DNA of 64,000 bases. It comes from an uncultured Gaiellales bacterium. GTDB lineage: Bacteria; Actinomycetota; Thermoleophilia; RBG-16-64-13. The notes beneath the pieces are model-generated. The model had not been told where the DNA came from. It did not search any database and saw only the letters and a list, made by a program, of their open reading frames with translations. Position numbers and translations under genes: made by a program. How positions within the stretch are numbered: position 1 is the first letter of the stretch; every line of letters starts with the position of its first letter. Location of the stretch: assembly GCA_964497095.1 (NCBI GenBank), contig CAZCCL010000001.1, forward strand, positions 348 through 64,347, in the 5' to 3' direction. Positions 1 to 64,000 of the stretch are shown in pieces.

Positions 1-93
1 ACCAGGGAGCCGTTCATCCGGCGCCGATCCCGCCGGCCATCATGCCGCCGCCGACGGCTTGGGCGAGGATCCCGATCGCAAGGAGCCGGGGGT

Positions 94-357
94 ATGAGTT
101 CCTTGGCCCAGCTTCCCTGCGGCGCGCGGGCCGTGGTCGCAGCGCTACCTCACTCCCACGGGCTGGCGAAGCGCCTGATCGCCCTGGGACTCATCCCCGG
201 AGCGGAGGTGCACGTCCTGCAGAACCGGGGGCGGGGGGCGATCATCGTCGAGGTGCACGGGGCCAGATTGGCCTTGGGCCGCGGCCAGGCGGAGCGCGTC
301 GCGGTAGACCCCGCCGCCGGCCCCGTCCCCGCGGGAGCCTGCCCGCCTGAGGAATAG
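94..357 (+). CDS. feoA: Ferrous iron transport protein A (FeoA, SH3-like)
   Basis: 87-aa ORF with the FeoA pattern (…RLIALGLIPGAEVHV…IIVEVHGARLALGRGQAERVAV). AAGGAG RBS 8 nt upstream of ATG. Directly precedes feoB. Confidence 0.75.
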   Translation: MSSLAQLPCGARAVVAALPHSHGLAKRLIALGLIPGAEVHVLQNRGRGAIIVEVHGARLALGRGQAERVAVDPAAGPVPAGACPPEE

Positions 358-362
358 CGGAC

Positions 363-2372
363 TTGGCGGTCCAGCGCCCCGCCGGTCTCACCCTGGCCCT
401 GGCGGGCCAGCCCAATGTGGGGAAGAGCACCGTCTTCAATGTCCTCACCGGGCTCAACCAGCATGTGGGCAACTGGCCGGGAAAGACGGTCGAGCAAAAG
501 ATCGGCCACTTCACCCACGGAGGCCGGCGGGTCGAGATCGTCGACCTCCCCGGGACGTACAGCCTCACTTCGGGGTCTGAAGAGGAACGGGTAGCCCGAG
601 ACTATCTGATCAAAGGATCGCCGGACGCGGTGATCGCCATCATCAATGCGGCTTCGCTGGAGCGCAATCTCTACCTGGTGGCCGAGCTGCTGAAACTTCC
701 CGTCCCGGTGGTCGTGGGTCTCAATATGGTGGATGTGGCCCAGTCCCACGGGGTGCACGTGGAGGCGCGGGTGCTGGAGGCGGCTCTGGGGCTGCCGGTG
801 ATAGAGCTGGTGGCCAGCAAGCGGAAAGGCATCCGCGACCTGGTCGACGCCGCCGCAGCCTTGGCCGCCGACCCGGGATCCTTCGAACCCAACCGGCCGA
901 CCATCCGGGCCAAACACCAGCCCGTGCTCGAGGAGATCGAGGGGTTGCTCGCCGGCCGCTCTTTGAACGGCTATCCGGTCCCGTGGGTGGCCCTCAAGCT
1001 CCTGGAGGGTGACGAAGACGTGGCTCGGCTGGTGCAGACCTACGCCCCCGATGTCTGGGAGCCCATCTACGAGATCCTCGGACAGCACGAGGACGCCTAT
1101 CTCGATATCGCCGGCGGTCGCTACGACTGGGTGGCGCGCATGGTGCGGGCGGCGGTCGTCCACCCAAGGCGGGGGATCACGGTGGTCACCGACCGCGTCG
1201 ATCGGGTGGTGACCCACCCCTTCTGGGGCCTTCTGTCGCTGCTGGTCGTGCTGGCGGCGCTGTTCTGGGTTACCTACTCGGTGGCAGGCCCGGCGGCAGG
1301 CGCTCTGAACGGGGCGATCACCGGGTGGTTCTCCGAAGTGCTCAGAAACCTTCTCGAGTTCGCGCCGGAGTGGCTGAGCGGCTTGATCGTCGATGGGGTG
1401 GTGGCCGGCGCTGGGACGGTGCTCTCTTTCGTGCCCATACTGGTGATCTTCTTTGCCGCGCTGGGTTTCCTCGAGGACACCGGCTACATGGCTCGGGCGG
1501 CCTACGTCATGGACCGCTACATGCACTGGATGGGCCTGCACGGGAAGTCCTGCATGCCGTTGCTGCTGGGATTCGGCTGCAACGTACCCGCCATCCTGGG
1601 CACGCGCATCATCGAGGAGCGGCGGGCCCGCCTGCTCACCATGATGCTCACTCCCTTCGTGCCCTGCACGGGTCGGCTGGCCGTCTTGGCCTTCCTTGCC
1701 CCGGCCTTCTTCGGTAGCGCGGCTCCGTGGGCCCTGCTCCTGCTGGTGGGGGGCAATCTGGTGGTGCTCGGCGCGGTCGGGGTGAGCGTCAACAAGCTGG
1801 TGTTCAAGGGGGAGCGGAGCACCTTCATCATGGAGATGCCGCTCTATCACACCCCCAATGCCCGTACGATCGGTCTGTACGTGTGGCGTAACACGCTGGC
1901 CTTCGTCAAGAAGGCGGGCACCTTGATAGTCATCGTCTCCGCGATCGTGTGGGCGCTCTCCAACTTCCCGGGGTCGGACCCGGCCGATAGTGTGCTGGGA
2001 GTCATCGGGACGGCGCTGCAACCGGTCTTAGTCCCCATGGGCCTGGGAGATTGGCGGCTGATCGTGGCCTTGCTCTCCAGCTTCGTCGCCAAGGAGAACA
2101 GCGTGGCGACGTTGGGAGTGCTGTTCGGTGGAGCGGGGACGGCGGGGGCGGCCAACGCTACTTTGGCCGCCCAGGTGGCGGCCGTGTTGACTCCGGCCGC
2201 CGCCGCCGCCTTCCTAGTGGTGCAGATGACCTTCGTTCCCTGTGTGGCCACGGTGGCGGCCATTCGCCAGGAGTCCAAGTCCTGGCGTTGGACGGGGGCC
2301 AACGTGGGTCTCATGCTCGTGGTCGCGTACGTGCTGGGGGTCCTGGTGTACCAGGTGGGATCACTGCTGTAG
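363..2372 (+). CDS. feoB: Ferrous iron transporter B (FeoB), G-domain plus polytopic membrane domain
   Basis: N-terminal GTPase motifs (GQPNVGKSTVFN, DLPGTYSL) followed by a long hydrophobic C-terminal half. TTG start 5 nt after the feoA stop. Confidence 0.9.
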   Translation: MAVQRPAGLTLALAGQPNVGKSTVFNVLTGLNQHVGNWPGKTVEQKIGHFTHGGRRVEIVDLPGTYSLTSGSEEERVARDYLIKGSPDAVIAIINAASLERNLYLVAELLKLPVPVVVGLNMVDVAQSHGVHVEARVLEAALGLPVIELVASKRKGIRDLVDAAAALAADPGSFEPNRPTIRAKHQPVLEEIEGLLAGRSLNGYPVPWVALKLLEGDEDVARLVQTYAPDVWEPIYEILGQHEDAYLDIAGGRYDWVARMVRAAVVHPRRGITVVTDRVDRVVTHPFWGLLSLLVVLAALFWVTYSVAGPAAGALNGAITGWFSEVLRNLLEFAPEWLSGLIVDGVVAGAGTVLSFVPILVIFFAALGFLEDTGYMARAAYVMDRYMHWMGLHGKSCMPLLLGFGCNVPAILGTRIIEERRARLLTMMLTPFVPCTGRLAVLAFLAPAFFGSAAPWALLLLVGGNLVVLGAVGVSVNKLVFKGERSTFIMEMPLYHTPNARTIGLYVWRNTLAFVKKAGTLIVIVSAIVWALSNFPGSDPADSVLGVIGTALQPVLVPMGLGDWRLIVALLSSFVAKENSVATLGVLFGGAGTAGAANATLAAQVAAVLTPAAAAAFLVVQMTFVPCVATVAAIRQESKSWRWTGANVGLMLVVAYVLGVLVYQVGSLL

Positions 2373-2499
2373 GTCAGGAGACGGCCCGGCTGTGGACGGT
2401 TCCACGGGTGGCGGCGCGGCGGTCCCGGCCGGGAGTGGACCAGATTTTGTATACTCTGGTTCTCTATGGAGCGGCCCGGACGGGCTCAGGGAGGCTCAC

Positions 2500-3381
2500 A
2501 TGCAGATCTATATCGACGGCGAGTTCTACAGCAAGGAAGACGCCAAGATCAGCGTCTTCGACCACGGTCTTCTCTACGGGGACGGGGTGTTCGAAGGGAT
2601 CCGGGTCTATGAGGGCCGGGTATTCGAACTCGATCCCCATATCGACCGGCTGTACGCCTCGGCCCAGGCGCTCGCTCTCGAGATCCCCCTGCCCCGGGCG
2701 GACTTAGTGGAAGCCCTGATGGAGACCATCCGCCGCAACGAGATCCACAACGGGTACGTACGCCTGGTGGTCACCAGGGGCATCGGCGATCTGGGACTGA
2801 ACCCGGTGAAGTGCCCCAAGGCCACGGTGTTCTGCATCGCCGACGGCATCACGCTCTACCCGGCGGACGTCTATGAGAAGGGCTTCAAAGTGGCTACGCT
2901 GGCCACGCGCCGGAACGATCCCCAGACCGTCAATCCCGCCGTCAAGAGCCTCAACTACCTGAACAACGTCTACGGCTCCCTGGAACTGCGGGGCAGGCCG
3001 GTCAACGAAGGCCTCTTCTTGACCACTTCGGGCTACGTGTGCGAGTTGACCGCCGACAATTTCTTCCTGATCAGGGGACGGAGGCTGATGACCCCGCACC
3101 CCGTTCTCGGTGCTCTTCGCGGGATCACCCGGGCGGTGGTCCTCAGACTGGCCGCGGACATAGGGTTGGAAACGGAAGAGGGCTTCTACACCCTGTACGA
3201 CGTGTACAACGCCGACGAGGCCTTCCTCACCGGGACGGCCGCGGAAGTGGGGCCGGTGGTGGAGGTCGACAAGCGACCCATAGGTGCGGGCGTTCCCGGG
3301 CCCATCACCCGCGAAATCATTTCCCGGTTCCGCGAGTACGCGCTCAGCACCGGCACTCCGGTTAATGCGGTCAACGGCTAG
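2500..3381 (+). CDS. ilvE: Branched-chain amino acid aminotransferase, class IV fold
   Basis: MQIYIDGEFY…DHGLLYGDGVFEGIRVYEGRVFELDPHIDRL… is typical of class IV BCAT/D-AAT. ATG at 2500 preceded by GGGAGG. The ORF-track N-terminal extension from 2242 is rejected. Confidence 0.8.
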   Translation: MQIYIDGEFYSKEDAKISVFDHGLLYGDGVFEGIRVYEGRVFELDPHIDRLYASAQALALEIPLPRADLVEALMETIRRNEIHNGYVRLVVTRGIGDLGLNPVKCPKATVFCIADGITLYPADVYEKGFKVATLATRRNDPQTVNPAVKSLNYLNNVYGSLELRGRPVNEGLFLTTSGYVCELTADNFFLIRGRRLMTPHPVLGALRGITRAVVLRLAADIGLETEEGFYTLYDVYNADEAFLTGTAAEVGPVVEVDKRPIGAGVPGPITREIISRFREYALSTGTPVNAVNG

Positions 3382-3390
3382 ACGGCAGCA

Positions 3391-5016
3391 GTGATGGTCG
3401 CCCGCCCCCTTATGCTGTACGACACCACGCTGCGCGATGGGATGCAGCGTGAGGGGCTGAGCATCTCGGTCGACGAGAAGGTCCGTATCGCCGCTCGGAT
3501 CGCCGATGTGGGCGTCCACGTGATCGAAGGCGGCTTCCCTGGCTCCAACCCCAAGGACCAGGAGTTCTTCCACACATTGGAGAACGTGCCGCTGGCCGGG
3601 GCGGTGGTGGCGGCCTTCGGGATGACCAGGGGCAGGGGAGTGACCGCCGAGAATGACTTCCAGCTACGGGCATTGGCCGAGTGCTGGGCTCCGGTCGCGG
3701 CCGTCGTGGGTAAGACCTGGGACCTCCACCTGGAGAAGGTCCTCCGCGTGGACCGCGAGGAGAACCTGCGCATGATCGCCGAGTCGGTGGCCTTCCTGCG
3801 GGGCGAGGGGAAGCGCGTCTTCTACGACGCCGAGCACTTCTTCGACGCCTTTGCGGCCCACCCCGACTACGCCTTGGCCTGTCTCCGGGCTGCGGCGGAG
3901 GCCGGGGCGGAGGCCGTCTGTCTGTGCGACACCAACGGAGCCGCTCTTCCCACCCAAGTGGCCCAGGTGGTGGAGCGGGTGGGGTTGGAGGTGGGCGCCG
4001 TCTGCAGGGTGGGCATCCATACCCACAACGACGCGGGCTGCGCGGTGGCCAACTCCCTGGTCGCGGTGGAGCGGGGGGCCGACATGGTGCAGGGCACTAT
4101 CAACGGCTATGGCGAGCGGTGCGGCAACGCCGACCTCTGCGCCGTCATCCCGGCGCTGAAGCTCAAGATGGGCATCGACTGCGTATCGGACCGGGATCTG
4201 GCGCAACTCACCGATGCCGCTCATTTCGTGGCCGAACTCTGCAACGTGTCGCCCGACCCACATCAGCCCTACGTGGGTCGGAACGCCTTCGCCCACAAAG
4301 GGGGCATGCACGTAGCGGCGGTGGAGCGGGATCCCAGTACCTTCGAGCACGTTGATCCGGCCCTGGTAGGGAACGCTCCCCACGTGTTGGTGTCGGAGCT
4401 GTCCGGGCGCGCCACCATCGCCCAGCGGGCCCAAGAGCTGGGCTATCCCTTGGAGGACGACGAGGAACTGCTGGACCGGGTGCTGAACAGCGTGAAGCGG
4501 AAAGAGCATGTGGGCTATCACTACGAGGCCGCCGACGCCTCGTTCGAGTTGCTCCTGCGAACCGAGATGGGCCTGCAGGTGGAACTGTTCCATCTGGAGA
4601 CCTTCCGCATCATCGTGGAGAAGCGGGAAGACGGCGAGACGGTGAGCGAAGCCACGGTCAAGGTGCACGTGGGTGGGGACCGCTTCATAGAGACCGCCGA
4701 GGGCAACGGTCCGGTCAATGCCCTTGACAAGGCCCTGCGCATGGCCATCGAGCGCAGGTTCCCCGAGGTGCACGATATCCGCCTCGTGAACTATAAGGTG
4801 CGTATCCTGGACGAGGACAAGGGCACGGCCGCGAAGACCCGGGTGCTGATCGACAGCTCCGATGGTCGTGACAGCTGGGGCAGCGTGGGGGTGAACGTCA
4901 ACGTGGTCGAAGCCTCGTGGCAGGCTTTGGTGGACTCCATCACCTACGGTCTACTGCGTGTCGCCGGCCCAGGACCCGTTCCGGAAGCGGAGAGTGAGAA
5001 CGAGGAGAGCGCATGA
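3391..5016 (+). CDS. cimA: (R)-citramalate synthase / 2-isopropylmalate synthase family (LeuA-related, CimA-type)
   Basis: N-terminus LYDTTLRDGMQREGLSISVDEKVRIA…IEGGFPGSNPKDQEFF matches the citramalate-synthase branch of the LeuA/HMGL-like family. C-terminal LeuA-dimer-like region. Adjacent to ilvE. Confidence 0.75.
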   Translation: MMVARPLMLYDTTLRDGMQREGLSISVDEKVRIAARIADVGVHVIEGGFPGSNPKDQEFFHTLENVPLAGAVVAAFGMTRGRGVTAENDFQLRALAECWAPVAAVVGKTWDLHLEKVLRVDREENLRMIAESVAFLRGEGKRVFYDAEHFFDAFAAHPDYALACLRAAAEAGAEAVCLCDTNGAALPTQVAQVVERVGLEVGAVCRVGIHTHNDAGCAVANSLVAVERGADMVQGTINGYGERCGNADLCAVIPALKLKMGIDCVSDRDLAQLTDAAHFVAELCNVSPDPHQPYVGRNAFAHKGGMHVAAVERDPSTFEHVDPALVGNAPHVLVSELSGRATIAQRAQELGYPLEDDEELLDRVLNSVKRKEHVGYHYEAADASFELLLRTEMGLQVELFHLETFRIIVEKREDGETVSEATVKVHVGGDRFIETAEGNGPVNALDKALRMAIERRFPEVHDIRLVNYKVRILDEDKGTAAKTRVLIDSSDGRDSWGSVGVNVNVVEASWQALVDSITYGLLRVAGPGPVPEAESENEESA

Positions 5017-5813
5017 AGCTGGCCCGCGTGGAGTATGGAGGTGAGGTCTACGAGACCGCCGTCACCTGCGACGGATACATGGTCGAGGCGACGAGCGCCG
5101 GTCCCGGGGGCGCAGTCCCCGCCGGCACGGTGATCTCCGAGGCCGAGGCCCGTCTGTTGCCGCCGGCGGTCCCGGGAAAGATCCTGGGGGTGGGCTGGAA
5201 CTTCCGCGAGCACATCAAGGAGATGATCACCCGGCTCAGGGGGACGCCGACCCCCGAGCGCAAGGACGACCACGTGCCCCGTCCGCTGCTGTTCCTCAAG
5301 CCGCCCTCCAGCCTCATCGGGCACGGGGAGGCCATCATCTACCCCAAGGACGCTACGCGCGTGGAATACGAAGGTGAGCTGGCGGTGGTGATCGCCCGGG
5401 AGACGCGGAGGGTGACGCCCGAAGAGGCGCGACTGTGCGTGCTCGGCTGGACCTGCGCGAACGACGTGACGGAGCGCGATCTACAGCAGGAGGACAAGCA
5501 GTGGTGGCGGGCCAAGGGCTTCGACACCTTCGCCGTGGCCGGGCCCTATCTGGAGACCGAGGCTCCCCGACCCGAAGCCTGGCTGCGCACCCGGGTGAAC
5601 GGGGAGCTCCGCCAGGAAGCTCAGATGCTGGACATGATCCGCGACCCTTTCGAGATCATCTCCCTCGTCAGTCAGGCCATGACCCTCGAGCGGGGCGACA
5701 TGATCATGCTGGGGACCCCTTCGGGTGTGGGCGAACTGCACCCCGGGGACGAGGTGGAGGTCGAGATCGACGGGGTGGGCTACCTGCGCAATCCGGTCGA
5801 GTCGGAGCGGTAG
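5013..5813 (+). CDS. Fumarylacetoacetate hydrolase (FAH) family protein
   Basis: …FLKPPSSLIGHGEAIIYP…YEGELAVVIA…GWTCANDVTERDLQ…KGFDTFAVAGPYL… is an FAH/HpcE-like fold. ATG overlaps the cimA stop (ATGA). Confidence 0.8.
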   Translation: MKLARVEYGGEVYETAVTCDGYMVEATSAGPGGAVPAGTVISEAEARLLPPAVPGKILGVGWNFREHIKEMITRLRGTPTPERKDDHVPRPLLFLKPPSSLIGHGEAIIYPKDATRVEYEGELAVVIARETRRVTPEEARLCVLGWTCANDVTERDLQQEDKQWWRAKGFDTFAVAGPYLETEAPRPEAWLRTRVNGELRQEAQMLDMIRDPFEIISLVSQAMTLERGDMIMLGTPSGVGELHPGDEVEVEIDGVGYLRNPVESER

Positions 5814-6571
5814 TGAGCGGCCCGCCTTCCCGGGACGAGGCGTCGGACTTCTCTCGGGCGGGGCTCTCACCGGCTGGGAAGGAAGTCCTGGACCGTGTGG
5901 CCGGCGGGGCCTCGGCGGCTGAGGTGGCCGAGGCGCTGGCCCTCAGGCCTCATCGCGAGGGCGGGTTCTTCCGGGAGACCTACCGATCGCCGCTCACGCT
6001 CCCTACCAGTCTCGGCGAGCGCTGCCTCGCGACCTCGATCCTATACCTCCTGACCTGCGAGAGTCCCAGTCGTTTCCATCGGCTGCGTTCGGACGAGATC
6101 TGGTTCTACCACGCGGGCTGCCCTGTGGAACTGGCTTTGCTGCCGGTGGACCGCGGCCGGCAGCCGGAGGTGGTGCCGCGCCCAACGGGGCTGCAGTCAG
6201 CGTTGCGCCCAATGGGGCCGCAGGGAGCGTCGCGCCCAACGTGGCCGCCACGGCCGCCCGGTGGGCAAGAAGGCCGGCTGCGACTCCATCTCCTGGGCCC
6301 GGAGCGGCCCCAGGTGTTTGTTCCCGGCGGCTGGTGGTTGGGTGCGCGGGTGGCGCCCGGAGGACCGAGCGGTGAGGGAGCGGGTGGGCTGGGCGACGGA
6401 ATCGGCGACGGGGCGGGCGAAGACGAGAGGGCCGGAGCGGGACGGGACTGGACCCTGGTCGGCTGCGTGGTCACACCCGGTTTCGAGTACGAGGACTTCG
6501 AACCGGCGGAGCCCGCGTCCCTACTGCGGGAGTTCCCGGAAGCGGCGGACATCATCAGGGCTCTGACCTGA
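5813..6571 (+). CDS. Cupin-fold protein (DUF985/cupin_5 family) with internal 9-aa tandem repeat insertion
   Basis: …RPHREGGFFRETYRSP…ATSILYLLT…SRFHRLRSDEIWFYHAGCPVEL…DWTLVGCVVTPGFEYEDFE matches DUF985 cupins. GTG overlaps the FAH stop (TAGTG). The upstream part of ORF 5435..6571 is a shadow frame. Confidence 0.6.
   Translation: MSGPPSRDEASDFSRAGLSPAGKEVLDRVAGGASAAEVAEALALRPHREGGFFRETYRSPLTLPTSLGERCLATSILYLLTCESPSRFHRLRSDEIWFYHAGCPVELALLPVDRGRQPEVVPRPTGLQSALRPMGPQGASRPTWPPRPPGGQEGRLRLHLLGPERPQVFVPGGWWLGARVAPGGPSGEGAGGLGDGIGDGAGEDERAGAGRDWTLVGCVVTPGFEYEDFEPAEPASLLREFPEAADIIRALT
6178..6258 (+). repeat. Three tandem imperfect 27-bp repeats (GCGCCCAAYGKGGCYGC…) inside the cupin gene, encoding APNGAAVSV / APNGAAGSV / APNVAATAA
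   Basis: Direct reading of sequence 6178-6258; the repeats are in frame. Confidence 0.7.
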
Positions 6572-6677
6572 GACCGGCGTCGGGCCCGGGGCCGTGGAGC
6601 CCGGTCGAGGGGCCGTCTCACGGGCGACGGAAACCCGCTCTCAGCGGATTTTGTTCACCACCAGCCGCCGTCTCGGC

Positions 6678-6706
6678 TTGAGGGGGCCGGAACCTTCCGG
6701 TAGAAT
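6678..6706 (+). promoter_or_regulatory. Putative sigma-70-type promoter for dnaE: TTGAGG-17 nt-TAGAAT, spacer contains palindrome CCGGAAccTTCCGG
   Basis: Hexamers with 17-nt spacing about 50 nt upstream of the dnaE RBS (AAGGAG at 6743). Confidence 0.3.
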
Positions 6707-6758
6707 CGAGCGATAGAGGGGCGTCCGCCCTGGGGTGTTTCCAAGGAGATAGGTCGTT

Positions 6759-9700
6759 TTGTCGTCCGTTTTGCCGCCCGTCGCAGGCGAGACCATCGGG
6801 GGTAGTCCTATTCCCACTGCTGAAGAGACTGCGGGTGGAGCCGCCGCGGCGCCGGTCGATGCGGCTGCGGGCGGATCGGCTGCAGGGACGAGCCCCGGGC
6901 CGGCGGGCGAGACGGACCCCGCCCGCCCGGCCGCCGGCTTCTGCCACCTGCACGTGCACACTCACTACTCCGCTCTGGACGGGGCCTGCAAGGTGGAGGA
7001 CCTGGTGGCTCGGGCTGCTGAGCTCGGCATGCCCGCGCTGGCCATCACCGATCACGGGGTGCTTTCGGGTGCCATCAAGTTCTACGAAGAGTGTCTCAAG
7101 GCCGGCGTCAAGCCCATCATCGGACTCGAGACCTATGTGGTGGACGACCGCTTGCGCAAGGAGGGGATGAACGAGGAGCGCTGGCACCTCACCCTTCTCG
7201 CCCGGGACGACACGGGCTATCGCAACCTGCTCAAGCTGGGCAGCCTCGCCTTCCTCGAGGGCTACTACTACAAGCCGCGCCTCGACTACCAGGTCCTCAG
7301 GGAGCACGCAGAGGGCCTCATCTGCCTGACGGGATGTGCAAGCGGGCGGCTGTCGCGCGCCCTCCAGAACGGGCAGACAGCCGCCGCCGAGGCCGAAGTG
7401 CAGCGACTGGTCGGCATCTTCGGCGAGGGGAACGTGTATCTGGAGATGCAGGAGACCGGTATCCGCGAGTTGGCGGAAGTGAACCCGCGGATGGGGGAAC
7501 TGGCCGAGCGCACGGGCCTGAAGTTGGTGGCCACCAACGACGTGCACTACCTCCGCGAGGGCGACGCCGACGCGCATGACGTGCTGCTCTGCATCCAGAC
7601 GGGATCCCGGCTGTCGGAGGAGAACCGCCTGCGGTTCAACTCGCAGGAGTTCTACTTCAAGAGCCCAGAAGAGATGAGGGCCGTGTTCTCCGATCACCCG
7701 GAGGCCGTCTCGAACACCCTGGAGGTGGCGGACCGCTGCAACGTGCATATCGCGCTCGACGAGATGCTCATCCCCCGGTTCCCGGTACCGGAAGGGTACG
7801 ACGAGTCTTCGTATCTGCGGGAGCAATGCGAAAGAGGACTGGTCCGCCGCTACGGGGATGCGGTGACATCCGAGATAAGGGAACGGCTCGAAAGCGAACT
7901 GGAAGTGGTGGAGAAGATGGGCTTCCCGCCCTACTTCCTCATCGTGTGGGATTTCGTCACGTTCGCAAAGGAGGCCGGTATCCCCGTGGGACCCGGCCGC
8001 GGCTCGGCGGCGGGCTCTCTGGTGTCGTACCTGCTGGGTATCACCGACCTCGATCCCATCGCCTACGACCTGCTCTTCGAGCGATTCCTCAACCCCGACC
8101 GTATCAGCATGCCCGATATCGACATCGACTTCTCCGTGAACGGACGCGAGAGGGTGATCGAGTATGTGGCCGACAAATACGGACGCGACCGGGTGGCTCA
8201 GATCGCCACTTTCGGCACCATCAAGGCCCGGCAGGCCATTCGGGACGCTGCCCGGGTGATGGATGTGCCCTACGGGCAGGCCGACCGTATCGCCAAGCTG
8301 GTGCCCGAAGTGCTCAACATCACTTTGGATCAGTGCCTGCGAGACCCGAAGTGCGAGCTGCGCGCCGCCTACGACGGCGACGAGTTGGTCCGCGAGGTGG
8401 TGGACATGGCCCGGCCTCTGGAAGGGCTCATCCGCCAAGATTCCATCCATGCCGCCGGGGTGGTCATCTCCATGGGGCCCCTCACCGATCATCTTCCCCT
8501 CATGCAGAAGGGGGACGCCGAGGTGGTCACCCAGGTCTCCATGGGGGACGTGGAGAGGCTGGGCCTGCTCAAGATGGACTTCCTAGGACTGCGAAACTTG
8601 GACGTCATCGACAGCGCCGTCGGCATCATCCGAGACGGGGGTCACCCGGAATTCGACATCGAATCGATCCCCCTGGACGACGCCCGGACGTACCAGATGT
8701 TGGCCAAGGGGGACTCGGAAGGGGTGTTCCAGTTCGAATCCAGCGGGATGCGGGAAGCCTTGCGCGAGATCCAGCCTACGCGGCTGGACGATCTGATTGC
8801 GCTCGTCGCCCTGTATCGGCCTGGGCCGATGGAGTTCATCCACGACTACGCGCGCAACAAGCGCGATCCCGAGAGCATCAGGTACGAGGACGAGCGGTTG
8901 CAGTCCATCCTCAGCCCCACCTACGGAGTGGCCATCTATCAGGAACAGCTGATGGAGATCTCCAAGCGGATCGGTGGGTTCAGCCCCGCGGAAGCCGACG
9001 ACCTGCGCAAAGCCATCGGCAAGAAGATCCGGGCAAAGATGGACCGGCTCGAGCCCAAATTCCGCGCCGGAGCGGCCGCTTCAGGAACGTCACCGCGGGT
9101 GATCGATCACCTGTGGTCGCTGATGGAGAAGGCGGGGGATTACTCGTTCAACAAGTCACACGCCGCCTGCTACGCCCTCATCTCCTATCGCACCGCCTAC
9201 CTCAAAGCCAAGTTCCCCGTGCAGTACATGGCCGCGCTCATCTCCAGCGTCATGGACACCAAGGACAAGGTCCCCTTCTACGTGACGGTGGCCAACGAGA
9301 TGGGCATCGAGGTGTTGCCTCCGGACATCAACGAGTCGGTCCTCGACTTCCGCGGCGTGGAGGGGCGCATCCGCTTCGGTCTGAACGCGGTCAAGAACGT
9401 GGGGGAGACGGCCATCCGCGTCATCCTGGACGCCCGGCGAAGCGGCGGACCATTCCTGGATCTGTTCGACTTCTGCGAACGCGTCGACCTGGGCGTGGTG
9501 AACGGGCGGGCTATCGAGAGCCTTATCAAGTCGGGGGCCATGGATTCCGTCGGCCCTTCGCGGCGGGGGATGCTCCTCGTCATGCAGCAGGCGATGGCCC
9601 ACGGCAAGAAGGTCAGGGCCGACGCCGATAGAGGCCAGGGATCCATCTTCGATCTCATGCCGGAGCCGGAAGCGCCGGCGGCCGATAGCCGGGGTGCCGC

Positions 9701-10478
9701 CGCCGAGTCCGACTCTCCGGCAGGCGCCCGCGTCGGGACGAACGGCTCGCCGGGGAACGGGTCTCGGGGCAATGGACGGCCGCCGGTGGAGATACCCCCC
9801 GATGACTTCAGCCGGGAAGAGCTTCTGGCATTGGAGAAGGAGACGTTGGGACTGTATGTGAGCTCGCACCCCCTGAAGGATCTCCGGCAGCACATCAAGA
9901 GAGAGGCAGGCCATTTGATCTCCCAACTAGGGGAACTGCCGGACGGCACGGTCACTACCATCGTGGGCATGGTGACGGCGGTGAAGCGGATCACCACGAA
10001 GAAATCGGGCGAGCTCATGGCCTTTGTCACCGTCGAGGGTATGGAAGGCTCCGTCGAGATCATCTGTTTCCCGGCGATCTACCAGGAGAACAAGGAGATC
10101 CTGATACAGGACAAGGTGGTGAAGATCAAGGGCCGGGTGGATCACAAGGACGAGGCCGAGACCAAGTTCATCCCCATGGCCATCGAAACGTTCTCGCCCC
10201 GGACGGGACTGGAGCCTCTGGCTCTTTCCGTCGATGGCGACAGCTTCCCCAGCACGGTCATAGAGGACCTCAAGCGTATCCTGGCCCGCTTCCCCGGGCA
10301 GTGTTCCGTCGACATGTACGTGCAGGTGGGGGCGGATGCGCGCCGCCTGCGTTTCGGGAACGGCTACCGGGTCGACCCCCAAGCCAGTCTTTTCGCGGAA
10401 CTGAAGGAATTGCTGGGGGAAAGCTGTGTGCTGCACGGGTCGGGATCGTCGACCCTCGGCAACGGTTCCGCGAGGTAG
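6759..10478 (+). CDS. dnaE: DNA polymerase III alpha subunit (PHP + polymerase + OB domains)
   Basis: FCHLHVHTHYSALDGA… PHP N-terminus with a long polymerase core. TTG start with AAGGAG RBS. The first about 55 aa are a low-complexity Ala/Gly/Pro extension, so the true start could be later. Confidence 0.9.
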   Translation: MSSVLPPVAGETIGGSPIPTAEETAGGAAAAPVDAAAGGSAAGTSPGPAGETDPARPAAGFCHLHVHTHYSALDGACKVEDLVARAAELGMPALAITDHGVLSGAIKFYEECLKAGVKPIIGLETYVVDDRLRKEGMNEERWHLTLLARDDTGYRNLLKLGSLAFLEGYYYKPRLDYQVLREHAEGLICLTGCASGRLSRALQNGQTAAAEAEVQRLVGIFGEGNVYLEMQETGIRELAEVNPRMGELAERTGLKLVATNDVHYLREGDADAHDVLLCIQTGSRLSEENRLRFNSQEFYFKSPEEMRAVFSDHPEAVSNTLEVADRCNVHIALDEMLIPRFPVPEGYDESSYLREQCERGLVRRYGDAVTSEIRERLESELEVVEKMGFPPYFLIVWDFVTFAKEAGIPVGPGRGSAAGSLVSYLLGITDLDPIAYDLLFERFLNPDRISMPDIDIDFSVNGRERVIEYVADKYGRDRVAQIATFGTIKARQAIRDAARVMDVPYGQADRIAKLVPEVLNITLDQCLRDPKCELRAAYDGDELVREVVDMARPLEGLIRQDSIHAAGVVISMGPLTDHLPLMQKGDAEVVTQVSMGDVERLGLLKMDFLGLRNLDVIDSAVGIIRDGGHPEFDIESIPLDDARTYQMLAKGDSEGVFQFESSGMREALREIQPTRLDDLIALVALYRPGPMEFIHDYARNKRDPESIRYEDERLQSILSPTYGVAIYQEQLMEISKRIGGFSPAEADDLRKAIGKKIRAKMDRLEPKFRAGAAASGTSPRVIDHLWSLMEKAGDYSFNKSHAACYALISYRTAYLKAKFPVQYMAALISSVMDTKDKVPFYVTVANEMGIEVLPPDINESVLDFRGVEGRIRFGLNAVKNVGETAIRVILDARRSGGPFLDLFDFCERVDLGVVNGRAIESLIKSGAMDSVGPSRRGMLLVMQQAMAHGKKVRADADRGQGSIFDLMPEPEAPAADSRGAAAESDSPAGARVGTNGSPGNGSRGNGRPPVEIPPDDFSREELLALEKETLGLYVSSHPLKDLRQHIKREAGHLISQLGELPDGTVTTIVGMVTAVKRITTKKSGELMAFVTVEGMEGSVEIICFPAIYQENKEILIQDKVVKIKGRVDHKDEAETKFIPMAIETFSPRTGLEPLALSVDGDSFPSTVIEDLKRILARFPGQCSVDMYVQVGADARRLRFGNGYRVDPQASLFAELKELLGESCVLHGSGSSTLGNGSAR

Positions 10479-10508
10479 CGGCAGGTAGCGCATCCGGGCC
10501 GCAGCCGA

Positions 10509-10547
10509 CCCTGCCGGCGAAAGGTCATTCTGAAACGAGTTCTAAGG
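10509..10547 (+). promoter_or_regulatory. Copy A of conserved 39-nt motif CCCTGCCGGCGAAAGGTCATTCTGAAACGAGTTCTAAGG, 29 nt upstream of the Mo-oxidoreductase ATG
   Basis: 36/39 identical to 33417..33455 upstream of selD. Same orientation and same distance to the RBS and start codon. Confidence 0.5.
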
Positions 10548-10576
10548 TGGGGCACCACAACCGGAAGGAGCGGGGC

Positions 10577-13219
10577 ATGAACGGGGGCGGGTGCGGCGGC
10601 AAGGACACTCCCGGTTCGGAAGCGCCCGGCGCAGAAGTGCGCGGTGAGAGGACGCTCATCCGGGACATCAGCTTCTGTGGCGTGGCCAACGGCGCGAACT
10701 CCTGCCTGGTGGATATCGCCGGCGGCAAGATCCTGCGTATCCGGCCCATGCACTACGACTGGAAGTACCGCCTCGACGAACTGGGTCAATGGGAGATGCA
10801 CGCCCGGGGCATGACTTTCAGGCCCACCACCAAGAGCCTGATCCCTCCGCTCAGCCTCGCGTACAAGAAACGGGTGCAATCTCCAGCCCGGATCAGGTTC
10901 CCGATGAAGCGGGTCGACTTCGATCCAGACGGGGAGCGGAACATCCAGAACCGGGGTGTGAGCAAATACGTACGCATCTCCTGGGACGAGGCTCTCGACA
11001 TCATCACCGGCGAGATGCTGCGCGTTCGGGAGAAGTACGGGCCTACCGCCATCCTGTATCAGGCCGACCAGCACGGCGAGAACAAGGTCGTTCACGGTCC
11101 CCACGGCTGCGGGAGGAAGCTCCTACGGTTGTTCGGGGGGTTCACGCTCCAGGCCCGGCAGCCGGACAGCTGGGAAGGCTGGTGCTGGGGGGCGAAGCAC
11201 GTATGGGGCATGGAGCCGGTCGGGCAGCAGGTGCCACAGAGCAACTTGGTCTATGACATCGCCAAAAACACGGAGTTGTTGCTCTTCTGGGGCTGCGACC
11301 AGGAGACGACCACCTGGGGTTGGATGGGGCAACTACCCAGCCGTCTCAGCTTCTGGTTCACGGAGTTGGGGATCAGACAGGTCTATATCGCGCCCGACCT
11401 CAACTACGCGGCGGCGGTGCATGCCGACCGCTGGATCCCCATACTCCCCAACACCGATGCCGCTCTCTACCTGGCCATCGCCTATCAGTGGTTCGAGGAG
11501 GGCACCTACGACAAGGAGTACCTCGAGACCCACGCCTGCGGCGTCGAAGCATTCGAGGCATATGTGATGGGAGTGCAGGACGGGGTTCCCAAGAGCCCGG
11601 CGTGGGCGGCCCCGATTACCGGTGTGCCGTCGCGCATCATCAAAGCGCTGGCTCGGGAGTGGGCGTCCAAGCGAACGACGATCGCCATCGGGAACGGGGG
11701 ACCGATGATCCGCGGCCCCTACTCGAGCGAGCCGGCCCGCCTGCAGGTGCTCTGCCTGGCCATGCAGGGATTGGGCGGACCTGGGGCCAATCAGGCCAAG
11801 ATGGAGGATTGGGGCTTCATGGACGATCTGGCCCAGGTCGGGTGCCCCGAACCCGTCATGATTCCCAGCCTGTTCGCCGCCTACACCGGGGGCACCGGCG
11901 GCGAGACCAACCATGCCTTCGTGCCGAAGACCCTGGTCCCCAAAGCCATCATGGAGGGGAGCTGCGAGTGGTGGGGCAACGAGCACGAGATGGCCCCCCG
12001 GGAGAACCAGTTCGTCCACTACCGTTATCCGGCCGAGGGATGTTCCCGGATCCACATGGTCTGGACCGACTCCCCCTGTTTCATGACCTGCTGGAACGAC
12101 GGCAACAGCTTCGTGCGGGCCATGCGCCACCCCGATATCGAGTTCGTCTTCGCCCAGCATCCCTGGTGGGAAAACGATTGCCTCCTGGCCGACGTGATCC
12201 TGCCGGTCAGCACCAAGCTGGAGGAAGACGACATCAACGCCGACCTCTACAGCGGCCAGTCCATCCTGGTCTTCCCGGAGGAGCGATGCGTGGAACCGGT
12301 CGGGGAGTCCTTCAGCGACTACGAGATCGTCTGCAAGATTGCGGAGAGGCTGGGACTGCTCGAGGCATACACCGGGGGCAGGTCCGTCGACGACCTGAGG
12401 CGCCTGGGTTTCGAGACCTCCGGGGTCCGGGACCTGGCGGCCGGTGGGCCTGCAACGTGGGAGGAGTTCGTGGAGCAAGGCTATGTCACGCTTCCCACCA
12501 ACCCGGAGTGGGAGAAGGTGCCCGCCGGTCTCATCGACTTCTATCGCGACCCCGAGAGCCATCCGCTCAGCACTCCCACCGGCAAGATCGAGTTCTACGC
12601 TACCGGTCTGGCCGAGCACTTCCCCGACGACGAGGAGAGGCCGCCGGTACCCCGGTGGATCCCAGCCGGTCCCACCCACCAGGAGACGCTGGGGACAGAG
12701 CGGGCCAAGAGGTTTCCCCTGCTGGTGGTGTCGAACCACCCTCGTTGGGGCATACACGCCCAGCACGAAGACATCACGTGGCTCCGCGAGATCGAGACCT
12801 GCAAGGTCGGCGGCCCAGACGGCTACAAATACCAGCCTCTGTGGGTCCATCCCAGGGATGCAGCCACCCGGGGCATCGAGCACGGTGATGTGGTCATCAT
12901 CCACAACGAGCGCGGGGCGGTCTTGGCCGGCGCGTACGTGACCGAACGCATCATTCCTGGGGCGGTAAGCATGGACCACGGGGCCAAGTTCGACCCGATC
13001 GTCCCTGATGCTCTCGACCGGGGAGGCAACATCAACGCAATCGTACCCGGCCACACCACCTCCAAGAACGCGGTGGGCATGGCGGTGAGCGGTTTCCTGG
13101 CTGAGGTGGAGAAGGCCGACCTGGCGGGTCTCAGGGCCAAGTACGCCGAGGCATTTGCCCGGCCGTTCCACGCAGACGCCGGTCCGGGCGTGGAGGCATG
13201 GCTTGAAGCCGACACGTAG
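10577..13219 (+). CDS. Molybdopterin-dependent oxidoreductase, DMSO-reductase superfamily (catalytic subunit without N-terminal Fe-S motif; BisC/TorA/pyrogallol-transhydroxylase-like)
   Basis: 880-aa protein with molybdopterin-oxidoreductase-like organisation (…IAIGNGGPMIRG…, MDHGAKFDP…). GGAAGGAG RBS then ATG at 10577. No Tat motif, no CxxCxxxC. Confidence 0.65.
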   Translation: MNGGGCGGKDTPGSEAPGAEVRGERTLIRDISFCGVANGANSCLVDIAGGKILRIRPMHYDWKYRLDELGQWEMHARGMTFRPTTKSLIPPLSLAYKKRVQSPARIRFPMKRVDFDPDGERNIQNRGVSKYVRISWDEALDIITGEMLRVREKYGPTAILYQADQHGENKVVHGPHGCGRKLLRLFGGFTLQARQPDSWEGWCWGAKHVWGMEPVGQQVPQSNLVYDIAKNTELLLFWGCDQETTTWGWMGQLPSRLSFWFTELGIRQVYIAPDLNYAAAVHADRWIPILPNTDAALYLAIAYQWFEEGTYDKEYLETHACGVEAFEAYVMGVQDGVPKSPAWAAPITGVPSRIIKALAREWASKRTTIAIGNGGPMIRGPYSSEPARLQVLCLAMQGLGGPGANQAKMEDWGFMDDLAQVGCPEPVMIPSLFAAYTGGTGGETNHAFVPKTLVPKAIMEGSCEWWGNEHEMAPRENQFVHYRYPAEGCSRIHMVWTDSPCFMTCWNDGNSFVRAMRHPDIEFVFAQHPWWENDCLLADVILPVSTKLEEDDINADLYSGQSILVFPEERCVEPVGESFSDYEIVCKIAERLGLLEAYTGGRSVDDLRRLGFETSGVRDLAAGGPATWEEFVEQGYVTLPTNPEWEKVPAGLIDFYRDPESHPLSTPTGKIEFYATGLAEHFPDDEERPPVPRWIPAGPTHQETLGTERAKRFPLLVVSNHPRWGIHAQHEDITWLREIETCKVGGPDGYKYQPLWVHPRDAATRGIEHGDVVIIHNERGAVLAGAYVTERIIPGAVSMDHGAKFDPIVPDALDRGGNINAIVPGHTTSKNAVGMAVSGFLAEVEKADLAGLRAKYAEAFARPFHADAGPGVEAWLEADT

Positions 13220-13225
13220 CGGGGC

Positions 13226-14332
13226 TTAGGGTGTTTCCTCCTCGCGGAGGATGCGCAGGCCTTCCGTCCTGAGGCTGATACGGATCGGGGCCCCTTTGCT
13301 CAGGTCGAGTTGCTGATAGAAGTAGTTCGCGCCCCGCGCCTCCAACTCGTGGCCGTTCGTGAGAGACAACCGGATGACCCGCATCTCCCGCTGGTTCTCA
13401 ACACCGAGCACGGTGGCGTCCAGTTGATTGAAGGCCAGTCCGCCGAGCGCCGGCCGGTCGGGGTAGAGGATCTTGACGTCCTCCGGAGCGATGTAGACGG
13501 GGACTATCTCGCCCGGAGAGCTGGGCTGGGCAGGCGCGTACAGCTTGAGGCCGTCCCACACGAGGGTCACGTGGTCGGCGGTCGCGGCGGAGACCCGGGC
13601 GTGGAAGATGTTGCGGATGGCAAGCACTTCAGCCGCCCGCATGCTGGAGGGCCGACGGAACACGTCACCCACCGCTCCGACCTGCTGTAGCTCCCCGTCC
13701 CGCAAGACCGCGAGTCGGTCACCGAGCGCGAAGGCGTCCTCCACGTTGTGAGTGACGCAGATCACTATGAGGCTTCTCTCCACCTGGAGCGCCCTCAGAT
13801 CGGTCCTGAGCCTCTCCCGAAGCCCCGGGTCGAGTGCGGAGAAGGGCTCGTCGAGCAGCAGGACTTCGGGGTCCCTGGCCAGGGCTCGGGCGATGGCTAC
13901 TCGTTGCTGCTGCCCCCCGGAAAGCTGGTGCGGGAGACGGTCGACCAGCGGACCCAGGCCCATCTGGTCGACCAGAGTCAGGGCCCGCTCGCGGCTGTTC
14001 GAATCGCGACCCAGCGGATAGCGCACGTTCTGAAGGACGGTCAGGTGGGGGAAGAGCGCGTAGCTCTGGAAGACGTACCCGATGCCGCGTTTGCGCGCGG
14101 GCAGATTCACATGCTCTCCGGCCGTTCCTCGCCGGAACAAGACCTGGCCGTCCAGGACTATCTCTCCCTCGTCGGGTGACACCAGGCCGGCTATCGACTC
14201 CAAGGTCATGGTCTTGCCGGATCCGGACGGACCGAAGAGGACCAGGACCTCCTCTTCCACCTGAAGACTCAGATCCAAAGTGAAAGAGGGCAGCCGTCTG
14301 TGGATATCCACGGTAAGTTGACGTTCTTTCAT
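13226..14332 (-). CDS. ABC transporter ATP-binding protein, ModC/WtpC-like with C-terminal TOBE/MOP domain
   Basis: Walker A GPSGSGKT, signature [15 protein letters not shown], Walker [12 protein letters not shown], then a roughly 110-aa TOBE-like tail. ATG at 14332 with AGGAG RBS. The upstream part of the called ORF is rejected. Confidence 0.75.
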
Positions 14333-14627
14333 GCGCTCCTGACAAGACGCAGAGCGTGGCGCGGGCGGGTGCGACGGTCCCGCCACCAGCCGGTTACCCC
14401 GCGGCCGGATCGGGCCTGCCCCGGCCGGACCCTGACCGTCCCGAGCCTCCTTCCTGGTTCCTCCGGTTATCCGCCGAGAAGTATAACGACTGGGAAACCC
14501 CATTCCTAGCTCCGTTGGACGGCGAAGGACGGATCCGGCACCGGGGCCCGCCGCGATCGCCGGGAGCAGCCGGTACGGTATTCTTAGGCGGCGTGCCCGA
14601 GCGATCCGACGGTCCGGAGTCCGCAGC

Positions 14628-15944
14628 ATGAGGATCAAAGAACTGAGCACCGCCTCCGTGTCCGATGAGGTAACCGCTTTGCGGGTGCCGGAGTCGGCGA
14701 ACCGGGAGGTAGCGGCGACTGTGGCCGCCCTGATCGCCGACGTGCGCCTGAGGGGCGATGCTGCCGTGGTGGAAGCCAGCGTTCGGTTCGACTGGGAAGG
14801 GGCGAGCGCCTCGGAATTGGTGGTGGCGGTCGATGACCTGGAGGCAGCCTACCGCCGGGTCGATCCCCGAGTGATGGCTGCGCTTGAAACCGCCCGCGAC
14901 AACTGCACCTTCTTCCACGAGCACGAGCTGAGGCCGGACTGGGAGGACGAGGGCGCCCAGGGGCAGAGGCTGGGTATGCGCTACCGTCCGGTGGAGCGCA
15001 CCGGTCTGTACGTGCCGGGCGGGCTGGGCTCCTATGCCTCCACGGTCATCATGAACGCCGTCCCTGCGCGCGTGGCCGGAGTGAAGGAACTCGTCATCTG
15101 CACCCCTCCTGGCCGGGACGGAGCCGTCGACCTCGCTGTGCTGGCCGCGGCCCGGCTCATGGGCATAGAGCGGGTGTTCCGAGCGGGCGGCGCCCAGGCT
15201 ATCGCGGCCCTGGCCTACGGGACCGAGACGATCCCGCGGGTGGATGTGATCTGCGGGCCCGGCAACGCCTACGTGATGGAGGCCAAGCGCCAGGTCTACG
15301 GGGCCGTAGGCATCGACAGTCTGGCCGGCCCGAGCGAGGTACTGGTGGTGGCCGATGGAACGGCCCGCCCTGATTGGATCGCCGCAGACATGCTCGCCCA
15401 GGAGGAGCACGGGAGCGGGGCCCAGGCGGTCCTGATAGCCGAGTCGGAACGTCTCTGTCTGGAGGTGGGCGACGCCCTCGAGCGCCTGCGTCCCGCCACC
15501 CTGGCCGGCGGCCCCGACCGCATCCGGACCGGGCGCGAAGACGACGGCCTCCGGGCTTTCTATCCCGCAGCGGACGAGGAGTTTCTGGATCTCGCGGCCC
15601 GGTTCGTCAACTCCTACGCCCCCGAGCATCTCGAGATCCAACTGGCCGAGCCCGGGGCCTTTCTTCCCGGGGTGAGGTCGGCGGGCGCCATATTCGCCGG
15701 CCATTTGACGGCGACGGCCTTCGGCGACTACGTGGCCGGCAGCAACCATGTGCTCCCCACCGGAGGGACGGCCCGTTTCGCCTCTCCGCTCTCGGTGGAT
15801 ACGTTCATGCGCAGATCGTCGCTCGTGGAGATGACGCCCGAGGCGGTGGCGGCCCTTGCTCCTCACCTCGCCGAATTGGCGGACAGTGAGGGTTTCTCGT
15901 TTCACCGCGTGTCCGCCGAGTTGCGCGCCGCCGACACGCACTGA
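14628..15944 (+). CDS. hisD: Histidinol dehydrogenase
   Basis: Full-length HisD pattern (…GGAQAIAALAYGTETIPRVDVICGPGNAYV…HLE…). Confidence 0.9.
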   Translation: MRIKELSTASVSDEVTALRVPESANREVAATVAALIADVRLRGDAAVVEASVRFDWEGASASELVVAVDDLEAAYRRVDPRVMAALETARDNCTFFHEHELRPDWEDEGAQGQRLGMRYRPVERTGLYVPGGLGSYASTVIMNAVPARVAGVKELVICTPPGRDGAVDLAVLAAARLMGIERVFRAGGAQAIAALAYGTETIPRVDVICGPGNAYVMEAKRQVYGAVGIDSLAGPSEVLVVADGTARPDWIAADMLAQEEHGSGAQAVLIAESERLCLEVGDALERLRPATLAGGPDRIRTGREDDGLRAFYPAADEEFLDLAARFVNSYAPEHLEIQLAEPGAFLPGVRSAGAIFAGHLTATAFGDYVAGSNHVLPTGGTARFASPLSVDTFMRRSSLVEMTPEAVAALAPHLAELADSEGFSFHRVSAELRAADTH

Positions 15945-16067
15945 TTCCGGCGGGACGACCGGGAGCGGCCCTGTGCTATCCTCCTCGGGTCGCTTCGGAA
16001 GCCGGCTCCGTGCCCGAGGAAAGACTGGGCCCAAGGATTGGCCGAAGGGCTCGTCCCGATCAGATTC

Positions 16068-16703
16068 ATGGAGGAGACAGTGCAGCCCGATAGCTCCACG
16101 CGCCCTCTCGATACCGCTCCCCGGGGGGCCACCATAGAGCGGAAGACCCGGGAGACCACGGTCCGGGTCAAACTCGACCTCGAAGGTTCGGGTCAGAGCA
16201 AGGTCAAGACCGGTCTGGGCTTCTTCGATCACATGCTGGAACTCGTGGCCGGCCACGGTCTGTTCGACATCACCGTGGAAGCGAGCGGTGATCTGCAGAC
16301 GGGCGGACACCACACGGTCGAGGATGTCGGCATCTGTCTCGGGTTGGCTCTGGCCGAAGCCGTGGGCGACAAGAAAGGCATCTACCGCTACGGGAACATG
16401 GTCGTGCCCATGGACGAGGCCTTGGTCCTGGTCGCCTTGGATCTGAGCGGGCGACCCTACTTCGCTTACGAGGGAGGCCCCGTGGGGGAGAGCATCGCCG
16501 GGTTCGACAGCAGCTTGGTGGCGGAGTTCTTCCGGGCATTGGCCAACAACGCCCGCATGACCATGCACGCACGCGTGCTCTCCGGGGGAGACGCCCACCA
16601 CACCATCGAAGCCGTCTTCAAAGCCTTCGCCAAGGCCCTGAGGCAGGCGGTCTCTCTCGACCCGCGGGCCACCGGCGTCCCCTCTACCAAAGGGGTCTTG
16701 TGA
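16068..16703 (+). CDS. hisB: Imidazoleglycerol-phosphate dehydratase
   Basis: …RKTRETTVRVKLDLEGSG…GFFDHMLELVAGHGLFDITVEASGDLQTGGHHTVEDVG… An alternative TTG start at 16038 is possible. Confidence 0.85.
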   Translation: MEETVQPDSSTRPLDTAPRGATIERKTRETTVRVKLDLEGSGQSKVKTGLGFFDHMLELVAGHGLFDITVEASGDLQTGGHHTVEDVGICLGLALAEAVGDKKGIYRYGNMVVPMDEALVLVALDLSGRPYFAYEGGPVGESIAGFDSSLVAEFFRALANNARMTMHARVLSGGDAHHTIEAVFKAFAKALRQAVSLDPRATGVPSTKGVL

Positions 16704-17353
16704 GCGGTCTCGGACCCGCGGGTGGAGCCCGGTCCCTCTACATCGTCGACTACGGTTCCGGGAACCTTCGCTCGGTACAAAAAGCGTTCGAGCACGTGGG
16801 GGTGACGGCGGTCGTAGGGCACGATCCCCGGGGGATGGCCGGCGCCGCCGGTGTGGTTCTGCCCGGAGTGGGGGCTTTCGGTGCGGCGATGGAACAACTG
16901 GAGGAAAAGGGCCTGGTGGAGCCGCTTCTTGAGCGGATCGAGGCCGGGGTGCCGTTCCTAGGGGTCTGCCTGGGTCTGCAGCTTCTCTTCGAGAGCAGCG
17001 AGGAGGACCCCGGGGTCTCGGGGCTGGGGTTGGTGCGCGGGGACGTCCGGGCGCTGCCGCCCACGGTCAAGGTGCCCCACATCGGTTGGAACCAAGTGCA
17101 GGTGTGCACGTGCTCCGATCTGTTCGAGGGGATCCCCGACGGGTCGGCCTTCTACTTCGTACACGGCTACGCCGTGGTGCCCCGCTCGCCTTCGGACGTG
17201 CTGGGCATAACCGACTACGACGGGGTGGCCTTCACCTCGGCGGTGGAGGTGGACAATGTGGCGGCTGTGCAGTTCCACCCGGAGAAATCGAGCAGCCTTG
17301 GCCTTCGCTTCTATCGCAACTTCGCCAAGCGCGCCGGGCTGGTAGACGGATGA
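16700..17353 (+). CDS. hisH: Imidazole glycerol phosphate synthase, glutamine amidotransferase subunit
   Basis: …YIVDYGSGNLRSV…GVGAFG… class I GATase. GTG overlaps the hisB stop (GTGA). Confidence 0.85.
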   Translation: MSGLGPAGGARSLYIVDYGSGNLRSVQKAFEHVGVTAVVGHDPRGMAGAAGVVLPGVGAFGAAMEQLEEKGLVEPLLERIEAGVPFLGVCLGLQLLFESSEEDPGVSGLGLVRGDVRALPPTVKVPHIGWNQVQVCTCSDLFEGIPDGSAFYFVHGYAVVPRSPSDVLGITDYDGVAFTSAVEVDNVAAVQFHPEKSSSLGLRFYRNFAKRAGLVDG

Positions 17354-17381
17354 TGCCGCGGCCGATGCCGACCACGGACTG

Positions 17382-18155
17382 ATGCGACTCATCCCTGCCA
17401 TCGACATCCGGGGAGGGCGCTGCGTGCGCCTGCGCAGGGGCGACTTCGCCGACGAGACCGTGTTCGGGGACGATCCCGTGGCTATGGCCAAGCACTGGGT
17501 GAGCGAAGGAGCCCGCTACCTGCACGTGGTCGATCTCGACGGGGCCCGCGAAGGGGCACTGCGCAATTTCGACCTAGTGCGAGCGATCGCCGAGGCGGTG
17601 CCGGTGCCCGTGCAGACCGGGGGAGGCATCCGCACCGAAGCGGCCCTGGAGTCGATCGCCGGCAGCCCGGTGGCCAAGGCGGTCATAGGGACGAGCGCAG
17701 TGGAGGACGAGGCCTTTTTAGAACGCGCGCTTGCCGTCCTGGGGGCCGGGCGGGTGGTGGTGGCCCTCGACGCCGAGCAGGGGTTCGTCAAGACCAAAGG
17801 CTGGCAGGAGAGAAGCGAGATATCGGCGCTGGATCTTGCCCGCAGGCTGCGAGAGAAGGGCGTGCGCGAGATCCTGTACACGGACATCAGCCGGGATGGG
17901 ATGATGCAGAGCGTGAACCTGGAGGGCGTCCGGGAAATGGCCTTGGGCAGCGGGTTGGAGGTCATAGCCTCGGGCGGGGTCAGCAGCCTCGACGATCTGC
18001 GGGCTCTGGTGGCGCTGGAGCCTGTGGGCGTGACGGCGGTCATCATCGGTCGCGCCCTCTACGAGCAGCGGTTCACAGTGGCGGAAGCCCTGGCGGTCCT
18101 CGACCATTCGCCGGACGGCCGGTCCGGTGGCGACGAGTCCGGGAGGGGGCGCTGA
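17382..18155 (+). CDS. hisA: ProFAR isomerase (phosphoribosylformimino-5-aminoimidazole carboxamide ribotide isomerase)
   Basis: [22 protein letters not shown]… HisA TIM barrel. Confidence 0.9.
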
Positions 18156-18949
18156 TGCTGCTCAAGCGGATCATTCCCTGCCTGGACGTGGACAAAGGCC
18201 GAGTCGTGAAGGGCACCAACTTCGTCGACATCCGCGATGCCGGCGACCCGGTGGAGTTGGCGTCGCGGTACGACCGAGAAGGGGCCGACGAGGTGGTCTT
18301 CCTCGATATCACCGCTTCGCACGAGAAGCGCGACACCATCGTGGAACTGGCTCGGCACTGCGCCGAAGAGCTGTTCATACCGTTCACCATCGGGGGCGGC
18401 ATCCGCGGCGAGGAGGACGTGCGCGAACTCCTGGGGGCCGGTGCCGACAAGGTGTCGCTGAACTCGGCGGCCATCCGGGACCCATCTCTCATCACCACGT
18501 GTGCCCGCCGCTTCGGCTCTCAGTGCGTGGTCATCGCCATCGACGCGAAGCGGGTAGAGGCGGCCGAGGGGCGGGCGACGCCCGATCCGGCCTCGCCGCT
18601 ACGGTGGGAGGCGTACCTCAACGGCGGGCGCGTGCCTACCGGGCTGGACGCGGTGGAGTGGGCCGTCCGGGCCGTCGGAATGGGGGCTGGGGAGATCCTG
18701 CTCACCTCGATGGACCGGGATGGGACCAAGGACGGGTACGATCTGGAGCTGACCCGGGCCGTGGCGGAGGCCGTCAACGTGCCCGTGATCGCCAGCGGGG
18801 GAGCGGGGACGCTCGACCATCTGGTGGAAGTGATCCAGGAGGGCAAGGCCGATGCGGTCTTGGCCGCGTCGATATTCCACTACGGGGAGTTCAGCATCCA
18901 TCAGGCCAAGGAACACATGGCGGCTCGGGGTATCCCGGTCCGCGTGTAG
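18155..18949 (+). CDS. hisF: Imidazole glycerol phosphate synthase cyclase subunit
   Basis: [23 protein letters not shown]… ATG overlaps the hisA stop (TGATG). Confidence 0.9.
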
Positions 18950-19001
18950 CCGGAGCGCTGCCGGTCGGCTCCAAGCCTCTTGTAGACCGATGCTTCATAT
19001 T

Positions 19002-19016
19002 TTGCTAGAATAGCAA
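19002..19016 (+). promoter_or_regulatory. Extended -10 promoter element TGcTAGAAT embedded in palindrome TTGCTA-GAA-TAGCAA, 10 nt before the peptidase ATG (leaderless-type)
   Basis: AT-rich island in a GC-rich genome. The TGn-TAGAAT extended -10 sits in a perfect 6-3-6 inverted repeat. Confidence 0.35.
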
Positions 19017-19021
19017 GTTGT

Positions 19022-20197
19022 ATGAGCCTTACCCGGACACCGGAAGCGCATACACGGCGGGCCGTGAAGTGGGTTATCCCGTCCCTCCTCGCCTTGATGG
19101 CGCTCGTCTTCTTGCCGGCATCGCCCTGGCTCTCTCCTGCACAGGGCTCTACGCTCACGCAGAAACAGGCCGAGCTCAGAGAGGCCAGTGCCCAGCTCAG
19201 CAAGTTGCAGGACTCCCTGGACGAGCTGGCTGTGAACTACAACAATGCCGAGGTCCGGCTCGCCGCTCTCGACGACGCCATCGCGGAGATCGAGAACGAC
19301 ATCGCCCGCTCGGAGAAAGACTACGGGATCGCGCAGGCCCAGCTGGCGAAGCGTCTGGTAGACCTCTACAAGAACGGAGGCTCGGCCACTCCGGGATATC
19401 TGGAGGTCCTTTTCTCGGACAGCGATATGGGCTCCATCCTCCAGCGGTTCTCTCTGCTCAGCAAAGTGGCGGACGACGACCAGGAGCTCTTCGACGAGAT
19501 CAAGGCCCACATCCAGAAGTCTGAAGAGCGTCAGGCGACCCTCGCAGAGAAGAAGCAGGCTCAGGCCGCCCAGGTGAAGGAACTGCAGGCGCTTCAGGCC
19601 GAGATGAACGACAAGATGAAAGCCTCGGCCAAGGAGTATAGACGGCTCAAGAATCAGGTGGCGGCGCTCAAAGAGGCGGAGCGCAAGGCGGCCGAAGCTG
19701 CGGCCAGGGCCAAGGCGGCAGCTGCCGCGGCCGCCGCGGCCAAGAAGAGGAGCAGCAGCGGCGGAGGCAGCAGCGGCGGGACGGTGCAGTCCGGTTCTTT
19801 CGTGTTCCCAGTGGACGGGCCGCATAGCTTCACGGACACGTGGGGCGCGCCTCGTTCAGGCGGCCGCACGCACAAGGGTACCGACATCATGGCGCCGCAC
19901 GGGACCCCGGTGGTGGCCTGTGTGAGCGGGACCATCCTCCGCACCAATCCCACCAACAGCGGATTGGGGGGGATCACCATCTGGCTGCGGGGCAAGAACG
20001 GCTCCAGCTACTACTACGCGCACCTGGACGGCATCGCTTCCGGCATCCACGGGGGAGTCTCGGTGGGGGCCGGACAGACGATCGGGTGGGTCGGCTGTAC
20101 GGGGAACGCCAACGGCTGCTATCACCTGCACTTCGAGATACACCCCGGAGGCGGGGCGGCCGTCAACCCGTACGCGACCTTGCGGGCGGCCGACTAA
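19022..20197 (+). CDS. M23 family metallo-endopeptidase (murein hydrolase activator type) with N-terminal signal/anchor and long coiled-coil
   Basis: Hydrophobic N-terminus, about 200 aa of coiled coil, C-terminal LytM/M23 domain (HKGTDIMAPHGTPVVA…YAHL…GCTGNANGCYHLHFEIH). Confidence 0.8.
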   Translation: MSLTRTPEAHTRRAVKWVIPSLLALMALVFLPASPWLSPAQGSTLTQKQAELREASAQLSKLQDSLDELAVNYNNAEVRLAALDDAIAEIENDIARSEKDYGIAQAQLAKRLVDLYKNGGSATPGYLEVLFSDSDMGSILQRFSLLSKVADDDQELFDEIKAHIQKSEERQATLAEKKQAQAAQVKELQALQAEMNDKMKASAKEYRRLKNQVAALKEAERKAAEAAARAKAAAAAAAAAKKRSSSGGGSSGGTVQSGSFVFPVDGPHSFTDTWGAPRSGGRTHKGTDIMAPHGTPVVACVSGTILRTNPTNSGLGGITIWLRGKNGSSYYYAHLDGIASGIHGGVSVGAGQTIGWVGCTGNANGCYHLHFEIHPGGGAAVNPYATLRAAD

Positions 20198-20206
20198 CAA
20201 CTCGTT

Positions 20207-23200
20207 CTAAGACATCGCTTCTGCTACGAGCGCCTGTCCGTTTGAGTCCGGGCCGGTTCCCGGCTTCAGGATCACCCCGCGCTGATGCTTCCCGTCTATC
20301 TTGATGACCAAGGGGTGGGAGAAGTGGAGGTGCCGGACGAAGGCAGCCTCCTGCATAGACGACTGTCCCTCCAGCCATTCCCAATCGAGTATGCCCTCTC
20401 CGCTTTCCGGGTTGACCGTGAAGTACCCGACTCGGAAGGAGGTCAGGTTCTGGAAGAAGTGGCTGCCCTGGGAAGGGGTGACCTTGATGTCCTTCAGGCC
20501 TGATTCCACGATCACCCGGGCCCCGGAGATCTGCTCCCAGGTGACGGGGATGCCCAGCCAAGGATCGGCCGAGCCCCAGCGGCCCAACCCGATCAGGATG
20601 TAGGGGACGCCCCGGGCGGCCAATCCCGCGTTGAAGCGGGCGACCTCCATCGCGATGTCCTGGCATTTGGCCCGGTCGAAACTGGCGTGGTCCACCATGA
20701 CCACGTCTCTGATGTGCACAAGCGTGCCGTTACCGAGCACGCTGCTCGACCACACCAGCACCTTTTCCGGCTCGACGTCTTCGGTATCCAACTCCTCCGA
20801 CTCTCGGGACAGAGCCATGGGACGCATCTGCAGGAAGCCGAAATCTGCCAGGGCGTCGGTCGATTCGGGCAACTGGACGGCGAACTCTATCTCTACTTCC
20901 GTGTTCATCCCCCAGCGTCCCAACTCCAGCAGTCGGTCCAGCGCCGCGGGGAGGGGGACGCTGCGCTGCTTGAGGATGGGGGCAAAACTGACCAAGCGGA
21001 TGCCCGGCCGGGAGATGCCGTCGTAAACCGCGTCGTTCTCGGGCGAATAGGTGGAGGCGACCGGGCCCAGGGTGCCGTCGGTCTCGGCGACGGCCAGGGG
21101 ATGAGGCTGTTCGGTGGTCTCGTCGCTATTGCTGTGGAGTTCCAGAGCAATGAACTGCCGCTGCGAGTTGGCGAGCATGTCCTCGGGCGTCGAGAAGTGC
21201 ATGAGGTGCTGGGGATGGCGGGGGCTGAACGAAAGAGCCCGGCCCCCATCGACGACCGTGCGGCCGAGACCCAGCGCCATCGTCACCACCCCGTCCGCCG
21301 CCTCCAGAGGGGGAGAGGGGTAGAAGTTGTGCGAGCGGGCCACTCCGGCGAGCGACGGGTAGAAACGGGTCCCGTGCTGCGCTCCCACTAGCCTCTGGAC
21401 GATCACCGCCATCTTCTCTTCCTCCAAGAGGTATGGCGTGACTTTGAAGTAATTCTTGGCGTAGGTCAGGAAGGTGGAAGCGAAGACGCGTTTGACCGCT
21501 CCGATCAACTGACGGAGCCGGACCGCGCGTTCCGGGTGGTTGTTGGGCAGCATGTAAGTCTTGTACACGCCGGCCAGCGGCTGATACTGGGAATCCTCGA
21601 GCAGGCTGGACGAGCGGACCGCCAGGGGGTAGGGGACCAGGTCGAGGAAAGCTGCCAGTTTGCTCTCGATCTCCTCGGGGAACGAAGCAGCGAGGAACCG
21701 CTCCTCGATCCCCCGGTCGTCCTCGGTCCCCATCGCGAACGGACGGAGGTCGTTCTCTTGGAGAAAGCGGTCGAAGACGTCCGTGCCCAGCACTACGCAG
21801 GGGGGGACGGTTATCTGCATCCCCGGGAATTGCTCTATCACGCCGAAATCACGGAGTAGGTGGCGCACGAACGCTAAGGCTCTGGCCTTGCCGCCGAGCG
21901 ACCCCTCGCCGATGCGGGCGAAACTGTTCTCGGGATCGAAGGTGGCCGGGTCGAAATCGGTCACCGATTCCCTGGTCCGCTCGCGTCGGTAGGTGTCTAT
22001 CTGCTCGATGAGATAGCGGCGGCGGCTCTCGATGGTGTCGTAGTCGGCGGAAGTACGCGGCCGCAGGTGATGCGCCAAGCGGAACTCCGTGCGTGCCTTC
22101 AACCAGCGCGAGAAGTCGTTTCGCTCCGCATGCAAGGCGATCGATTCGGCCGGCACGGTCCGCAGCATCTCCAGCAGGCTCTTCATATCCTTGGCCCGGC
22201 CCACCGGGGTGCCGTCGGGCAGGCTAAAGACGAAGTCACCGAAGAAGAAGTTGTCCACCACGAACCGGCGGAGGTCTTGCAGGAGCGTCGGGGAGCCCTT
22301 CAGGAGAAAATCGGCTCCCATCTTCCGGGCCAGGGCTTCGCTCTCGGGACGGCTCGACTGGAGGAGGATGGGGATGTCCTTCCAGGCCTCCTTCACTCTG
22401 CGGGCGAACTCCATCCCCGCCTCGGGGTTCAAAGTGCCCTCTTGGGGGAACTCGATGTCGGAGATGACTCCGAGCACCTCCTCTTGATACGCGGAGAAAT
22501 ACTCCCATGCCTCCTCGAACGTGCTGCAGAGGAGGATCTTGGGGCGCGCCCGCATGCGGAGGATCTTGTGGGCCGTGTTGACGCCTTCGGCTATGAGGCT
22601 CTGGGAGTGGTGGATGATCTCCGTGTAGATCATGGGCAGGAAGGCAGAGTAGTAGCGGATGTTGTCCTCGATGAGGAGGATGACCTGGATGCCCGCCACA
22701 CCCGTGTCGTAGGCGACGTTCAGCTTGTCCTCGATGTACTTGGTGATGGCCAGGAGGATGCGGGAGTCCCCTTCCCAGAGGAAGATGCGCTCGATCTCCG
22801 AGGTATCGCGGTGAGACATGAACTCGGCCAGCTCGCCGCCGTCGTAGGCCAGGATGACCACGGGGATGTCGAGACCTGCCGCTCGGGCCTCGCGCGCCAA
22901 CTCGACGGCGTTCATGTCGCCCAAGTTCACCGCGCTTACGATGAGATTGAAGCGGCTCTCCGCCTTGGCCAGGGCGATGGCCTCGGCGCCGCTGGACACG
23001 TGGGTGAGCCCGGTCGTGTGGTGAAGGTTCAGGTCGAGGAACTCGCCCAGTAGCAACTCGCTCAGTTGGCCGTCTTCCTGCAGGATGAAGGTGTCGTAGG
23101 TGCTCGACACCAGGATGATGTTCTCAACCCGGCGGGCCATGAGGTACTGGAAGTCGTATGCGTGACTCCAGTCCAGCTTCATCGGCTGGGTCGCTTCGGA

Positions 23201-23236
23201 CATGTCCCGCGCGCCGGCCTCGATGGCTACCGGCAC
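20207..23236 (-). CDS. Large PEP/pyruvate-binding (PPDK_N-type ATP-grasp) domain protein with two N-terminal receiver-like domains
   Basis: C-terminal half has a PPDK_N-like nucleotide-binding signature (IGEGSLGGKARALAFV…VVLGTDVFDRFL…). The N-terminal half contains two CheY-like segments (…ILLIEDNIRYYSAF…VISDIEFP…). No swivel His domain is recognised. Confidence 0.5.
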   Translation of the reverse strand: MPVAIEAGARDMSEATQPMKLDWSHAYDFQYLMARRVENIILVSSTYDTFILQEDGQLSELLLGEFLDLNLHHTTGLTHVSSGAEAIALAKAESRFNLIVSAVNLGDMNAVELAREARAAGLDIPVVILAYDGGELAEFMSHRDTSEIERIFLWEGDSRILLAITKYIEDKLNVAYDTGVAGIQVILLIEDNIRYYSAFLPMIYTEIIHHSQSLIAEGVNTAHKILRMRARPKILLCSTFEEAWEYFSAYQEEVLGVISDIEFPQEGTLNPEAGMEFARRVKEAWKDIPILLQSSRPESEALARKMGADFLLKGSPTLLQDLRRFVVDNFFFGDFVFSLPDGTPVGRAKDMKSLLEMLRTVPAESIALHAERNDFSRWLKARTEFRLAHHLRPRTSADYDTIESRRRYLIEQIDTYRRERTRESVTDFDPATFDPENSFARIGEGSLGGKARALAFVRHLLRDFGVIEQFPGMQITVPPCVVLGTDVFDRFLQENDLRPFAMGTEDDRGIEERFLAASFPEEIESKLAAFLDLVPYPLAVRSSSLLEDSQYQPLAGVYKTYMLPNNHPERAVRLRQLIGAVKRVFASTFLTYAKNYFKVTPYLLEEEKMAVIVQRLVGAQHGTRFYPSLAGVARSHNFYPSPPLEAADGVVTMALGLGRTVVDGGRALSFSPRHPQHLMHFSTPEDMLANSQRQFIALELHSNSDETTEQPHPLAVAETDGTLGPVASTYSPENDAVYDGISRPGIRLVSFAPILKQRSVPLPAALDRLLELGRWGMNTEVEIEFAVQLPESTDALADFGFLQMRPMALSRESEELDTEDVEPEKVLVWSSSVLGNGTLVHIRDVVMVDHASFDRAKCQDIAMEVARFNAGLAARGVPYILIGLGRWGSADPWLGIPVTWEQISGARVIVESGLKDIKVTPSQGSHFFQNLTSFRVGYFTVNPESGEGILDWEWLEGQSSMQEAAFVRHLHFSHPLVIKIDGKHQRGVILKPGTGPDSNGQALVAEAMS

Positions 23237-23266
23237 CTCCTACTTGAGGGGTCTCGGACCGCCCCG

Positions 23267-24733
<1,467 letters not shown>

Positions 24734-25162
24734 TCACCCGGCCGACACGAGCAAGAGGGCGATCATCCCCAGAACGAGAACCAGTTGCACGGTCATGCCG
24801 ACCAGGGGACCGGCCTTGCCGTGAGGGAATCCCTTCCAGTGACTGGGGAACCAGCGCCTGCGCTTCGCGCCGGGTAGAAGCGCGTCGAACACGTCGAGGT
24901 CGGGGGCGGCGGAGACGATGGCGGCGACCAGCGCCCGACCGGGCAGGTCGAGAAGAAGGAAGAGCGCCGGGACGGCGGCGACGGAAACGGTGACGTCCAA
25001 GAGCGCCCACAGGGTGCGCCGGCGGTCGCGTGTGTAGTCCCAGTGGGGCACGAGGTCCAGCAGGAGATGCAGGAAGAGGGCGCAAACGACCGTGAGGACG
25101 ATCCCCAGAGGAACCCGAGCGCCCAGCGCAAGACCGGTCAAGGCGTGTACGATGACCCACAT
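24734..25162 (-). CDS. Small polytopic membrane protein (DUF457/YdjM-like?)
   Basis: 142 aa with three or four hydrophobic helices. Weak resemblance to LexA-regulated membrane hydrolase-like proteins. Confidence 0.35.
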   Translation of the reverse strand: MWVIVHALTGLALGARVPLGIVLTVVCALFLHLLLDLVPHWDYTRDRRRTLWALLDVTVSVAAVPALFLLLDLPGRALVAAIVSAAPDLDVFDALLPGAKRRRWFPSHWKGFPHGKAGPLVGMTVQLVLVLGMIALLLVSAG

Positions 25163-25245
25163 GCGTGGGATTCTAATGCGTCGGGAAAGGGAAGACTAAC
25201 GCGTTGCCCGCTTGAGTACTGTGGTTGTCTGTGCGGGAGTCGAAG

Positions 25246-26463
25246 ATGGAGCTTGTACAGGTCGATCGGGGACGGATCGAAGGCCTGCGCGAAGAGAGAC
25301 GGCGCGAGTCGTCTCCGATCATCGTGCCCGGCTTCTACTCCCGCCTGGCCGAAGAAGCCGTGGCCCACCTGGTGCAGGAGACAGGGCGAGATGAGGGATC
25401 CCCTGAGGACGTCGGCTATGTGCTTGCGGTCGAGAGGCCCCACGGCGGTCACACACACATCACGCTGGTAGAACTGTATGTGACTGCGGCTTATGGGACG
25501 CGCCTCGAGGACTTGCTCGACCTGGTCCGGGAGCATCTGAAGCCCACCGCCTACCTGGTCCGCACCGACGACTGCCGGCTGAATGCCACCCTCCTTGCCA
25601 GGGGACACCAGGTGGAGGCGGCCGCCTTGGTCATGCTGGCGGAGGAGGCGGGTGGTCCTGTCGAGGACGAGGCGGCGCCAACCCCGGCGGATGCCACGCT
25701 GGCCGCGTTCGGTCTTGAGCATTTGGTCGGGCTTCGAGAATTGCTGGAGGGCGCCGCCGGCGGGCAGAGAGAGGACGGTGGAGCGCACCATCACGAAGGC
25801 GGCGATCAGGCTTCGATGGTCGATCAACTGGATGCCTTGGCCCGGCAGGGACACAACTGGGTGCTGCTGGTGGGCGGGCGTCCTGTGGCCGTGGTCGCCC
25901 GGCTGGACGGAGGAGACGGGAGGCACGAGCTGCTCGACTTGGTCGTCGCCCGCGCCGACGAAGACGTCTTGGCCTGGGCCGTCGAGCGCTGCACGGACGA
26001 GCTGCGGAGGGAAGGCCGCCGGCCTGCCGCGGTCATCGATGCGGCTGAGCCCGCCCGGAGGCGTACCTTTCGAAAGGCCGGATACTACAGCGCCGCCGCC
26101 TACATGGTCTTCTACGATCCCGAGGCCGGCAGACCCAGTGTGGGCACGATGGCGGTGCAGGAACTGCGCGAACTCATGGACGGGCGGGAGCACTTCCGGC
26201 TAATCGATGTGCTCGGGGAGAAGCACTGGCGGGCGGGTCATCTCCCCGGATCCGAGTGGATGGACTTCAGGGGTCTGGCCCGGGAGGCTCGGCGCCGGTT
26301 CGAGGTCGACGAGCCCGTCATCCTCTACTGCGACGGCTTCACCTGAGAGGCGAGCGCGATCGCAGCTGATAAGCTGCGACAGTTGGGTTTCACGAACGTG
26401 CGCGATTTCGCCGGCGGCGTGGGCGAATGGGTGGCGGCCGGCTTCCCCTTGGAGGAGTCATGA
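25246..26463 (+). CDS. GNAT-like N-terminal region fused to C-terminal rhodanese domain; in-frame TGA (26344-26346) in the rhodanese active-site loop (…VILYCDGFT-TGA-EASAIAADKLRQLGFTNVRDFAGGVGEWVAAGFPLEES). Candidate selenocysteine; alternatively a nonsense pseudogene
   Basis: The reading frame continues for 38 codons after the TGA with canonical rhodanese C-terminal residues, then ends at a proper stop at 26461. Hairpin 13 nt after the TGA. ATG at 25246 with GGGAG RBS. Confidence 0.5.
26360..26379 (+). other. SECIS-like hairpin (7-bp stem TCGCAGC / GCTGCGA, loop TGATAA) starting 13 nt after the in-frame TGA of the rhodanese ORF
   Basis: Perfect inverted repeat read from the sequence. Same 13-nt offset as the selD hairpin. 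Confidence 0.4.
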
Positions 26464-27446
26464 AGGACTCGTTGGTGGACGGCGCGGCCGTGGAGCGGCT
26501 CCTGCTGTTCTCGGGCGCTCTGCGCGCCGGTCTGATCGACGCACTGGCGAACGGAGAAGCTTCGACGGTCGAGGAGGTTTCTCGAAGAGCGGAGACCGAT
26601 CCTCGGGCTACTCAGATCGTGCTCGAGGCTCTGGCGGCGGAAGGCGTGGTCGAGCGCCTGCAGGTGGAGCCGGCGACCACAGCGGAAGAAAGCGTCCGCT
26701 ACCGCCTCTCGGAGGTGGGGAGGGAGCATCTTCTCGGCGGCGGTGCGCAGGTGGAGCGCTTCGGTCTGATGCACCAGGTGAACAAGCTGCGGGGCTGGCT
26801 CGAGCTGCCGGAGGTCATCCGCACAGGACGGCCCGTGCCTCGTGATCCGGCCAAACGCGACGTCCGCACCATGGTGGGCGCGATGGGAGAGCGCGATCCG
26901 GCCCTGCTCGATGAGATCGTGGAGAGGTGTCTGGCCTATTCCGGTCCCATCCACACCATGTTGGACGTCGGGGGCGCCGTCGGTCACGTGGCCCGGCACT
27001 TCGCGCGCTGTGGCGTGCGTGCGACCTTGTACGACCGAGAGAATGTGATCCCGTTGGCTCGCGAGTTTCTGGGAGACGAGGGCGGTGACATCGCGCTGGT
27101 AGCAGGAGACTTCACCGAGTCTCTTCCCGCCGGGCCCTTCGACCTCGTCTACTTGGGCAATGTCCTTCACATCTACAGTCCGGCCACCAACGCGCGCGTG
27201 ACCCGGTCGGTCTTCCCGATCCTTCCTCCGGGGGGGACGATCGCCGTCCAGGACCACATGTGGGGACGGAGCCCCCGGGCGGCACGGTTCGCGGTGAACA
27301 TGCTACAGGCGACCGAGGAAGGTGGGGTCCGGACGGAGGCGCAGTACCGTGAGTGGCTGACGACGGCCGGGTTCGTGAAGATCGAGGTCTTGGACCTAGA
27401 GGCGGCCGCGGTGCAGCTCATCCTGGGCATGCGGCCGCGGATCTGA
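26460..27446 (+). CDS. SAM-dependent O-methyltransferase (class I MTase with N-terminal winged-helix dimerisation domain)
   Basis: N-terminal wHTH (…LIDALANGEASTVEEVSRRAE…) and Rossmann MTase motifs (MLDVGGAVGHVARHF…). ATG overlaps the rhodanese-ORF stop (ATGA) with GGAGGAG RBS. Confidence 0.75.
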   Translation: MKDSLVDGAAVERLLLFSGALRAGLIDALANGEASTVEEVSRRAETDPRATQIVLEALAAEGVVERLQVEPATTAEESVRYRLSEVGREHLLGGGAQVERFGLMHQVNKLRGWLELPEVIRTGRPVPRDPAKRDVRTMVGAMGERDPALLDEIVERCLAYSGPIHTMLDVGGAVGHVARHFARCGVRATLYDRENVIPLAREFLGDEGGDIALVAGDFTESLPAGPFDLVYLGNVLHIYSPATNARVTRSVFPILPPGGTIAVQDHMWGRSPRAARFAVNMLQATEEGGVRTEAQYREWLTTAGFVKIEVLDLEAAAVQLILGMRPRI

Positions 27447-27524
27447 GCGGGCGTGGGTAGGTTTACGAAAACGTCCTAGCGGGCAGCCCAGATTAGACTG
27501 TGGCTTCGAACCGAGGAGGTGATC

Positions 27525-27737
27525 ATGGGCAAGGTGCCGGACACGGAAGAGAACATGGCGAAGTGCATCTGCGGGGAATGCCCGTCGAAACCTCATGACG
27601 ACATGAGCTTCTACTGTGCCAAGGGCAAGAGTCGCCAACACGTGCGCCGCCGGGGCTGTGCCTGCGGTGACTGTCCGCTCTGGCCGGCATATGGGTTGAC
27701 CAAGGGTTACTACTGTGACGAAGGTGTGACCGAGTAG
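27525..27737 (+). CDS. Small Cys-rich protein, DUF2769 family (KCICGECP…GCACGDCP motifs)
   Basis: 70 aa with two CxCGxCP motifs plus extra Cys, characteristic of DUF2769. GAGGAGG RBS. Confidence 0.6.
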   Translation: MGKVPDTEENMAKCICGECPSKPHDDMSFYCAKGKSRQHVRRRGCACGDCPLWPAYGLTKGYYCDEGVTE

Positions 27738-27745
27738 GAGCGTGC

Positions 27746-28951
27746 ATGGAGCGATATCTACTAAGGGACGACATATGGTGGGCGGGTGCCATCGATTGGG
27801 ACGTCCGTGATTTCCACGGCTACGAGACCCCGCGGGGGACCACATACAACGCTTACCTGATCCTGGATGAGAAGGTGGCCCTGGTCGATGGCTGCCGGGA
27901 GGGCTTCGGCCCGGAGGTGTTGGCCCGGATCCGCGGCTGCTGTGGCATGCGCCCGGTAGACTACCTGGTCGTCAACCACGTGGAGCCCGATCATTCGGGG
28001 GCGATCCCCTGGCTGGTGGAGCGACTGAGACCTGAGCGGATCTTCTGCTCGAAGCGGGCGAGGGACGTGCTGGGCCTTTACTACGGGGCGGAGACGGTGG
28101 ACGGCTGGAATATCCAGACGGTCGCCACCGGGGACGAGGTCTCCCTCGGGCGCAACACGTTGCAGTTCATCGAAGCGCCCATGCTGCATTGGCCGGACAG
28201 TATGTTCACCTACGTCAGAGAGGCCAAGACCCTCCTGCCCAACGACGGTTTCGGCCAGCACCTGGCCACGTCCAAGCGTTTCGCCGACGAAGTCGACATG
28301 AGCTTGGTCATGGAGGAGGCCAGCAAGTACTACGCCAACATCCTCATGCCGTTCGGGGGACAGATCCAGAAGATGCTGGCCAAGATAGGCGAGCTGGGCC
28401 TGGAGATCGAGACGATCGGCCCCAGCCACGGGGTGATATGGCGCCGGCCCGAGGACGTGTCCCGCATCGTGGAGTCGTACGCTGCGTGGAGCGACTTCCA
28501 GGCGCCGGAGCGGGTGTCGCTGATCTACGACACCATGTGGCACGCCACCGAGCAGATGACCATGGCCATCGCGGACGGCGTGGCTCAGCAGGGAGTGGAC
28601 TGCGTGGTCGCCAGACTCAGCAGCAACCCCCGGTCCGAGATGGCACGCCTGGTTCTCGAGTCCAGGGCCTTCCTGGTGGGGTCGCCCACCCTGAACAACA
28701 ATATGTTCCCGACCGTCGGGGAATTCCTCACCTACATCAAGGGTCTCCGGCCGCGTAGGCGTGTGTCCGGCGCCTACGGCTCCTGCGGGTGGGCAGGAGG
28801 GGCGGTGAAGCAGCTCGACGCGGAGCTCACGGCCCTGGGTCTCGACATGGTGGAGCCCATCGAAGTCAAGTACAGGCCGAGCAAGGCCGAGTTGGAGACG
28901 TGCGTGGAACTGGGCCGGCAGGTGGCCCGCAAAGTCAGGACCACCGGATAG
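27746..28951 (+). CDS. Flavodiiron protein (FprA/rubredoxin:oxygen oxidoreductase type; metallo-beta-lactamase plus flavodoxin domains)
   Basis: …LVNHVEPDHSGAIPWL… di-iron site region. C-terminal flavodoxin-like domain (…FLVGSPTLNNNMFPTV…). 401 aa. Confidence 0.85.
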   Translation: MERYLLRDDIWWAGAIDWDVRDFHGYETPRGTTYNAYLILDEKVALVDGCREGFGPEVLARIRGCCGMRPVDYLVVNHVEPDHSGAIPWLVERLRPERIFCSKRARDVLGLYYGAETVDGWNIQTVATGDEVSLGRNTLQFIEAPMLHWPDSMFTYVREAKTLLPNDGFGQHLATSKRFADEVDMSLVMEEASKYYANILMPFGGQIQKMLAKIGELGLEIETIGPSHGVIWRRPEDVSRIVESYAAWSDFQAPERVSLIYDTMWHATEQMTMAIADGVAQQGVDCVVARLSSNPRSEMARLVLESRAFLVGSPTLNNNMFPTVGEFLTYIKGLRPRRRVSGAYGSCGWAGGAVKQLDAELTALGLDMVEPIEVKYRPSKAELETCVELGRQVARKVRTTG

Positions 28952-28966
28952 CGGGGGAGTAGAGGC

Positions 28967-29566
28967 GTGAGCGTTACCGTGCTCGGCTTGGCAGGCAGCG
29001 CCCGCCGCGGGGGGAACACCGAGACCCTCCTCGACTGGTGTCTGGCGGCAGCTGCAGGGGAGGGTGCCGAGGTGGTCAAGTTCCGGCTCTGCGACCTCGA
29101 ACTTCACGGCTGCCGGGCCTGCGAGTCCTGCTCGCGTGACGGCGTGTGCGTGGTCAAGGACGACATGCAGTCGCTCTATCCGCACCTTAGAAGGGCCGAC
29201 TCTATCGTGCTGGCCGCCCCGGTCTACTCCATGGGCATACCGGCGGTACCCAAGATGGTCATCGACCGCTGCCAGCCCTTCTGGGCGCTCAAGTACGTGC
29301 TCAAGCAGGCCGTCGCCGAGCCGGGTGGCCGGCAGAGGTTGGGGGCGTTCCTCAGTTGTGCCGGGACCTCGTTCAGCTATGTCTTCGACGGCTGCCGGCT
29401 GGTGATGCGCACCTTCTGGCACATGCTGGAGGTGTCGCCGGCCGGAGACCTGCTCTGCCCGGGAGTGGATGCCAAGGGAGACATACTCGAGCATCCCGAG
29501 GCCCGGGAGGTGGCCGAGGATATCGGTCGGCGTCTGGGGCGCGGGCGGGGTCCGCGCACGGGTTGA
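28967..29566 (+). CDS. Iron-sulfur flavoprotein (Isf-like NADPH-dependent FMN reductase fold with compact Cys motif)
   Basis: MSVTVLGLAGSARRGGNTETLL… flavodoxin-like start. CRACESCSRDGVC compact 4-Cys motif typical of Isf. Confidence 0.7.
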   Translation: MSVTVLGLAGSARRGGNTETLLDWCLAAAAGEGAEVVKFRLCDLELHGCRACESCSRDGVCVVKDDMQSLYPHLRRADSIVLAAPVYSMGIPAVPKMVIDRCQPFWALKYVLKQAVAEPGGRQRLGAFLSCAGTSFSYVFDGCRLVMRTFWHMLEVSPAGDLLCPGVDAKGDILEHPEAREVAEDIGRRLGRGRGPRTG

Positions 29567-29591
29567 ACACGCGATCTAGGAAGGGGGACAG

Positions 29592-29795
29592 GTGGTAGAC
29601 GAGATCAAGACCTGCATCGAGTGCGGCAAGCCTCTCGTTGATCGGGTCGAGGAGGAGGAGCGCACCGGCACGGGCACCAGCCTTTCGACGGGCGAGTGCA
29701 GCACGTATCGGGTCTGGTCCTGCGCGAACAGCGAATGCGTGCTGTACAAGACCGACATATACAGGGACCAGATAGCCGATCGCAGCGACCGCTGA
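29592..29795 (+). CDS. Small zinc-ribbon protein (CxxC…CxxxxC)
   Basis: 67 aa: TCIECGKPL…WSCANSECV. GTG start with AAGGGGGA RBS. Confidence 0.4.
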   Translation: MVDEIKTCIECGKPLVDRVEEEERTGTGTSLSTGECSTYRVWSCANSECVLYKTDIYRDQIADRSDR

Positions 29796-29821
29796 GCAAG
29801 GCACGACGATAGGAGGCTCAC

Positions 29822-30025
29822 ATGGAGAAACGCTTGCAGCGGTCCCGGACCGAGAAGATGCTCGGCGGGGTTTGCGGAGGTCTGGCGGCTTATTTCGGCG
29901 TGGATCCCACCTTGGTGCGGGTCCTCTGGATCGCCATGACGCTGATCGTCGGGGTGGGGATCCTGCTTTACCTCATCCTGTGGGTGGTGATGCCCCTAGA
30001 GGCTCCCGCGCAGCCCTTGGACTGA
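29822..30025 (+). CDS. PspC-domain membrane protein
   Basis: …[52 protein letters not shown] matches the PspC domain consensus. Confidence 0.65.
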
Positions 30026-30817
30026 CGGCCGGGGCGGGACGAAGCCGTAGGGCAGCTCCAGATCGTAGGCCGCGAGTAGAGGTTCGTTCAGCAGTATCTC
30101 CTCGATCGGCCCGTCCGCTACGACCCGGCCCTCCGCCAGGATAAGCGCGCGCTCGCACAGTTCGTAGGCGACCGGTAGGTCGTGAGTCACGACGATCTTC
30201 GTGACCGGCAGATCCTGCAGGATGTCGATGAGCTGCCGCCGGGACTTGGGGTCCAAGTTGGAGGAGGGTTCATCCAATACGAGGACCTCCGGACGCATGG
30301 CAAGCACGGTCGCCGTGGCCACCCGCTTCTTCTGACCGAAAGAAAGATGATGAGCGGGCCGGTCTTCGTAGCCCTGCATACCCACGGCGGCGAGTGCTTC
30401 TCTGACTCGCAGGAGGATCTCGTCTTTCTCCAGACCCATGTTGACCGGGCCGAACGCCACATCCTGAGCCACGCTGGTGAGGAACAGTTGATCCTCGGGG
30501 TCCTGGAAGACCACCCCTACCCTGCGCCTTATCTCACGCAGATTCTTGTCCTCGACGTTCAGGCCGAACACGCGGAGACTTCCCGTCCCCCGCAGGATGC
30601 CGTTGAGATGAAGGAGAAGGGTGGTCTTGCCGGCTCCGTTCGGACCGATGATGGCCACCGACTCCCCCTGTTGTACGTTGAAACCGACCCCGCGCAACAC
30701 TTCGGTACCGTCCGGATAGGCGAAATGGAGGTCTTCGGCCTCCACAGCCGGCGGCTTTCCTCCGACCAAGGACAGCTCGGTCAAAGGGTGCGGCCTCGGG
30801 CTCCTCCCGTCTTTCAC
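29996..30817 (-). CDS. cbiO: ECF transporter ATPase (CbiO/EcfA)
   Basis: GPNGAGKTT Walker [17 protein letters not shown] signature, [11 protein letters not shown] Walker B. GTG start overlaps the cbiQ stop (GTGA). Confidence 0.85.
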
Positions 30818-31590
30818 AGTGACGACACCGCGCGGACGGAGACAACGAGTAGCAAGAGGCCGCCGAGGAACACGGCGTCGGTGGTCCGAAAGCGGCCCCC
30901 CTCGACCAGTCTCACCGTGCCGTCGTAGCCCCGGCTGAGCATGGCCACGTACACGCGCTCCCCGCGGCTGTAGCTGCGGAGAAACAGCGCGCTCAACATG
31001 TAGCCGAGGGTGGGAGCGTTCCAGAGCCACCGGGCTCGGTAGTTGCGGGCGGTCATGGCTCGGCGCATGCGCCGCAGTTCGTCGGCGAACACAAAACTGT
31101 ACCGGTACATGAAGCTGACTATGAGCACGAAGACCTTGGGTGTCTTCAGGCGCTCGAAACCGGACACCATCTCGGCGAAGGATGTGGTCGAGCTCAGGAT
31201 GATCATGCTGATCACGCCCAGAATGGCTTTCGCTCCCACGTTCCAGAGGACGAGCAGGCCTTCACCCGTGACCCGCATGCCCCCCAGGCTGTAGCCGCCG
31301 CCCCCCGCTTGGTGGAAGAAGGGGAGGAAGATGGCTACCACTAGGATGAAGGGCAACACCACCAGGGCGCGTCGGAGCACGTGCTTGAGGGGGAGGCGCG
31401 AGACCCCGATCAGGAAGAACAGGATGCCGGCGTAGAGCGCGTAGGGCCACATGGGTAGAGCCGGCGTGGTGACCACCACCACCGTGAAGCCGATGAATCC
31501 GAGGATCTTTGCCCGGGGATCGAGACGGTGCAGCGGGCTTTGCTCCGCGCGGATCTCGGTCAGGAAGGAGTCGGCCTCGATCAGCGCCAT
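30814..31590 (-). CDS. cbiQ: ECF transporter transmembrane T component (CbiQ/EcfT)
   Basis: 258-aa polytopic protein with CbiQ-like features (…LDPRAKIL…LSRGYDG…). ATG at 31590. Confidence 0.8.
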   Translation of the reverse strand: MALIEADSFLTEIRAEQSPLHRLDPRAKILGFIGFTVVVVTTPALPMWPYALYAGILFFLIGVSRLPLKHVLRRALVVLPFILVVAIFLPFFHQAGGGGYSLGGMRVTGEGLLVLWNVGAKAILGVISMIILSSTTSFAEMVSGFERLKTPKVFVLIVSFMYRYSFVFADELRRMRRAMTARNYRARWLWNAPTLGYMLSALFLRSYSRGERVYVAMLSRGYDGTVRLVEGGRFRTTDAVFLGGLLLLVVSVRAVSSL

Positions 31591-31622
31591 AGTGCAGTCG
31601 TCCTCACAGGATCGAGCCGGGT

Positions 31623-32693
31623 CTAGGATCGGCCGGAGGGCCCAGAAGGCGGCAAGTCGCGGATCTCGTCGTTCCTCCTCGCAGGCTGGGTGGCTGGGGT
31701 CATGCGCCGGCCTCTTCCACCAAGCGCACGGCCGGCCAGGACCACGAGCCCGAAGAGTACGACCGTGCCCGCCAGACCGGCGATGGCCGTAGCCACCCTC
31801 TCGTTGCCGACTCCGGGCAGCTGGTAGTCGCCGAGTGGAGAAAGACCCCACGTAGGTTCCTCAGCAGCCGCCTGTTCGAATCCCCTGTCCGCTGCGACCT
31901 TCTCCAGGCCATCGGGAGAGCCGGAGGCGAAGGGCGAGACGAACACCGCCAGGGCGACGGCGACGACCAGCGCACCGGCGACGAACGACCAGAAGCGCGC
32001 CCTTCCACTCATGCGCATGCCTGGTCGTCCGGCGGCGCGGCGCACCGTCTCACGAGGTAGGTCGAACGTCTTGACCAGATCGGGGCGGGTGGCCAGGACC
32101 GCAGCCACCACAGCCGTGGTGATCAGGGCCTCGCCGACGGCTATGACCATGTGTACGGAGACCATCGCGGGTAGAGCGATACGGAGCGGCGTGGTCCCGG
32201 AGACGGCCAGTTCGGCCGAAGCCACGGCCGAAGCTGCGACCACCGATATCCAGGAAGCCACGGCTACCGAGACCAAGTAACCGGACAGAGTGCGAGGAAG
32301 GAGCCTCTTCAGTCCAACGAAGACTGCATACCCGACGAAGACCGCGACCACGCCCATGTTGAACACGTTGGCTCCCAAGGCGGTGATGCCCCCGTCGGCC
32401 ATACCCAAGGCCTGGACCACGAGGACGACGGTCATCACAATCGGGGCCGACCACACTCCCAGAAGTGCGACGGCGAACATCGCCCCCAGAAAGTGCCCGC
32501 TTGTGCCGCCGGCGACGGGGAAGTTGAGCATCTGAGCGGCGAAGATGAAGGCCGCACCGACCCCGAGCAGCGGCACGGTCCTCTCGCCCAAGTCGTTCTT
32601 GGTCTTGTGGACCGCGTACGCCACCGTCCCAAGCGATACCGCTCCGGTCGCGACTGCAGTGGGGATGTTTACGAACCCGTCAGGGATGTGCAT
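31623..32693 (-). CDS. cbiM: CbiM/NikM substrate-capture component fused to PDGLE (CbiN-like) domain
   Basis: MHIPDGF… N-terminus diagnostic of CbiM/NikM. C-terminal roughly 130 aa contains the PDGLE motif plus two TM helices. AGGAG RBS. Confidence 0.8.
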   Translation of the reverse strand: MHIPDGFVNIPTAVATGAVSLGTVAYAVHKTKNDLGERTVPLLGVGAAFIFAAQMLNFPVAGGTSGHFLGAMFAVALLGVWSAPIVMTVVLVVQALGMADGGITALGANVFNMGVVAVFVGYAVFVGLKRLLPRTLSGYLVSVAVASWISVVAASAVASAELAVSGTTPLRIALPAMVSVHMVIAVGEALITTAVVAAVLATRPDLVKTFDLPRETVRRAAGRPGMRMSGRARFWSFVAGALVVAVALAVFVSPFASGSPDGLEKVAADRGFEQAAAEEPTWGLSPLGDYQLPGVGNERVATAIAGLAGTVVLFGLVVLAGRALGGRGRRMTPATQPARRNDEIRDLPPSGPSGRS

Positions 32694-32708
32694 CGCTCTC
32701 CTCTGCTC

Positions 32709-33161
32709 CTAGTCTTCCCGGCAGGCGCTGCAGAGGCCGAAGACTGTGACTTCGCGGGTCGCAAAACCCTGGTCTTCAAGCAAGGTGGTACCCAGGCCTC
32801 CCAGATCCTCGTCGTGCACGTGGGTCACCCGACCGCACGTTTCGCAGACCAGGTGGTGATGGGGGACCTCTTCTTCCACCTCGAAGAAGCGCCGAGTGGG
32901 ACCGAGGTGGGTCTCCCGGACCAGATGAAGGTCGACCAGCAACTCCAGAGTGCGGTACACGGTGGACATGTTGATGTTCGGAAACCGGTCCTGCACCCGG
33001 GCACAGACCTCTTCGGCGCTCATATGCGAGCCGTGCTCGCGGAGCACATCCCATACCAAAGTGCGCTGGGGGGTCAGTCTGTACCCCATCTCGTGGAGCG
33101 TGCGGGTGGCATGATGGGTCACGGTTCTTGCAAGCTTATTGCAATAGCCTTTTGTTGTCAA
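32709..33161 (-). CDS. nur: Fur-family metalloregulator, probably nickel-responsive Nur
   Basis: Fur-family DNA-binding helix (…YRLTPQRTLVWDVL…) and metal-site HHH/Cys residues (…HHHLVCETCGRVTHVHDE…). Directly precedes cbiMNQO. Own promoter carries a Nur box. The start is ambiguous: TTG at 33161 or GTG at 33122. Confidence 0.7.
   Translation of the reverse strand: MTTKGYCNKLARTVTHHATRTLHEMGYRLTPQRTLVWDVLREHGSHMSAEEVCARVQDRFPNINMSTVYRTLELLVDLHLVRETHLGPTRRFFEVEEEVPHHHLVCETCGRVTHVHDEDLGGLGTTLLEDQGFATREVTVFGLCSACRED
33128..33144 (-). promoter_or_regulatory. Nur-box-type operator TTGCAA-N5-TTGCAA overlapping the nur promoter -10
   Basis: Perfect TTGCAA-gctta-TTGCAA read from the sequence, matching the published Nur box (tTGCaa-N5-ttGCAA). 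Located in the nur leader. Confidence 0.55.
33133..33161 (-). promoter_or_regulatory. Putative nur promoter TTGACA-17 nt-TAAGCT (valid only if nur starts at GTG 33122)
   Basis: Perfect -35 hexamer with 17-nt spacer read on the minus strand. Under the TTG-start model the -35 is instead codons 1-2. Confidence 0.3.
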
Positions 33162-33280
33162 CAGCAGTCAGGATGCGGGGGACCTTCGCCCCCTTGGCCC
33201 CCAGCGCCTCGGTCTGCTAGTGTCTCGGGTGCTCGCGTATGTGCGGTCCAGGACGCCTACGCAGGCCTCTGAAGGAGCGG

Positions 33281-33314
33281 CGCCTGAGAACTCGTTTCAG
33301 AGTGGCATCTCGGC
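33281..33314 (-). promoter_or_regulatory. Copy C (inverted, partial) of the conserved motif; core CTCTGAAACGAGTTCTCAGG on the minus strand
   Basis: Reverse complement of 33281..33304 matches the cores of copies A and B (14-nt identical run CTGAAACGAGTTCT). Confidence 0.4.
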
Positions 33315-33416
33315 CACCGAGGCCGCGCTTGGCGGCCGGACGCTTCGTTCTTTCGTCGCGTCCGTGTCTCCAGAACGCCTGCTTCCTGCGTCCTTGCCGC
33401 GGGCATGCCAATCTCA

Positions 33417-33455
33417 CCCTGCTGGCGAAAGGTCATTCTGAAACGAGCTCTGAGG
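33417..33455 (+). promoter_or_regulatory. Copy B of conserved 39-nt motif CCCTGCTGGCGAAAGGTCATTCTGAAACGAGCTCTGAGG, 33 nt upstream of the selD ATG
   Basis: See copy A. Followed by AAGGAGG RBS. Confidence 0.5.
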
Positions 33456-33488
33456 GCTATCGAACGGGAAGAAAGGAGGTGATGGTCG

Positions 33489-34556
33489 ATGGAGGCGATC
33501 CCGAGGCTGACCACGCTCTCGCACGGTTCGGGCTGAGCGTGCAAATTGGGCCCCAAGGACTTGGGGCAGGTGATGGAGATGCTGCCACGCGTGGGTGATC
33601 CCGCTCTGCTCGTGGGCGCGGATACGTTGGACGATGCGGCCGTCTACCGCGTGACGGGTGAGATCGCCCTGGTGCAGACGATCGATTTCTTCACGCCGGT
33701 GGTCGACGACCCCTACGATTTCGGTCGTATCGCCGCCGCCAACGCTTTCTCCGACGTCTACGCCATGGGCGGCCGGCCCCTGACCGCGCTCAATATTGTG
33801 TGCTTCCCTTCGGGGGTCCTGCCGTTGGAAACCCTGGGGAGGATCCTGCAGGGCGGGGCGGAGACGGCTCGGCTCGCCGGGGCTACCATCGTTGGTGGGC
33901 ACACCATCGACGACCCCGAACCCAAGTATGGGCTGGCCGTCACCGGCGTGCTGGAGCCGGGCCATGAGCTGACAAACGCCGGCGCCAGGCCAGGCGACGC
34001 CCTCATCCTCACGAAGCCGTTGGGTACCGGGGTGATCTCGACCGCCATCAAGCAGGGGACCGCCTCTGCCGAGGCCATCGCGGCCGCCACCGCCTCCATG
34101 GCGACTCTCAATCGGGGCGGGGCCGAGGTAGCTCGTGCTTGCGGTGCCCATGCGCTCACGGACATCACCGGCTTCGGCCTCCTGGGCCACCTCAGCGAGT
34201 TGTGCCGGGCGAGCGGGGTGCTCGCCGAGGTGTGGTACGACCGGTTGCCCCTGCTGGTCCAAGCAGAAGCACTGGCCCAGACCGGGGTCGTCCCGGGCGG
34301 CACGAGACGCAACCTGGAGTATGTGCAGCCCTGGACGGCGTTCGACCCCGAGTTGGAGCCTTGGCAGCACCTCCTGTGCGCCGATGCGCAGACGTCCGGC
34401 GGTCTCATTCTTGTGGTCTCGCCTGAGAAGGTGCCGGAAGCACTCGAGGCGCTGACGGCCGGAGATACCCCGGCTGCGGTGGTCATCGGCCGGGTCATCA
34501 CCAGGGAGGAAGCAAAGGGGTCCCTACTCACAGTCGGATTCGCCGGAACCGGGTGA
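33489..34556 (+). CDS. selD: Selenophosphate synthetase (selenide, water dikinase), selenocysteine-containing form; UGA-Sec at 33534-33536
   Basis: With ATG at 33489 the N-terminus reads MEAIPRLTTLSHGSG-U-ACKLGPK…, matching the SelD consensus SHGAG(C/U)GCK with TGA at the Cys17 position. The rest is a full AIR-synthase-like SelD body. The ORF caller started at 33546. Confidence 0.9.
33550..33567 (+). other. SECIS-like hairpin GCCCCAA-GGAC-TTGGGGC, 13 nt downstream of the selD UGA
   Basis: 7-bp perfect stem with GGAC loop read from the sequence. Confidence 0.6.
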
Positions 34557-34577
34557 AGGCCACCGGCTGCTGTTGAT

Positions 34578-35042
34578 TCAAACAGGCTGGACCGCGATCC
34601 GGTCGAGCAGCACCGACAGGCTCACCGTGGTGCCTCCCCCGGGAGCACGGGCGAAGCTGACCTCGTCCATGAGCGCCACCATCAGCGGCATCCCCAGACC
34701 CCTGTTTCGGGCGTCTTCCCGGGCTGGGGTTAGCCTGCGGAACGGGCCGTTGTCGGTCACGACGAAGGTCAAACGCCGGGCCTGCAGCCGGGCGCTGATC
34801 TCCAGGGGGAGAGAGTGGCCGCCGGCATGCTCGACGGCGTTGGCGCAGGCCTCGGAGACGGCCACCTTGCAGTCGAAGATCCGCTCCAGGTCGAGCGCGG
34901 CTTCACCAGCGGCCTCCTCCACGAACCGTCTTATCTCCGCGAGACGCGCCGTCTCCGCTTCAACGCGGATGACACGGTGGAACGTGAGATCGTCCGCGGA
35001 TCTCAGATCGTCAAGCGGCCGCAAGTCGTCTGTGGGTATCAA
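34578..35042 (-). CDS. rsbW: Anti-sigma factor / serine protein kinase (RsbW/SpoIIAB-like HATPase_c)
   Basis: …AVSEACANAVEHAGG…LTFVVTDNG…GLGMPLM… is typical of GHKL anti-sigma kinases. Overlaps the upstream antagonist gene. Confidence 0.7.
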   Translation of the reverse strand: MIPTDDLRPLDDLRSADDLTFHRVIRVEAETARLAEIRRFVEEAAGEAALDLERIFDCKVAVSEACANAVEHAGGHSLPLEISARLQARRLTFVVTDNGPFRRLTPAREDARNRGLGMPLMVALMDEVSFARAPGGGTTVSLSVLLDRIAVQPV

Positions 35043-35392
35043 GCCGTCACTTGTCCCTCTAGGGCGGCAGAAGCCGTCCCTTTATCCTCAAACAATTGAA
35101 AGCTGGGGTCGACGAGCAACCCCACGATCTCCAGCAGACGACGGACGTTCGCATTCGGGCCGATGACCCCGAGCGTCCCACGGTCCCGCATGAGGCGCAC
35201 CCCGGTGAGAAGCACCGACAGCCCGCCGCTATCGATGTACGTGACTTGACTCAGATCGAGAAGGACATTGCCGCTGCCCGTCTCCAGAGCCTCGGCAAGG
35301 GCCGTCTCGATGGAGCCGCAGGTACTGTGATCTATGTCTCCCCAAGCCTCGATGAGCGGCGTCTCGCCGAGACTGGTCACCCTTACATCCAT
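35039..35392 (-). CDS. rsbV: Anti-sigma factor antagonist (STAS domain, RsbV/SpoIIAA-like)
   Basis: 117-aa STAS protein with the conserved phospho-Ser context (…LDLSQVTYIDSGGLSVLL…). Confidence 0.75.
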   Translation of the reverse strand: MDVRVTSLGETPLIEAWGDIDHSTCGSIETALAEALETGSGNVLLDLSQVTYIDSGGLSVLLTGVRLMRDRGTLGVIGPNANVRRLLEIVGLLVDPSFQLFEDKGTASAALEGQVTA

Positions 35393-35431
35393 AGCCGCCA
35401 GGTCGATCGGGTTTCGCTCAATGTGTCGCTA

Positions 35432-35456
35432 ATACCCGCGTGACGACATACTAAAC
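35432..35456 (-). promoter_or_regulatory. Sigma-B/sigma-F-type promoter GTTTAG-13 nt-GGGTAT upstream of rsbV
   Basis: Read on the minus strand: GTTTAGtatgtcgtcacgcGGGTAT. Matches the GTTTAA-N12-14-GGGTAT consensus of the general-stress sigma. Lies about 40 nt before the rsbV ATG. Confidence 0.55.
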
Positions 35457-35501
35457 ACGGAGCCCGAAACTTCGGCGATGGAGCATACTTCTCGGCGCGC
35501 G

Positions 35502-36629
35502 TCAAAGCAGCTGTTCCACCGTGGTCAAGGAATAGCCGTGGGCGAAGAGCCAGTCGACGATGACCGGGATGGCCGCCACCGTCTGCGAGCGGTTCTTTCC
35601 GCCATCGTGCATGAGGACGATGGCGCCCGGTTTGGTCTGGGCTTTGACATAGGACATGATGGAGTCCACGTCGGGATACTCCCAGTCCCGGGTGTCTACG
35701 GTCCACATGGCTATACGCAGTCCCTGCGCGCGGGCCTCGGCCGCCACGGCGGCGTCGTATATACCGTAGGAGGGCCGCAGGAAGCGGCACCCTCCGATCA
35801 CGGCATTGGTCCGCGAGATCTCGCTGCGCAGTCTCTCCGGACTCACCTCGGTGAGGATGACGTGGCTCCAGGTGTGGTTCTCCACCTCGTGACCGGCGGC
35901 CTTCATCTCCTTGATCATGGCTTTGTTTCCGGCGGCAGCGCTGCCCAAGACGAAGAAGGTGGCCGGCACGTGCTTGGCCGCCAGAGCATCCAGCACCGCC
36001 TGTGTGAACTCACCCGGACCGTCGTCGAAGGTCAGGGCGGCCAGCTTCTGTCCCGGCTTCGCCGACGTGCTGAGTTGGACGACCATGTTCTGCGGAGGCG
36101 ACAGCATGAACGCCGCCGCCTGCTTTCCGCTGGCCGACCCCACAAAAAGCTGCCGCTCGCCCGAGGTGCCGGACTGCACGAGGCTGACGATGGGTCCGCT
36201 GCCTTCGTAGACGGTCTCGAAGGGTATGGCTTGAGTCTTCTGCTTTATGGTCTCGAGCCTGTGCTCGCCGTGGCGTACCTGCACGAGGGCTCCGTCGGTG
36301 AGAACGGAGCCTTCGGACAGCGGGAGGCCGTCGATCTCTCGCGTGGCCGGGACCCCCTGCCCCATGGATAGCACGTCCCCCGTTAGGTCCAGAGTCGATC
36401 CGGGTCGGGCGAGCAGGGCCGAGATCTCGCCGAGGTCGGCGGCTGTAACGGCCGGGGGGACAGAGTAGGTCCCGCCGTTGACTTGAACCAAACTGCGGGT
36501 GTTGAGGTGGGCAGTCGGTAGTAGCAGGTAGGCCAGAGCTGAAAGGACGACCACGCCGACTATCAACAGCGGTAGATGTCGGCGGGATCTACGGCCTGGA
36601 GGGCGCTGGGTCGCGATGCTGGTCTCCAT
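35502..36629 (-). CDS. Polysaccharide deacetylase family protein (NodB domain) with N-terminal membrane anchor
   Basis: …ALTFDDGPGEFT…FFVLG…HEVENHTWSHV… NodB motifs. N-terminal TM helix. Confidence 0.8.
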   Translation of the reverse strand: METSIATQRPPGRRSRRHLPLLIVGVVVLSALAYLLLPTAHLNTRSLVQVNGGTYSVPPAVTAADLGEISALLARPGSTLDLTGDVLSMGQGVPATREIDGLPLSEGSVLTDGALVQVRHGEHRLETIKQKTQAIPFETVYEGSGPIVSLVQSGTSGERQLFVGSASGKQAAAFMLSPPQNMVVQLSTSAKPGQKLAALTFDDGPGEFTQAVLDALAAKHVPATFFVLGSAAAGNKAMIKEMKAAGHEVENHTWSHVILTEVSPERLRSEISRTNAVIGGCRFLRPSYGIYDAAVAAEARAQGLRIAMWTVDTRDWEYPDVDSIMSYVKAQTKPGAIVLMHDGGKNRSQTVAAIPVIVDWLFAHGYSLTTVEQLL

Positions 36630-36909
36630 GGTGGCGCCTGATTATCCCCCAAACCTCGATGGGCGGCAAATCGGAGAAGTCGGCCAAGGCCCGGATCCTC
36701 AATAGGGCCGCTGCGGACGTCAGAGTAGTCCGCGTTCAGGGCTGCTTCCTCGCCGCGAGTCTCATAGCGCATCATGGTCCGCTCGGACTGTGAGGTGCGC
36801 GATCTTGTTGGATATTTCGGGATTTGTTAACAGTTCCCTCATATTCCTGCACGAGACTGGACCCGGCAACGCGGTATCGGCGAACAAGGAGGTGTGTGCC
36901 TTGAGGGGT

Positions 36910-37317
36910 ATGTGGAAACGCAGATGGCTCTTGATAGTCCTAGCGCTGGTGATCTTCTTGTCGGTGGGGGCAGTGGCTTGGGCCGCCGGCAACGATGACG
37001 ACCAGCCGGTTGCGGGCGGCCCCCAGGTCGCGGCCGATCTGAAAGTCCTGACCGCCGCCGGCGGGCCGGGGCCACTGACGCGGGAGGCACTGAAGGAGAA
37101 GCGGCAGCAACGGGCCGAGCGCCGGAAGGCGATGCTGGAACTGGTCGAGGAAAAGATGAGCGCCGAAGACCAGGCAGCATATGACCGGCTGGTCAAAACG
37201 GCCGAAGAGCAGCGTGAGGCGCTGAAACAGGCCAGGGAGGCTCTCAAGTTCACTCTCGAAGAGCTCCGTGATCTGACCGATAAGTATCTTGGCTTGGGCG
37301 ACGGGCCGGCCGGCTAG
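36910..37317 (+). CDS. Small secreted/anchored coiled-coil protein of unknown function
   Basis: Signal-peptide-like MWKRRWLLIVLALVIFLSVGAVAWA then a charged helical region. The start is uncertain. Confidence 0.35.
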   Translation: MWKRRWLLIVLALVIFLSVGAVAWAAGNDDDQPVAGGPQVAADLKVLTAAGGPGPLTREALKEKRQQRAERRKAMLELVEEKMSAEDQAAYDRLVKTAEEQREALKQAREALKFTLEELRDLTDKYLGLGDGPAG

Positions 37318-37564
37318 ACCGGGCCGGCGCCGGCGACGGACTGAACCAGAGAATCCGCGACGCCGAGGCGGGGCGCCCGCGATCATGAGATCGCGGGCGC
37401 CCCGGCCCCAACCCTGGCCGCAGAGACCTGCTCCCCGCGGCCGGGGTAGACTGCGCTCGAGCGCCTGCAGGACGGGGGAAAAGGGCAGAGCGAGGTAAAG
37501 TACTAGTGCGCCCCCGACCGGCGGGCAGTGGCGGATCGAGGAGCCGAGGAGGGCAAGACCAGAG

Positions 37565-38293
37565 GTGCTTCCCGGCGAAGGAGCGACAAGTGAGCAGGTC
37601 GTCGTTGTGGTGGAGGACGACCCTTCCATCTCGGAGTTGCTCGAGCTCTATCTGAGCCGAGAGGGCTACGTGGTGCACGTCACTCCCCTGGGCGAGGACG
37701 GCATCGACCTTGTGAAGCTCAAGGCCCCGGCTCTCGTGGTGCTGGACCTGATGCTGCCGGACCGGTCCGGCTTCGAAGTATTGAAAGCCATAAGACGGTC
37801 TTCACCGGTGCCGGTGATCATCCTCACTGCCAGAGACGCGGAGCAGGACAAGATCCTGGGTCTCGAGCTGGGAGCCGACGATTACATGGTCAAGCCGTTC
37901 AGCCCGGGTGAGCTGGTCGCCAGGACGAGAGCCGTTCTCCGCAGGGTGGCGGCGCCAGTGGAGCTTTCGATTGACGACCAGGCCTTACGGGGGATCGAAG
38001 TCCTGGGAGGGATCGAAGTGTCGCTCCTCGAGCACACGGTGCGGGTCGACGGCCGGTCGGTGGACCTTACTCCCAAGGAGTTCGAGCTCCTGCACTACCT
38101 GCTTCTGAACCGGGGTCTGGCCCTGACCCGGGAAAGGTTGTTGGAAGAGGTATGGGGCTACAGCTTCTACGGGGATGCCCGCACGGTGGACGTCCACATC
38201 GGCCAGCTACGCAAGAAGCTGGGGCCTTGGGGCCGGGTCATCCAGACGGTGTGGGGTCTCGGATATCGAGTCGACCCGGAAGCGTCGCCATGA
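37565..38293 (+). CDS. Two-component response regulator, OmpR/PhoB family
   Basis: Receiver (…VVVVEDDPSISELL…VLDLMLPDRSGFEVL…) plus winged-helix trans_reg_C (…LTPKEFELLHYLL…VWGLGYRV). Confidence 0.85.
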   Translation: MLPGEGATSEQVVVVVEDDPSISELLELYLSREGYVVHVTPLGEDGIDLVKLKAPALVVLDLMLPDRSGFEVLKAIRRSSPVPVIILTARDAEQDKILGLELGADDYMVKPFSPGELVARTRAVLRRVAAPVELSIDDQALRGIEVLGGIEVSLLEHTVRVDGRSVDLTPKEFELLHYLLLNRGLALTRERLLEEVWGYSFYGDARTVDVHIGQLRKKLGPWGRVIQTVWGLGYRVDPEASP

Positions 38294-39726
38294 GCGGGAG
38301 TCGGTCCATCCGAGTGCGCCTGGTGCTTGCCTTGGCCGGAGTCTCGGTCTTCACCCTCGTGGTGGTGGGCCTTGTCTTCTACTTCTTCCTGGGAGGGTAC
38401 ATCCTCGACCGCCAGAAGGAGATACTGCTCGACCAAGCCGTCCAGGTGGCGGAACAGGTGGAAGGTCTGGACCAGTCCCTACCTGGGGGACTTGCCGGGC
38501 CAGGACTCCTGAACATCCTCTTGCGCTCCGATGTGCGGGGTTTACCGAATGGAGCAGGGATCCTGGTCTTTCGGGGCTCGGACATGGTGGCGAAGGCGGG
38601 AGTCGTCCCCGTAAGAGCGCAGAACCTGGACCGGCTCCGGGAGCAGGCGGAGTCGATCGGGGATGCCGGTGCGGGCGCCGAGAGGGTGAGATCCGTGGTC
38701 GATGCTACAGGCGGACGGACCGACCTACTGGTGGCGGCCGCTCCCATCCGGCTTGGCGACGCGAATCAAGGCCAAGCCGTGGTCACCCTGGCCGTGGCCG
38801 ACGCCTTCTCAGGTCGGCGAGACCTTTTTCGAGTCCTGTTCTTCTCCGGAGTGGTCGCGGTGGCTCTGGCAGTGGCGGTGGGCCTGGGACTGGGATCCTG
38901 GATGACCCGGCCGCTTCGCAGGCTCTCGACGGCCGCTCGGGCCATGGCCGCAGGCTCGTACGACCAACCGGTAACCGGCACGTATCCGGGGGAAGTCCAG
39001 GAACTGGCGACCAGCCTCGAGACCATGCGCCGGGAGGTCAGGCACAGCGAGGAATCGCTGCGTGGATTCGTGGGATCCGCCGCTCACGAGCTACGTACTC
39101 CGCTCACGTCCATACAAGGTTTCGCCCAGGCGCTTCTCGACGGGACGGCGGCCACGCCGGAGCAGAGACAGCGCTCAGCGGCGGCTGTCTACCGCGAGTC
39201 GTCGAGGCTGCAAAGACTGGTGGATGCTCTTCTTACCCTCTCCCGCTACGATTCCGGCGAATATCAGCCCATCTTCACGGCCGTATCGGTGGAAGCCCTG
39301 GCACAGGAAGAGGTCGATCGGCTCGTTACGGCCGGTCTGGCCGCGCCGGACCGTGTCGCTGTGGAGGCCGTTGGGCATACCCGGGCCGTCACCGACCCCG
39401 ACATGCTCCGCCAGGTCGTCGGGAACCTCCTTCGCAACGCTGTACTGTATGGAGGCGACGACCCGGTGACGGTCCAGGTGTGGACCCAGGGGACGGAGCT
39501 CGTGTTCCAGGTCTCCAACGGGGGTCCAGCCTTGGGAGACGAAGAAAGGGCGCATATCTTCGAACGCTTCTACCGCGGACAGGAGGGTCGGCGTAAGGAC
39601 GGGTTCGGACTTGGGCTGGCGCTCACGCGCGAGATCTGCGCCGTGCTCGGCGGCCGGGTGGAGCTCATGGATGAAGGACCTTCCACCGTGTTCCGGGTGA
39701 CGCTCCCCCTGGCTCCCAAGGGGTAG
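38290..39726 (+). CDS. Sensor histidine kinase (2 TM, periplasmic loop, HAMP, HisKA, HATPase)
   Basis: H-box SAAHELRTPLTSIQGF, then N, G1 and G2 boxes (…NLLRNAVLYG…GFGLGLAL…). ATG overlaps the RR stop (ATGA). Confidence 0.85.
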   Translation: MSGSRSIRVRLVLALAGVSVFTLVVVGLVFYFFLGGYILDRQKEILLDQAVQVAEQVEGLDQSLPGGLAGPGLLNILLRSDVRGLPNGAGILVFRGSDMVAKAGVVPVRAQNLDRLREQAESIGDAGAGAERVRSVVDATGGRTDLLVAAAPIRLGDANQGQAVVTLAVADAFSGRRDLFRVLFFSGVVAVALAVAVGLGLGSWMTRPLRRLSTAARAMAAGSYDQPVTGTYPGEVQELATSLETMRREVRHSEESLRGFVGSAAHELRTPLTSIQGFAQALLDGTAATPEQRQRSAAAVYRESSRLQRLVDALLTLSRYDSGEYQPIFTAVSVEALAQEEVDRLVTAGLAAPDRVAVEAVGHTRAVTDPDMLRQVVGNLLRNAVLYGGDDPVTVQVWTQGTELVFQVSNGGPALGDEERAHIFERFYRGQEGRRKDGFGLGLALTREICAVLGGRVELMDEGPSTVFRVTLPLAPKG

Positions 39727-39813
39727 AAGGCAGGACCGGGTAGCGGGGGGTCCGGCGGGGGGCTTGTGCTACCATACTTTGCGCGCGATGAATCGAGTAT
39801 CTGCGAGGTTAGC

Positions 39814-41259
39814 GTGCACATCACCTTCATCGAACCCGCCGCTCCCGGCTTCCACGTATACAGCTTTGTGAAGCAGCTGCGACTGGGTCTGCCGCTCCTG
39901 GGTGCCATGATGGCCCAGCGCGGGCATCAGGTGCGCGTATATGCGGAGAGTCTCTCCGAGATCGATTGGGACGACGTGCTCTCCTCCGACCTGGTGGGCA
40001 TCTCCTCCACTACCTCCACAGCCGTGCGCGCCTATCGCTACGCGCGCCGGGTACGGGATGCGGGCGTGCCCGTGGTCATGGGCGGACCCCATGTGACCTT
40101 CTTGGCCGACGAGGCCATGGACTTCTGCGACTACGTGGTCCGTAACGAAGGGGAGGAGACCCTTGTAGAGTTGGTCGACTACCTTCACGGCCGCGGTTCG
40201 CTGGAAACGATTTTGGGTCTCACCTACCGTGACGGCCAGGGCCAGGTCGTGCACAACCCGTCGCGTCCTCTTCTCACTTCGCTCACCGACCTCCCCTGGC
40301 CGGACATGAGTCTGGTGGTCGGTGGCGAGCAGGTGAAGCCCACGCCGATCCTGGCGTCACGGGGTTGCCCGTTCGGATGCGAATTCTGCTCGGTGGTCCT
40401 CATGTTCGGCCGCCGGGTGCGTACCGTCGAGCCGGTCGAGGTCGTGAAGCAGATAAAGAGGATAAAACCGAAGAAGCTCTTCTTTTACGACGACAACTTC
40501 TTCATCAGCAAGCGGCGGGGCAAAGAGCTGCTGACAGAGATGATCCGGCAAAAAGCGCAAGTGGAGTTCTTCGCCCAGATCAGGGCCGATTCCGTCTGCA
40601 AAGACGGGAAGGTCGACCGGGAGCTGCTGGACCTGCTGTGGAACGCGGGCTGCACCATCGTCTACTTGGGGCTGGAGTCCGTCAACCCGGCTACCCTCAA
40701 GGAGTACCACAAGGAATCGAGCATAGACGATATGGCCGGAGGGCTGGAGGCCCTGGCGCAGAGAGGCATCAAGACCCACGGCATGTTCGTGTTCGGCGCC
40801 GACTCCGACACCCCGGAATCGCTGCAGAAGACCGCAGATTTCGCCACTCAGCACGGACTGAACAGCATACAGTTCCTGGCTCTGACTCCCCTGCCCGGTA
40901 CCAGGCAGACGGCCCAGTTCGAAGCCGAGGGGCGTATCTTCACCAAGAATTGGAGTCTCTACGATGGGCACCACGTGGTGTTCTGGCCCAAGCAGATGAC
41001 CCCCTTCGAGCTGCAAGAGATAATCCTTCAGGCTCACAAGCGCTTCTACAAAGGGCGCCGGGTGTTTGCGGTCAGACACAGAGCCCCCATGTTCCACAAG
41101 CACCAGCTTCAGGGATACCTGCTCAGCCGGGCCTGGGAGCACGTGCGCGAGAACCGCGAGTTCTTGCGCGAACTGAAGGACTTCTCCGAGTCGCACACGC
41201 CACCCGTAGCGGTGGGTCGGGGTTTCCTCAAATCTGGGTTGGAGACGGTCACGCGATAG
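39814..41259 (+). CDS. B12-binding-domain radical SAM protein (class B rSAM)
   Basis: N-terminal cobalamin-binding-like domain, then CPFGCEFCS radical-SAM cluster motif (CxxxCxxC variant). About 480 aa. Confidence 0.7.
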   Translation: MHITFIEPAAPGFHVYSFVKQLRLGLPLLGAMMAQRGHQVRVYAESLSEIDWDDVLSSDLVGISSTTSTAVRAYRYARRVRDAGVPVVMGGPHVTFLADEAMDFCDYVVRNEGEETLVELVDYLHGRGSLETILGLTYRDGQGQVVHNPSRPLLTSLTDLPWPDMSLVVGGEQVKPTPILASRGCPFGCEFCSVVLMFGRRVRTVEPVEVVKQIKRIKPKKLFFYDDNFFISKRRGKELLTEMIRQKAQVEFFAQIRADSVCKDGKVDRELLDLLWNAGCTIVYLGLESVNPATLKEYHKESSIDDMAGGLEALAQRGIKTHGMFVFGADSDTPESLQKTADFATQHGLNSIQFLALTPLPGTRQTAQFEAEGRIFTKNWSLYDGHHVVFWPKQMTPFELQEIILQAHKRFYKGRRVFAVRHRAPMFHKHQLQGYLLSRAWEHVRENREFLRELKDFSESHTPPVAVGRGFLKSGLETVTR

Positions 41260-41421
41260 CGGTTCGTTCGCGTTCGGAGCGGAATGAGTGCTTGGAAATG
41301 AAGCGACCTCTGCTGCCCGCCGCCGATGGCAGGCTCCAGCAGAGAGGATTCCGGGGCTTTCTTTCGAAAAGGTAATCATTCTAGACCTAGGCAATCCCCA
41401 TTCGACCAAAGGGAGCGTTGT

Positions 41422-42180
41422 TTGGCCAAAGTATTGGCCTTCGCGAACCAGAAGGGCGGCGTGGCGAAGACCACGACCACTCTCAATCTGGGCGTAGCGT
41501 TCCAAGAGTTGGGTCACCGGGTGCTCACGGTGGACATGGATCCCCAGGGCAATCTCACCATGAGCTTGGGGCTGAATCCCAACGACGCGCGGCCCAGCAT
41601 GTTCGACGTCCTCGTGAACGGGGTGAGCATAGAGGACGTTCTCGTTCAGCGGGAACTGGATGTAGCGGTGGCGAGCATCGATCTGGCCGCGGCGGAGATC
41701 TCGCTGAGCTCGTTGATCGGCAGGGAGAGGATGCTGAGCAAGGCGCTGCTCGAGGTGCGCGACCGCTATGATTTCATTCTGATCGACACGCCTCCCTCTT
41801 TGGGCCTGCTGACGGTGAACGCGCTCACTGCTGCCGACGGGGTGATCGTCCCCGTGCAGTGCGAATACCTCTCGCTACGGGGTCTGGCTCAATTGGAGCG
41901 GACTCTCGAGCTGGTACGAGACAATCTCAATCCCAAGGTCCATATTGCCGGGATCGTGGCCACTATGTACGATTCTCGTACGATTCATGGACGGGAGGCC
42001 GTCGAGGTGCTCAGGAACAGCTTCGGCGACCTCGTGTTCGAGACGACGATCATGAAGACCATCAGGTTTGCGGAGGCGCCGGTCAAAGGGGAATCGGTGC
42101 TCAAGTACGCTCCAGGAAGCAAGGCCGCTCAGGCGTATCGGCAGCTCGCGAGAGAGGTGCTCAATGGAAAAGAGATCTAG
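41422..42180 (+). CDS. ParA/MinD-family P-loop ATPase (orphan ParA-like)
   Basis: MAKVLAFANQKGGVAKTTTTLNLG… deviant Walker A. 252 aa. TTG start with GGGAG RBS. No parB nearby. Confidence 0.8.
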   Translation: MAKVLAFANQKGGVAKTTTTLNLGVAFQELGHRVLTVDMDPQGNLTMSLGLNPNDARPSMFDVLVNGVSIEDVLVQRELDVAVASIDLAAAEISLSSLIGRERMLSKALLEVRDRYDFILIDTPPSLGLLTVNALTAADGVIVPVQCEYLSLRGLAQLERTLELVRDNLNPKVHIAGIVATMYDSRTIHGREAVEVLRNSFGDLVFETTIMKTIRFAEAPVKGESVLKYAPGSKAAQAYRQLAREVLNGKEI

Positions 42181-42181
42181 C

Positions 42182-43519
42182 ATGAAAGACAGCGGCCTCA
42201 GCTCTCTGTTCAGGGCGACGGAGGCGGGTAAGCCCGGCGAGGAGCAGGCCTCCGTCGCCGCCGAAGGCGAGGCCGATCTCACGGCTCAGGCCGCGACGCA
42301 GGCAGAGGATGGACCCGAGGCCGAGAGCGCAGTCTCCGAGGACGTGGAAAGCCCTTGGGACATGCCGTCCCACCCCAGCACCGGCCGTCGGACCCTGATT
42401 CAGCCTTCACGGAGCTTTCCTGCCGTCATCCGGGTCGTCGGGGTGGGGGGCGCGGGAACGAACGCCATCAACCGCATGCTCGAGGCCGGGCTGGAAGGGG
42501 TGGAGTTCATCGCCATCAACACGGACGCCCAGGCGCTCAACATGTGCGAGGCCGACCACAAGCTGCGCATCGGTCGGGAGCTGACCAAGGGCTTAGGAGG
42601 CGGCTCCGACCCGAGGGTAGGACGGGAGGCGGCCGCCGCTGCCTACGACGAGATCAAAGGCGTGCTCAAGGGCAGCGATATGGTGTTCATCACGGCCGGT
42701 GAAGGGGGCGGCACCGGTACCGGTGCCGCGCCGGTGGTGGCCGAGATAGCCAAGTCCTTGGGCGCGCTCACCATCGGGGTGGTGTCGCGGCCGTTCATCT
42801 TCGAGGGCAAGCGCCGTGGCCTGCAGGCTCTCGAGGGCGTCCGGGTCCTACGGCAGAAGGCCGACACGGTCATCGTCGTCCCCAACGACAAGCTTCTCGA
42901 GGTCGCCGACAGAGGCACCTCGATGGTGGCGGCGTTGCGGCTGGCGGATGACGTGCTCCGTCAGGGCGTGCAGGGGATCTGCGACCTGGTCACCGTTCCG
43001 GGGCTCATCAATCTCGACCTGGCCGACGTGCGCACCATCATGACCGGCGCGGGCACGGCCCACATGGGGATCGGCCGCGCGCGAGGCGAGCAACGTTCTC
43101 AGAAGGCGGCGGAGATGGCCATCAACTCCTCTTTGCTGGAGAGCTCGATCGAGGGTGCCCGGGGGATCCTGCTCAACGTCAGCGGGGGGCAGGATCTGTC
43201 GCTTCACGAGGTCAACGAGGTGGCGGAGATCGTCAATGCCGCTGCCGATCCGGAGGCCAACATCATCTTCGGCGCTGTCGTGGACGAAGCTTTGGGCGAT
43301 ACTCTATGGGTGACGGTGGTCGCCGCCGGGTTCGATGCGACAAGCGAAGAGATCTTGACCGAGCAGGTGGTCAGCGCCACGAGACATGATCATCCCCAGG
43401 CGGTGGGCACCCCTCAGCGAGTCGCTCCCGAGTTTGTCCCCACTGAGGAGGTCCGTGCGGAGCCCGACGGGATCGCGGGCCCCGAGGACGAGCTGGAGGT
43501 CCCGCCGTTCCTAAGGTAG
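42182..43519 (+). CDS. ftsZ: Cell division GTPase FtsZ with about 90-aa acidic N-terminal extension
   Basis: GGGTGTG tubulin signature, T7 loop, C-terminal conserved peptide DELEVPPFLR. ATG 2 nt after the parA-like stop. Confidence 0.9.
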   Translation: MKDSGLSSLFRATEAGKPGEEQASVAAEGEADLTAQAATQAEDGPEAESAVSEDVESPWDMPSHPSTGRRTLIQPSRSFPAVIRVVGVGGAGTNAINRMLEAGLEGVEFIAINTDAQALNMCEADHKLRIGRELTKGLGGGSDPRVGREAAAAAYDEIKGVLKGSDMVFITAGEGGGTGTGAAPVVAEIAKSLGALTIGVVSRPFIFEGKRRGLQALEGVRVLRQKADTVIVVPNDKLLEVADRGTSMVAALRLADDVLRQGVQGICDLVTVPGLINLDLADVRTIMTGAGTAHMGIGRARGEQRSQKAAEMAINSSLLESSIEGARGILLNVSGGQDLSLHEVNEVAEIVNAAADPEANIIFGAVVDEALGDTLWVTVVAAGFDATSEEILTEQVVSATRHDHPQAVGTPQRVAPEFVPTEEVRAEPDGIAGPEDELEVPPFLR

Positions 43520-43540
43520 GCCGCCGGCCTGGCCGGGTCC

Positions 43541-43990
43541 TCAGTCGATTAGGGCGCGCTCGAAGTAGAGGCAGGTCTTTTCTGCCAGACCCAGACTGCG
43601 GTAGAAGGCGTGAGCCTCGAGGTTCCAGGCCTCGGCCAGGAGGAACACCCGGCTGCATCCCCGGGCCTGGGCAAGAGACTCCGCAGCGTCGACGAGACCC
43701 CGGCCCACGTGCTCGCGGCGACGGATCTCCGTGACCACGACGTCCTGCAATTCGCATACCAGTGAACTCGACCACGTGCTGTAGGAGAATATGAGGACGC
43801 ACATGCCTATCAGGCGGCCGTCGGCCTCGGCCACCAGTAGGGAATGGCCGGACGAGGAGAGTATGGTCTCGATGATCGTCTCGAGGCGGTCCTTCGAGGG
43901 AGGTGATACCCCGTGGTGCTGCATGATCTCGGCGAGGAGAGGAAGCAGTTGCGAGATGTCCGCACGCGAGGCTGGGCGGTAGTCGATCAT
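43541..43990 (-). CDS. GNAT family N-acetyltransferase
   Basis: 149 aa with GNAT motif A (…VVVTEIRRREHVGRGLV…) and C-terminal …AHAFYRSLGL…. Confidence 0.75.
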   Translation of the reverse strand: MIDYRPASRADISQLLPLLAEIMQHHGVSPPSKDRLETIIETILSSSGHSLLVAEADGRLIGMCVLIFSYSTWSSSLVCELQDVVVTEIRRREHVGRGLVDAAESLAQARGCSRVFLLAEAWNLEAHAFYRSLGLAEKTCLYFERALID

Positions 43991-44007
43991 GGACGTGAGG
44001 GTAGCAG

Positions 44008-44931
44008 ATGGATGACGAGTTGCTGTATTTGAACGGGAGATTCATGCCCCTTTCCGAAGGTCGGATCGGCGTGGAGGACCGCGGTTTCCAACTTGGTGAC
44101 GGGGTGTACGAGGTCATCAAGGTCATGAACGGCCGGCTCGTCTGGCTGGACGACCACCTCGACCGGTTGCGACGTAATCTGGAGGCATTGAGGCTGGCGG
44201 AGGCTCTCGAGAGCCACTCCCTCGAGGAGGTCCTGCCCGATCTGGTTCGGCGTTCAGGAGTCACCGAAGGTATGGTCTACGCCCAGGTGACCCGGGGGAC
44301 GTCGCCCCGGGAGTTCGTGTTCCCCGACCCTCCTCGTCCCACCGTGCTGGCCTACACGAGGAGCAAGGCTCCTCCCGAGGTCGTCGAGATCATGGCGGGG
44401 ATGGTCCTTCACCCTGTTGAGGATCAGCGCTGGGCTCGAAGCGACATCAAGTCGACCAACCTGCTGGCCACGGTGCTGGCCAAGGAAGCGGCCTACGAGG
44501 CCGGGGCGGATGAGGCCCTCCTGCTGAGCCCCGAGGGATTGGTCCGCGAGGGGGGGTCGTCCAGCATCTTCGCCGCACTGGGAGGTGTCGTCCGCACCCA
44601 TCCGCTGGACAACCGGATCCTGGGCGGCATCACCCGCAAGCACGTGCTCGAGATAGCCCGGCGTCTGGGCTACCAGGTGGAAGAGCGGGCCTTCACTCTC
44701 GAGGAGGTCATCGAAAGCGGTGGAGGCACGGCCGCCGATGATGCTCGTGAGATGTTCGCGGCCTCGACCCTCAAGGACATCCACCCCGTGGTCCGCATCG
44801 GCACCCATGTGGTTGGCGACGGCCGCCCGGGCCCCGTAACGTTGGCGTTGCTGGACGCTATGCGCCGCGAGCAGGCCCTCTCCGTCGGGCTGTCGCCTCC
44901 CGCCGCATTAGCTTCACTAGGGCCACGTTAG
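44008..44931 (+). CDS. Class IV aminotransferase (D-amino-acid / branched-chain transaminase-like)
   Basis: …NGRFMPLSEGRIGVEDRGFQLGDGVYEVIKV… class IV PLP fold. Second paralog in this window. Confidence 0.7.
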   Translation: MDDELLYLNGRFMPLSEGRIGVEDRGFQLGDGVYEVIKVMNGRLVWLDDHLDRLRRNLEALRLAEALESHSLEEVLPDLVRRSGVTEGMVYAQVTRGTSPREFVFPDPPRPTVLAYTRSKAPPEVVEIMAGMVLHPVEDQRWARSDIKSTNLLATVLAKEAAYEAGADEALLLSPEGLVREGGSSSIFAALGGVVRTHPLDNRILGGITRKHVLEIARRLGYQVEERAFTLEEVIESGGGTAADDAREMFAASTLKDIHPVVRIGTHVVGDGRPGPVTLALLDAMRREQALSVGLSPPAALASLGPR

Positions 44932-45820
44932 CCGCATCCGGCCCGTGGCCGTCCTCGCCCGGAACCTCCAGTACGAACGGGACGGCAGCAAACGCCGGGT
45001 GCCGGACGACGCGGCCCAGCCCGGGCCGGCCTATGTAACCGGCACCAGGGTTCTCATGTTGGTCGCGCTTCGAGGCGAAAGGCGTCTTCGAATCATTGAG
45101 ATGGATCAGCGACAACCGCTCCAAGAGGCTGTCGTCGCGGAGCCCCGTCACGAAGCGCTCGAGCCCCGCCGTGGTGTGTACCGGGTAGCCTGCGGCGAAG
45201 AGATGAGCCGTGTCGAGACAAAGACCGCACGACGAGGGAAGGGCTTCCAGGAGTGCGGACAACTCCTCGAGATCGCCGCCCACGGTATGGCCCGAACCCG
45301 CGCTGTTTTCCAGGAGCAGGGGCGGGAGAGCGTGCCCGCAACCGGTCATCGTCAGAGAACGGCGGGCCTGGTCGATCGCCGCCTGCACCGTTTCGCGGAT
45401 CCGCGCCAAAGCGGCGCGGAAGCCGTCTCCCCGGTGGGAGCCCAAGTGGGTGACCACCCCAGCCGCGAGAGTGAGGGCGCCGACGGCGAGCGCCGTGGAA
45501 AGGGCATCGCGGGACCGGCGGCGGAGCTCATCGTCCGGCGAGGCGAGGTTGAGCAGGTAGATCGTATGAAGGTAGAGCGGGATCCCGTTGCGTCGCAGGC
45601 CTGCAACCAAGGCCGCGATCTCCTCAGGTGAGGGAGAGCGCGGCCGCCACGTCCGGGGATTGGAGGAGAAGATCTGCGCCACTTCGGCACCGATCGTGAC
45701 GGCTCGCTCCGGGACCGGGGCGAAACCTCCGGCCGTGGAGAGTTGGGCTCCGATGAGAGGGAGGAGAGCGCGACCCGCCCGCCGCGTCTCAACGGTCTTT
45801 CTCATCGTTTTCCGGGCCAT
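44858..45820 (-). CDS. nfo: Endonuclease IV (AP endonuclease family 2)
   Basis: …IGAQLSTAGGF…IHLNDSK… TIM-barrel AP endonuclease motifs. ATG at 45820 with GGGGGAGAGGG RBS. Confidence 0.85.
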   Translation of the reverse strand: MARKTMRKTVETRRAGRALLPLIGAQLSTAGGFAPVPERAVTIGAEVAQIFSSNPRTWRPRSPSPEEIAALVAGLRRNGIPLYLHTIYLLNLASPDDELRRRSRDALSTALAVGALTLAAGVVTHLGSHRGDGFRAALARIRETVQAAIDQARRSLTMTGCGHALPPLLLENSAGSGHTVGGDLEELSALLEALPSSCGLCLDTAHLFAAGYPVHTTAGLERFVTGLRDDSLLERLSLIHLNDSKTPFASKRDQHENPGAGYIGRPGLGRVVRHPAFAAVPFVLEVPGEDGHGPDAANVALVKLMRREATARRRGPARGA

Positions 45821-45993
45821 CCCTACGGTCCCTCTCCCCCCACGCTCACTGTGTCTCGGCCGAGTCAGCATATAGAATCAGCAACGTAGCCGCCAGGGGC
45901 GCGCCGGGGTACCGCAGGCCCGCGAGTTGAGAGGACGCTCTTGACCGGGCCGACCGAGTGTCGAAAAGGGCGCAGAGGAGACGAGAAGAACAC

Positions 45994-47250
45994 ATGGACC
46001 ACGTGGACCGGCAAGCGGGACTCGAGGTCTGGGCGCTCGAGCCCTACTTCGGAGGCTCTCACAAGTACTTCTTGGAGGGGCTGTCGAGGCAGTCCGCCCA
46101 TCGTTTCAAGCTGTTCACCCTCCCTGGCCGGCACTGGAAGTGGCGGATGCACGGAGGGGCTCTATCGTTGGCTCAAAGGGTGAGTGAAGAGGGTCGCTTG
46201 GGATCTGCACCCGACTCGGCCGCCCCAGGACCCGATGTGCTGTTCGTGTCCGATATGCTCGATCTAGCCGTCTTCTTAGCGGCGGTCGAGCCGGGGATCG
46301 CCGGCGCCCCGGCGATCGCCTACTTCCACGAGAACCAGCTCACGTATCCCCTGCCCCCGGGCGTCGAGCGAGACCTGAGTTACGGCTTCAAGAACTTGAC
46401 CACAGCAGTAGCGGCCCGCACCGTCCTCTTCAACAGCGAATACCATCGCCGGGAATTCCTGGAGGCCTGCTCGGCTCTGCTGAAGGCGATGCCGGACAAG
46501 ATCCCCCACTCGTATCTGGAGGAGATCGAGGCGAAATCAAGGGTTCTGCCGATCGGCTGCGACCTGCGCCGGTTCGACCGCCATCGGCCGACGGGGAGAT
46601 CGCAGGCGGCGAACGGTCGCTGGGGCGATCCCCAAGCCGGACCCCTCATCGTGTGGAACCAGCGCTGGGAATACGACAAGGCCCCGGGGGCTCTCTTCGC
46701 GGCCCTGTACGAGCTGAAGGCTCGGGGGGTACGGTTCCGCCTGGCGATGGCGGGGCCCAACCAAGGCACACCGACGGCGGAGTTCCTGCGCGCCAGGCGA
46801 GAGTTGAAGGACGAGATCGTGCAGTGGGGGAGGGTCACACGAGCCACCGATTATGCGTGTCTTCTATGGTCTTCCGACGTAGTGGTCTCCACGGCCGTCC
46901 ACGAGTTCTTCGGCATAGCGGTGGTCGAAGCTCTCTACTGCGGGTGCCGGCCGGTCCTGCCTCGCCGGCTCAGCTACCCGGAGATCATCCCACCCGAGGT
47001 GCATGAAGATGTCTTGTACGGGGAAGGTGAGCTGGTAGGAGCCCTCGCCGGAGCGTTGGCTCGGCCGCGCGGCTGGTCGGAGGACTGGCAGAGGACGTGG
47101 GTGAGCCGCTTCGATTGGGCGAGCCTTCGGACTCGCTACGATGAAGAGATCCGGCGGTGTTGGGAGAACGAGGCACGCACCCGGAGCCCGCGGCGCCGGG
47201 TCGGTGACCAAGTGGGAGGGAGAGACGGTGGCGGAGAGACTATCGCTTGA
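45994..47250 (+). CDS. Glycosyltransferase family 4 with N-terminal DUF3524 domain (tRNA-queuosine mannosyltransferase-like architecture)
   Basis: …VWALEPYFGGSHKYF… DUF3524 start and C-terminal GT1 fold (…EFFGIAVVEALYCGCRPVLP…). Confidence 0.6.
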   Translation: MDHVDRQAGLEVWALEPYFGGSHKYFLEGLSRQSAHRFKLFTLPGRHWKWRMHGGALSLAQRVSEEGRLGSAPDSAAPGPDVLFVSDMLDLAVFLAAVEPGIAGAPAIAYFHENQLTYPLPPGVERDLSYGFKNLTTAVAARTVLFNSEYHRREFLEACSALLKAMPDKIPHSYLEEIEAKSRVLPIGCDLRRFDRHRPTGRSQAANGRWGDPQAGPLIVWNQRWEYDKAPGALFAALYELKARGVRFRLAMAGPNQGTPTAEFLRARRELKDEIVQWGRVTRATDYACLLWSSDVVVSTAVHEFFGIAVVEALYCGCRPVLPRRLSYPEIIPPEVHEDVLYGEGELVGALAGALARPRGWSEDWQRTWVSRFDWASLRTRYDEEIRRCWENEARTRSPRRRVGDQVGGRDGGGETIA

Positions 47251-48625
47251 TATCGGGCGTTGCTTGGCAGGGGCCGGCGGAGAAGAAGTGTCGATGCCCG
47301 GGGGACTGGAGCCCGTCGCGCTGACCCCCGCCATGCTGGCGGAGCTCCGGCCTCGCCTCGAGGAAGCCCGCAAGGTGCTGCTGGAGCGGGCCGGAACAGG
47401 GATGCTGGGCTGGATGGAACTGCCGTACCAAGATCCATCCGAGATTCTGACCTTTGTGGATCGGAACCGAGCCAACTTCGACTCCTTGCTGGTCATCGGG
47501 ATCGGCGGGTCGGCTCTGGGGATCGCCGCCCTGGCGACCGCCCTTCTGCCCTTCCACTACAACGAGCTCGACCCTGCCGAGCGCGGTCAGAGGCCTCGTC
47601 TCTACGTGCTCGACAACGTCGATCCGGACGAGACGGCCGCCATCCTCAGCCGCCTCGATCCGGAGCGCACCTTGGTGAACGTCATCTCGAAATCGGGGAC
47701 GACGGGCGAGACCATGGCCGGGTATCTGGTGGTCCGGGAGCGATTCGAAGCCGCCCTAGGAGCGGAAGCGCTGAAAGACCATCTGGTGTTTACCACCGAC
47801 CCGACGAGCGGAGTGCTTCGCAAGATCGGGGACGCGTCGGCAGTACCCATGTTCGACCTCCCCCCGGGGGTGGGTGGGCGTTTCTCGGTCCTCAGCCCGG
47901 TGGGACTACTGCCGGCCGCACTGACGGGGATGGACATCGGCGCGCTTCTCGCCGGGGCTCGGGATATGGCCGGGTGGATCGCGGACAGCGAGGGGTGGGA
48001 GAATCCGGCCTGCGCCTTCGCGGGGGTCCACTATGTGGAAGACACCGGCCTCGGACGGAGGGTGAGCGTCATGATGCCATACTCCGCCCGCCTCCGCGAC
48101 CTGTCCGACTGGTATCGGCAGCTGTGGGCGGAGAGCCTGGGCAAAGCTCTCGACCGGCGCGGACGCCAGGTCAACGTGGGGCCTCTGCCGGTCAAGGCGC
48201 TCGGCGTGACCGACCAGCACTCCCAGCTGCAGTTGTACGCGGAGGGCCCGGACGACAAAGTGATCACATTCGTGGGAGTCGGAGAGTTCACGGAGAAGGT
48301 ATCCATACCCATTCCGGGCCCCGACGCGGAGGAGCTCGGGTATCTCGGGGGTCACAGTCTGGCCGAGTTGCTCTGGGCCGAGCAGAAGTCCACCGCATGG
48401 GCGTTGGCGCAGAAGGGCAGGCCTTCGCTCACGGTCAGCCTGCCCCGGGTCGACGCTTTTTCGGTGGGGGGTCTGCTCTACCTGCTGGAGATGGCGACGG
48501 CGATCGCCGGCGAACTGTACGATATCGACGCTTTCGACCAACCCGGAGTGGAGCTGAGCAAGCAGGCTACTTACGCCTTGATGGGGCGTCCCGGCTACGG
48601 GGCCTTGGCCGGAGAAATCGCCTGA
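47228..48625 (+). CDS. pgi: Glucose-6-phosphate isomerase (short bacterial/archaeal PGI type)
   Basis: …VIGIGGSALG…ISKSGTTGET…GGRFSVLSPVG… SIS domain motifs. GTG at 47228 with GGGAGGG RBS; overlaps the upstream GT by 23 nt. Confidence 0.8.
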   Translation: MAERLSLDIGRCLAGAGGEEVSMPGGLEPVALTPAMLAELRPRLEEARKVLLERAGTGMLGWMELPYQDPSEILTFVDRNRANFDSLLVIGIGGSALGIAALATALLPFHYNELDPAERGQRPRLYVLDNVDPDETAAILSRLDPERTLVNVISKSGTTGETMAGYLVVRERFEAALGAEALKDHLVFTTDPTSGVLRKIGDASAVPMFDLPPGVGGRFSVLSPVGLLPAALTGMDIGALLAGARDMAGWIADSEGWENPACAFAGVHYVEDTGLGRRVSVMMPYSARLRDLSDWYRQLWAESLGKALDRRGRQVNVGPLPVKALGVTDQHSQLQLYAEGPDDKVITFVGVGEFTEKVSIPIPGPDAEELGYLGGHSLAELLWAEQKSTAWALAQKGRPSLTVSLPRVDAFSVGGLLYLLEMATAIAGELYDIDAFDQPGVELSKQATYALMGRPGYGALAGEIA

Positions 48626-48648
48626 GGTGAACCCCTGGTGAGGCGGAG

Positions 48649-49245
48649 GTGACGCTGGTCCGGCGGGCGTTGTGGTTGGTCGGCGCGACCCTCGTCTACA
48701 ACGTCATCGAGGCCGTCATCGCCGTCTGGGCGGGGACGGAAGCCGATAGCATCGCCCTCCTCGGCTTCGGTCTGGACAGTGTCATCGAGTGCGCGGCGGC
48801 AGCGGTGCTGCTGTGGCGGCTCTGGGTCGAGACGGGCTCGCACGACGCGGAGCGCATCGAGAAGGCAGAGCGTCGGGCGCATCGCTTCGTGGGCCTGACC
48901 TTTCTCGCTTTGGCCGCGTACGTGGTCGTGCAGGCTGCCCTCAACGTGGCCTCGGGGGATCGTCCGGAAAGCAGTACGGTGGGCATCGTGCTGGCTGCGG
49001 CCTCGCTGGTCGTCATGCCTCTTTTGGCTTGGGCCAAGCTGCGGACCGCCGCCGGCCTGGGTAGTGGGGCGCTCCGGGCCGAGGCCAGAGAGACGCTCGC
49101 CTGCGCCTATCTGTCGTTCACCCTTCTTCTCGGCCTTACGCTCAACGCGGCCGCCGGTTGGTGGTGGGCCGACCCGGTCGCTGCCTTGTTCATGGTGCCC
49201 TGGTTGATCAGGGAGGGTCTGGAAGGAGTACGGGGCGAAGACTGA
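48649..49245 (+). CDS. Cation-diffusion-facilitator-like membrane protein (TM domain only, no C-terminal cytoplasmic domain)
   Basis: 198 aa with 5-6 TM helices and CDF-like polar residues in the helices. Confidence 0.45.
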   Translation: MTLVRRALWLVGATLVYNVIEAVIAVWAGTEADSIALLGFGLDSVIECAAAAVLLWRLWVETGSHDAERIEKAERRAHRFVGLTFLALAAYVVVQAALNVASGDRPESSTVGIVLAAASLVVMPLLAWAKLRTAAGLGSGALRAEARETLACAYLSFTLLLGLTLNAAAGWWWADPVAALFMVPWLIREGLEGVRGED

Positions 49246-49439
49246 GCGGCTCCGAGGACCGGGTGTTTCGGGCCAGGCGGCCGCTGAGTGGGCGGCGGGC
49301 ACCCGGCAGCCGCCGGCTGGGCACCCGATTGGCGGCCGCTCAAGAGGCACCCACTAGGGGGCCGGTAGACACTCGTTGGCTGCGTAGCGACCCCGTTGGC
49401 GGCGTGGCGCACCCCTCCTTTGAGTAGCCCCCTTGTCAG

Positions 49440-49453
49440 CGAACATATGTTCG
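49440..49453 (+). promoter_or_regulatory. LexA/SOS box (Cheo-type) CGAACATATGTTCG inside the dinB promoter (TTGTCA … TATATT)
   Basis: Perfect CGAAC-N4-GTTCG palindrome between a -35-like TTGTCA (49433) and a -10-like TATATT (49454), 15 nt before the dinB ATG. Confidence 0.7.
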
Positions 49454-49468
49454 TATATTCTGGGGACC

Positions 49469-50773
49469 ATGGAGGGACGGATCACATCCGCCGGACTCAG
49501 CACCGAACTCAGCACCGGACTCGATGCCGGCAGCGGCGCCGGTGCCATCGTGCGGCCGCGCGCCGCTCATCGGGTGATAGCCCACCTGGACTTCGACGCT
49601 TTCTTCGCCGCGGTGGAAGAGAACCGGGATCCTTCGCTACGAGGCAAGCCTGTTATCGTCGGCGGCGGGGAGCGGGGAGTGGTCTCCACCGCCAATTACG
49701 TGGCCCGGCGGTACGGCATACATTCGGCTATGCCCCTCCGCACCGCCAGGCGCCTCTGCCCCCATGGGGTGTATCTCACCGGACATCACCGGCTCTACCT
49801 CGAGTACTCCCGCCGTCTGATGGCCATGCTGGACGGCTACTCGCCCTTGGTTGAGCAGATGAGCCTGGACGAGGCCTATCTCGACCTCACCGGCACCGAG
49901 CGGCTGTTCGGGTCGCCGGTCCGGACGGCCCGGCTCATCCAACGGCGGGTGGAGGACGAACTTGATCTGACCATCTCCGTGGGGCTGGCTACGAACAAGC
50001 TGGTGGCCAAGGTGGCTTCCGATCATCACAAGCCGGCCGGCTTCACCGTGATCCCGCCGGGAAAGGAGGCGGAGTTCCTAGCCCCTCTGCCCGTGGAGCG
50101 ACTGCCGGGGGTAGGGCCGGCACTGCTGGAAAAGCTGCGAGACCGGGGGGTAGCTACCGTGGGTGATCTGGCCCGGGTCCCGCCGCATCTATTGCGTCTT
50201 TCTTTTGGCGAATGGGGAGAACTACTCGCCCACCGGGCCCGGGGTGAAGACCTGCGCCGGGTGATACCCCACGAAGAAGTGAAGTCCATCTCCCGGGAGC
50301 ACACCTTCGAAGAAGACGTCTCCGACGTGAGCCTGCTCGAGTCGACACTGATCGCGCTCACCGAGGATGTCTGCCGCCGCCTGCGCCGCAGGCGGTTGGA
50401 GGCCCGTACGGTGACCGTCAAGATCCGCTACTCGGACTTCGTCACCCATACCTGTTCGCACACCTTGTCCCGGCCGCTGGATGTGGACGAGACGTTCTTC
50501 AAGGAAGTACTGGCTCTCTTCCGCCAGGGGCGTCGCAGGCGCTATCACCTGAGGTTGGTGGGGGTGGGGCTCAGCAATCTGGTGCCGCGCGCCTGGCAGG
50601 ACGACCTCTTCGACCAAGAACTGCCTTTGCTGAGAGAACTCGATCTCAAGGTGGATACCATCCGGGAGAAGTACGGAAAGCAGGCCGTGTGCCGGGGGGC
50701 GGCGCTCCCCTACTGCTCGTTGGGCACCGCGTATATGCGTACCTCGGAAAGGGCCGCATCCTCCCACTCGTAG
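49469..50773 (+). CDS. dinB: DNA polymerase IV (Y-family translesion polymerase)
   Basis: …VIAHLDFDAFFAAVEENRDPSLRGKPVIVGG… with palm, fingers and little-finger regions. An alternative in-frame GTG start at 49574 gives the canonical MIAHLDFDAFF N-terminus. Confidence 0.85.
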   Translation: MEGRITSAGLSTELSTGLDAGSGAGAIVRPRAAHRVIAHLDFDAFFAAVEENRDPSLRGKPVIVGGGERGVVSTANYVARRYGIHSAMPLRTARRLCPHGVYLTGHHRLYLEYSRRLMAMLDGYSPLVEQMSLDEAYLDLTGTERLFGSPVRTARLIQRRVEDELDLTISVGLATNKLVAKVASDHHKPAGFTVIPPGKEAEFLAPLPVERLPGVGPALLEKLRDRGVATVGDLARVPPHLLRLSFGEWGELLAHRARGEDLRRVIPHEEVKSISREHTFEEDVSDVSLLESTLIALTEDVCRRLRRRRLEARTVTVKIRYSDFVTHTCSHTLSRPLDVDETFFKEVLALFRQGRRRRYHLRLVGVGLSNLVPRAWQDDLFDQELPLLRELDLKVDTIREKYGKQAVCRGAALPYCSLGTAYMRTSERAASSHS

Positions 50774-51507
50774 TCCGGATAGACGGAAACGATGGTCAGC
50801 TTGATCCACTCGGTGGCTCTGTGTGTGGTGGTGACGGACTGAAGATCCTTGGTATCCAGTAGCTCGACCAGCTGAGTGGCCCCGTTCGAGTATTCAACCT
50901 TCAATGACTTGACACGGGCGGCGCTGAAGAAACGATCGTCGTCTTTCTGATAGCCGTTCGCGATCTCGAGATGGTCGACGACCACCGGCTCCAAGAACTC
51001 GAAGCGCACCCATTCACCCGTCCCCGGCCCCTTCCTGCCTTCGGACCACGCCGTGGTCAGGTCGCCGTCCACCAGGTTGGGTGGGCGGAAGTTGCTGGTC
51101 GCGGTCGGTTCCAGCACCGAGGAAGCGGAGGTGGCCCGAGGCCGGATGAGCATGGCCGCCTTGGTCGAAGATGAACTGCCGGGGTTGCTGCCGCCACCGC
51201 CGGGATTGGCGGAGGACTCGGTGACGATGGTGGCCGTGGTGCCGGTGCGACCGGCGTAGGGGTCGACCGTCTTGCCCAGATCGAGCCCGCGGTAGACGAT
51301 GAAACCCAGACTGAACGTCGTGGCCAGCAGAACGAGGAAGAGGGCGAACCCCATCGCCACCCCGGCGGGCGTGACCCGGCTGCCCCGGGGCAACGCCCCC
51401 CCAGGGACCGAGCCGGTGAGAGAAGCGCCGCAGCGGCTGCAGAACAGCGCACCGGGCTCGTTCGGAGTCCGACATTGGCGACACCTTATGTAGTCAGCGG
51501 GGCTCAT
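50710..51507 (-). CDS. Zinc-ribbon membrane protein with C-terminal discoidin (F5/8 type C)-like domain
   Basis: CRQCRTPNEPGALFCSRCG zinc ribbon, one TM helix, Ser/Thr/Gly-rich linker, C-terminal beta-rich domain (…NLVDGDLTTAWSEG…). Confidence 0.45.
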   Translation of the reverse strand: MSPADYIRCRQCRTPNEPGALFCSRCGASLTGSVPGGALPRGSRVTPAGVAMGFALFLVLLATTFSLGFIVYRGLDLGKTVDPYAGRTGTTATIVTESSANPGGGGSNPGSSSSTKAAMLIRPRATSASSVLEPTATSNFRPPNLVDGDLTTAWSEGRKGPGTGEWVRFEFLEPVVVDHLEIANGYQKDDDRFFSAARVKSLKVEYSNGATQLVELLDTKDLQSVTTTHRATEWIKLTIVSVYPDYEWEDAALSEVRIYAVPNEQ

Positions 51508-51695
51508 CGGTGGTTGCCGTTCCCGTGATCGCGTGATCGCAGTCGTCGTCGCACAAGCAGCAGCCTTCCCCGGCCATTATGGCAGGAAGAGCCGGTCTTC
51601 CGGAATACCCAGTCTTGCCAAGGACCCGGTCGGTCGTTCCCCCTCTGCTAGAATCTGCTGGTCCGTTCAATGCCGGCTCATATGGAGAACCATCC

Positions 51696-52580
51696 ATGCC
51701 AGATATCGACAGCCTCAAGGAATCCAAGAACTACTATCTCGACATACCGCAGCGGCATGAGGCCTTCTTCCTCAAGGGTTCCGTTTCGCTCGACTGGGGC
51801 ATGCAGAGCCGGCTGGCTCGTATATTCCGCCCTGAATCCGGCCGCACGGTGATGCTCGCCGTCGACCACGGCTACTTCCAGGGACCCACTTCAGGTCTGG
51901 AGAGAGTGGACGTCAACATCCTTCCGCTGGCCCCGTACTCCGATGCCCTGATGCTCACGAGGGGCATCCTGCGCTCTATCGTCCCCCCGACCTACGAGCG
52001 CGGTGTAGTCATGCGGGCGAGCGGAGGGCCGAGCGTCCTGCGGGAGCTTTCGAACGAGCAACTGGCGGTCGACATGGAGGACGCGGTACGCATGAACGTG
52101 TCCGCCGTTGCGGTCCAGGTCTTCATCGGCGGGGAATACGAGACTCAGTCGATCTACAACATGACCCGTCTGGTCGACATGGGCTACCGCTACGGCATCC
52201 CCGTCCTAGGCGTCACTGCGGTGGGCAAGGATATGACCCGGGATGCCCGCTACTTCCGGCTGGCCTGCCGCATGGCGGCCGAACTGGGCGCGAATTTCGT
52301 CAAGACGTACTACATCGAAGAAGACTTCGAGACCGTGACCGCTTCCTGTCCGGTCCCCATCGTGATGGCGGGCGGTAAGAAACTCCCCGAGCTGGACGCC
52401 CTCACCATGGCGTACAAGGCGGTGAGCGAAGGCGCCTCGGGTGTGGACATGGGCCGCAACATCTTCCAGTCGGACGCCCCGGTGGCCATGATCCAAGCGG
52501 TGAACAAAGTCGTGCACGAGTTCATGAAGCCTGCAGAGGCCTACGAGCTCTTCCAGACCTTGAGGAACGAGAAGAAGTAG
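51696..52580 (+). CDS. Class I aldolase of the DhnA/LsrF/FbaB family
   Basis: …[12 protein letters not shown]… and the Schiff-base Lys region (…ANFVKTYY…) are typical of the DeoC/FbaB family. GGAGAA RBS. Confidence 0.7.
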
Positions 52581-52671
52581 GGCCACGTTGGGCGGCGTTG
52601 ACAGGGGCGGCTCCGGGGCCGGCGACTCCTCACCGGGGGGTCCCGTGACCGTACCTGCTGTCGTTAGCACC

Positions 52672-53382
52672 TTGGAGCGCCTGCGGTCGCTGTGTCCCAC
52701 GGTCAGCGTGGGCACTCTCACCGCCGATCTCATGCATCTGGGGGACGAGCTCGCACTGCTCGAGGAAGCGGGCGTGGGAATGGTGCACGTGGACGTCATG
52801 GACGGCTGCTTCTGCCCCGCGCTCACCGTCGGCCCGCCGTACATCAAGGGCCTACGCACGCCACTCCTCAAAGATGTGCATCTGATGGTGCACGAGCCTC
52901 TTGATCGACTGGGGGACTACGTGGCCGCGGGGGCCGATATCATAACGGTCCAGGTGGAGTCGGCGGTCCACATCCACCGGGTGCTTCAGCATCTCGGCTC
53001 GATGGAACATGTGTCCGGGCCGGGCCGGGGCCTGGTGCGAGGATTGGCGCTCAACCCTGGCACCGCCCTGGAGTGGTTGACCGGACCTCTGCTCGACGAG
53101 ATCGATCTGATCGTGCTTCTGGCCGTGGATCCCGGGTGGAGTGGGCAGGCGCTTTCCCCCGCTATCTACTCCCGGGTGGCCAAGGTGAAGGAACTGATCG
53201 CATCCTCGGGTAGAGAGATCCTGGTTTCCGTCGACGGCGGGGTCACACGAGACAACATCGCCGGTCTGGCCGCCTCCGGGGCGGATATCGTCGTCACGGG
53301 CAGTGCCGTCTTCGATGGAAAGGCGGCGCTGGCGAATGCCAGGCTCATGCTCTCGGCCATGCAGGGGGCGGGAGCGGAGTAG
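52672..53382 (+). CDS. rpe: Ribulose-phosphate 3-epimerase
   Basis: …HVDVMDGCFCPALTVGPPYIKGLR…VDGGV… RPE motifs. The start (TTG 52672) is uncertain. Confidence 0.75.
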   Translation: MERLRSLCPTVSVGTLTADLMHLGDELALLEEAGVGMVHVDVMDGCFCPALTVGPPYIKGLRTPLLKDVHLMVHEPLDRLGDYVAAGADIITVQVESAVHIHRVLQHLGSMEHVSGPGRGLVRGLALNPGTALEWLTGPLLDEIDLIVLLAVDPGWSGQALSPAIYSRVAKVKELIASSGREILVSVDGGVTRDNIAGLAASGADIVVTGSAVFDGKAALANARLMLSAMQGAGAE

Positions 53383-53405
53383 CTCGAGAGCAGAGGTGGC
53401 TGTTC

Positions 53406-55652
53406 ATGCGGTCGAAGTGGTCGGAGGAAGAAGCCGCCGGGTTCGTCGCCCGGTACGCGGCTGAGTGGGGAGAGCCGCTTGCTCTCCGCACCTATTCCAG
53501 CCGGCTGCTGGGGGGCGAGCCGACGCTGGTGCTGCATGGGGGCGGCAATTCCTCGGTCAAGACTCCGTGGAAGAACATCCTCGGGGAGACGGTGGCCGCC
53601 GTATTCGTGAAGGCTTCGGGGGTGGACATGGCCCTCATGGAGCCGGGTGATCACACCGGTCTCGAGCTGGACTACCTGAGGCGCCTGCGGTTGCTGGCAG
53701 GCTTGGACGATGGGCAGATGGTCGACCAACTGAGGACCCATCGGCTGCGGGCGGACGGCTTGACTCCGTCGATCGAGGCGCTGGTTCATGCGTTTCTCCC
53801 GGCCTCCTATGTGGACCACACTCATGCCGACCACATCTTGGCGCTCACGAACCGGCCTGACGGTGAGGCCCTGGCAGGGCGGGTCCTCGGAGAAGAAGTC
53901 ATCGTGCTCCCTTACGTCACTCCGGGCTTCGACCTGGCCTTGGCGGCGGTTGCGGCCCTGGAGGGCCGGACTTCCGCTAGAGGGATGGTCTGGGCGCATC
54001 ACGGCCTCACGACCTGGGGCGAGTCGGCCCGGGAGTCGTACGAGGCCACGGTCGACTTGGTATCGCGGGCGGAGCAGTTCCTTGAGGCACATAGGGTGCC
54101 ACGTCGACCGCCGGCCCATGGCTCCGCGGACCCCGCGCCGCCGACTTTCCCCGGGGCAGAGGTCGACGCGCCGGCTGTGGAGCCTACGCCCGCCGAGACG
54201 CCCTCCGTTGCGGCTACGCCGGCGGAGACCGGAGAGGCCGAAGAGAGACTGGCGGCGGTGGCGCCGGTGATACGCGGGCTGTTGGCCGCCCGCACCGATG
54301 ACTGCGACCGGCCCTACCAGCGGGTGGTGCTACAGACGCTCACCGGGCGCGGGGTCCTAGCTGCTCTCGCCGCACCGGGAGCGCGCGACATGCTGGTCAG
54401 CCCGCCGCTCACCACCGATCACCTGATCCGCACCAAAGCGCTGCCGTTGTGGGTGGAGGGGCTTCCGTACGAGGATCCCGTTGCGCTCCACGAGCGACTC
54501 GAGGCGGCGGTCGAAGGCTACTGCACTTCCTACGCGGCCTATCTCGAACGCCACGCTCAAGACATGCCACCGGGCATCGAGCCCTTCGATCCTCGGCCGC
54601 GGGTGGTTCTCATCCCCGGCCTGGGCGCGCTCTGCGCGGGACCGGACCTGCGCGAGTCCGTCATCGCCCGTGACATAACCGAGCACGCTCTGGCCGTGAA
54701 GACCCTGGTCGCAGAGACCTCTGCGGTGGGAGGCCCGTACCAAGGGTTGCACGAGGACGAGCTGTTCCGCATGGAGTATCGGCCTCTGCAGCACGCCAAG
54801 CTGGCTTCGAGCGCGCCCAAAGCTACTTCGGGCAAAGGCAGGTCCTCGGAGCTTAGTGGGCAGGTGGCTCTCATCACCGGAGCGGCGGGAGCCATCGGGA
54901 CCGGCGTCTGCCGGGGTCTTCTGGAGGCCGGCTGCCTGGTAGCCGCCACCGATCTGAACGGCGCCCCTCTCGATACCTTGCTTGGGGATATGGAGCGTGA
55001 TTTCCCCGACAACGTGATCGGCGTACCCCTCGACGTGACGGACGCGGCCTCTGTGTCGGCCGCTTTCGCCCAGGTGTCGCGCACCTGGGGCGGCATCGAT
55101 CTGGTGATCGCCAATGCCGGTATCGCCATGGTGGCGCCGCTCACCGAACTGGATCTGGAGCGCTATCGCAAGCTCGAACGGGTCAATGTCGAAGGCACTC
55201 TGCTGGTCCTTGCCGAGGCGGCTCGATTGTTCCGGCGCCAGAGGACCGGGGGAGACATCGTGCTCGTCTCCACCAAGAACGTCTTTTCCCCGGGGGCCAG
55301 TTTCGGCGCCTACAGCTCTACCAAAGCAGCGGCTCATCAGCTGGCCCGTATCGCCAGCTTGGAACTGGCCGGGGACGACGTACGGGTCAACATGGTCTCA
55401 CCCGATGCCGTGTTCTCGTGCGGCACCTGCCGCTCCGGTCTATGGGCGGAGGTCGGCCCCGAACGGATGAAAGCCCGGGGGTTGGATGAGGCCGGTCTCG
55501 AAGCCTACTACCAGAGCAGGAACCTACTGAAGACTCAAGTCACAGCCGCCCATGTGGCGAACGCGGTGCTCTTCTTCGCCACCCGCCAGACTCCGACCAC
55601 CGGGGCCACCATCCCCGTGGATGGCGGACTACCCGATTCGACGCCTCGCTAG
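53406..55652 (+). CDS. Bifunctional class II aldolase (adducin-like) / short-chain dehydrogenase (rhamnulose-1-phosphate aldolase / lactaldehyde dehydrogenase type)
   Basis: N-terminal aldolase_II domain (…[12 protein letters not shown]…) and C-terminal SDR (…[13 protein letters not shown]…YSSTKAA…). 748 aa. Confidence 0.8.
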
Positions 55653-55662
55653 GGAGGGAGGG

Positions 55663-56730
55663 ATGACGCTTCTCGCCCAACCGATTGATCTGCGCAGTGA
55701 CACGGTCACCAGGCCGAGTCCGGAGATGCGCCGGGCCATGGCCGAGGCTGAGGTCGGGGACGACGTCTACCGCGAGGACCCGACCATCAACCGTCTCCAG
55801 GATCTGGTGGCGGACATGCTGGGTAAGGAAGCGGCCCTTTTCGTGCCTTCGGGGACGATGAGCAACCAACTTTGCCTGCGCACCTTGACCCGCCCGGGCG
55901 ACGAAGTCATCGTCCACGAGGACGCCCACGTGCTGCATTATGAGGGTGGTTCCGCGGCGGCCCTGTCCGGCCTGCAACTGAGGCCGCTTGCCGGGGAACA
56001 CGGTATCCTCGACCCCGGAGCGGTGGAGGGGGCCATCCGGCCGCTGGGGGAACATTTTGCCCGCACGGGCGCCGTGGAGATGGAGAACACCCACAATCGG
56101 TGCGGCGGCACCATCTGGCCCCTGGAAGCGATGGAGGCGGTCGCGCGGCTGGCTCGAAGGCGCAACATAGGCGTGCATCTGGACGGCGCCCGCATCTGGA
56201 ACGCCCACAGGGCCACGGGGAGCCCGCTTCGAGCGTATGCGGCCGCGGCCGACTCCGTGTCGGTGTGCTTCTCGAAGGGGCTGGGGGCTCCGGTCGGCTC
56301 GGCTTTGGCCGGATCGGTCGAGTTCGTGGAGGAAGCACGCGACAATCGCAAGCGCTACGGCGGAGCGATGCGGCAGGCCGGCATCTTGGCGGCCGCCGCC
56401 CTCTATGCGCTGGAGCACAACCTCGATCGTCTGGGGGAGGACCATGAGAAGGCCCAGGTGTTGGCGGACCTTCTGGGGGAGGTCCCCGGACTCGAGATCG
56501 TGCATCCGGTGCAGACCAACATCCTCATCGTCGACGTCGGTCCCTTGGGTGTGACGGCGGAGCAGGCGGTGACGGCGCTGCGAGAGCGGGGCGTATGGTG
56601 TGGGGAGGCTGCGCCCACCCGAGTGCGGTTCGTGACCCATCTCGATGTCAGCGCTCGGCAGGTGCGCCTCGCAGCCGAGGAAGCGGCGCGGCTCCTGCCC
56701 ACGCTCGCTGCCGCGGGGAAGGACAGATGA
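55663..56730 (+). CDS. ltaE: Low-specificity L-threonine aldolase (PLP fold type I)
   Basis: …[38 protein letters not shown]… and the PLP-Lys region (…[11 protein letters not shown]…). Confidence 0.8.
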
Positions 56731-57209
56731 GTCCCACCGGACCCGCGGGCGACCCTCGAGCGCCGTACGCCCGGGTCGCCGTGGTCGGCCTGGTTTCTCG
56801 TCACGACGAGCGTTCAGGCGACGACAGATGGCTCCTCGTCCATCGCGAACAGCCCGCGGACGCCTGGGACCCGCCCGGGGGTCGGATGGAGAAAGACGAA
56901 GACCTTGCGGCGGCTGTGATTCGGGAGGTCGCCGAAGAGACCGGGCTGCAGATCGAGGTGGGCGGCCCGTGCTACGCACTCTTGACCGTATACAAGGGCG
57001 AGCGTCTTCTAGCCGTGAGCATGGCCTGCCGCCCGGCGAGCCACCCCGACCATCTGCACCTCGACCCTGAGGCGGCGAGCGAGTGGCACTGGGTCTCATC
57101 CGAGGAGTGGGAGCGGCTGGCAGGCCTCGGCGGGAGCAGTTGGTCTGTCGACGACGTAAGGAGAGCGACCCGGATGGCCAGGGTCTTGTGGCAAACGGAG
57201 GAGCGGTGA
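56727..57209 (+). CDS. NUDIX hydrolase
   Basis: Nudix box [27 protein letters not shown] overlaps the ltaE stop (ATGA). Confidence 0.7.
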
Positions 57210-57760
57210 ACAGGGACGACGCGCTACGGATCGTGCAGACTCGTGTCGAAAACGAGAACCTGGTCAAGCACATGCTGGCCGCCGAGGCGATAATGGGGGC
57301 ACTGGCGCGGCGACTGGGGGAGGACGAGGGATCGTGGCGGCTGGCCGGACTGCTCCACGACCTGGATGCCGAAATGACCGCCGATACCATGGAAATGCAC
57401 GGGGTCCTGACCGTCCAGTGGCTGCGGGAGGAGGGGCTGGACGACGAGGCCGTCCTGCACGCGATCGCCGCTCACAACTCCGCGAACGGCTCGAGCGTGG
57501 AGAGCCGGATGGACAGGGCGCTTTTCGCCGGCGACCCCTTGACCGGCCTGGTGACGGCGGCAGCCCTGATCAGACCGGAGAAACGGCTCGAGGCGGTGGA
57601 GTTGAAGAGCCTCAAGAAGCGATTCAAGGAGCCCTCGTTCGCCAAGGGGGCCCGCAGGGAGGACATGATGACCTGTACGGAACTCGGCATCGACCTCGAG
57701 GAATTCCTGGCGATAGGACTGGAGGCCATGAAGGAGATAAGCGATGACCTCGGACTCTGA
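57206..57760 (+). CDS. HD-domain phosphohydrolase
   Basis: …KHMLAAEAIMGALARRLGEDEGSWRLAGLLHDLD… H…HD motif. GTG overlaps the NUDIX stop (GTGA). Confidence 0.6.
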   Translation: MNRDDALRIVQTRVENENLVKHMLAAEAIMGALARRLGEDEGSWRLAGLLHDLDAEMTADTMEMHGVLTVQWLREEGLDDEAVLHAIAAHNSANGSSVESRMDRALFAGDPLTGLVTAAALIRPEKRLEAVELKSLKKRFKEPSFAKGARREDMMTCTELGIDLEEFLAIGLEAMKEISDDLGL

Positions 57761-58124
57761 GACGAGCCTTCCTGTTCTTCTGACCACGGTCTTCGATCCC
57801 CTGGAGGCCGAGATCATCGTGGGCAAGTTGCGCAGCGCCGGGATCGAAGCCATGGTCCGCCATGAGGCGCTGTCGGTGGTGTACGGCTTGACCGTGGACG
57901 GTTGCGGCCAGCAGGATATCCTGGTGCGCCCCTCCGACCTCGAAGTGGCCCGAGCGGCCCTCGAGCCGGCGGTCGAGGGCTCGGAGGGCGTGGGTTCCCT
58001 AGAGGAGCTCGCGGGTGATGACTCGAGCGCGCCGGACGAGATGGGCGCGCCCGCAGGTGCCGACCGGTCCGCGGCTGCCGAGCCGCCCGCAGGTGCCGAG
58101 CCGCCCGAGGAGGCGAGACGATGA
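57744..58124 (+). CDS. DUF2007-like small protein (putative signal-transducing domain) with acidic Ala/Pro-rich tail
   Basis: N-terminal roughly 70 aa resemble DUF2007 (…LEAEIIVGKLRSAGIEAMV…). Overlapping start and stop contexts on both sides. Confidence 0.45.
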   Translation: MTSDSETSLPVLLTTVFDPLEAEIIVGKLRSAGIEAMVRHEALSVVYGLTVDGCGQQDILVRPSDLEVARAALEPAVEGSEGVGSLEELAGDDSSAPDEMGAPAGADRSAAAEPPAGAEPPEEARR

Positions 58125-59077
58125 AGTCGGTGCTGGGCGTGGATGTCGGGGGGACGAAGGTCGCTGTGGGTCCCGTGGACCGGACCGGCAGGCAGTTGGC
58201 CCGGCCGCTCATCGAGTCCAGTCAGGCGGTAGGGACGGCGGCCTTCATCGGCGGTCTGGAGGCCACGTTGCGCAAGGCGATGGCGGATTTCTCGAAGTTC
58301 GAACCGGAAGCGGTGGGCTTGGCCTGCGCCGGGACCGTGGACGGCGCCGAGGGCCTCGTATACTCCTCCCCCAACCTCCCGCTCAAAGAAGTGCCTCTGG
58401 CCGGGATACTCCAGAGAGCTCTGGGGATTCCCGTGGTTCTCGAGAACGACGCCAATGCGGCCGTCCTGGGAGAGGCGGTAGCGGGCGCCGCCGCCGGGTT
58501 GCGGCATGTAGTCATGCTGACTCTAGGCACTGGGGTGGGTGGTGGCCTCTTCTTGAACGGCCGCCTCTACCGGGGCGCGAGCGGCGGGGCCGGCGAGCTA
58601 GGGCACGTCATCGTCCAGGCCGATGGCCTGCCCTGCCGATGTGGTAACAACGGTTGCCTGGAGATGTACGCCTCCGGGATGGCGTTGGGGCGGTTCGCGG
58701 AGGTCCGGGCCGGAGATGAGAGAACGGATCCCACGGGCGCCCTAAGCAGACTACGAAAACAGGGTCGGCTGACCGGGCGTGAGGTGAGTCGTCTCGCGCG
58801 TGAGGGAGACACGGGAGCGCTGGGTGTGGTGCAGGAGTTGGCCGGATGGTTGGGTATCGGTCTTGTGAACATCACCCATGTCTTCGACCCGGAGATGATC
58901 GTGGTCGGCGGAGGGGTGGGAGAACTGGGCGAGTTGCTCATAGGCCCGGCCCGGGCATTCGTGCAGGAGCATGCCATGCCTCCGGCGCGGGATCGCGTTC
59001 GCGTGGCCCCGGCCAAGCTGGGGAACAAGGCCGGTCTCGTCGGTGGCGGGCTGGCCGCCTGGGAGGCTTTCGGGTGA
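58121..59077 (+). CDS. glcK: ROK family glucokinase
   Basis: …LGVDVGGTKVAVG… ATP site and ROK zinc motif CRCGNNGCLE. Confidence 0.8.
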   Translation: MKSVLGVDVGGTKVAVGPVDRTGRQLARPLIESSQAVGTAAFIGGLEATLRKAMADFSKFEPEAVGLACAGTVDGAEGLVYSSPNLPLKEVPLAGILQRALGIPVVLENDANAAVLGEAVAGAAAGLRHVVMLTLGTGVGGGLFLNGRLYRGASGGAGELGHVIVQADGLPCRCGNNGCLEMYASGMALGRFAEVRAGDERTDPTGALSRLRKQGRLTGREVSRLAREGDTGALGVVQELAGWLGIGLVNITHVFDPEMIVVGGGVGELGELLIGPARAFVQEHAMPPARDRVRVAPAKLGNKAGLVGGGLAAWEAFG

Positions 59078-59080
59078 GGG

Positions 59081-59971
59081 ATGCTGTACATCTGCCCGAC
59101 ACCCATCGGTAACCTCGGGGACGTCACTCTGCGCGTCCTGGAGACTCTGGGGCGGGCAGATCTGATCGCCTGCGAGGACACCAGGCGCACCAGGGTCCTA
59201 CTCGCCCACCACGAGGTCGACGCCGGGCGGCTAATGAGTTTCCACGATCACAACGAGGAGCAGAGACTTCAAATGCTGCTCGCGCCCCTCCGCGAGGGCA
59301 AAGATGTGGCCCTCGTCTCGGATGCGGGAATGCCGGGGCTCTCGGACCCCGGCTTCAGCCTGGTGCGGGCATGTGCCGCGGAAGGCATCCCGGTGACGGT
59401 GCTCCCGGGCGCTTCGGCCGTCTCGACGGCGCTGGTCCTCTCGGCCGTGCCCGCCGACCGCTTCGCCTTCGTCGGTTTTCTCGCTCGGGGTAAGCACAAG
59501 CTGCAGGCCCAGTTGGAGCTCTTCGAGGGGACGGGGGCCGCTCTGGTGGCCTTCGAGTCACCTCGGCGGATCCGGACCTCTCTCGCGACCATCGCCGAAC
59601 GCTGGCCCCAACGCCGCCTCGCTGTGTGCCGAGAGCTGACGAAGCTGCACGAGGAGGTCGTCCGGGGGACGGCCGCGGAAGTGCTCTGCCGGCTCGGGGA
59701 TCCCGTGCGGGGCGAGATCGTCGTGGTCTTGGAGGCTCATGGCGAGACCAGGAGGGAAAGGCCGATCGCCGGCGGGCAAGGCGCACGCGGTACGGGCACC
59801 GGCTTGAGCGGTGGGAGAGACTTGGAGGAGCGGGCTGAAGAAGCCCTCGCCCAGTTGATGGACTCGGGAGTGGGTACCAAGTCGGCGGCCCGGATCACGG
59901 CCGATCTGACCGGACTCTCGACTCGGAAGGCATACGCTCTGGCGCTGAAGGCCAAGGAGCGGGACCGGTGA
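59081..59971 (+). CDS. rsmI: 16S rRNA (cytidine1402-2'-O)-methyltransferase
   Basis: MLYICPTPIGNLGDVTLRVLETL…DAGMPGLSDPG… tetrapyrrole-methylase fold typical of RsmI. Confidence 0.85.
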   Translation: MLYICPTPIGNLGDVTLRVLETLGRADLIACEDTRRTRVLLAHHEVDAGRLMSFHDHNEEQRLQMLLAPLREGKDVALVSDAGMPGLSDPGFSLVRACAAEGIPVTVLPGASAVSTALVLSAVPADRFAFVGFLARGKHKLQAQLELFEGTGAALVAFESPRRIRTSLATIAERWPQRRLAVCRELTKLHEEVVRGTAAEVLCRLGDPVRGEIVVVLEAHGETRRERPIAGGQGARGTGTGLSGGRDLEERAEEALAQLMDSGVGTKSAARITADLTGLSTRKAYALALKAKERDR

Positions 59972-60077
59972 TAGGCACTGCAGGCGGTCCACTCTGCCAC
60001 CCCGGCTGAGGCGGGCATGGCCGCTCCCGGCCGGGCCGCCCCGGGCCTGGGCCGCGAGCGGTGGCCTACAGACCATC

Positions 60078-60086
60078 TGTTAGAAT
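60078..60086 (+). promoter_or_regulatory. Extended -10 element TGtTAGAAT 9 nt upstream of the metG ATG (leaderless-type)
   Basis: AT-rich motif read from the sequence, same TAGAAT hexamer as at dnaE and the M23 gene. Confidence 0.3.
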
Positions 60087-60095
60087 AGCGCGGCC

Positions 60096-61712
60096 ATGGG
60101 CCGCTTCTACATCACCACTCCCATCTACTATGTCAACGACGTGCCTCATATCGGGCACGCCTACACCACTACGGCGGCCGATGTGGCGGTCCGTTTCCAC
60201 AGACAGATCGGAGACGACGTCTATTTTCTCACCGGCACCGATGAGCACGGCAGCAAGATCGAGCAGGCCGCTCTCGCCCGGGGCGTGACTCCCAAGCAGC
60301 ACGCCGACGAGATCGTGGTCAAGTTCCGCGAGGTCGCTCAGAAGGTGGATGCCAGCATCGACTTCCTGGTGCGGACCACCGACCCGGAGCACGAGAGGTT
60401 CGTGCAAGACTTTGTCCAACGCTGCTACGACAACGGCGATATCTACACCAGCTCCTATGCCGGTCTCTATTGCTCGGCCTGCGAGGCCTACTACACCGAA
60501 GAGAACCTGGTGGACGGGCTTTGCCCGGACCACGGCACGGCTCCGGTGCGGATGGAGGAGCAGAACTACTTCTTTCGCCTCTCCGACTATCAGGGCCGGC
60601 TGATCGAGCACTACAGGCGGCGTCCCGATTGGATTCGTCCCCGGCACCGCTACAACGAGGCCCTCTCCTTCATCGAGCAAGGCCTGGAAGACATCTCCAT
60701 CTCTCGAGCGACGCTCAAGTGGGGGATCACCGTCCCTTGGGACTCCTCGCAGGTGATCTATGTGTGGATCGACGCGCTCATCAGCTACATGAGTGCTCTG
60801 TATTTCGCTCCCGGTCAAGATCTTGTCTCCCGCTTCTGGCCGGCGACGTACCACCTGATGGCCCAGGACATCCTCAAGTTTCACGCGATCATCTGGCCGG
60901 CCCTGCTGATGTCGGCCGGATACGAACTGCCGGAACATCTGTTCATACATGGATACTTGAAGCTGGGCGGCGAGAAGATGTCGAAGACCCGGGGCAACGT
61001 CATGGATCCCTTCCCGCTCATCGAGAAGTACGGGGCCGACCCGTTCCGGTTCTACTGCCTGCGTGAGGTAAGCTTCGGTCAGGACGGGATGGTGAGCGAG
61101 GAGGGCTTCAAAGCCCGCTACAACGCGGAGCTGGCCAACGAGCTGGGCAACCTGGTGTCGCGGACTACTTCGATGATCGGCAAATACCGGGGCGGCGCCG
61201 TTCCGGCGCCGCCCCCCGGCCGCACCCCGACCGATTCGCCGCTGGCCGCCGAGGCGGTGGCGACCGCCAAGACGGCGCGGATCCAACTGGAGGAGATGGA
61301 CCTGAGCGCCGCCTTGGACACCATCTGGGGCTTCGTGCGCCGGCTCAACCGCTACGTGGAAGAACAGGCGCCTTGGAAGCTGGCCAAGGAGGCTGGCGCC
61401 CAGTCCAGCGGTGGGGCCGGAGACGCCGGGGCGGCAGGGCGAGGGGCCCCCGAGCCTGCGCAGCCCGCCTCCGGTGCAGCTGCCGAGCTTGACGCCACTC
61501 TCTGGGATCTGGCGGAGGGCCTCCGTCTGCTCACCGTTCTCCTCTATCCGTTCATCCCGGAGACCGCGCTGGCCATCCGGGGGCGGCTCGGGCTACAGCC
61601 GGACCTTGTGTCCGCTCGAGCACCCGGATGGGGCGAGGCCCGCTGGGGCCTGCTGCCCGAAACGGCGGCCGTGATCGGCGGCGCCCCTCTGTTCCCCCGC
61701 ATCGAGGACTGA
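60096..61712 (+). CDS. metG: Methionyl-tRNA synthetase (short form, no C-terminal dimerisation domain)
   Basis: HIGH motif (PHIGHAYTT), KMSKS (KMSKTRGN), Zn-knuckle-like CPDHG. Low-complexity Gly/Ala insertion at 61381-61490. Confidence 0.9.
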   Translation: MGRFYITTPIYYVNDVPHIGHAYTTTAADVAVRFHRQIGDDVYFLTGTDEHGSKIEQAALARGVTPKQHADEIVVKFREVAQKVDASIDFLVRTTDPEHERFVQDFVQRCYDNGDIYTSSYAGLYCSACEAYYTEENLVDGLCPDHGTAPVRMEEQNYFFRLSDYQGRLIEHYRRRPDWIRPRHRYNEALSFIEQGLEDISISRATLKWGITVPWDSSQVIYVWIDALISYMSALYFAPGQDLVSRFWPATYHLMAQDILKFHAIIWPALLMSAGYELPEHLFIHGYLKLGGEKMSKTRGNVMDPFPLIEKYGADPFRFYCLREVSFGQDGMVSEEGFKARYNAELANELGNLVSRTTSMIGKYRGGAVPAPPPGRTPTDSPLAAEAVATAKTARIQLEEMDLSAALDTIWGFVRRLNRYVEEQAPWKLAKEAGAQSSGGAGDAGAAGRGAPEPAQPASGAAAELDATLWDLAEGLRLLTVLLYPFIPETALAIRGRLGLQPDLVSARAPGWGEARWGLLPETAAVIGGAPLFPRIED

Positions 61713-61770
61713 TCGGGTCGGGGTCGTCCCACCGAACAGGCTACTTCACCGGGGCAGCACGGCCGCGATC

Positions 61771-62550
61771 ATGCTCATCGACTCCCACACCCACCTCGAT
61801 CACTGCCGGGAGGATGCCGCCGACCTCATCGCCGACGCCCGCCAGGCCGGGGTGGGTCTCATCATCCAAGCGGGAATCGACCTGACCCGATCCCGCTGGT
61901 CGGTCGAGCTGGCCGAGCAGAACCCGGGAGTCTTCGCTACGGTCGGTTTCCACCCGCACGAGGCGGGCCACGCCACGGATGAGCAGATCGCCGCCATCGA
62001 ACAACTGACGGCACATCCTCGCGTGGTCGCGGTGGGGGAGACCGGCTTTGACTTCTTTCACGACTTCTGGCCGCATGACATCCAGGAAGACGTGTTCGTG
62101 CGTCATATCGAACTGGCCAGACGAGCCGGCCTCCCGGTGGTGATCCACACGCGGGAGGCGGCTGAACCCACTCTTTCGGTGCTGGCCGAGCATGCCTTAG
62201 GGATGAACGTGGTGCTCCACTGCTTCTCGCTACCCGAACATCTGGACGCGGTGGTCGAACGGGGGTACTACGTCAGCTTCGCGGGCAACGTGACCTACAA
62301 GAACGCGGTCGATCTGCAGGCCGCCGCCGCCGCGGTCCCCGCTGACCTCATCCTGCTGGAGACGGACGCCCCCTGGCTCACCCCGGTGCCTGTGCGGGGC
62401 CGTCCCAACCGCCCGGCGCTGGTGGCGAAGACCTACGAGTTCGTGGCCGACCTACGGGGGGTCACGGCGGATGAGCTCGCGACGCAGATCGAGTCGAACG
62501 TACGCGCGGCGTTTCCGCGGCTGGCGGTACCGCTTGGGGGCCTTGAGTGA
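61771..62550 (+). CDS. tatD: TatD-family metal-dependent hydrolase
   Basis: MLIDSHTHLD…VAVGETGFDF…HCFS…ETDAPWL TatD motifs. Confidence 0.85.
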   Translation: MLIDSHTHLDHCREDAADLIADARQAGVGLIIQAGIDLTRSRWSVELAEQNPGVFATVGFHPHEAGHATDEQIAAIEQLTAHPRVVAVGETGFDFFHDFWPHDIQEDVFVRHIELARRAGLPVVIHTREAAEPTLSVLAEHALGMNVVLHCFSLPEHLDAVVERGYYVSFAGNVTYKNAVDLQAAAAAVPADLILLETDAPWLTPVPVRGRPNRPALVAKTYEFVADLRGVTADELATQIESNVRAAFPRLAVPLGGLE

Positions 62551-63476
62551 CCGCGCGTGATCCCGCCCGAGGAAAGACTCCCCGGAGGGAGCACGGCGCG
62601 GGCGGCGCGGGCGCAGGCGGCGTCGGCGATGACCCGAGGCCGTCTTCCGGCCTGCGTCAGATCTCGCTTGCCCGGCTGGCGGAGTTCGGGGTCACGCCCA
62701 AGAGGGATCTGGGACAGAACTTCCTCATCGACGACAATATCCTGGGGGTGATCCTCGGCTATCTGGGATGTGGTGCCGAGGACGTGGTCCTTGAGGTCGG
62801 TGCCGGGTTGGGGGTGCTCACCAGCGCGCTGGCCGGGGTTGCCAAGCATGTGCACGCGTTCGAGGTGGACAGAAGTCTGGAAGCGCCCCTCACCGCGACC
62901 CTGCAGGGCGATCCCAAAGTGAGCCTCCACTTCGAGGATGTGCTGAAGGCTCCTCTCGACGACTTGGCACCGTCTCCCAGCCTGTGCGCGAGTAATCTCC
63001 CGTATTCGGTGGCCGGCCCTTTCGTCATCGAGTCGCTCCAGCGACTGCCCGACGTGCGCCGCTACTGCCTCATGGTCCAGCGCGAGGTGGCCGAGCGCAT
63101 GGCCGCGGTACCCGGGACCAAGGCCTACGGCGTGCTTTCCGTATGGGTACAGCTCTACGCCCGGATCGTCCGTGTGAGGCCGCTGGCGCGGTCTATCTTC
63201 TATCCGCAGCCCCACGTGGACTCGAGCCTGGTGGTGCTCGACCGACTCCCCCGCGAGGAACTGCCGCGCACCGACCCGGAGGATCTGCGGGCGGTGGTCC
63301 AGGCGGCCTTCGGACAGCGGAGGAAGATCTTGGTCAACGCGCTGAGCGGGGGATTGGGCGTGCCCCGGGATTACGCGCTGCAAGCCGTCAGGAAGCTCGA
63401 CCTGCCCGAGGGTGTGCGCGCGGAGCGCCTGGCGCCGGGGCAGTTCGTTCTGTTGGCCGGAGAGCTCTTCCCTTAG
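62547..63476 (+). CDS. rsmA: 16S rRNA (adenine1518/1519-N6)-dimethyltransferase
   Basis: …LGQNFLIDDNIL… SAM site …LEVGAGLGVLT… …NLPYSV… The first about 50 aa are low-complexity, so the real start may be later. GTG overlaps the tatD stop. Confidence 0.85.
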   Translation: MTARDPARGKTPRREHGAGGAGAGGVGDDPRPSSGLRQISLARLAEFGVTPKRDLGQNFLIDDNILGVILGYLGCGAEDVVLEVGAGLGVLTSALAGVAKHVHAFEVDRSLEAPLTATLQGDPKVSLHFEDVLKAPLDDLAPSPSLCASNLPYSVAGPFVIESLQRLPDVRRYCLMVQREVAERMAAVPGTKAYGVLSVWVQLYARIVRVRPLARSIFYPQPHVDSSLVVLDRLPREELPRTDPEDLRAVVQAAFGQRRKILVNALSGGLGVPRDYALQAVRKLDLPEGVRAERLAPGQFVLLAGELFP

Positions 63477-63546
63477 CCGGAGCCGCGCTCGGCCTCGGCG
63501 GAGGCGGTTCGTCCGGACTCGTCTTCGGCCGGTGCCCGGCAGGCGG

Positions 63547-63930
63547 TCAGACGGAGTACGGTACCAACACGAAGGGGAATCTGTCGGGCCCCAGGTGGCG
63601 AGTGTCACGAGTCACGAGCCTGAGGCGGTGCTGAACCGCTAAAGCTACCTGGAACGCGTCGGGCAATCTGAGTCCATGCTCGCGTCTGAGCCGCGCGGCG
63701 CCGTCGGCAGTGTCCGAATCGATGCGTAGAATGGGGAAGAAGTCGACCAGCCGTTTCGGTAAGTCGATGTCTTCTGCGTCAAACCCTGCGAGGACCTCCG
63801 CTCGGGTGATGACCGAGATAGAGATCCTGTTGCGGTTGCTGCGCAGGAACTGGGTGGCCTGAGGAAGCCCGGCGAGGTGATCGATGAGAATGACCGAGTC
63901 GATGAGGAGGGTCAAGCCCCGGACTCCCAT
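63547..63930 (-). CDS. vapC: PIN-domain toxin, VapC family (type II TA)
   Basis: 127 aa. LLIDSVILID… N-terminal PIN Asp, …VITRAEVL…, C-terminal …LVTRDTRHL… PIN acidic residues. Confidence 0.7.
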   Translation of the reverse strand: MGVRGLTLLIDSVILIDHLAGLPQATQFLRSNRNRISISVITRAEVLAGFDAEDIDLPKRLVDFFPILRIDSDTADGAARLRREHGLRLPDAFQVALAVQHRLRLVTRDTRHLGPDRFPFVLVPYSV

Positions 63931-63937
63931 TCGTCTC

Positions 63938-64000
63938 TCAGGCGCTGCTGGTAGTGGAGACCATCAGCGCCGGGCCACATCCCTCGAGTCCTTTCGAGCA
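63938..64000 (-). CDS. 3' end of a truncated ORF immediately upstream of vapC (possible cognate antitoxin; 5' part outside window)
   Basis: Open frame from the window edge ending …PALMVSTTSSA* with stop at 63938-63940, 8 nt before the vapC ATG. Confidence 0.2.
   Translation of the reverse strand, partial: CSKGLEGCGPALMVSTTSSA

Follow-up and report, generated by a model that had tools for sequence, protein, structure and literature searches.

In the DNA of an uncultured Gaiellales bacterium, the gene of a Fur-family regulator is followed by the genes of an ECF-type importer for nickel or cobalt. The locus raises the question of whether this regulator is the nickel uptake regulator Nur, as originally predicted, and whether nickel is the metal that the operon senses and takes up. 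The whole 64,000-nucleotide stretch that was analysed is referred to as the window. We consider it probable that the genes for the regulator, Nik(MN), NikQ, and NikO form an autoregulated nickel-uptake operon with a Nur-like function, and that the regulator represents a distinct Fur subfamily.

Gene organization of the operon

The Fur-family regulator and, directly behind it, a complete Ni/Co ECF importer were found on the minus strand where the original prediction had placed them. The genes and the control region consist of the following features.

33156 to 33161, minus strand: -35 hexamer TTGACA, beginning with the TTG that ORF callers used as the start
33128 to 33144, either strand: predicted 6-5-6 palindromic operator, TTGCAA-GCTTA-TTGCAA on the plus strand and TTGCAA-TAAGC-TTGCAA on the coding strand
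33133 to 33138, minus strand: -10 hexamer TAAGCT (TAnnnT), which combines the box spacer (five bases) with the first T of the promoter-proximal half-site
32709 to 33122, minus strand: Fur-family regulator, 137 residues, GTG start (PF01475, E = 2.8e-29)
32694 to 32708, minus strand: junction of 15 nt between the regulator gene and nik(MN), with a GGAG ribosome-binding site for nik(MN)
31623 to 32693, minus strand: nik(MN), 356 residues, S component fused to a PDGLE (NikN-like) domain (PF01891, 2.2e-56; PF13190, 8.2e-17)
30814 to 31590, minus strand: nikQ, ECF T component, ATG at 31590 (PF02361; TIGR02454, 143.7 against a cutoff of 111.8)
29996 to 30817, minus strand: nikO, ECF ATPase, GTG at 30817 (PF00005; TIGR01166, 225 against a cutoff of 211.8)

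The regulator scores 102 bits against PF01475, which has a cutoff of 23, and possesses the hallmarks of the Fur family, namely the winged helix, the HHxH..CxxC motif, and a C-terminal CxxC. Specifically, H88-H89-H90, C93/C96, and C131/C134 are invariant in the regulator family. The AF2 model (pLDDT of 85) has the standard Fur fold with residues 1-4 being unstructured. It matches the structures of Fur, Nur, and PerR at E values of ~1e-11 in Foldseek, which confirms the Fur fold only.

The CbiM/NikM domain of Nik(MN) comprises residues 2-206, with MHIPDG at its N-terminus and a His at position 67, and the PDGLE domain comprises residues 236-324 and scores 61 bits against a cutoff of 27. The PDGLE domain may be the equivalent of NikN, as suggested by its position in the fusion and by weak CbiN matches. 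The importer thus combines an N component with dedicated Q and O components in one operon, which is the arrangement of group-I ECF transporters. The nik(MN) and nikQ genes are separated by 32 nt, and nikQ and nikO overlap by GTGA, the GTG of nikO lying over the stop codon of nikQ. These distances correct the original description of near-contiguous or overlapping junctions, in which the gap in front of cbiM was given as 14 nt rather than 15 nt. A generic scan found no terminator or promoter-like site interrupting the four genes.

Promoter, start codon, and predicted operator of the regulator gene

By sequence inspection, the minus strand at the control region reads ctgctgTTGACAacaaaaggctaTTGCAATAAGCTTGCAAgaaccGTGacccatcat. 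It contains the predicted operator palindrome TTGCAAGCTTATTGCAA at 33128-33144, which has the form TTGCAA-N5-TTGCAA and is an exact match to a Nur-type 6-5-6 operator. The Nur consensus tTGCaa-N5-ttGCAA was derived from footprints on sodF, sodF2, nikA, and nikM (PMC2691836), and the palindrome equals it, so its designation as a Nur box is upheld. The palindrome is present in the regulator leader exactly as predicted and is unique in the window. An exact box occurs once in these 64 kb of 65% G+C and in none of 100 dinucleotide-preserving shuffles; tolerating up to three mismatches adds one other match in the window, which is poor.

The -35 hexamer TTGACA and the -10 hexamer TAAGCT are separated by a 17-nt spacer, as the original prediction had it. 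The generic promoter and terminator scanner made no calls, the control region included. The promoter escaped this scanner because TAAGCT agrees with TATAAT at only three of six positions. As the -10 hexamer falls below the TATAAT threshold of the scanner, the promoter assignment rests on phylogenetic footprinting.

When one genome per species was scanned, 79 loci were obtained. The ones above 50% identity belong to Thermoleophilia, Gaiellales, and other Actinomycetota MAGs, and the weaker ones mostly to Chloroflexota. The regulators of 41 loci have an X-His-His N-terminus. Forty of these are from Actinomycetota and 49-83% identical to the regulator (tblastn), and one, L073, is an Anaerolineae locus with 42% identity. 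A cbiM/nikM homologue is directly downstream of the regulator gene in all 41 loci.

The GTG at 33122 begins 5 nt past the palindrome and is in frame with the TTG at 33161 chosen by the ORF caller. Homologues from a large protein collection begin with M[T/S]HHA in 107 of 120 cases, and the regulator orthologues have an ATG at the codon matching GTG 33122. Ten of the 120 homologues are annotated with extra N-terminal residues that are merely the translated operator, such as YCNKLA, and are evidently mis-called. In several related loci, a stop codon is located inside the box region, right before the ATG. On account of the homologue N-termini and of these stop codons, the regulator starts at GTG 33122 and not at TTG 33161, in agreement with the original prediction. 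The same evidence argues against a transcription start upstream of 33161, which would make the box intragenic. The predicted 5' UTR is ~3-5 nt, hence near-leaderless, and has no Shine-Dalgarno sequence. Ten nucleotides lie between the -10 hexamer and the GTG start codon, which is long for a strictly leaderless mRNA.

Substrate of the transporter

The S component matches the nickel transporter component TtNikM2 (PDB 4M58, MHIPEG...) with 108 bits (4e-30) and the cobalt transporter component CbiM of R. capsulatus (5X3X, MHIMEG...) with 38 bits (1e-8). It starts with MHIPDGF and keeps His67 in the alignment to TtNikM2, both being features of the NikM type. In NikM2, Met1, His2, and His67 supply four nitrogens that bind Ni(II), and the site takes Co(II) in crystals (PMC3945884). 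All linked S-component orthologues start with MH[IL]PDG, not with MHIMEG, and the NCBIfam CbiM and CbiN scores of the transporter are all below the cutoffs.

The importer resembles the group-I ECF systems NikMNQO and Nik(MN)QO, as represented by TtNikM2, in the Met1-His2 loop MHIPDG, in His67, in the fused N component (NikMN fusions are known elsewhere), and in having Q and O in the operon. What sets it apart is that its operon begins with a Fur-family gene and lacks a riboswitch. Rodionov is said to have described in 2006 that nickel ECF operons are usually under NikR and their cobalt versions under B12 riboswitches. Neither a cobalamin riboswitch nor any other Rfam family was detected in the window at gathering thresholds, nor in 33100-33600 at E values up to 1. 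As there is no Rfam match, a riboswitch is not involved; the predicted leader has at most 5 nt. Pfam searches of ~40 window ORFs identified no genes for nickel enzymes or B12 biosynthesis. A NuoD-like gene close to the orthologous operon of L080 is devoid of the [NiFe] CxxC motifs.

The same architecture could also serve cobalt, which would then be sensed by the Fur paralogue and imported by a CbiMNQO-type transporter under its control. In Pfam and NCBIfam, each of the four transporter parts bears a Cbi name, TtNikM2 binds Co in crystals, the residues binding Ni and Co are shared, members of NiCoT/NicO can prefer Co, and a gene for a B12-binding radical SAM protein is located in the window at 39766-41259. 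However, the S component is much nearer to NikM2 than to the proven CbiM, the N-termini of the linked S components are not of the MHIMEG type, the window has neither a cobalamin riboswitch nor a B12 biosynthesis gene, and the operator is identical to the one used by the nickel-specific Nur. We therefore regard cobalt as rather unlikely.

Nickel is thus the better-supported substrate. The original prediction of a nickel-specific transporter stands as far as the nickel type is concerned, whereas strict specificity is uncertain, as TtNikM2 binds Co in crystals too. CbiMNQO systems transport some nickel, and the NicO family includes Co transporters as well as exporters.

Relationship of the regulator to Nur

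Binding of Streptomyces coelicolor Nur (ScoNur; SCO4180, PDB 3EYY) to the nikM promoter depends on nickel, and so does its repression of nikMNOQ and nikABCDE (PMC2691836). According to An et al. (2009), its Ni-site, formed by H70, H72, and H126, is conserved only in Nur orthologues and is responsible for nickel selectivity and 6-5-6 recognition (PMC2691836). A later review suspects that the Ni-site of Nur may be a crystallisation artefact (PMC7055735).

The regulator and ScoNur share the Fur fold (TM of 0.81-0.83, root mean square deviation of 2.3 Å, 37% identity), and the operator has the same consensus. The recognition-helix sequence STVYRTLELL, with Y56 and R57, is identical. The numbering of the two proteins is colinear over residues 33 to 111. 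In the M-site, H33, H88, and H90 are kept and invariant in the regulator family, residues that are also common to Fur and PerR, and position 86, a His in ScoNur, is Val. The ScoNur H86A mutant still bound DNA (PMC2691836).

The main difference concerns the Ni-site. The Nur triad H70/H72/H126 is absent from the regulator family: Glu occupies position 70 throughout, position 72 can be H, R, Q, L, Y, or C, and the equivalent of position 126 is Glu or Gln in a segment without any His. Furthermore, the N-terminus is MVSTDW in ScoNur and M(T/S)HH here, the two proteins are in separate clades of the tree, and the regulator gene is inside the nik operon and is predicted to be autoregulated. The ScoNur gene is presumably not in an operon with nik genes. 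No sodF-type target, as regulated by Nur, was seen here.

Scores by themselves were rejected as a means of placing the family, as the profile scores of 109 bits for Bacillus-type Fur, 100 bits for ScoNur, and 90 bits for BsPerR are not discriminating. The pairwise identities of the regulator with these three proteins are 36%, 37%, and 30%, respectively. Exhaustive searching of 1.84 billion representatives with a profile yielded 21,320 relatives. A neighbor-joining (NJ) tree was calculated with 200 bootstraps for 148 taxa, comprising the best relatives and four PDB references. The window family forms its own clade (92%), which is joined by the clade with the N-terminus MHHAR at 52%. Twelve representatives group with ScoNur, and the majority of them bear the His triad (a core of 11 taxa has 80% support). 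Bacillus Fur, BsPerR, and CjFur are found elsewhere in the tree, the backbone of which has a support of at most 1% and is thus compatible with a deep sister relationship to Nur.

The naming of the protein as Nur had to be given up, because the Ni-site triad is missing and the NJ tree, at a backbone support of at most 1%, puts the family outside the ScoNur clade. The tree bears out, on the other hand, that the regulator is outside the Zur/PerR clade. As the regulator is a member of neither the Zur, the PerR, nor the Nur clade, we assign it to a separate Fur subfamily, which on sequence grounds is Nur-like in operator and target and is placed outside the Nur clade.

The regulator might sense Fe, Zn, Mn, or peroxide in the manner of Fur, Zur, Mur, or PerR, and control nickel import only secondarily. 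Among PDB sequences, Bacillus cereus Fur matches it best, BsPerR is also close, its ligands at the canonical site 2 are those of Fur proteins in general, and predictions of which metal a Fur protein is specific for are poor (PMC11672702). Mycoplasma genitalium Fur (MG236) provides a precedent, as it controls an ECF transporter and nickel content and may respond to zinc. It is likewise a Fur repressor of an ECF-type transporter and of nickel content with a promoter-overlapping palindrome, and it differs in that its effector may be zinc, its transporter is not of the group-I NikMNQO type, and its lineage is unrelated. Against such a signal, the regulator gene opens the nickel-importer operon in all 41 loci, relatives occur beside Ni/Co transporters of three different families, and the operator is of the 6-5-6 Nur type and not an n-1-n box of Fur, Per, or Zur. 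Furthermore, the NCBIfam equivalogs for Fur, PerR, Zur, and Irr all score far below their cutoffs, and the tree separates the regulator from BsPerR, Bacillus Fur, and CjFur. Such a signal is thus very unlikely.

N-terminal X-His-His motif and candidate metal ligands

The N-terminus of the regulator is invariantly M-T-H-H or M-S-H-H in its clade, M-H-H-A-R in the sister clade, and M-H-H-H in the Anaerolineae relative, in which cbiM is also next downstream. As a rule, methionine aminopeptidase removes Met before Thr or Ser, not before His. Hence, the mature chain is predicted to always begin with X-His-His, which would be T/S-H-H in the clade of the window and M-H-H in the sister clade. This sequence would fit an ATCUN-type or N-terminal-amine nickel site, with a free amine and a His at position 2 or 3. 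A free alpha-amine beside a His is the nickel-binding device of RcnR, NmtR, and HypA (PMC7055735), and of NikM (PMC3945884). The regulator would resemble RcnR and NmtR (amine and His3 in both), HypA (MHE), and NikM (Met1 and His2) in this respect. It differs from RcnR, NmtR, and HypA in that these are derepressors of the CsoR/RcnR or ArsR families or chaperones, and not co-repressed proteins of the Fur family.

The canonical Fur site of H33, E81, H88, H90, and H101, with four His and one Glu, likely provides the metal ligands. In A2, a set of 68 sequences with more distant relatives among them, H33, H88, and H90 do not vary, and E81 and H101 are each present in at least 90% of the sequences. 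Within the clade of the window, all five residues are invariant. The N-terminal X-His-His, through its amine, His3, and His4, is possibly an additional ligand. The unstructured residues 1-4 of the AF2 model are compatible with a tail ordered by metal, although the model holds no evidence for one.

Five unrelated representatives with an X-His-His N-terminus were examined for their neighbours and the upstream site.

P0161 (MHHGPH): precedes NicO; an exact TTGCAAAAGGTTTGCAA is upstream, its right half being the -35, 17 nt before TATAAT
P0133 (MSHHEE): precedes the gene of a NicO-like permease with an HX4DH motif, which scores 21 bits in Pfam and so stays below the cutoff; upstream is TTGACA-11-GTGCAATATAGTTGCAC
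P0209 (MSHHPL): precedes SBP_bac_5 and two permeases (NikABC-like); no clear box
P0245 (MSHHFE): precedes CbiM-PDGLE/CbiQ/ABC; the half-sites are 4 nt apart
P0141 (MHHYGN): no transporter neighbour and no box

Among the genome loci, all 41 X-His-His regulators are linked to a transporter, compared with 9 of the 38 others, which are near cbiM or NicO. As these nine are also linked and much of the signal comes from one clade, X-His-His is enriched at transporter loci and not exclusive to them. X-His-His as a strict marker of transporter linkage was accordingly dismissed, since P0141 (MHHY) is also without a transporter. We tentatively raise the possibility, which is still doubtful, that the family is part of an unrecognised nickel-sensing Fur branch. 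Such proteins would use the 6-5-6 box without the Ni-site triad and bind Ni(II) via X-His-His, in an ATCUN- or RcnR-like manner, and the four-His site, with relatives heading the operons of at least three importer families (NikMNQO, NicO, and NikABC-like).

Conservation of the control region

The box matrix was built from 41 sites, comprising the window and 40 loci. L073 was left out, as its half-sites are only 4 nt apart. The box has no mismatch in 5 loci, one in 22, two in 9, three in 4, and four in 1, and the positions T2, G3, C4, A6, T12, G14, and C15 are invariant. Conservation is symmetric across both half-sites, and the spacer is variable except for TA...T.

The MTHH/MSHH clade consists of 35 loci, that is, the window and 34 others. 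TAnnnT occupies box positions 7-12 in all 35 loci, and TTGACA with at most one mismatch is present in 34, in which the spacing to the -10 is 17 nt (29 loci), 18 nt (4 loci), or 19 nt (1 locus). The predicted TTGACA-17-TAAGCT promoter is thus not only present but also conserved. The distance from the end of the box to the start codon is 4-6 nt in 29 of the 35 loci. Beyond the -35, the loci have unrelated upstream sequences, and the control region stands out as a clear phylogenetic footprint.

In the MHHAR sister clade, the palindrome is shifted so that its left half is the -35, and a separate TAGCGT is located 6 nt before the ATG. L086 also has the box over the -35 rather than the -10. As the sequence of the palindrome is kept while the promoter register changes, the palindrome is very probably an operator and not merely promoter sequence. 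Throughout ~800 kb of related loci, boxes with at most one mismatch occur only ahead of the regulator gene, with one exception in L058. This second exact box lies inside a TnpB-like ORF and was set aside as a chance match.

That the palindrome is only promoter sequence, such as a conserved -10/discriminator context, or a chance inverted repeat is hardly credible: the -10 hexamer does lie inside it, its operator role is predicted from sequence, and the generic scanner gave no promoter call, but symmetric half-sites, a box that is kept at different positions relative to the -10, identity to an experimentally footprinted operator consensus, and its absence from the shuffles all speak for an operator.

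A long inverted repeat at 33283-33455 was considered as a leader RNA or nik control element and rejected, as its fold z-scores are weak, it has no Rfam match, none of the related loci contains it, and its arm recurs at 10508-10547. It is probably a genome-specific palindromic repeat. ARAGORN found no tRNA, including tRNA-Sec, next to selD.

Discussion

The operon, its start codon, the conserved promoter/operator architecture, and the NikM-type transporter form the frame for a mechanism whose repression, holo-repressor logic, nickel effector, and metal ligands we infer from the MAG sequence. When intracellular Ni(II) is sufficient, a metal-loaded dimer of the Fur-family regulator would bind the TTGCAA-N5-TTGCAA palindrome. 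As the palindrome spans the -10 hexamer as well as the predicted start site of the near-leaderless mRNA, we propose that the bound dimer excludes RNA polymerase. The dimer would thereby shut off synthesis of both the regulator and the ECF importer, so that nickel uptake would be under direct negative feedback. At lower nickel levels, the apo-protein would leave the palindrome and the operon would be expressed.

This regulatory logic is usual in metal homeostasis and is not new, as Streptomyces Nur represses nik genes nickel-dependently at TTGCAA-N5-TTGCAA, and it is on account of operator and target that the system is taken to work like Nur. What would be new is the use of the same operator by a protein without the Ni-site of Nur. 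We thus propose the label 'Nur-like operator, distinct Fur subfamily' instead of 'Nur'; the functional reading of the original prediction appears largely right.

For annotation, the start codon and product name can be corrected in hundreds of entries that are now called 'ferric uptake regulator', and the position matrix can serve to search uncultured Thermoleophilia and Chloroflexota for nickel regulons. The N-terminal X-His-His would offer a simple alternative ligand set and is a candidate for a new nickel-sensing motif. The regulator family would thus be a natural test of, and a counter-example to, the structural explanation of Nur specificity.

Genes and repeats around the regulator operon

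The first three features below adjoin the regulator operon or its promoter region; the fourth is an ORF elsewhere in the window.
33489-34556, plus strand: selD (selenophosphate synthetase), with an in-frame TGA at 33534-33536
33283-33455: inverted repeat between selD and the regulator promoter, with 30-nt arms that are 80% complementary and enclose 113 nt
29822-30025, plus strand: PspC-domain ORF, convergent with nikO, with an overlap of about 30 nt at the nikO 3' end
10301-13219, plus strand: large molybdopterin oxidoreductase ORF, with a Pfam match from residue 139

The selD gene and the regulator gene are divergently oriented, both in the window and in about 30 related loci. Reading across the TGA gives ..LSHGSG-U-ACKLGPKDL.., and the product is probably a selenocysteine-containing SelD. 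ORF callers place the selD start at 33546, which probably removes 19 N-terminal codons. No tRNA-Sec was found in the window.

The inverted repeat looks like a genome-specific palindromic repeat of the REP/MITE type. It is missing from all related loci, where the spacers span only 105-290 nt, and a further copy of its arm (40 nt, 10508-10547) follows dnaE. It has no Rfam match, and its fold z-scores are weak.

On the other side of the operon, PspC also follows in related MAGs. Past the PspC ORF, the genes for a flavodiiron protein (27746-28951) and an FMN reductase (28967-29566) are syntenic in related MAGs. As the Pfam match of the molybdopterin oxidoreductase ORF begins only at residue 139, its true start is probably near 10715.

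Annotation and wider relatives of the regulator

Upstream-extended gene calls are frequent in the regulator family (P0021, P0043, P0057, P0081, P0082, and P0112, among others), and the operator is thereby translated as ..YCNKLA.. or ..YCNRLA... The majority of these entries carry the name 'ferric uptake regulator'. Both the public start codon and this name are probably wrong.

Outside the main clade, the cbiM-linked Fur relatives of four loci, L068, L070 (Chloroflexota), L073 (Anaerolineae), and L088, have TTGCAA-like half-sites spaced by 4 bases, not 5 (for example, TTGCAATAATTCGCAA and CTGCAAAGAATTGCAA), which may represent a 6-4-6 variant of the operator. Relatives lacking the X-His-His N-terminus adjoin NicO-family genes at L038:4229-4843 and L060:36-863, and others lie near cbiM in L040, L056, and L078. 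Hence, the link of this part of Fur sequence space to Ni/Co transporters is wider than the window's clade.

Follow-up and report, generated by a model that had tools for sequence, protein, structure and literature searches.

The inverted repeat upstream of selD

What is the inverted repeat that lies between selD and the divergent gene of a Fur-family regulator, and why does its core recur at 10.5 kb, before the gene of a molybdenum enzyme? We addressed these questions in the window, by which we mean the whole 64-kb stretch of DNA that was analysed. Here, selD (selenide, water dikinase; TIGR00476, E = 5.6e-111) occupies positions 33489-34556 of the forward strand, with its start codon ATG at 33489 and the Shine-Dalgarno sequence GGAGG at 33475-33479. 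The divergent Fur-family gene, which lies beside cbiM/Q/O, occupies 32709-33122 of the reverse strand (PF01475 in syntenic loci). A palindrome, TTGCAAGCTTATTGCAATAGC (33127-33151), is found immediately upstream of the start of this gene and is kept in two related loci, L059 and L060 (see below). It is likely a Fur-type box, predicted to be autoregulatory, near the cbiM/Q/O genes of a nickel/cobalt transporter.

A repeat search confirmed that an inverted repeat exists upstream of selD. Its arms, at 33283-33312 and 33426-33455, are 30 nt each, 80% complementary and separated by 113 nt. The original prediction, which placed the arms at 33281-33304 and 33436-33462, had identified the same repeat, with coordinates a few bases off. 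The 14-mer CTGAAACGAGTTCT matches exactly at 10530-10543 (forward strand) and 33287-33300 (reverse strand), with a third match, containing one mismatch, at 33438-33451 (forward strand). This count of 3 in the window compares to an expectation of 0.27 and was reached in 1 of 100 shuffles. The core does therefore recur at 10.5 kb, as had been claimed, in a segment termed copy A. The likeness between copy A and the selD-proximal arm is far longer than the predicted core, however, extending over a block of ~38 nt, ACCCTGCYGGCGAAAGGTCATTCTGAAACGAGYTCTRAGG; the distal (left) arm has only a 22-nt core in common with the proximal arm and copy A. Nor do the arms take up all of the spacer from the Fur-type box to the ribosome-binding site of selD, as the same prediction had it. 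About 136 nt lie between the box and the left arm, and the 3-bp duplication that follows the repeat on the right (see below) ends 21 nt before the Shine-Dalgarno sequence. When the region was folded, a stable structure was obtained. The 169-nt segment 33285-33453, which comprises the element described below and the TGA repeats on both sides of it, has a predicted energy of -77.6 kcal/mol (z = -4.9), equalled by 0 of 200 shuffles.

An empty site in a related genome

The closest relatives of SelD were traced to their contigs, giving three loci for comparison. One of these (L061) comes from the same population as the window, while L059 and L060 encode SelD proteins that are 89% and 81% identical, respectively, to that of the window. 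In both L059 and L060, the cbiM/Q/O-fur-selD-rsbW-type synteny is kept. Neither L059 nor L060 has the repeat in its orthologous intergenic region, so the pairing is not conserved; for L060, the element was looked for in an alignment of the fur-selD intergenic region. In L059, the exact empty site can be read, as GCC-CGA-GGGCT, compared to GCC-TGA-[163 bp]-TGA-GGGCT in the window. Removal of 33288-33453 leaves a gapless junction, with GGCGCC-TGA-GGGCTATCGA in the window against GGTGCC-CGA-GGGCTGTCGA in L059. A longer alignment across the junction pairs ...GGCGCC-TGA-GGGCTATCGAACGGG... of the window with ...GGTGCC-CGA-GGGCTGTCG-ATGGG... of L059. The aligned junctions bear the classical mark of an insertion with duplication of 3 bp. 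By the same comparison, the insertion before selD is recent, later than the split from the relative with the 89%-identical SelD, the closest one sampled. Elements of this kind can serve to mark recent divergence.

A 163-bp element bounded by terminal inverted repeats

The inserted DNA is a full-length, non-coding MITE of 163 bp, GAACTCG...CGAGCTC, at 33288-33450 (forward strand), as delimited by a family profile, by alignment and by its absence from L059 and L060. On either side of it lies one copy of the 3-bp target-site duplication TGA (left, 33285-33287; right, 33451-33453), and a single CGA takes their place at the L059 empty site. The terminal inverted repeats, GAACTCGTTTCAGAGTGGC at 33288-33306 and GTCATTCTGAAACGAGCTC at 33432-33450, form a terminal helix with 18 pairs over the 19-nt ends, and the termini are nearly invariant in the family. 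In an nhmmer search with the family profile, the element corresponds to profile positions 1-162 (E = 5e-33). In the 64-kb window as a whole, the family's profile HMM matches nothing besides 33288-33450 and 10508-10542; that is, the window holds one full and one 5'-truncated copy. No transposase homology is seen in the selD element, and the listing of open reading frames contains only long spurious high-GC frames that cross it.

These data establish the boundaries of the selD element, its duplication, its empty site and its membership of the family. The element has the traits of a MITE, namely small size without a transposase gene, terminal inverted repeats, a target-site duplication and an empty site. 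We conclude, with a probability of about 0.93, that the inverted repeat before selD is the pair of terminal repeats of a MITE that is 163 bp long and akin to insertion sequences of the IS5 family. Among the readings originally offered was a MITE-like element with a solo end before the Mo enzyme, and it is this one that stands, given the target-site duplication, the empty site, dozens of copies bounded by terminal inverted repeats (TIRs), and a copy A that corresponds to profile positions 128-162. The selD element is an ordinary kind of genomic parasite, neither a regulator site nor a riboswitch.

Copies of the element and their target duplication

A collection of genomes, one per species, was scanned with the pattern AYTCTGAAACGAGYTCTNAGG. 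This yielded 58 loci, almost all of them in MAGs of the Gaiellales/Thermoleophilia. MAG MFD00032.bin.2.39 has 10 of these loci, and several other MAGs have 3. One caveat here is that, through the ...NAGG demanded by the pattern, each match has one biased flank and the apparent proximity to Shine-Dalgarno-like sequences is inflated. At these loci, the conserved sequence extends inward from the motif and breaks off sharply beyond ...GAGTTC-TNA. Most loci have a second, inverted copy, such that the outer ends are 161-166 bp apart, and hence additional TIR-bounded elements do exist in related genomes. We aligned 27 full-length copies (33288-33450 of the window and 26 others) of 153-166 nt, all but one of them 161-166 nt. 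They align over their whole length with a mean column identity of 78%, and the termini are near-invariant. Elements of the family adjoin unrelated genes, in either orientation.

The flanking triplets were analysed in 43 non-redundant TIR-bounded elements, with 10,000 permutations as a control. Identical 3-bp flanks were seen in 22 of the 43, every one of them TNA (10 TTA, 9 TAA, 2 TGA and 1 TCA), compared to a mean of 9.2 and a maximum of 18 in the permutations. We also considered CCTNAGG as part of a longer TIR and rejected it, as the central N is identical on both sides rather than complementary; this reverse-complement model fits only 2 of the 43 elements. The flank triplet is therefore a target duplication and not inverted repeat. 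About half of the family copies have no perfect duplication, which is expected of old copies but also makes this the weakest of our statistics. The unbiased flank suggests that the target resembles C-TNA-G, with the central triplet duplicated.

What of the possibility, raised first in the original prediction, that the arms are oppositely oriented sites for one transcription factor, acting at the fur-like gene and at selD, to which a third site before the Mo enzyme would be added? Three copies of the 22-nt core in two promoter-proximal regions, and the weak internal dyad symmetry of this core, are what such an operator pair might look like. However, the repeat is absent from the L059 and L060 spacers, although the Fur-type box and the promoter-like element (see below) are conserved there. 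Moreover, what is conserved is not a site but the 163-bp element in full, with its TNA duplication, and the element is found beside unrelated genes and inside other mobile contexts. We give this reading hardly any credence.

A text search of the literature for papers on MITEs in Thermoleophilia found none, and the family is probably undescribed. Our analysis documents, for a poorly studied class of soil actinobacteria, a family of MITEs and cargo cassettes with IS5-type relatives. Such elements are a source of assembly breaks and of spurious "conserved motifs" in analyses of MAGs. In one MAG, two contigs (L046 and L047, both JBBRMM01) carry ends of the family at their edges, with an identical, non-MITE interior. 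This suggests a longer multi-copy element that has the same termini and broke the assembly.

Hairpin structure

Most members of the family form a hairpin along their whole length, with a median of 42 mirror pairs and a median z of -5.7, where the shuffles behind this z preserved mononucleotide content only. In RNAalifold, the terminal helix is invariant and shows no covariation, and compensatory changes are seen in 7 pairs of the central stem. The selD copy keeps only the terminal helix (18 mirror pairs versus the family median of 42). This suggests that it is an older, decaying copy in which the internal palindrome has already decayed.

Another of the early readings was a helix in the selD leader. 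In its strong form, this would be a dedicated cis-regulatory RNA, riboswitch-like or selenium-responsive, closed by a helix of ~20 bp. The significantly stable fold and its position upstream of selD and of a Mo enzyme speak for such an RNA, but the closing helix is invariant, without compensatory changes, and copy A lacks the 5' arm altogether. Rfam searches returned nothing relevant, whether for the whole window at the gathering threshold or for 33100-33700 at the permissive E <= 10. The structure is not conserved in the orthologues, whose spacers lack it; the empty site contradicts the reading, and the same element flanks many unrelated genes. A dedicated regulatory RNA is in our estimation extremely improbable. 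Because the repeat is missing from orthologous intergenic regions and has no Rfam match, we regard the regulator-site and leader-RNA readings as refuted.

Copy A and the gene of the Mo enzyme

Copy A (10508-10542, forward strand) matches profile positions 128-162 only (E = 1.1e-7), and no left partner was found for it within 3 mismatches. For these reasons, we identify copy A as a solo right end that lacks its 5' part and belongs to the same MITE subfamily. It agrees with the right end of the selD copy at 38 of 40 positions and is followed by TAA (10543-10545). It is a second insertion of the same subfamily, of which all but the last ~35 nt have been lost. Copy A sits in the 98-nt spacer that separates dnaE from the gene of a BisC-family molybdopterin S/N-oxide reductase, whose ATG (10577) follows 34 nt further on. 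Since the motif common to selD and the Mo-enzyme gene is debris of a mobile element, it is no sign of co-regulation or of selenium or molybdenum biology. For annotation of the window, this removes a false lead, that of a regulatory motif linking selD to a molybdoenzyme.

An ECF-sigma promoter was considered because of TGAAAC and rejected: downstream of the motif, the copies have no sequence in common, and conservation breaks off at the very edge of the element. The reductase itself (10577-13219) scores below every equivalog cut-off, and its gene is adjoined by that of a ModC/WtpC-like ABC ATPase (13226-14347). Homologues of the reductase are encoded in L021 and L048, away from the MITE copies present there.

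Autonomous relatives and a possible source of transposase

With no coding capacity of its own, the selD element must be moved in trans. No IS5-type transposase was found within the 64-kb window, and no transposase was found when the interiors of solo ends and clustered open reading frames were inspected across the genome loci. Autonomous relatives came instead from a chance tblastn match in L109 and a weak blastn match to a Streptomyces plasmid. In all, three IS5-family elements of ~900 bp were found (in L109, L117 and L118). The one in L109 reads TTA-GAGCTCCTTTCACAATGA...TCATTACGAAAGGAGCTC-TTA with its flanks and has two overlapping frames, matching DUF4096 (E = 1.4e-26) and DDE_Tnp_1 (E = 1.2e-22); OrfB also has a weak match to DDE_Tnp_4 (E = 8e-4). 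On the same contig, a remnant of the OrfA of this element comes after an end of the MITE type. The element of L118 (1458-2361) is TTA-GAGCTCCTTTCGGAATGAAGG...TCATTGTGAAAGGAGCTC-TTA. In L117 (1421-2320), the right end, ...TGAAACGAGTTC, is identical to the MITE terminus, and the flanks, TTA and TAA, are not identical. The Streptomyces plasmid carries an element annotated as an IS5-family transposase, TAA-CTGATCGTTTCAGAATGA...TTCTGAAACGATCAG-TAA.

Over the terminal ~18 nt, the IS elements and the MITE are identical at 15-17 of 18 positions. Derivation of the MITE interior from IS ends was considered too, but the similarity stops after ~20 nt and the interiors are unrelated. Among the IS elements recovered, no autonomous IS has exactly the ends of the MITE. 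A TIR-bounded element of 1557 bp in L010 was rejected as a candidate for the autonomous parent. This element (4597-6153) is a MITE copy with a TTA/TTA duplication, interrupted by a nested IS256-family insertion (Transposase_mut, E = 2e-121).

A 3-bp TNA duplication together with ends that start with GA is a trait of the IS427/IS1031 type of the IS5 family, and the family described here shows both. In a study of actinobacterial IS elements (PMC2516522), a 3-nt target characterises the IS1031 group of this family of insertion sequences. From this trait and from the near-identical ends of IS5-family elements, we infer that an IS5-family DDE transposase of the L109/L117/L118 type binds the ends of the MITE and inserts it into TNA. 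An IS5-family IS of ~900 bp and of the IS427/IS1031 type would supply, in trans, the DDE transposase that recognises these ends, of ~19-21 bp (GAACTCGTTTCAGAATGA...). Cut-and-paste insertion into a target like C-TNA-G would then duplicate the central TNA. In the case of selD, the element landed in a TGA between the conserved promoter-like region of selD and its ribosome-binding site, at a time when this lineage had already parted from the closest relative sampled.

Cargo cassettes with the same ends

Metagenomes were scanned with a non-MITE subterminal variant, and this recovered mostly cargo cassettes, not IS elements. In soil metagenomes and MAGs, the same ends and TNA duplication bound cassettes of 84-1031 bp. 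Many of these contain a single passenger gene and no transposase, with the passenger-carrying cassettes being 416-1031 bp in length. The passengers include a GNAT acetyltransferase and a cupin, as well as two proteins with no Pfam match, one of ~100 aa and the other of ~180 aa with a hydrophobic N-terminus. Passenger cassettes of 416-730 bp are seen in L022 (2158-2573) and L039 (1226-1652), and also in L066, L092, L078, L080, L081, L107, L097 and L073. The cargo cassettes resemble mobile insertion cassettes.

Comparison to known elements

The mobile insertion cassettes to which we liken the cargo cassettes are those of the Bacillus cereus MIC231 type; MIC231 derives from IS231, of the IS4 family. 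The selD copy, with the same ends, has no cargo. As for the MITE itself, the closest parallels drawn here are Correia/NEMIS of Neisseria, RUP of pneumococcus and ERIC/IRU of enterobacteria. Like the selD element, these are non-coding and 100-200 bp long, with TIRs and a short target duplication; they occur as many dispersed intergenic copies, often just upstream of genes, and, once transcribed, an entire element is able to form a long hairpin. The selD element differs from them in sequence, in host clade (Gaiellales/Thermoleophilia and relatives) and in parent family. The target duplication of Correia elements is TA, whereas that of the selD element is TNA (3 bp). IS427/IS1031-type members of the IS5 family (e.g. 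the actinobacterial IS1237/ISLxx6) have ends that start with GA, as do those of the MITE. The IS5-type elements of ~900 bp encode DUF4096 and DDE_Tnp_1 in two frames, in contrast to the MITE, which has no transposase. On these features, we would place the MITE with the IS5 family, IS427/IS1031 type (either subgroup). Eukaryotic Tourist MITEs and PIF-Harbinger elements have a 3-bp duplication, TWA/TNA, and a transposase superfamily related to IS5. The 3-bp duplication is thus alike; here, though, the host is bacterial and there is no second, Myb-like open reading frame. General properties of bacterial MITEs have been described (PMC10969869).

Possible effect on selD

Alignment of the window with L059 and L060 revealed a promoter-like element, TTGGCC-18 nt-TAGTGT, at 33194-33223 (forward strand), around which the spacer diverges among the three sequences. 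It was not picked up by a scan for the sigma-70 consensus. The conservation of this element makes it the probable promoter of selD. If so, the MITE would span approximately +57 to +220 of a leader of ~250 nt, and hence it is probably co-transcribed, as part of the selD 5' UTR. Scans found no sigma-70-like promoter or terminator in or near the selD copy or copy A, and ARAGORN detected no tRNA or tmRNA.

Could the MITE have been exapted, acting on selD (and copy A on the Mo-enzyme gene) through a hairpin in the leader that changes how stable the mRNA is or how well it is translated, or through an outward promoter? Other bacterial MITEs are known to provide promoters and to act at the RNA level (PMC10969869). 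Here, the position between the conserved promoter-like element and the ribosome-binding site, where the MITE is probably transcribed, is compatible with such a role, as are the stable terminal helix (with the energy and z given above) and the fact that both copies in the window end 34-35 nt before a start codon. The family, too, keeps its whole-length hairpin, with compensatory changes in the central stem. On the other hand, the scans found neither promoter nor terminator at either copy, the selD copy has lost most of its internal palindrome, and the selD genes of relatives work without the element. Furthermore, nearness to ribosome-binding sites is partly an artefact of the ...NAGG pattern and the CTNAG target. 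We consider exaptation unlikely. Most likely, we infer, the effect of the MITE on selD expression is neutral or mild. A broader proposal can be made: that this is a large, apparently undescribed TIR family of soil Thermoleophilia/Gaiellales, with a hairpin kept by compensatory changes and ends that mobilise single-gene cargo, and that a number of copies beside ribosome-binding sites, perhaps among them that of the selD leader, may have been co-opted as regulatory modules acting at the RNA level. Taken as a whole, this proposal is speculative and quite unlikely.

Within selD itself, an in-frame TGA at 33534-33536 (SHGSG-U-ACKLGPKD) is kept in L059, L060 and L061, which indicates a predicted selenocysteine-containing SelD. 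The hairpin-capable segment GGGCCCCAAGGACTTGGGGC (33547-33566), which follows this TGA, could be a SECIS element.

Follow-up and report, generated by a model that had tools for sequence, protein, structure and literature searches.

No bacterial selenoproteins are more widespread than SelD and FdhA (PMC1794560). SelD proteins that themselves contain selenocysteine (Sec) have been described in Rubrobacter xylanophilus and in Anaeromyxobacter, Geobacter and Clostridium species, and the Sec-SelD of Rubrobacter was listed for the Actinobacteria in 2006 (PMC1794560). Sec is present in about 19% of prokaryotic SelD genes, and its position is always the one that concerns us here (PMC4561486). For the hairpin that accompanies a Sec-encoding UGA in bacterial genes, the bacterial SECIS element, a published consensus gives an apical loop of 3–9 nucleotides (nt), a stem of 4–16 bp, a G at one or both of the first two positions of the loop, a distance of 16–37 nt from the UGA to the loop, and a folding energy of −7.5 kcal/mol or lower (PMC13188914).

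The window, by which we mean the whole 64-kb stretch of DNA that was analysed, contains a selD (selenide, water dikinase) gene whose reading frame is crossed by a UGA at this same position, with a hairpin shortly after it.

Gene model and active-site column of selD

Full-length selD extends from 33489 to 34556 on the forward strand and comprises 355 codons on translation, including one for Sec at residue 16. From ATG 33489 the frame reads MEAIPRLTTLSHGSG-[TGA 33534–33536]-ACKLGPKDLGQVMEML... and then stays open until a TGA stop at 34554–34556. A Shine–Dalgarno sequence, AAGGAGG, can be read directly at 33473–33479 on the same strand, 9 nt before the ATG. Because a further in-frame TGA lies at 33480–33482, two codons upstream of this ATG, ATG 33489 is the sole possible start ahead of the Sec codon. 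The choice is backed by two members of the same clade that have TGC in place of the TGA, P0122 and P0131, which read M-x-x-IPRLTTLSHGSG-C-ACKLGP from the same Met.

Public gene calls place the start further downstream. P0112, a database protein of 325 aa that is nearly identical (identity given as 100%, with a single V/L difference), starts at ATG 33579, and the truncated ORF that corresponds to it (33579–34556, forward strand, beginning MLPRVGD) is not the real gene. Nearly all of the 120 database relatives listed are about 315–345 aa long, with 79–95% of the query covered; the exceptions among these 120 are a few Cys forms, and the two that were checked, P0122 and P0131, are full-length. The original prediction held that gene callers miss the SelD N terminus, and P0112 and nearly all of the listed relatives do start downstream of the catalytic loop. 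It further held that the called ORF in the window opens at an internal TTG, which the mechanical ORF list places at 33546, and that an upstream extension to ATG 33489, with AAGGAGG at a 9-nt spacing, encodes the loop SHGSG-[TGA]-ACK; both the extension and the loop can be read in the sequence at these positions. The correct product is a protein of 355 aa with Sec16, of which the public calls of 325–336 aa are fragments, and fragments of this kind, without the catalytic loop, would be scored as inactive.

Membership in the SelD family is clear from profile searches. When the TGA is translated as Cys, the extended protein scores 398.3 bits with TIGR00476, above the cut-off of 125, and 383.7 bits with NF002098, above the cut-off of 299; its relatives carry the domains PF00586 and PF02769. 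An alignment to Escherichia coli SelD (PDB 3u0o; E = 5e-81, residues 5–322) brings codon 16, the TGA, onto Cys17 and K19 onto Lys20 of IRLTQYSHGAGCGCKISPK, with SHGSG-U-ACK in our protein facing SHGAG-C-GCK in 3u0o. In the SelD chain 2yye, the residue aligned with the TGA is the Cys of the loop SSGCAAK; the Aquifex aeolicus SelD, crystallised as 2yye and 2zod, is natively a Sec enzyme. Beyond the loop, DDAAVY is identical to the E. coli sequence, the TD.TGFG pattern is common to both (TDITGFG in our protein and TDVTGFG in 3u0o), and the pairwise alignment keeps the aspartates in TIDFF/TTDFF and in SDVYAMGG/SDIFAMGG; these are the ATP/metal aspartate motifs known from the PurM-like fold.

The active-site column is conserved far beyond the nearest relatives, which are 71–81% identical and comprise metagenome-assembled genomes (MAGs) of uncultured Actinomycetota, Thermoleophilia or Gaiellales as well as metagenome contigs. 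Across the 80 nearest SelD genes, identified by scanning a single representative genome for each species, codon 16 corresponds to TGA in 66 and to TGT or TGC in 14, and the peptide is conserved on both sides of this column in all 80. The predicted placement of Sec at the E. coli Cys17 column agrees with this picture, as the TGA aligns with Cys17 and the column holds a TGA or a Cys codon throughout the set. A pairing of Sec and Cys forms is a criterion for a bacterial selenoprotein gene, and selD presents it in these 66 TGA and 14 Cys genes and in P0122 and P0131. Within the clade, the TGA is invariant in 14 selD sequences and the upstream peptide PRLTTLSHGSG (about 10 codons) is kept despite many synonymous differences, which indicates that the stretch upstream of the TGA is translated in frame with the rest of SelD. 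As judged from these comparisons of sequence, the gene at 33489–34556 very likely encodes a complete SelD with Sec as its catalytic N-terminal residue, and selenophosphate synthesis is its predicted function.

A hairpin downstream of the UGA

A candidate bacterial SECIS, GCCCCAA-GGAC-UUGGGGC, is located at 33550–33567 on the forward strand, an assignment that draws on its fold, on published criteria and on synonymous constraint. The arms, GCCCCAA at 33550–33556 and TTGGGGC at 33561–33567, form a perfect 7-bp stem around the loop GGAC. The hairpin had been predicted 13 nt downstream of the UGA and is found exactly there; this 13-nt spacer and the 7-nt arm together put the loop 20 nt from the UGA. 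A SECIS check, proposed at the same time, was carried out with the four consensus criteria given above, and the hairpin agrees with all four: a stem of 7 bp carries a loop of 4 nt, the loop opens with GG, its distance from the UGA is 20 nt, and the hairpin folded alone has an energy of −11.2 kcal/mol (centroid, −12.6 kcal/mol).

In a window with a G+C content of 65.6%, the stability of a hairpin is not in itself evidence, and the folding energy of the 47-nt region around this one is no better than that of shuffled sequences (z = −0.5). Of all the TGA triplets that the window contains, 9.3% precede a hairpin that fits a simplified SECIS model, and 1.9% precede an equally stable one. Rfam gave no match at the gathering threshold across the whole window, and at a permissive threshold a chance-level match around the TGA.

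It is the comparative evidence that raises the hairpin far above chance. Among 13 distinct clade sequences, non-majority synonymous codons account for 4 of 75 (5%) in the six hairpin codons, G-P-K-D-L-G, whereas they account for 91 of 242 (38%) in the flanking conserved codons (column-level Mann–Whitney p = 0.0013), and no segment other than the 18 nt of the hairpin has near-zero synonymous variation. All 13 of these sequences encode the Leu within the hairpin by UUG, whereas between 3 and 5 different codons occur at other Leu columns. The clade member L002 carries a compensatory synonymous change, GGC..GGG to GGU..GGA, that converts a C–G pair into a U–A pair, and three others (L006, L084 and L085) keep the pairing through G–U. 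Strict covariation is weak, with one compensatory pair, matched by 37 of 500 shuffles.

Cys forms provide a second comparison. In L163, GPKDL is encoded by GGU CCG AAA GAC CUC, synonymous changes with which the hairpin is gone, and in L162 a remnant of the hairpin is left. Among homologues of the 80-gene set, a simplified-model hairpin is present in 63 of 67 TGA-type selD genes versus 1 of 14 Cys-type genes. This model-based count replaced a comparison of mean fold energy between Sec and Cys homologues, where the difference was significant but weak. Taken with the synonymous constraint, these counts make 33550–33567 a putative SelB-binding element, a reading that we hold with somewhat less confidence than Sec insertion itself.

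The alternative that fares best retains Sec insertion and assigns SelB binding to some other, larger or overlapping structure instead of the hairpin at 33550–33567. Bacterial SECIS elements are heterogeneous, with some outside the consensus model (PMC13188914), and the minimum-free-energy fold here adds outer pairs around the hairpin. Furthermore, most other Sec-selD genes have their best loop at 32–33 nt after the UGA, not at 20 nt: of 63 TGA-type genes with a compliant hairpin, 49 show the former position, mostly in Myxococcota, Methylomirabilota, Chloroflexota and others and with hairpins of the type GGCGCAG-GUN-CUGCGCC; the latter is found in 11 genes, including the whole clade of the window. 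However, no model-compliant hairpin occurs at the 33-nt position in clade members, and the near-zero synonymous variation is confined to those 18 nt. The spacing also counts against a different element, since a spacing of 11 nt, close to the 13 nt of the selD hairpin, has been reported for the minimal E. coli fdhF element. We therefore regard a different SelB-binding structure as improbable and retain the hairpin at 33550–33567 as the candidate. The existence of two loop positions in orthologous selD genes suggests that the SECIS was replaced or moved between lineages. Turnover of this kind is in keeping with the heterogeneity already described for bacterial SECIS elements (PMC13188914), and selD, with its SECIS at 20 nt or at 32–33 nt, would be a clean natural system for SECIS turnover.

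Proposed decoding of the UGA and search for Sec machinery

According to our proposed mechanism, translation would begin at ATG 33489 behind the strong Shine–Dalgarno sequence and the ribosome would reach the UGA at codon 16, where the hairpin at 33550–33567, with its loop 20 nt downstream, would act as a SECIS and recruit SelB–GTP–Sec-tRNA(Sec), Sec being inserted without termination. The glycine-rich loop SHGSG-U-ACK would thereby be formed, with Sec16 and Lys19 as the counterparts of E. coli Cys17 and Lys20, and the enzyme would convert selenide and ATP into selenophosphate. Binding of the hairpin by SelB and the activity of this SelD are predictions of the model. Elsewhere in the window TGA is an ordinary stop: of 49 genes with Pfam support, 24 end in TGA, selD among them. 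The recoding is therefore site-specific, and the residue accordingly selenocysteine. In view of this and of the conservation of the column, we consider it highly probable that Sec is inserted at the UGA at 33534–33536 (forward strand).

The UGA could instead be a genuine stop, with a shorter protein made from ATG 33579 or TTG 33546 and the 15 upstream codons serving as a leader. Public calls begin downstream, as they do for P0112 and for nearly all of the 120 relatives listed, and no Sec machinery was seen in the 64-kb window, both as such a stop would have it. The resulting protein, however, would be truncated, without the glycine-rich loop, the catalytic Sec/Cys and the Lys, and the peptide encoded by the 15 upstream codons is preserved, despite many synonymous changes, both in the 14 sequences of the clade and in the 66 distant homologues of the TGA type. 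Gene calls for Cys-form relatives start at the Met of ATG 33489 and are full-length, and this ATG is preceded by a strong Shine–Dalgarno sequence. Termination at this codon is thus very unlikely.

Slightly less likely still is that the gene is a pseudogene, or the TGA an assembly error, through mutation or misreading of a Cys codon. TGA is one base away from TGC or TGT, the organism is uncultured and its nearest relatives are all MAGs. Yet all 14 clade sequences, which are independent and come from different assemblies, have the same TGA, as do 66 of the 80 homologues; the remainder of selD is intact and under purifying selection, and the TGA is followed by a constrained hairpin that is absent from Cys forms. 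Genome-wide reassignment of UGA to Trp or Gly (genetic codes 4 and 25) with no Sec can be dismissed, because TGA terminates 24 of the 49 Pfam-supported genes in the window, among them selD and hisD, and the column is Cys in every non-TGA homologue.

Returning to Sec insertion, ARAGORN found no tRNA of any kind in the 64-kb window, and a Pfam scan of its roughly 70 ORFs found no SelA, SelB, SelU, YqeB or YqeC. Genes for selA, selB and tRNA-Sec were likewise not found within the window or at up to 10 kb from selD in clade relatives. At four Cys-type actinomycete selD loci, a tRNA-Sec gene lies within about 6 kb of selD, directly downstream of it in two. We presume that selA, selB and selC are located elsewhere in the genome.

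Some other candidates in the window were considered as selenoprotein genes and rejected. Eight pairs of consecutive ORFs in the same frame that are linked by a stop codon, hisD/hisB and ROK/methylase among them, are ordinary adjacent genes. A molybdopterin oxidoreductase at about 10.7–13.2 kb, considered as an FdhA-type selenoprotein, has an uninterrupted ORF and resembles AhtL rather than FdhA.

A GNAT–rhodanese fusion gene and comparison with known systems

When the window was scanned for TGA codons flanked on either side by coding-like sequence, a second in-frame UGA stood out, at 26344–26346 on the forward strand. It lies in a gene at 25246–26463 (forward strand), about 7 kb upstream of selD, that encodes a fusion of tandem GNAT and rhodanese domains with the active-site loop C-D-G-F-T-U. 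The rhodanese domain is interrupted by the TGA, reading ...EPVILYCDGFT-[TGA]-EASAIAADKLRQLGFTNVRDFAGGVGEWVAAGFPLEES, and reaches 48 bits with PF00581 when the TGA is read through, against a gathering cut-off of 22.2. The Cys of LYC aligns with that of YC in the rhodaneses 6mxv and 3tp9 and is the rhodanese catalytic Cys, which terminates the central strand; the putative Sec comes five residues after it, and the active-site loop is two residues longer than in solved rhodaneses. The N-terminal residues, about 300 in number, are predicted at high confidence to adopt a tandem GNAT fold (pLDDT 89.6). A candidate SECIS, UCGCAGCU-GAUA-AGCUGCGA, follows at 26360–26379 (forward strand), 13 nt after the UGA and with its loop 21 nt after it; the hairpin has a perfect 8-bp stem, a fold z-score of −2.06 and the same geometry as the selD hairpin.

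The TGA, the downstream frame and the hairpin of this gene are common to L086, L002, L006 and L004, with rare A/U-ending codons retained. The gene is again about 7 kb upstream of selD in L086, L002 and L006, and part of it can be seen where the L004 locus ends. Its 101 database relatives include 92 that end exactly before the TGA column and 5 that are full-length with Cys, a Sec:Cys ratio of about 18:1 in the family, and the truncated members bear the NCBI name 'rhodanese-like domain-containing protein'. A second conserved gene with a Sec-UGA in the window lends independent support to the view that the organism decodes Sec. The fusion gene overlaps an O-methyltransferase gene by ATGA, an arrangement of translational coupling, and downstream of the latter are a Cys-rich small ORF, a flavodiiron protein and an FMN reductase, an order that recurs beside selD in L163. 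We tentatively suggest that 25246–26463 could represent an uncatalogued selenoprotein family, possibly a selenium/sulfur carrier that feeds SelD or the coupled methyltransferase.

The selD gene marks an uncultured lineage of Actinomycetota (Thermoleophilia/Gaiellales-like) as a user of selenocysteine, in which the enzyme that makes the selenium donor is itself selenium-dependent. The novelty and interest originally attached to it were overstated, as a Sec-SelD is a textbook arrangement (PMC1794560, PMC4561486). Our selD is a newly identified case of this well-known type, and its value lies mainly in the correction of the annotation. It resembles other bacterial Sec-SelD in matching TIGR00476, in having a single Sec in the N-terminal glycine-rich loop, in combining a UGA with a hairpin in the coding region, and in being truncated by gene callers; it differs in the position of the hairpin loop, which is 20 nt after the UGA here but 32–33 nt after it in most genes sampled. 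Its motif, SG-U-A-C-K, retains a Cys equivalent to E. coli Cys19. With E. coli SelD (3u0o) it shares HG.G.[U/C].CK, DDAAVY, TD.TGFG and the aspartates of DFF and SD..AMGG, whereas the E. coli enzyme has Cys in place of Sec and needs no recoding. The candidate SECIS is similar to known bacterial elements, namely that of E. coli fdhF and the Zhang and Gladyshev consensus (in PMC13188914), in being a stem-loop in the coding region just after the UGA with a small loop that begins with G. Unlike the fdhF element, to which it has no sequence similarity, it has no bulged U, and its loop, GGAC, does not contain G-U.

Neither gene changes our understanding of Sec decoding. The selD gene did lead to the second selenoprotein gene in the window, which is unrecognised by current curated models. 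With NF041203 (LYCAU, C-x-U) the rhodanese fusion scores 39.3 bits against a cut-off of 115, its own motif being C-x4-U, and with NF045694 (TsoB; a DsbD-like fusion with U-x4-U) it scores 29.3 bits against 805, over the rhodanese part only. The C-x4-U motif is absent from the five rhodanese forms given in a 2026 review. Of the two genes, the rhodanese fusion is the more novel. It is like the NF041203 proteins and TsoB in having a rhodanese domain with Sec in or beside the active-site loop, and its C-x4-U mirrors the U-x4-U of TsoB; the fusion in TsoB, however, is DsbD-like, whereas the gene at 25246–26463 has an N-terminal tandem GNAT region of about 300 aa.

Proposed recoding signals around the selD Sec codon

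The position of the SECIS, the mRNA hairpin that follows the Sec-UGA, falls into two classes within a single orthologous gene, as revealed by a survey of the first 55 nt past the Sec codon in selD homologues L001–L080 from other genomes. Forty-nine genes have the apical loop 32–33 nt past the UGA; 11 others, among them the entire window clade, that is, the Sec-type selD sequences closest to the one studied here, have it at 20 nt. Just 1 of 14 Cys-type selD genes, which carry TGT or TGC at the Sec column, has a hairpin compliant with the simplified bacterial SECIS model.

Directly 5′ of the Sec-UGA, Gly codon 15 (33531–33533) never departs from GGC among the 13 distinct clade sequences, whereas Gly13 is written with three different codons across the same clade; judged from these sequences, the invariant GGC may reflect an upstream context constraint on recoding. 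TGA is also a common ordinary stop in the window, ending 24 of 49 Pfam-supported genes, with TAG ending 23 and TAA 2. The proportion of TAG seems high for a genome of 65.6% G+C.

In other Actinomycetes MAGs, tRNA-Sec is encoded within approximately 6 kb of a Cys-type selD (L053, 11026–11118; L080, 11019–11110; L076, 15117–15207; L067, 4022–4114), directly 3′ of it in L053 and L080. Within the Sec-type clade that includes the window, no tRNA was found within 10 kb of selD.

Gene neighbourhood of selD

Directly 3′ of selD, and convergent with it, is an anti-sigma-factor-like kinase gene (HATPase_c_2; within 34578–35392, minus strand). The Cys-form relatives L162 and L163 have the HATPase_c_2 kinase followed by a STAS-domain gene, whose place is occupied here by ORF 35039–35392 (minus strand), matched by position; the arrangement beside selD is also kept in Cys-type relatives.

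On the 5′ side, a run of four plus-strand genes (26460–29566) opens with an O-methyltransferase (PF00891) and continues with a Cys-rich ORF of 72 amino acids (27519–27737), a flavodiiron protein and an FMN reductase. An identical gene order is seen 5′ of selD in L163, and by its position relative to that locus the Cys-rich ORF is probably DUF2769. Between the FMN reductase and selD, on the minus strand (29996–33161), are a Fur-family regulator and a cobalt or nickel uptake cluster of CbiM(-PDGLE), CbiQ and an ABC ATPase. Because both are missing at the equivalent site of L163, they look like an insertion into a conserved gene neighbourhood.

A second selenoprotein gene

The O-methyltransferase start overlaps, by ATGA, the stop of a second selenoprotein gene (25246–26463, plus strand), a tandem-GNAT and rhodanese fusion with an in-frame TGA at 26344–26346 and a hairpin at 26360–26379. 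Its active-site loop reads C-D-G-F-T-U. Four relatives keep both the TGA and the frame beyond it; among 101 matching public database proteins, 92 are truncated at the Sec column and 5 have Cys there. The fusion scored below the cut-off of each curated rhodanese selenoprotein model applied, and the C-D-G-F-T-U motif is not among the rhodanese forms given in a 2026 review. Set beside these known rhodanese selenoproteins, the tandem-GNAT/rhodanese protein may represent an uncatalogued family.

Follow-up and report, generated by a model that had tools for sequence, protein, structure and literature searches.

A two-gene operon of the partner-switching type lies on the minus strand of the window, by which we mean the whole 64-kb stretch of DNA that was analysed. 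A STAS-domain antagonist is encoded first and a GHKL kinase second. A promoter-like element and a polysaccharide-deacetylase gene precede the operon, and selD faces it from the other side. The features are, in the direction of the operon:

36629..35502, minus strand: upstream polysaccharide-deacetylase gene (Pfam Polysacc_deac_1)
35451..35456, minus strand: −35 box GTTTAG, read directly from the sequence
35438..35450, minus strand: spacer TATGTCGTCACGC, 13 nt, of kept length and variable sequence among relatives
35432..35437, minus strand: −10 box GGGTAT, read directly from the sequence
35422..35426, minus strand: predicted transcription start, placed by the usual −10-to-start spacing
35039..35392, minus strand: rsbV/spoIIAA-type anti-sigma-factor antagonist, 117 aa (Pfam STAS/STAS_2, NCBIfam TIGR00377)
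34578..35042, minus strand: rsbW/spoIIAB-type GHKL serine kinase, putative anti-sigma factor, 154 aa (Pfam HATPase_c_2)
33489..34556, plus strand: convergent selD, the 3′ boundary of the operon (NCBIfam selD, 5.6e-111)

From the stop of the deacetylase gene (35502) to the ATG of the STAS gene (35392) there is a gap of 109 nt; the element GTTTAG-N13-GGGTAT lies within it, 45 nt after the stop. With a start of transcription predicted ~6–10 nt past the −10 box, the 5′ UTR would be ~30 nt long. A sigma-70-type (housekeeping) promoter was sought in the 109-nt gap and none was found. Likewise, no Rfam family matches the promoter/5′ UTR region, and none reaches threshold in the whole 64-kb window. 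Further down, the TTG start of the kinase gene overlaps the stop of the STAS gene, and the stop of the kinase gene (34578) lies 21 nt from that of selD. An intrinsic terminator after the kinase gene was considered and rejected, the fold being no stabler than those of shuffled sequences (z = +0.43).

This layout agrees with the first-pass annotation, which had described the minus-strand motif about 40 nt before the STAS antagonist (39 nt from the −10 box to the ATG by direct reading), the overlap of the antagonist and GHKL kinase genes (4 nt, TTGA) and their RsbV-like and RsbW-like nature (Pfam and NCBIfam matches). Its statement that the operon ends against convergent selD with no sigB/sigF gene also holds, given the 21-nt gap and a window in which no Sigma70 domain was found.

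Several neighbouring genes deserve a separate mention. The selD gene is longer than the mechanically called ORF: an upstream in-frame ATG lies at 33489, preceded by GGAGGTG, and the extended start reads MEAIPRLTTLSHGSG-[TGA]-ACKLGPKDL, with the in-frame TGA at 33534..33536. We take this UGA to occupy the position of the catalytic Cys/Sec in the N-terminal loop of SelD, and the window SelD is probably a selenoprotein. The NCBIfam selD model was matched only from model position 16, which fits a longer N-terminus. A 7-bp hairpin (GCCCCAA/TTGGGGC, 33550..33567) begins 13 nt after the UGA; the fold at the UGA is no stabler than shuffles (z = −0.31), and Rfam gives no SECIS match near it. Back-to-back with selD lies a minus-strand block (29996..33161) consisting of a Fur-family regulator gene (Pfam FUR) and three ORFs which by eye resemble the cobalt transporter components CbiM, CbiQ and CbiO. 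The block is syntenic in many relatives, and no cobalamin riboswitch was matched by Rfam at threshold in the 64-kb window.

On the other side, a 175-aa ORF without Pfam match (36790..37317, plus strand) combines an N-terminal hydrophobic segment with a charged, coiled-coil-like C-terminal part. It is kept at 34–65% identity in most related loci, directly before the genes of an OmpR-type regulator and a HAMP histidine kinase, and its product may assist this two-component system in an accessory or periplasmic role. A functional link between the two-component system and the antagonist–kinase pair, considered by analogy with RsfSR of M. smegmatis, is not supported, as the region is broadly syntenic and the regulator is of the OmpR type, not REC-PP2C. 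The two-component system is missing in four of the loci long enough to show it (L003, L013, L014 and L020), all of which contain the pair.

Two further ORFs of the window are recorded here. A 1009-aa protein (20207..23236, minus strand) carries a PPDK_N domain (pyruvate phosphate dikinase/PEP-utilising, ATP-binding) and an N-terminal match to the receiver domain, which is weak (28.9 bits versus a Pfam cutoff of 30.2). Such a receiver-like plus PPDK_N architecture is uncommon. Lastly, the FtsZ ORF (42068..43519, plus strand) runs into the end of the ParA/MinD-like gene before it (41326..42180), and ~120 residues come ahead of its tubulin/FtsZ domain; the true FtsZ start is probably farther downstream than 42068.

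The antagonist and the kinase

With 117 aa, the STAS protein has the size of a single-STAS-domain antagonist of the RsbV/SpoIIAA type (~110–120 aa). It matches Pfam STAS_2 at 3.3e-15 and scores 55.1 against the NCBIfam superfamily of anti-sigma factor antagonists, TIGR00377 (cutoff 53.45). Sequence matches in the PDB include SpoIIAA and the mycobacterial RsfB. Ser55 is aligned with the first serine of the SpoIIAA ‘MDSSGL’ motif (1TH8_B), which we take to be the phosphorylated Ser58. The residues D54-S55-G56-G57 (DSGG) are invariant in 31 of 31 orthologues and follow the D-S-x-G pattern of RsbV/SpoIIAA antagonists, with Ser55 as the predicted phospho-acceptor.

The kinase belongs to the GHKL fold class (Pfam HATPase_c_2, 4.2e-25) and has the N-box, G1 (DxG) and G2 (GxG) motifs of ATP binding. 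Across 19 orthologues, E64 and N68 of the N-box, G99 of G1 and both glycines of G2 (G115, G117) are invariant, and D97 of G1 is nearly so (at least 90%). The NCBIfam equivalog models are matched far below their cutoffs: 49.1 for NF003144 (cutoff 145), 43.8 for TIGR01925 (135) and 39.4 for TIGR01924 (155). The RsbA model is also matched below its equivalog cutoff. With scores so far under the RsbW and SpoIIAB cutoffs, the protein is treated here as a member of the family and named neither RsbW nor SpoIIAB; for the same reason, sigma binding by the kinase is taken as putative.

Structural comparisons point to the same family. The solved structures closest in sequence are RsbW of Bacillus subtilis (6M36) and the RsbW domain of Rv1364c. 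An AlphaFold model of the kinase was obtained with a pLDDT of 76 and a pTM of 0.72. In Foldseek searches its top matches are RsbW (6M36), SpoIIAB (1TID/1L0O) and UsfX (8JZT/8IH8), ranked before any histidine kinase, and the superposition on 6M36 gives an rmsd of 1.6 Å at ~30% identity. The invariant Arg38 is aligned with an arginine of the N-terminal helix of RsbW, and presumably is equivalent to the partner-binding Arg20 of SpoIIAB.

An N-terminal extension of ~12 residues, found within kinase residues 1–20 (34983..35042, minus strand), is confined to the closest relatives, and most orthologues begin ~12 residues later. Its I-P-x-D-D motif is kept among the relatives that have the extension. 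In the model, residues 1–4 and 6–15 are below a pLDDT of 50. The RsbW3 protein of Mycobacterium smegmatis likewise carries an N-terminal extension (PMC7693655).

The promoter element and the operon among relatives

When homologues of the kinase were searched for, many relatives at 60–89% identity were obtained from uncultured Actinomycetia and Thermoleophilia. The comparison set was drawn from a scan with one genome per species and comprises 30 loci with kinase identities of 51–81%; the MAGs of origin bear the labels Actinomycetes, Thermoleophilia or Gaiellales. Together with the window, this gives 31 sequences.

Chance occurrence in the window is a first consideration. The pattern GTTT-N14-17-GGGTAT is found once in 64 kb against 0.11 expected, and at least one match appeared in 9 of 100 shuffles. 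With relaxed patterns the motif at 35456..35432 is still the sole intergenic match, and no further regulon member was detected in the window. The related loci provide an empirical background: over 575,778 bases on both strands (~1.15 Mb of strand, window and 30 loci), four strict matches lie off target. At this rate, ~4e-4 matches would be expected on the correct strand of the 109-nt gap. One of the four, GTTTCT-N12-GGGTA in L014 (12751..12729, minus strand), stands directly before the ribosome-binding site and start of an FMN-reductase gene, whose orthologue in the window is the NADPH-dependent FMN reductase at 28967..29566; it may mark another gene of the regulon in that species, unless the match is due to chance. 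The other three are intragenic or probably due to chance.

The motif is kept before the STAS gene in most of these sequences. A strict match to GTTT-N14-17-GGGTA precedes the STAS start codon in 24 of the 31 sequences, and in 21 of these it is found 64–72 nt from that codon. The seven exceptions carry degenerate variants at the same place, namely GGGAAA, AGGAAA, GGGATA, a −35 box reading GATTCG, or a 16-nt spacer. As the anchored alignment had picked its rows by the motif, all 31 upstream regions were also aligned with MAFFT without selection on the motif. There, GTTT and GGGTA are conserved at 90% or more and AG at 80% or more. Apart from these, only the ATG, an A shortly past the −10 box and some positions of a GGTG-like ribosome-binding site reach 80–90% or above.

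What lies between and around the boxes has diverged. The mean pairwise identity is 0.39 in the spacer versus 0.92–1.0 in the boxes, and spacer and flanks together range from 0.32 to 0.39. The length of the spacer is nevertheless constrained: most sequences (20 of 31) have 13 nt and the others 14–16 nt. Such a pattern is what a promoter with two recognition hexamers and a spacer of constrained length should leave in alignments. Depending on the lineage, the motif is preceded by a deacetylase gene, gcvPB (glycine cleavage) or a P-type ATPase gene; since the upstream gene changes while the motif stays, the element travels with the STAS gene. In one MAG (CAWEJM01) two copies of the locus, L005 and L031, were found on separate contigs. 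In the L031 copy, the promoter spacer measures 16 nt and the matches to kinase and selD are fragmented; a duplicate in decay, heterogeneity among strains, or an artefact of binning or assembly could each explain this.

The class of the promoter is indicated by its boxes and spacing. GTTTAG corresponds to the −35 sequence (GTTTaa/GTTT) of the SigB/SigF class, GGGTAT to its −10 sequence GGG(T/A)A(T/A), and the 13-nt spacer to its usual 12–14 nt. The consensus of B. subtilis SigB is GTTTAA-N12-14-GGG(A/T)A(A/T), and promoters of the GTTT...GGGTA class are also read by the nine SigB homologues of Streptomyces coelicolor (PMC8346170). For M. smegmatis SigF, the consensus is GTTT-N14-19-GGGTA, with N15 and N16 as the commonest spacings in the table of PMC4694148. 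In mycobacterial notation, the motif of the window becomes GTTT-N15-GGGTA and falls inside this range. The proposal of a SigB/SigF-type promoter is thus backed both by conservation in the 30 related loci and by its fit to the consensus, and GTTTAG-N13-GGGTAT is well supported as a bona fide-looking member of the class.

The gene content of the operon is as constant as its promoter. The kinase gene is the last one of the operon in each of the 31 sequences. In the relatives the operon is followed by convergent selD, which is the arrangement in most related loci, by an opposite-strand MFS transporter gene or by an FMN reductase gene. Two places in which a missing partner might have been overlooked were rejected as candidates: the 1.5-kb gap between kinase gene and selD of distant loci holds the opposite-strand MFS transporter gene and no sigma gene, and the ~3 kb before the STAS gene of loci that lack the deacetylase hold gcvPA/gcvPB or a P-type ATPase gene instead of a phosphatase or sigma gene.

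Searches for a sigma gene in a wider range gave the same picture. By Pfam, neither a Sigma70 domain nor a PP2C/SpoIIE phosphatase domain was found in essentially all sizeable ORFs of the 64-kb window. With an approximate B. subtilis SigB sequence as probe, phmmer gave no sigma factor among the window ORFs of the six frames, and no sigma-like ORF was found with this probe within ±10 kb of the 30 related loci. The negative result for the flanks is weaker than the Pfam one because the probe was not validated on a known sigma factor. The locus therefore departs from the canonical rsbV-rsbW-sigB and spoIIAA-AB-sigF operons, in which the sigma gene directly follows the kinase gene, and corresponds to an orphan pair, that is, a two-gene antagonist–kinase operon away from a sigma gene. 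Since this layout is kept in the 30 loci, the two-gene unit is the conserved state of the clade and not the outcome of a local deletion.

Proposed mechanism and alternatives

We consider that the operon encodes a trans-acting partner-switching module, itself part of a SigB/SigF-type regulon whose sigma factor is encoded elsewhere, and give this reading a probability of about 0.7. RNA polymerase with a group-3 sigma factor of the SigB/SigF type, encoded elsewhere in the genome, would recognise the promoter and transcribe a translationally coupled STAS–kinase operon from it. In the resting state the kinase would phosphorylate the antagonist on Ser55 and thereby inactivate it; in the version that we favour, it would also sequester the sigma factor. 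A PP2C-type phosphatase, likewise encoded elsewhere, would dephosphorylate the antagonist. The unphosphorylated antagonist could then capture the kinase, and the sigma factor would be freed. As the operon would itself be read by this class of sigma factor, activation would in turn change how much antagonist and kinase is made.

Four elements of this scheme are inferred: the sigma dependence, the identity of the sigma factor, the binding between kinase and sigma factor, and the phosphatase. The conserved promoter is indirect evidence that a SigB/SigF-type sigma factor exists in the lineage. Furthermore, the term ‘autoregulated’, which had been applied to the pair, is appropriate only if the pair controls the very sigma factor that reads the operon promoter.

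The part of the scheme most exposed to an alternative is the role of the kinase. It might be a dedicated kinase of the STAS protein and not an anti-sigma factor, in which case the antagonist would act on another, possibly kinase-dead, RsbW protein encoded beside the sigma gene. In M. smegmatis, the rsfB-rsbW2 operon is located away from sigF and offers a direct precedent: RsbW2 is reported to be the sole kinase of RsfB and not to bind SigF, and RsfB acts on RsbW1, the true anti-sigma factor encoded beside sigF (PMC7693655). The kinase of the window, with all its ATP-binding motifs, would be of the kinase-positive type like RsbW2, and its scores below both the RsbW and SpoIIAB equivalog cutoffs are compatible with such a function. 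Against this, RsbW of Bacillus and SpoIIAB, the closest solved structures, are at once kinases and anti-sigma factors, and Arg38 lines up with the arginine of the RsbW N-terminal helix. Moreover, a second RsbW-like gene was not seen within the small part of each genome that is visible. On balance, a dedicated STAS kinase is a serious alternative, though the less probable one.

It appears rather unlikely that the stress network of this clade, a deep-branching and largely anaerobic one among the actinobacteria, has been permanently rewired, such that the sigma factor is made independently and only antagonist and kinase are under its control, or that the output is not a sigma factor. A rewired network would provide pure negative feedback, without the positive sigma autoregulation of Bacillus and M. 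tuberculosis.

Taken by itself, a non-sigma output would mean that the pair controls some other target, for instance a secretion system, an enzyme or a process of development, with the STAS protein or the kinase as effector, and that the promoter only puts the module in the stress regulon. Partner-switching modules without an identified sigma factor do exist, and a non-sigma output was proposed for RbaV/RbaW of R. capsulatus (PMC3999984). The lack of any sigma gene within 10 kb of the pair in the 30 loci, as searched with the approximate SigB probe, is in line with such a role. We nonetheless hold it to be quite unlikely, as the strongly conserved SigB/F-type promoter implies a sigma factor of this class in the lineage, and the operon, with its variable neighbours, comes without a conserved candidate target gene. 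In addition, a SigB/F-class sigma factor is, to our knowledge, under this type of module in every well-studied Gram-positive case.

Finally, the two boxes could in principle be the half-sites of an operator at fixed spacing, or owe their similarity to chance or to the common descent of these sequences, but this is highly improbable given that GTTTAG and GGGTAT form neither a direct nor an inverted repeat, unlike the operator of a dimeric regulator, that both hexamers and their spacing fit an established promoter class exactly and at a promoter-like distance from the start codon, that they were kept while their surroundings diverged to ~35% identity and the upstream gene was replaced in several lineages, and that the background amounts to only four matches per 1.15 Mb of strand.

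Comparison with known partner-switching systems

An antagonist/anti-sigma pair uncoupled from its sigma gene had been singled out by the first-pass annotation as notable. This view is overstated: unlinked rsbV/rsbW-type genes, some of them SigF-dependent, are on record from M. smegmatis (PMC7693655, PMC4694148), from S. coelicolor (PMC8346170) and from further phyla (PMC3999984). New here are the uncultured lineage, which to judge by the MAG labels is probably related to the Thermoleophilia, and the quality of the promoter footprint; the type of system is already known.

Two likenesses to M. smegmatis are apparent. As in rsfB-rsbW2, which belongs to the same phylum, an antagonist and an RsbW-type kinase with intact motifs are encoded together in an operon that lies apart from the sigma gene. 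As with rsbW3 and MSMEG_6541, unlinked partner-switching genes stand behind a GTTT-N15-17-GGGTA promoter and would belong to the regulon of the sigma factor itself. The gene rsbW3 is unlinked and SigF-dependent, with the promoter GTTT-N17-GGGTAA (PMC7693655); the antagonist gene MSMEG_6541 is equally unlinked, has GTTT-N15-GGGTA and is down in a sigF mutant (PMC4694148). In the parts of these two sources consulted, a SigF promoter is reported for rsbW3 and MSMEG_6541 and not for rsfB-rsbW2. The neighbourhoods differ as well: a REC-PP2C protein and a histidine kinase are encoded beside rsbW2, whereas the two-component system near the present pair is of the OmpR type and not tightly linked. Orthology to the M. 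smegmatis pair is unlikely since the similarity holds only at the family level.

In M. tuberculosis, the usfX-sigF locus shares with the window a SigF-type promoter before an RsbW-family gene, and UsfX (8JZT/8IH8) is among the top fold matches of the kinase. There, however, sigF follows usfX and the antagonists are encoded elsewhere. RsbW1, the UsfX homologue of M. smegmatis, is described as not phosphorylating RsfB and as clustering with kinase-inactive anti-sigma factors (PMC7693655). The kinase of the window has all the ATP-binding motifs.

BldG of S. coelicolor is another actinobacterial antagonist encoded apart from a sigma gene, in an organism where the GTTT...GGGTA promoter class is read by SigB homologues. 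The bldG gene is presumably co-transcribed with a downstream anti-sigma-like gene, with no sigma gene in the unit. BldG (SCO3549) is a pleiotropic antagonist that several kinases phosphorylate, and its gene lies apart from those of the sigma factors affected; the genome encodes 17 RsbV, 45 RsbW and 9 SigB homologues (PMC8346170).

The rsbV-rsbW-sigB-rsbX unit of B. subtilis resembles the operon in three respects: a SigB-class promoter directly before the antagonist gene (in B. subtilis an internal, SigB-dependent one), the order of antagonist and kinase, and their translational coupling. It also supplies, with RsbW (6M36, ~30% identity), the closest solved structure to the kinase. The differences are that sigB and rsbX are absent after the kinase gene, and that the kinase scores below the RsbW equivalog cutoff. 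In B. subtilis, the ratio at which sigma factor, anti-sigma factor and antagonist are co-synthesized shapes the response (PMC5207722). A fixed ratio of the three partners cannot apply to an operon that lacks the sigma gene.

The conserved footprint thus represents a high-confidence alternative-sigma promoter in a lineage for which metagenome-assembled genomes are the sole source. The motif is a usable seed for stress-regulon prediction by genome searches with GTTTAG-N13-GGGTA. Compared with the B. subtilis unit, the operon is a natural example of an antagonist and a kinase made without co-synthesis of a sigma factor, and as such it bears on synthesis-ratio models of partner switching (PMC5207722).
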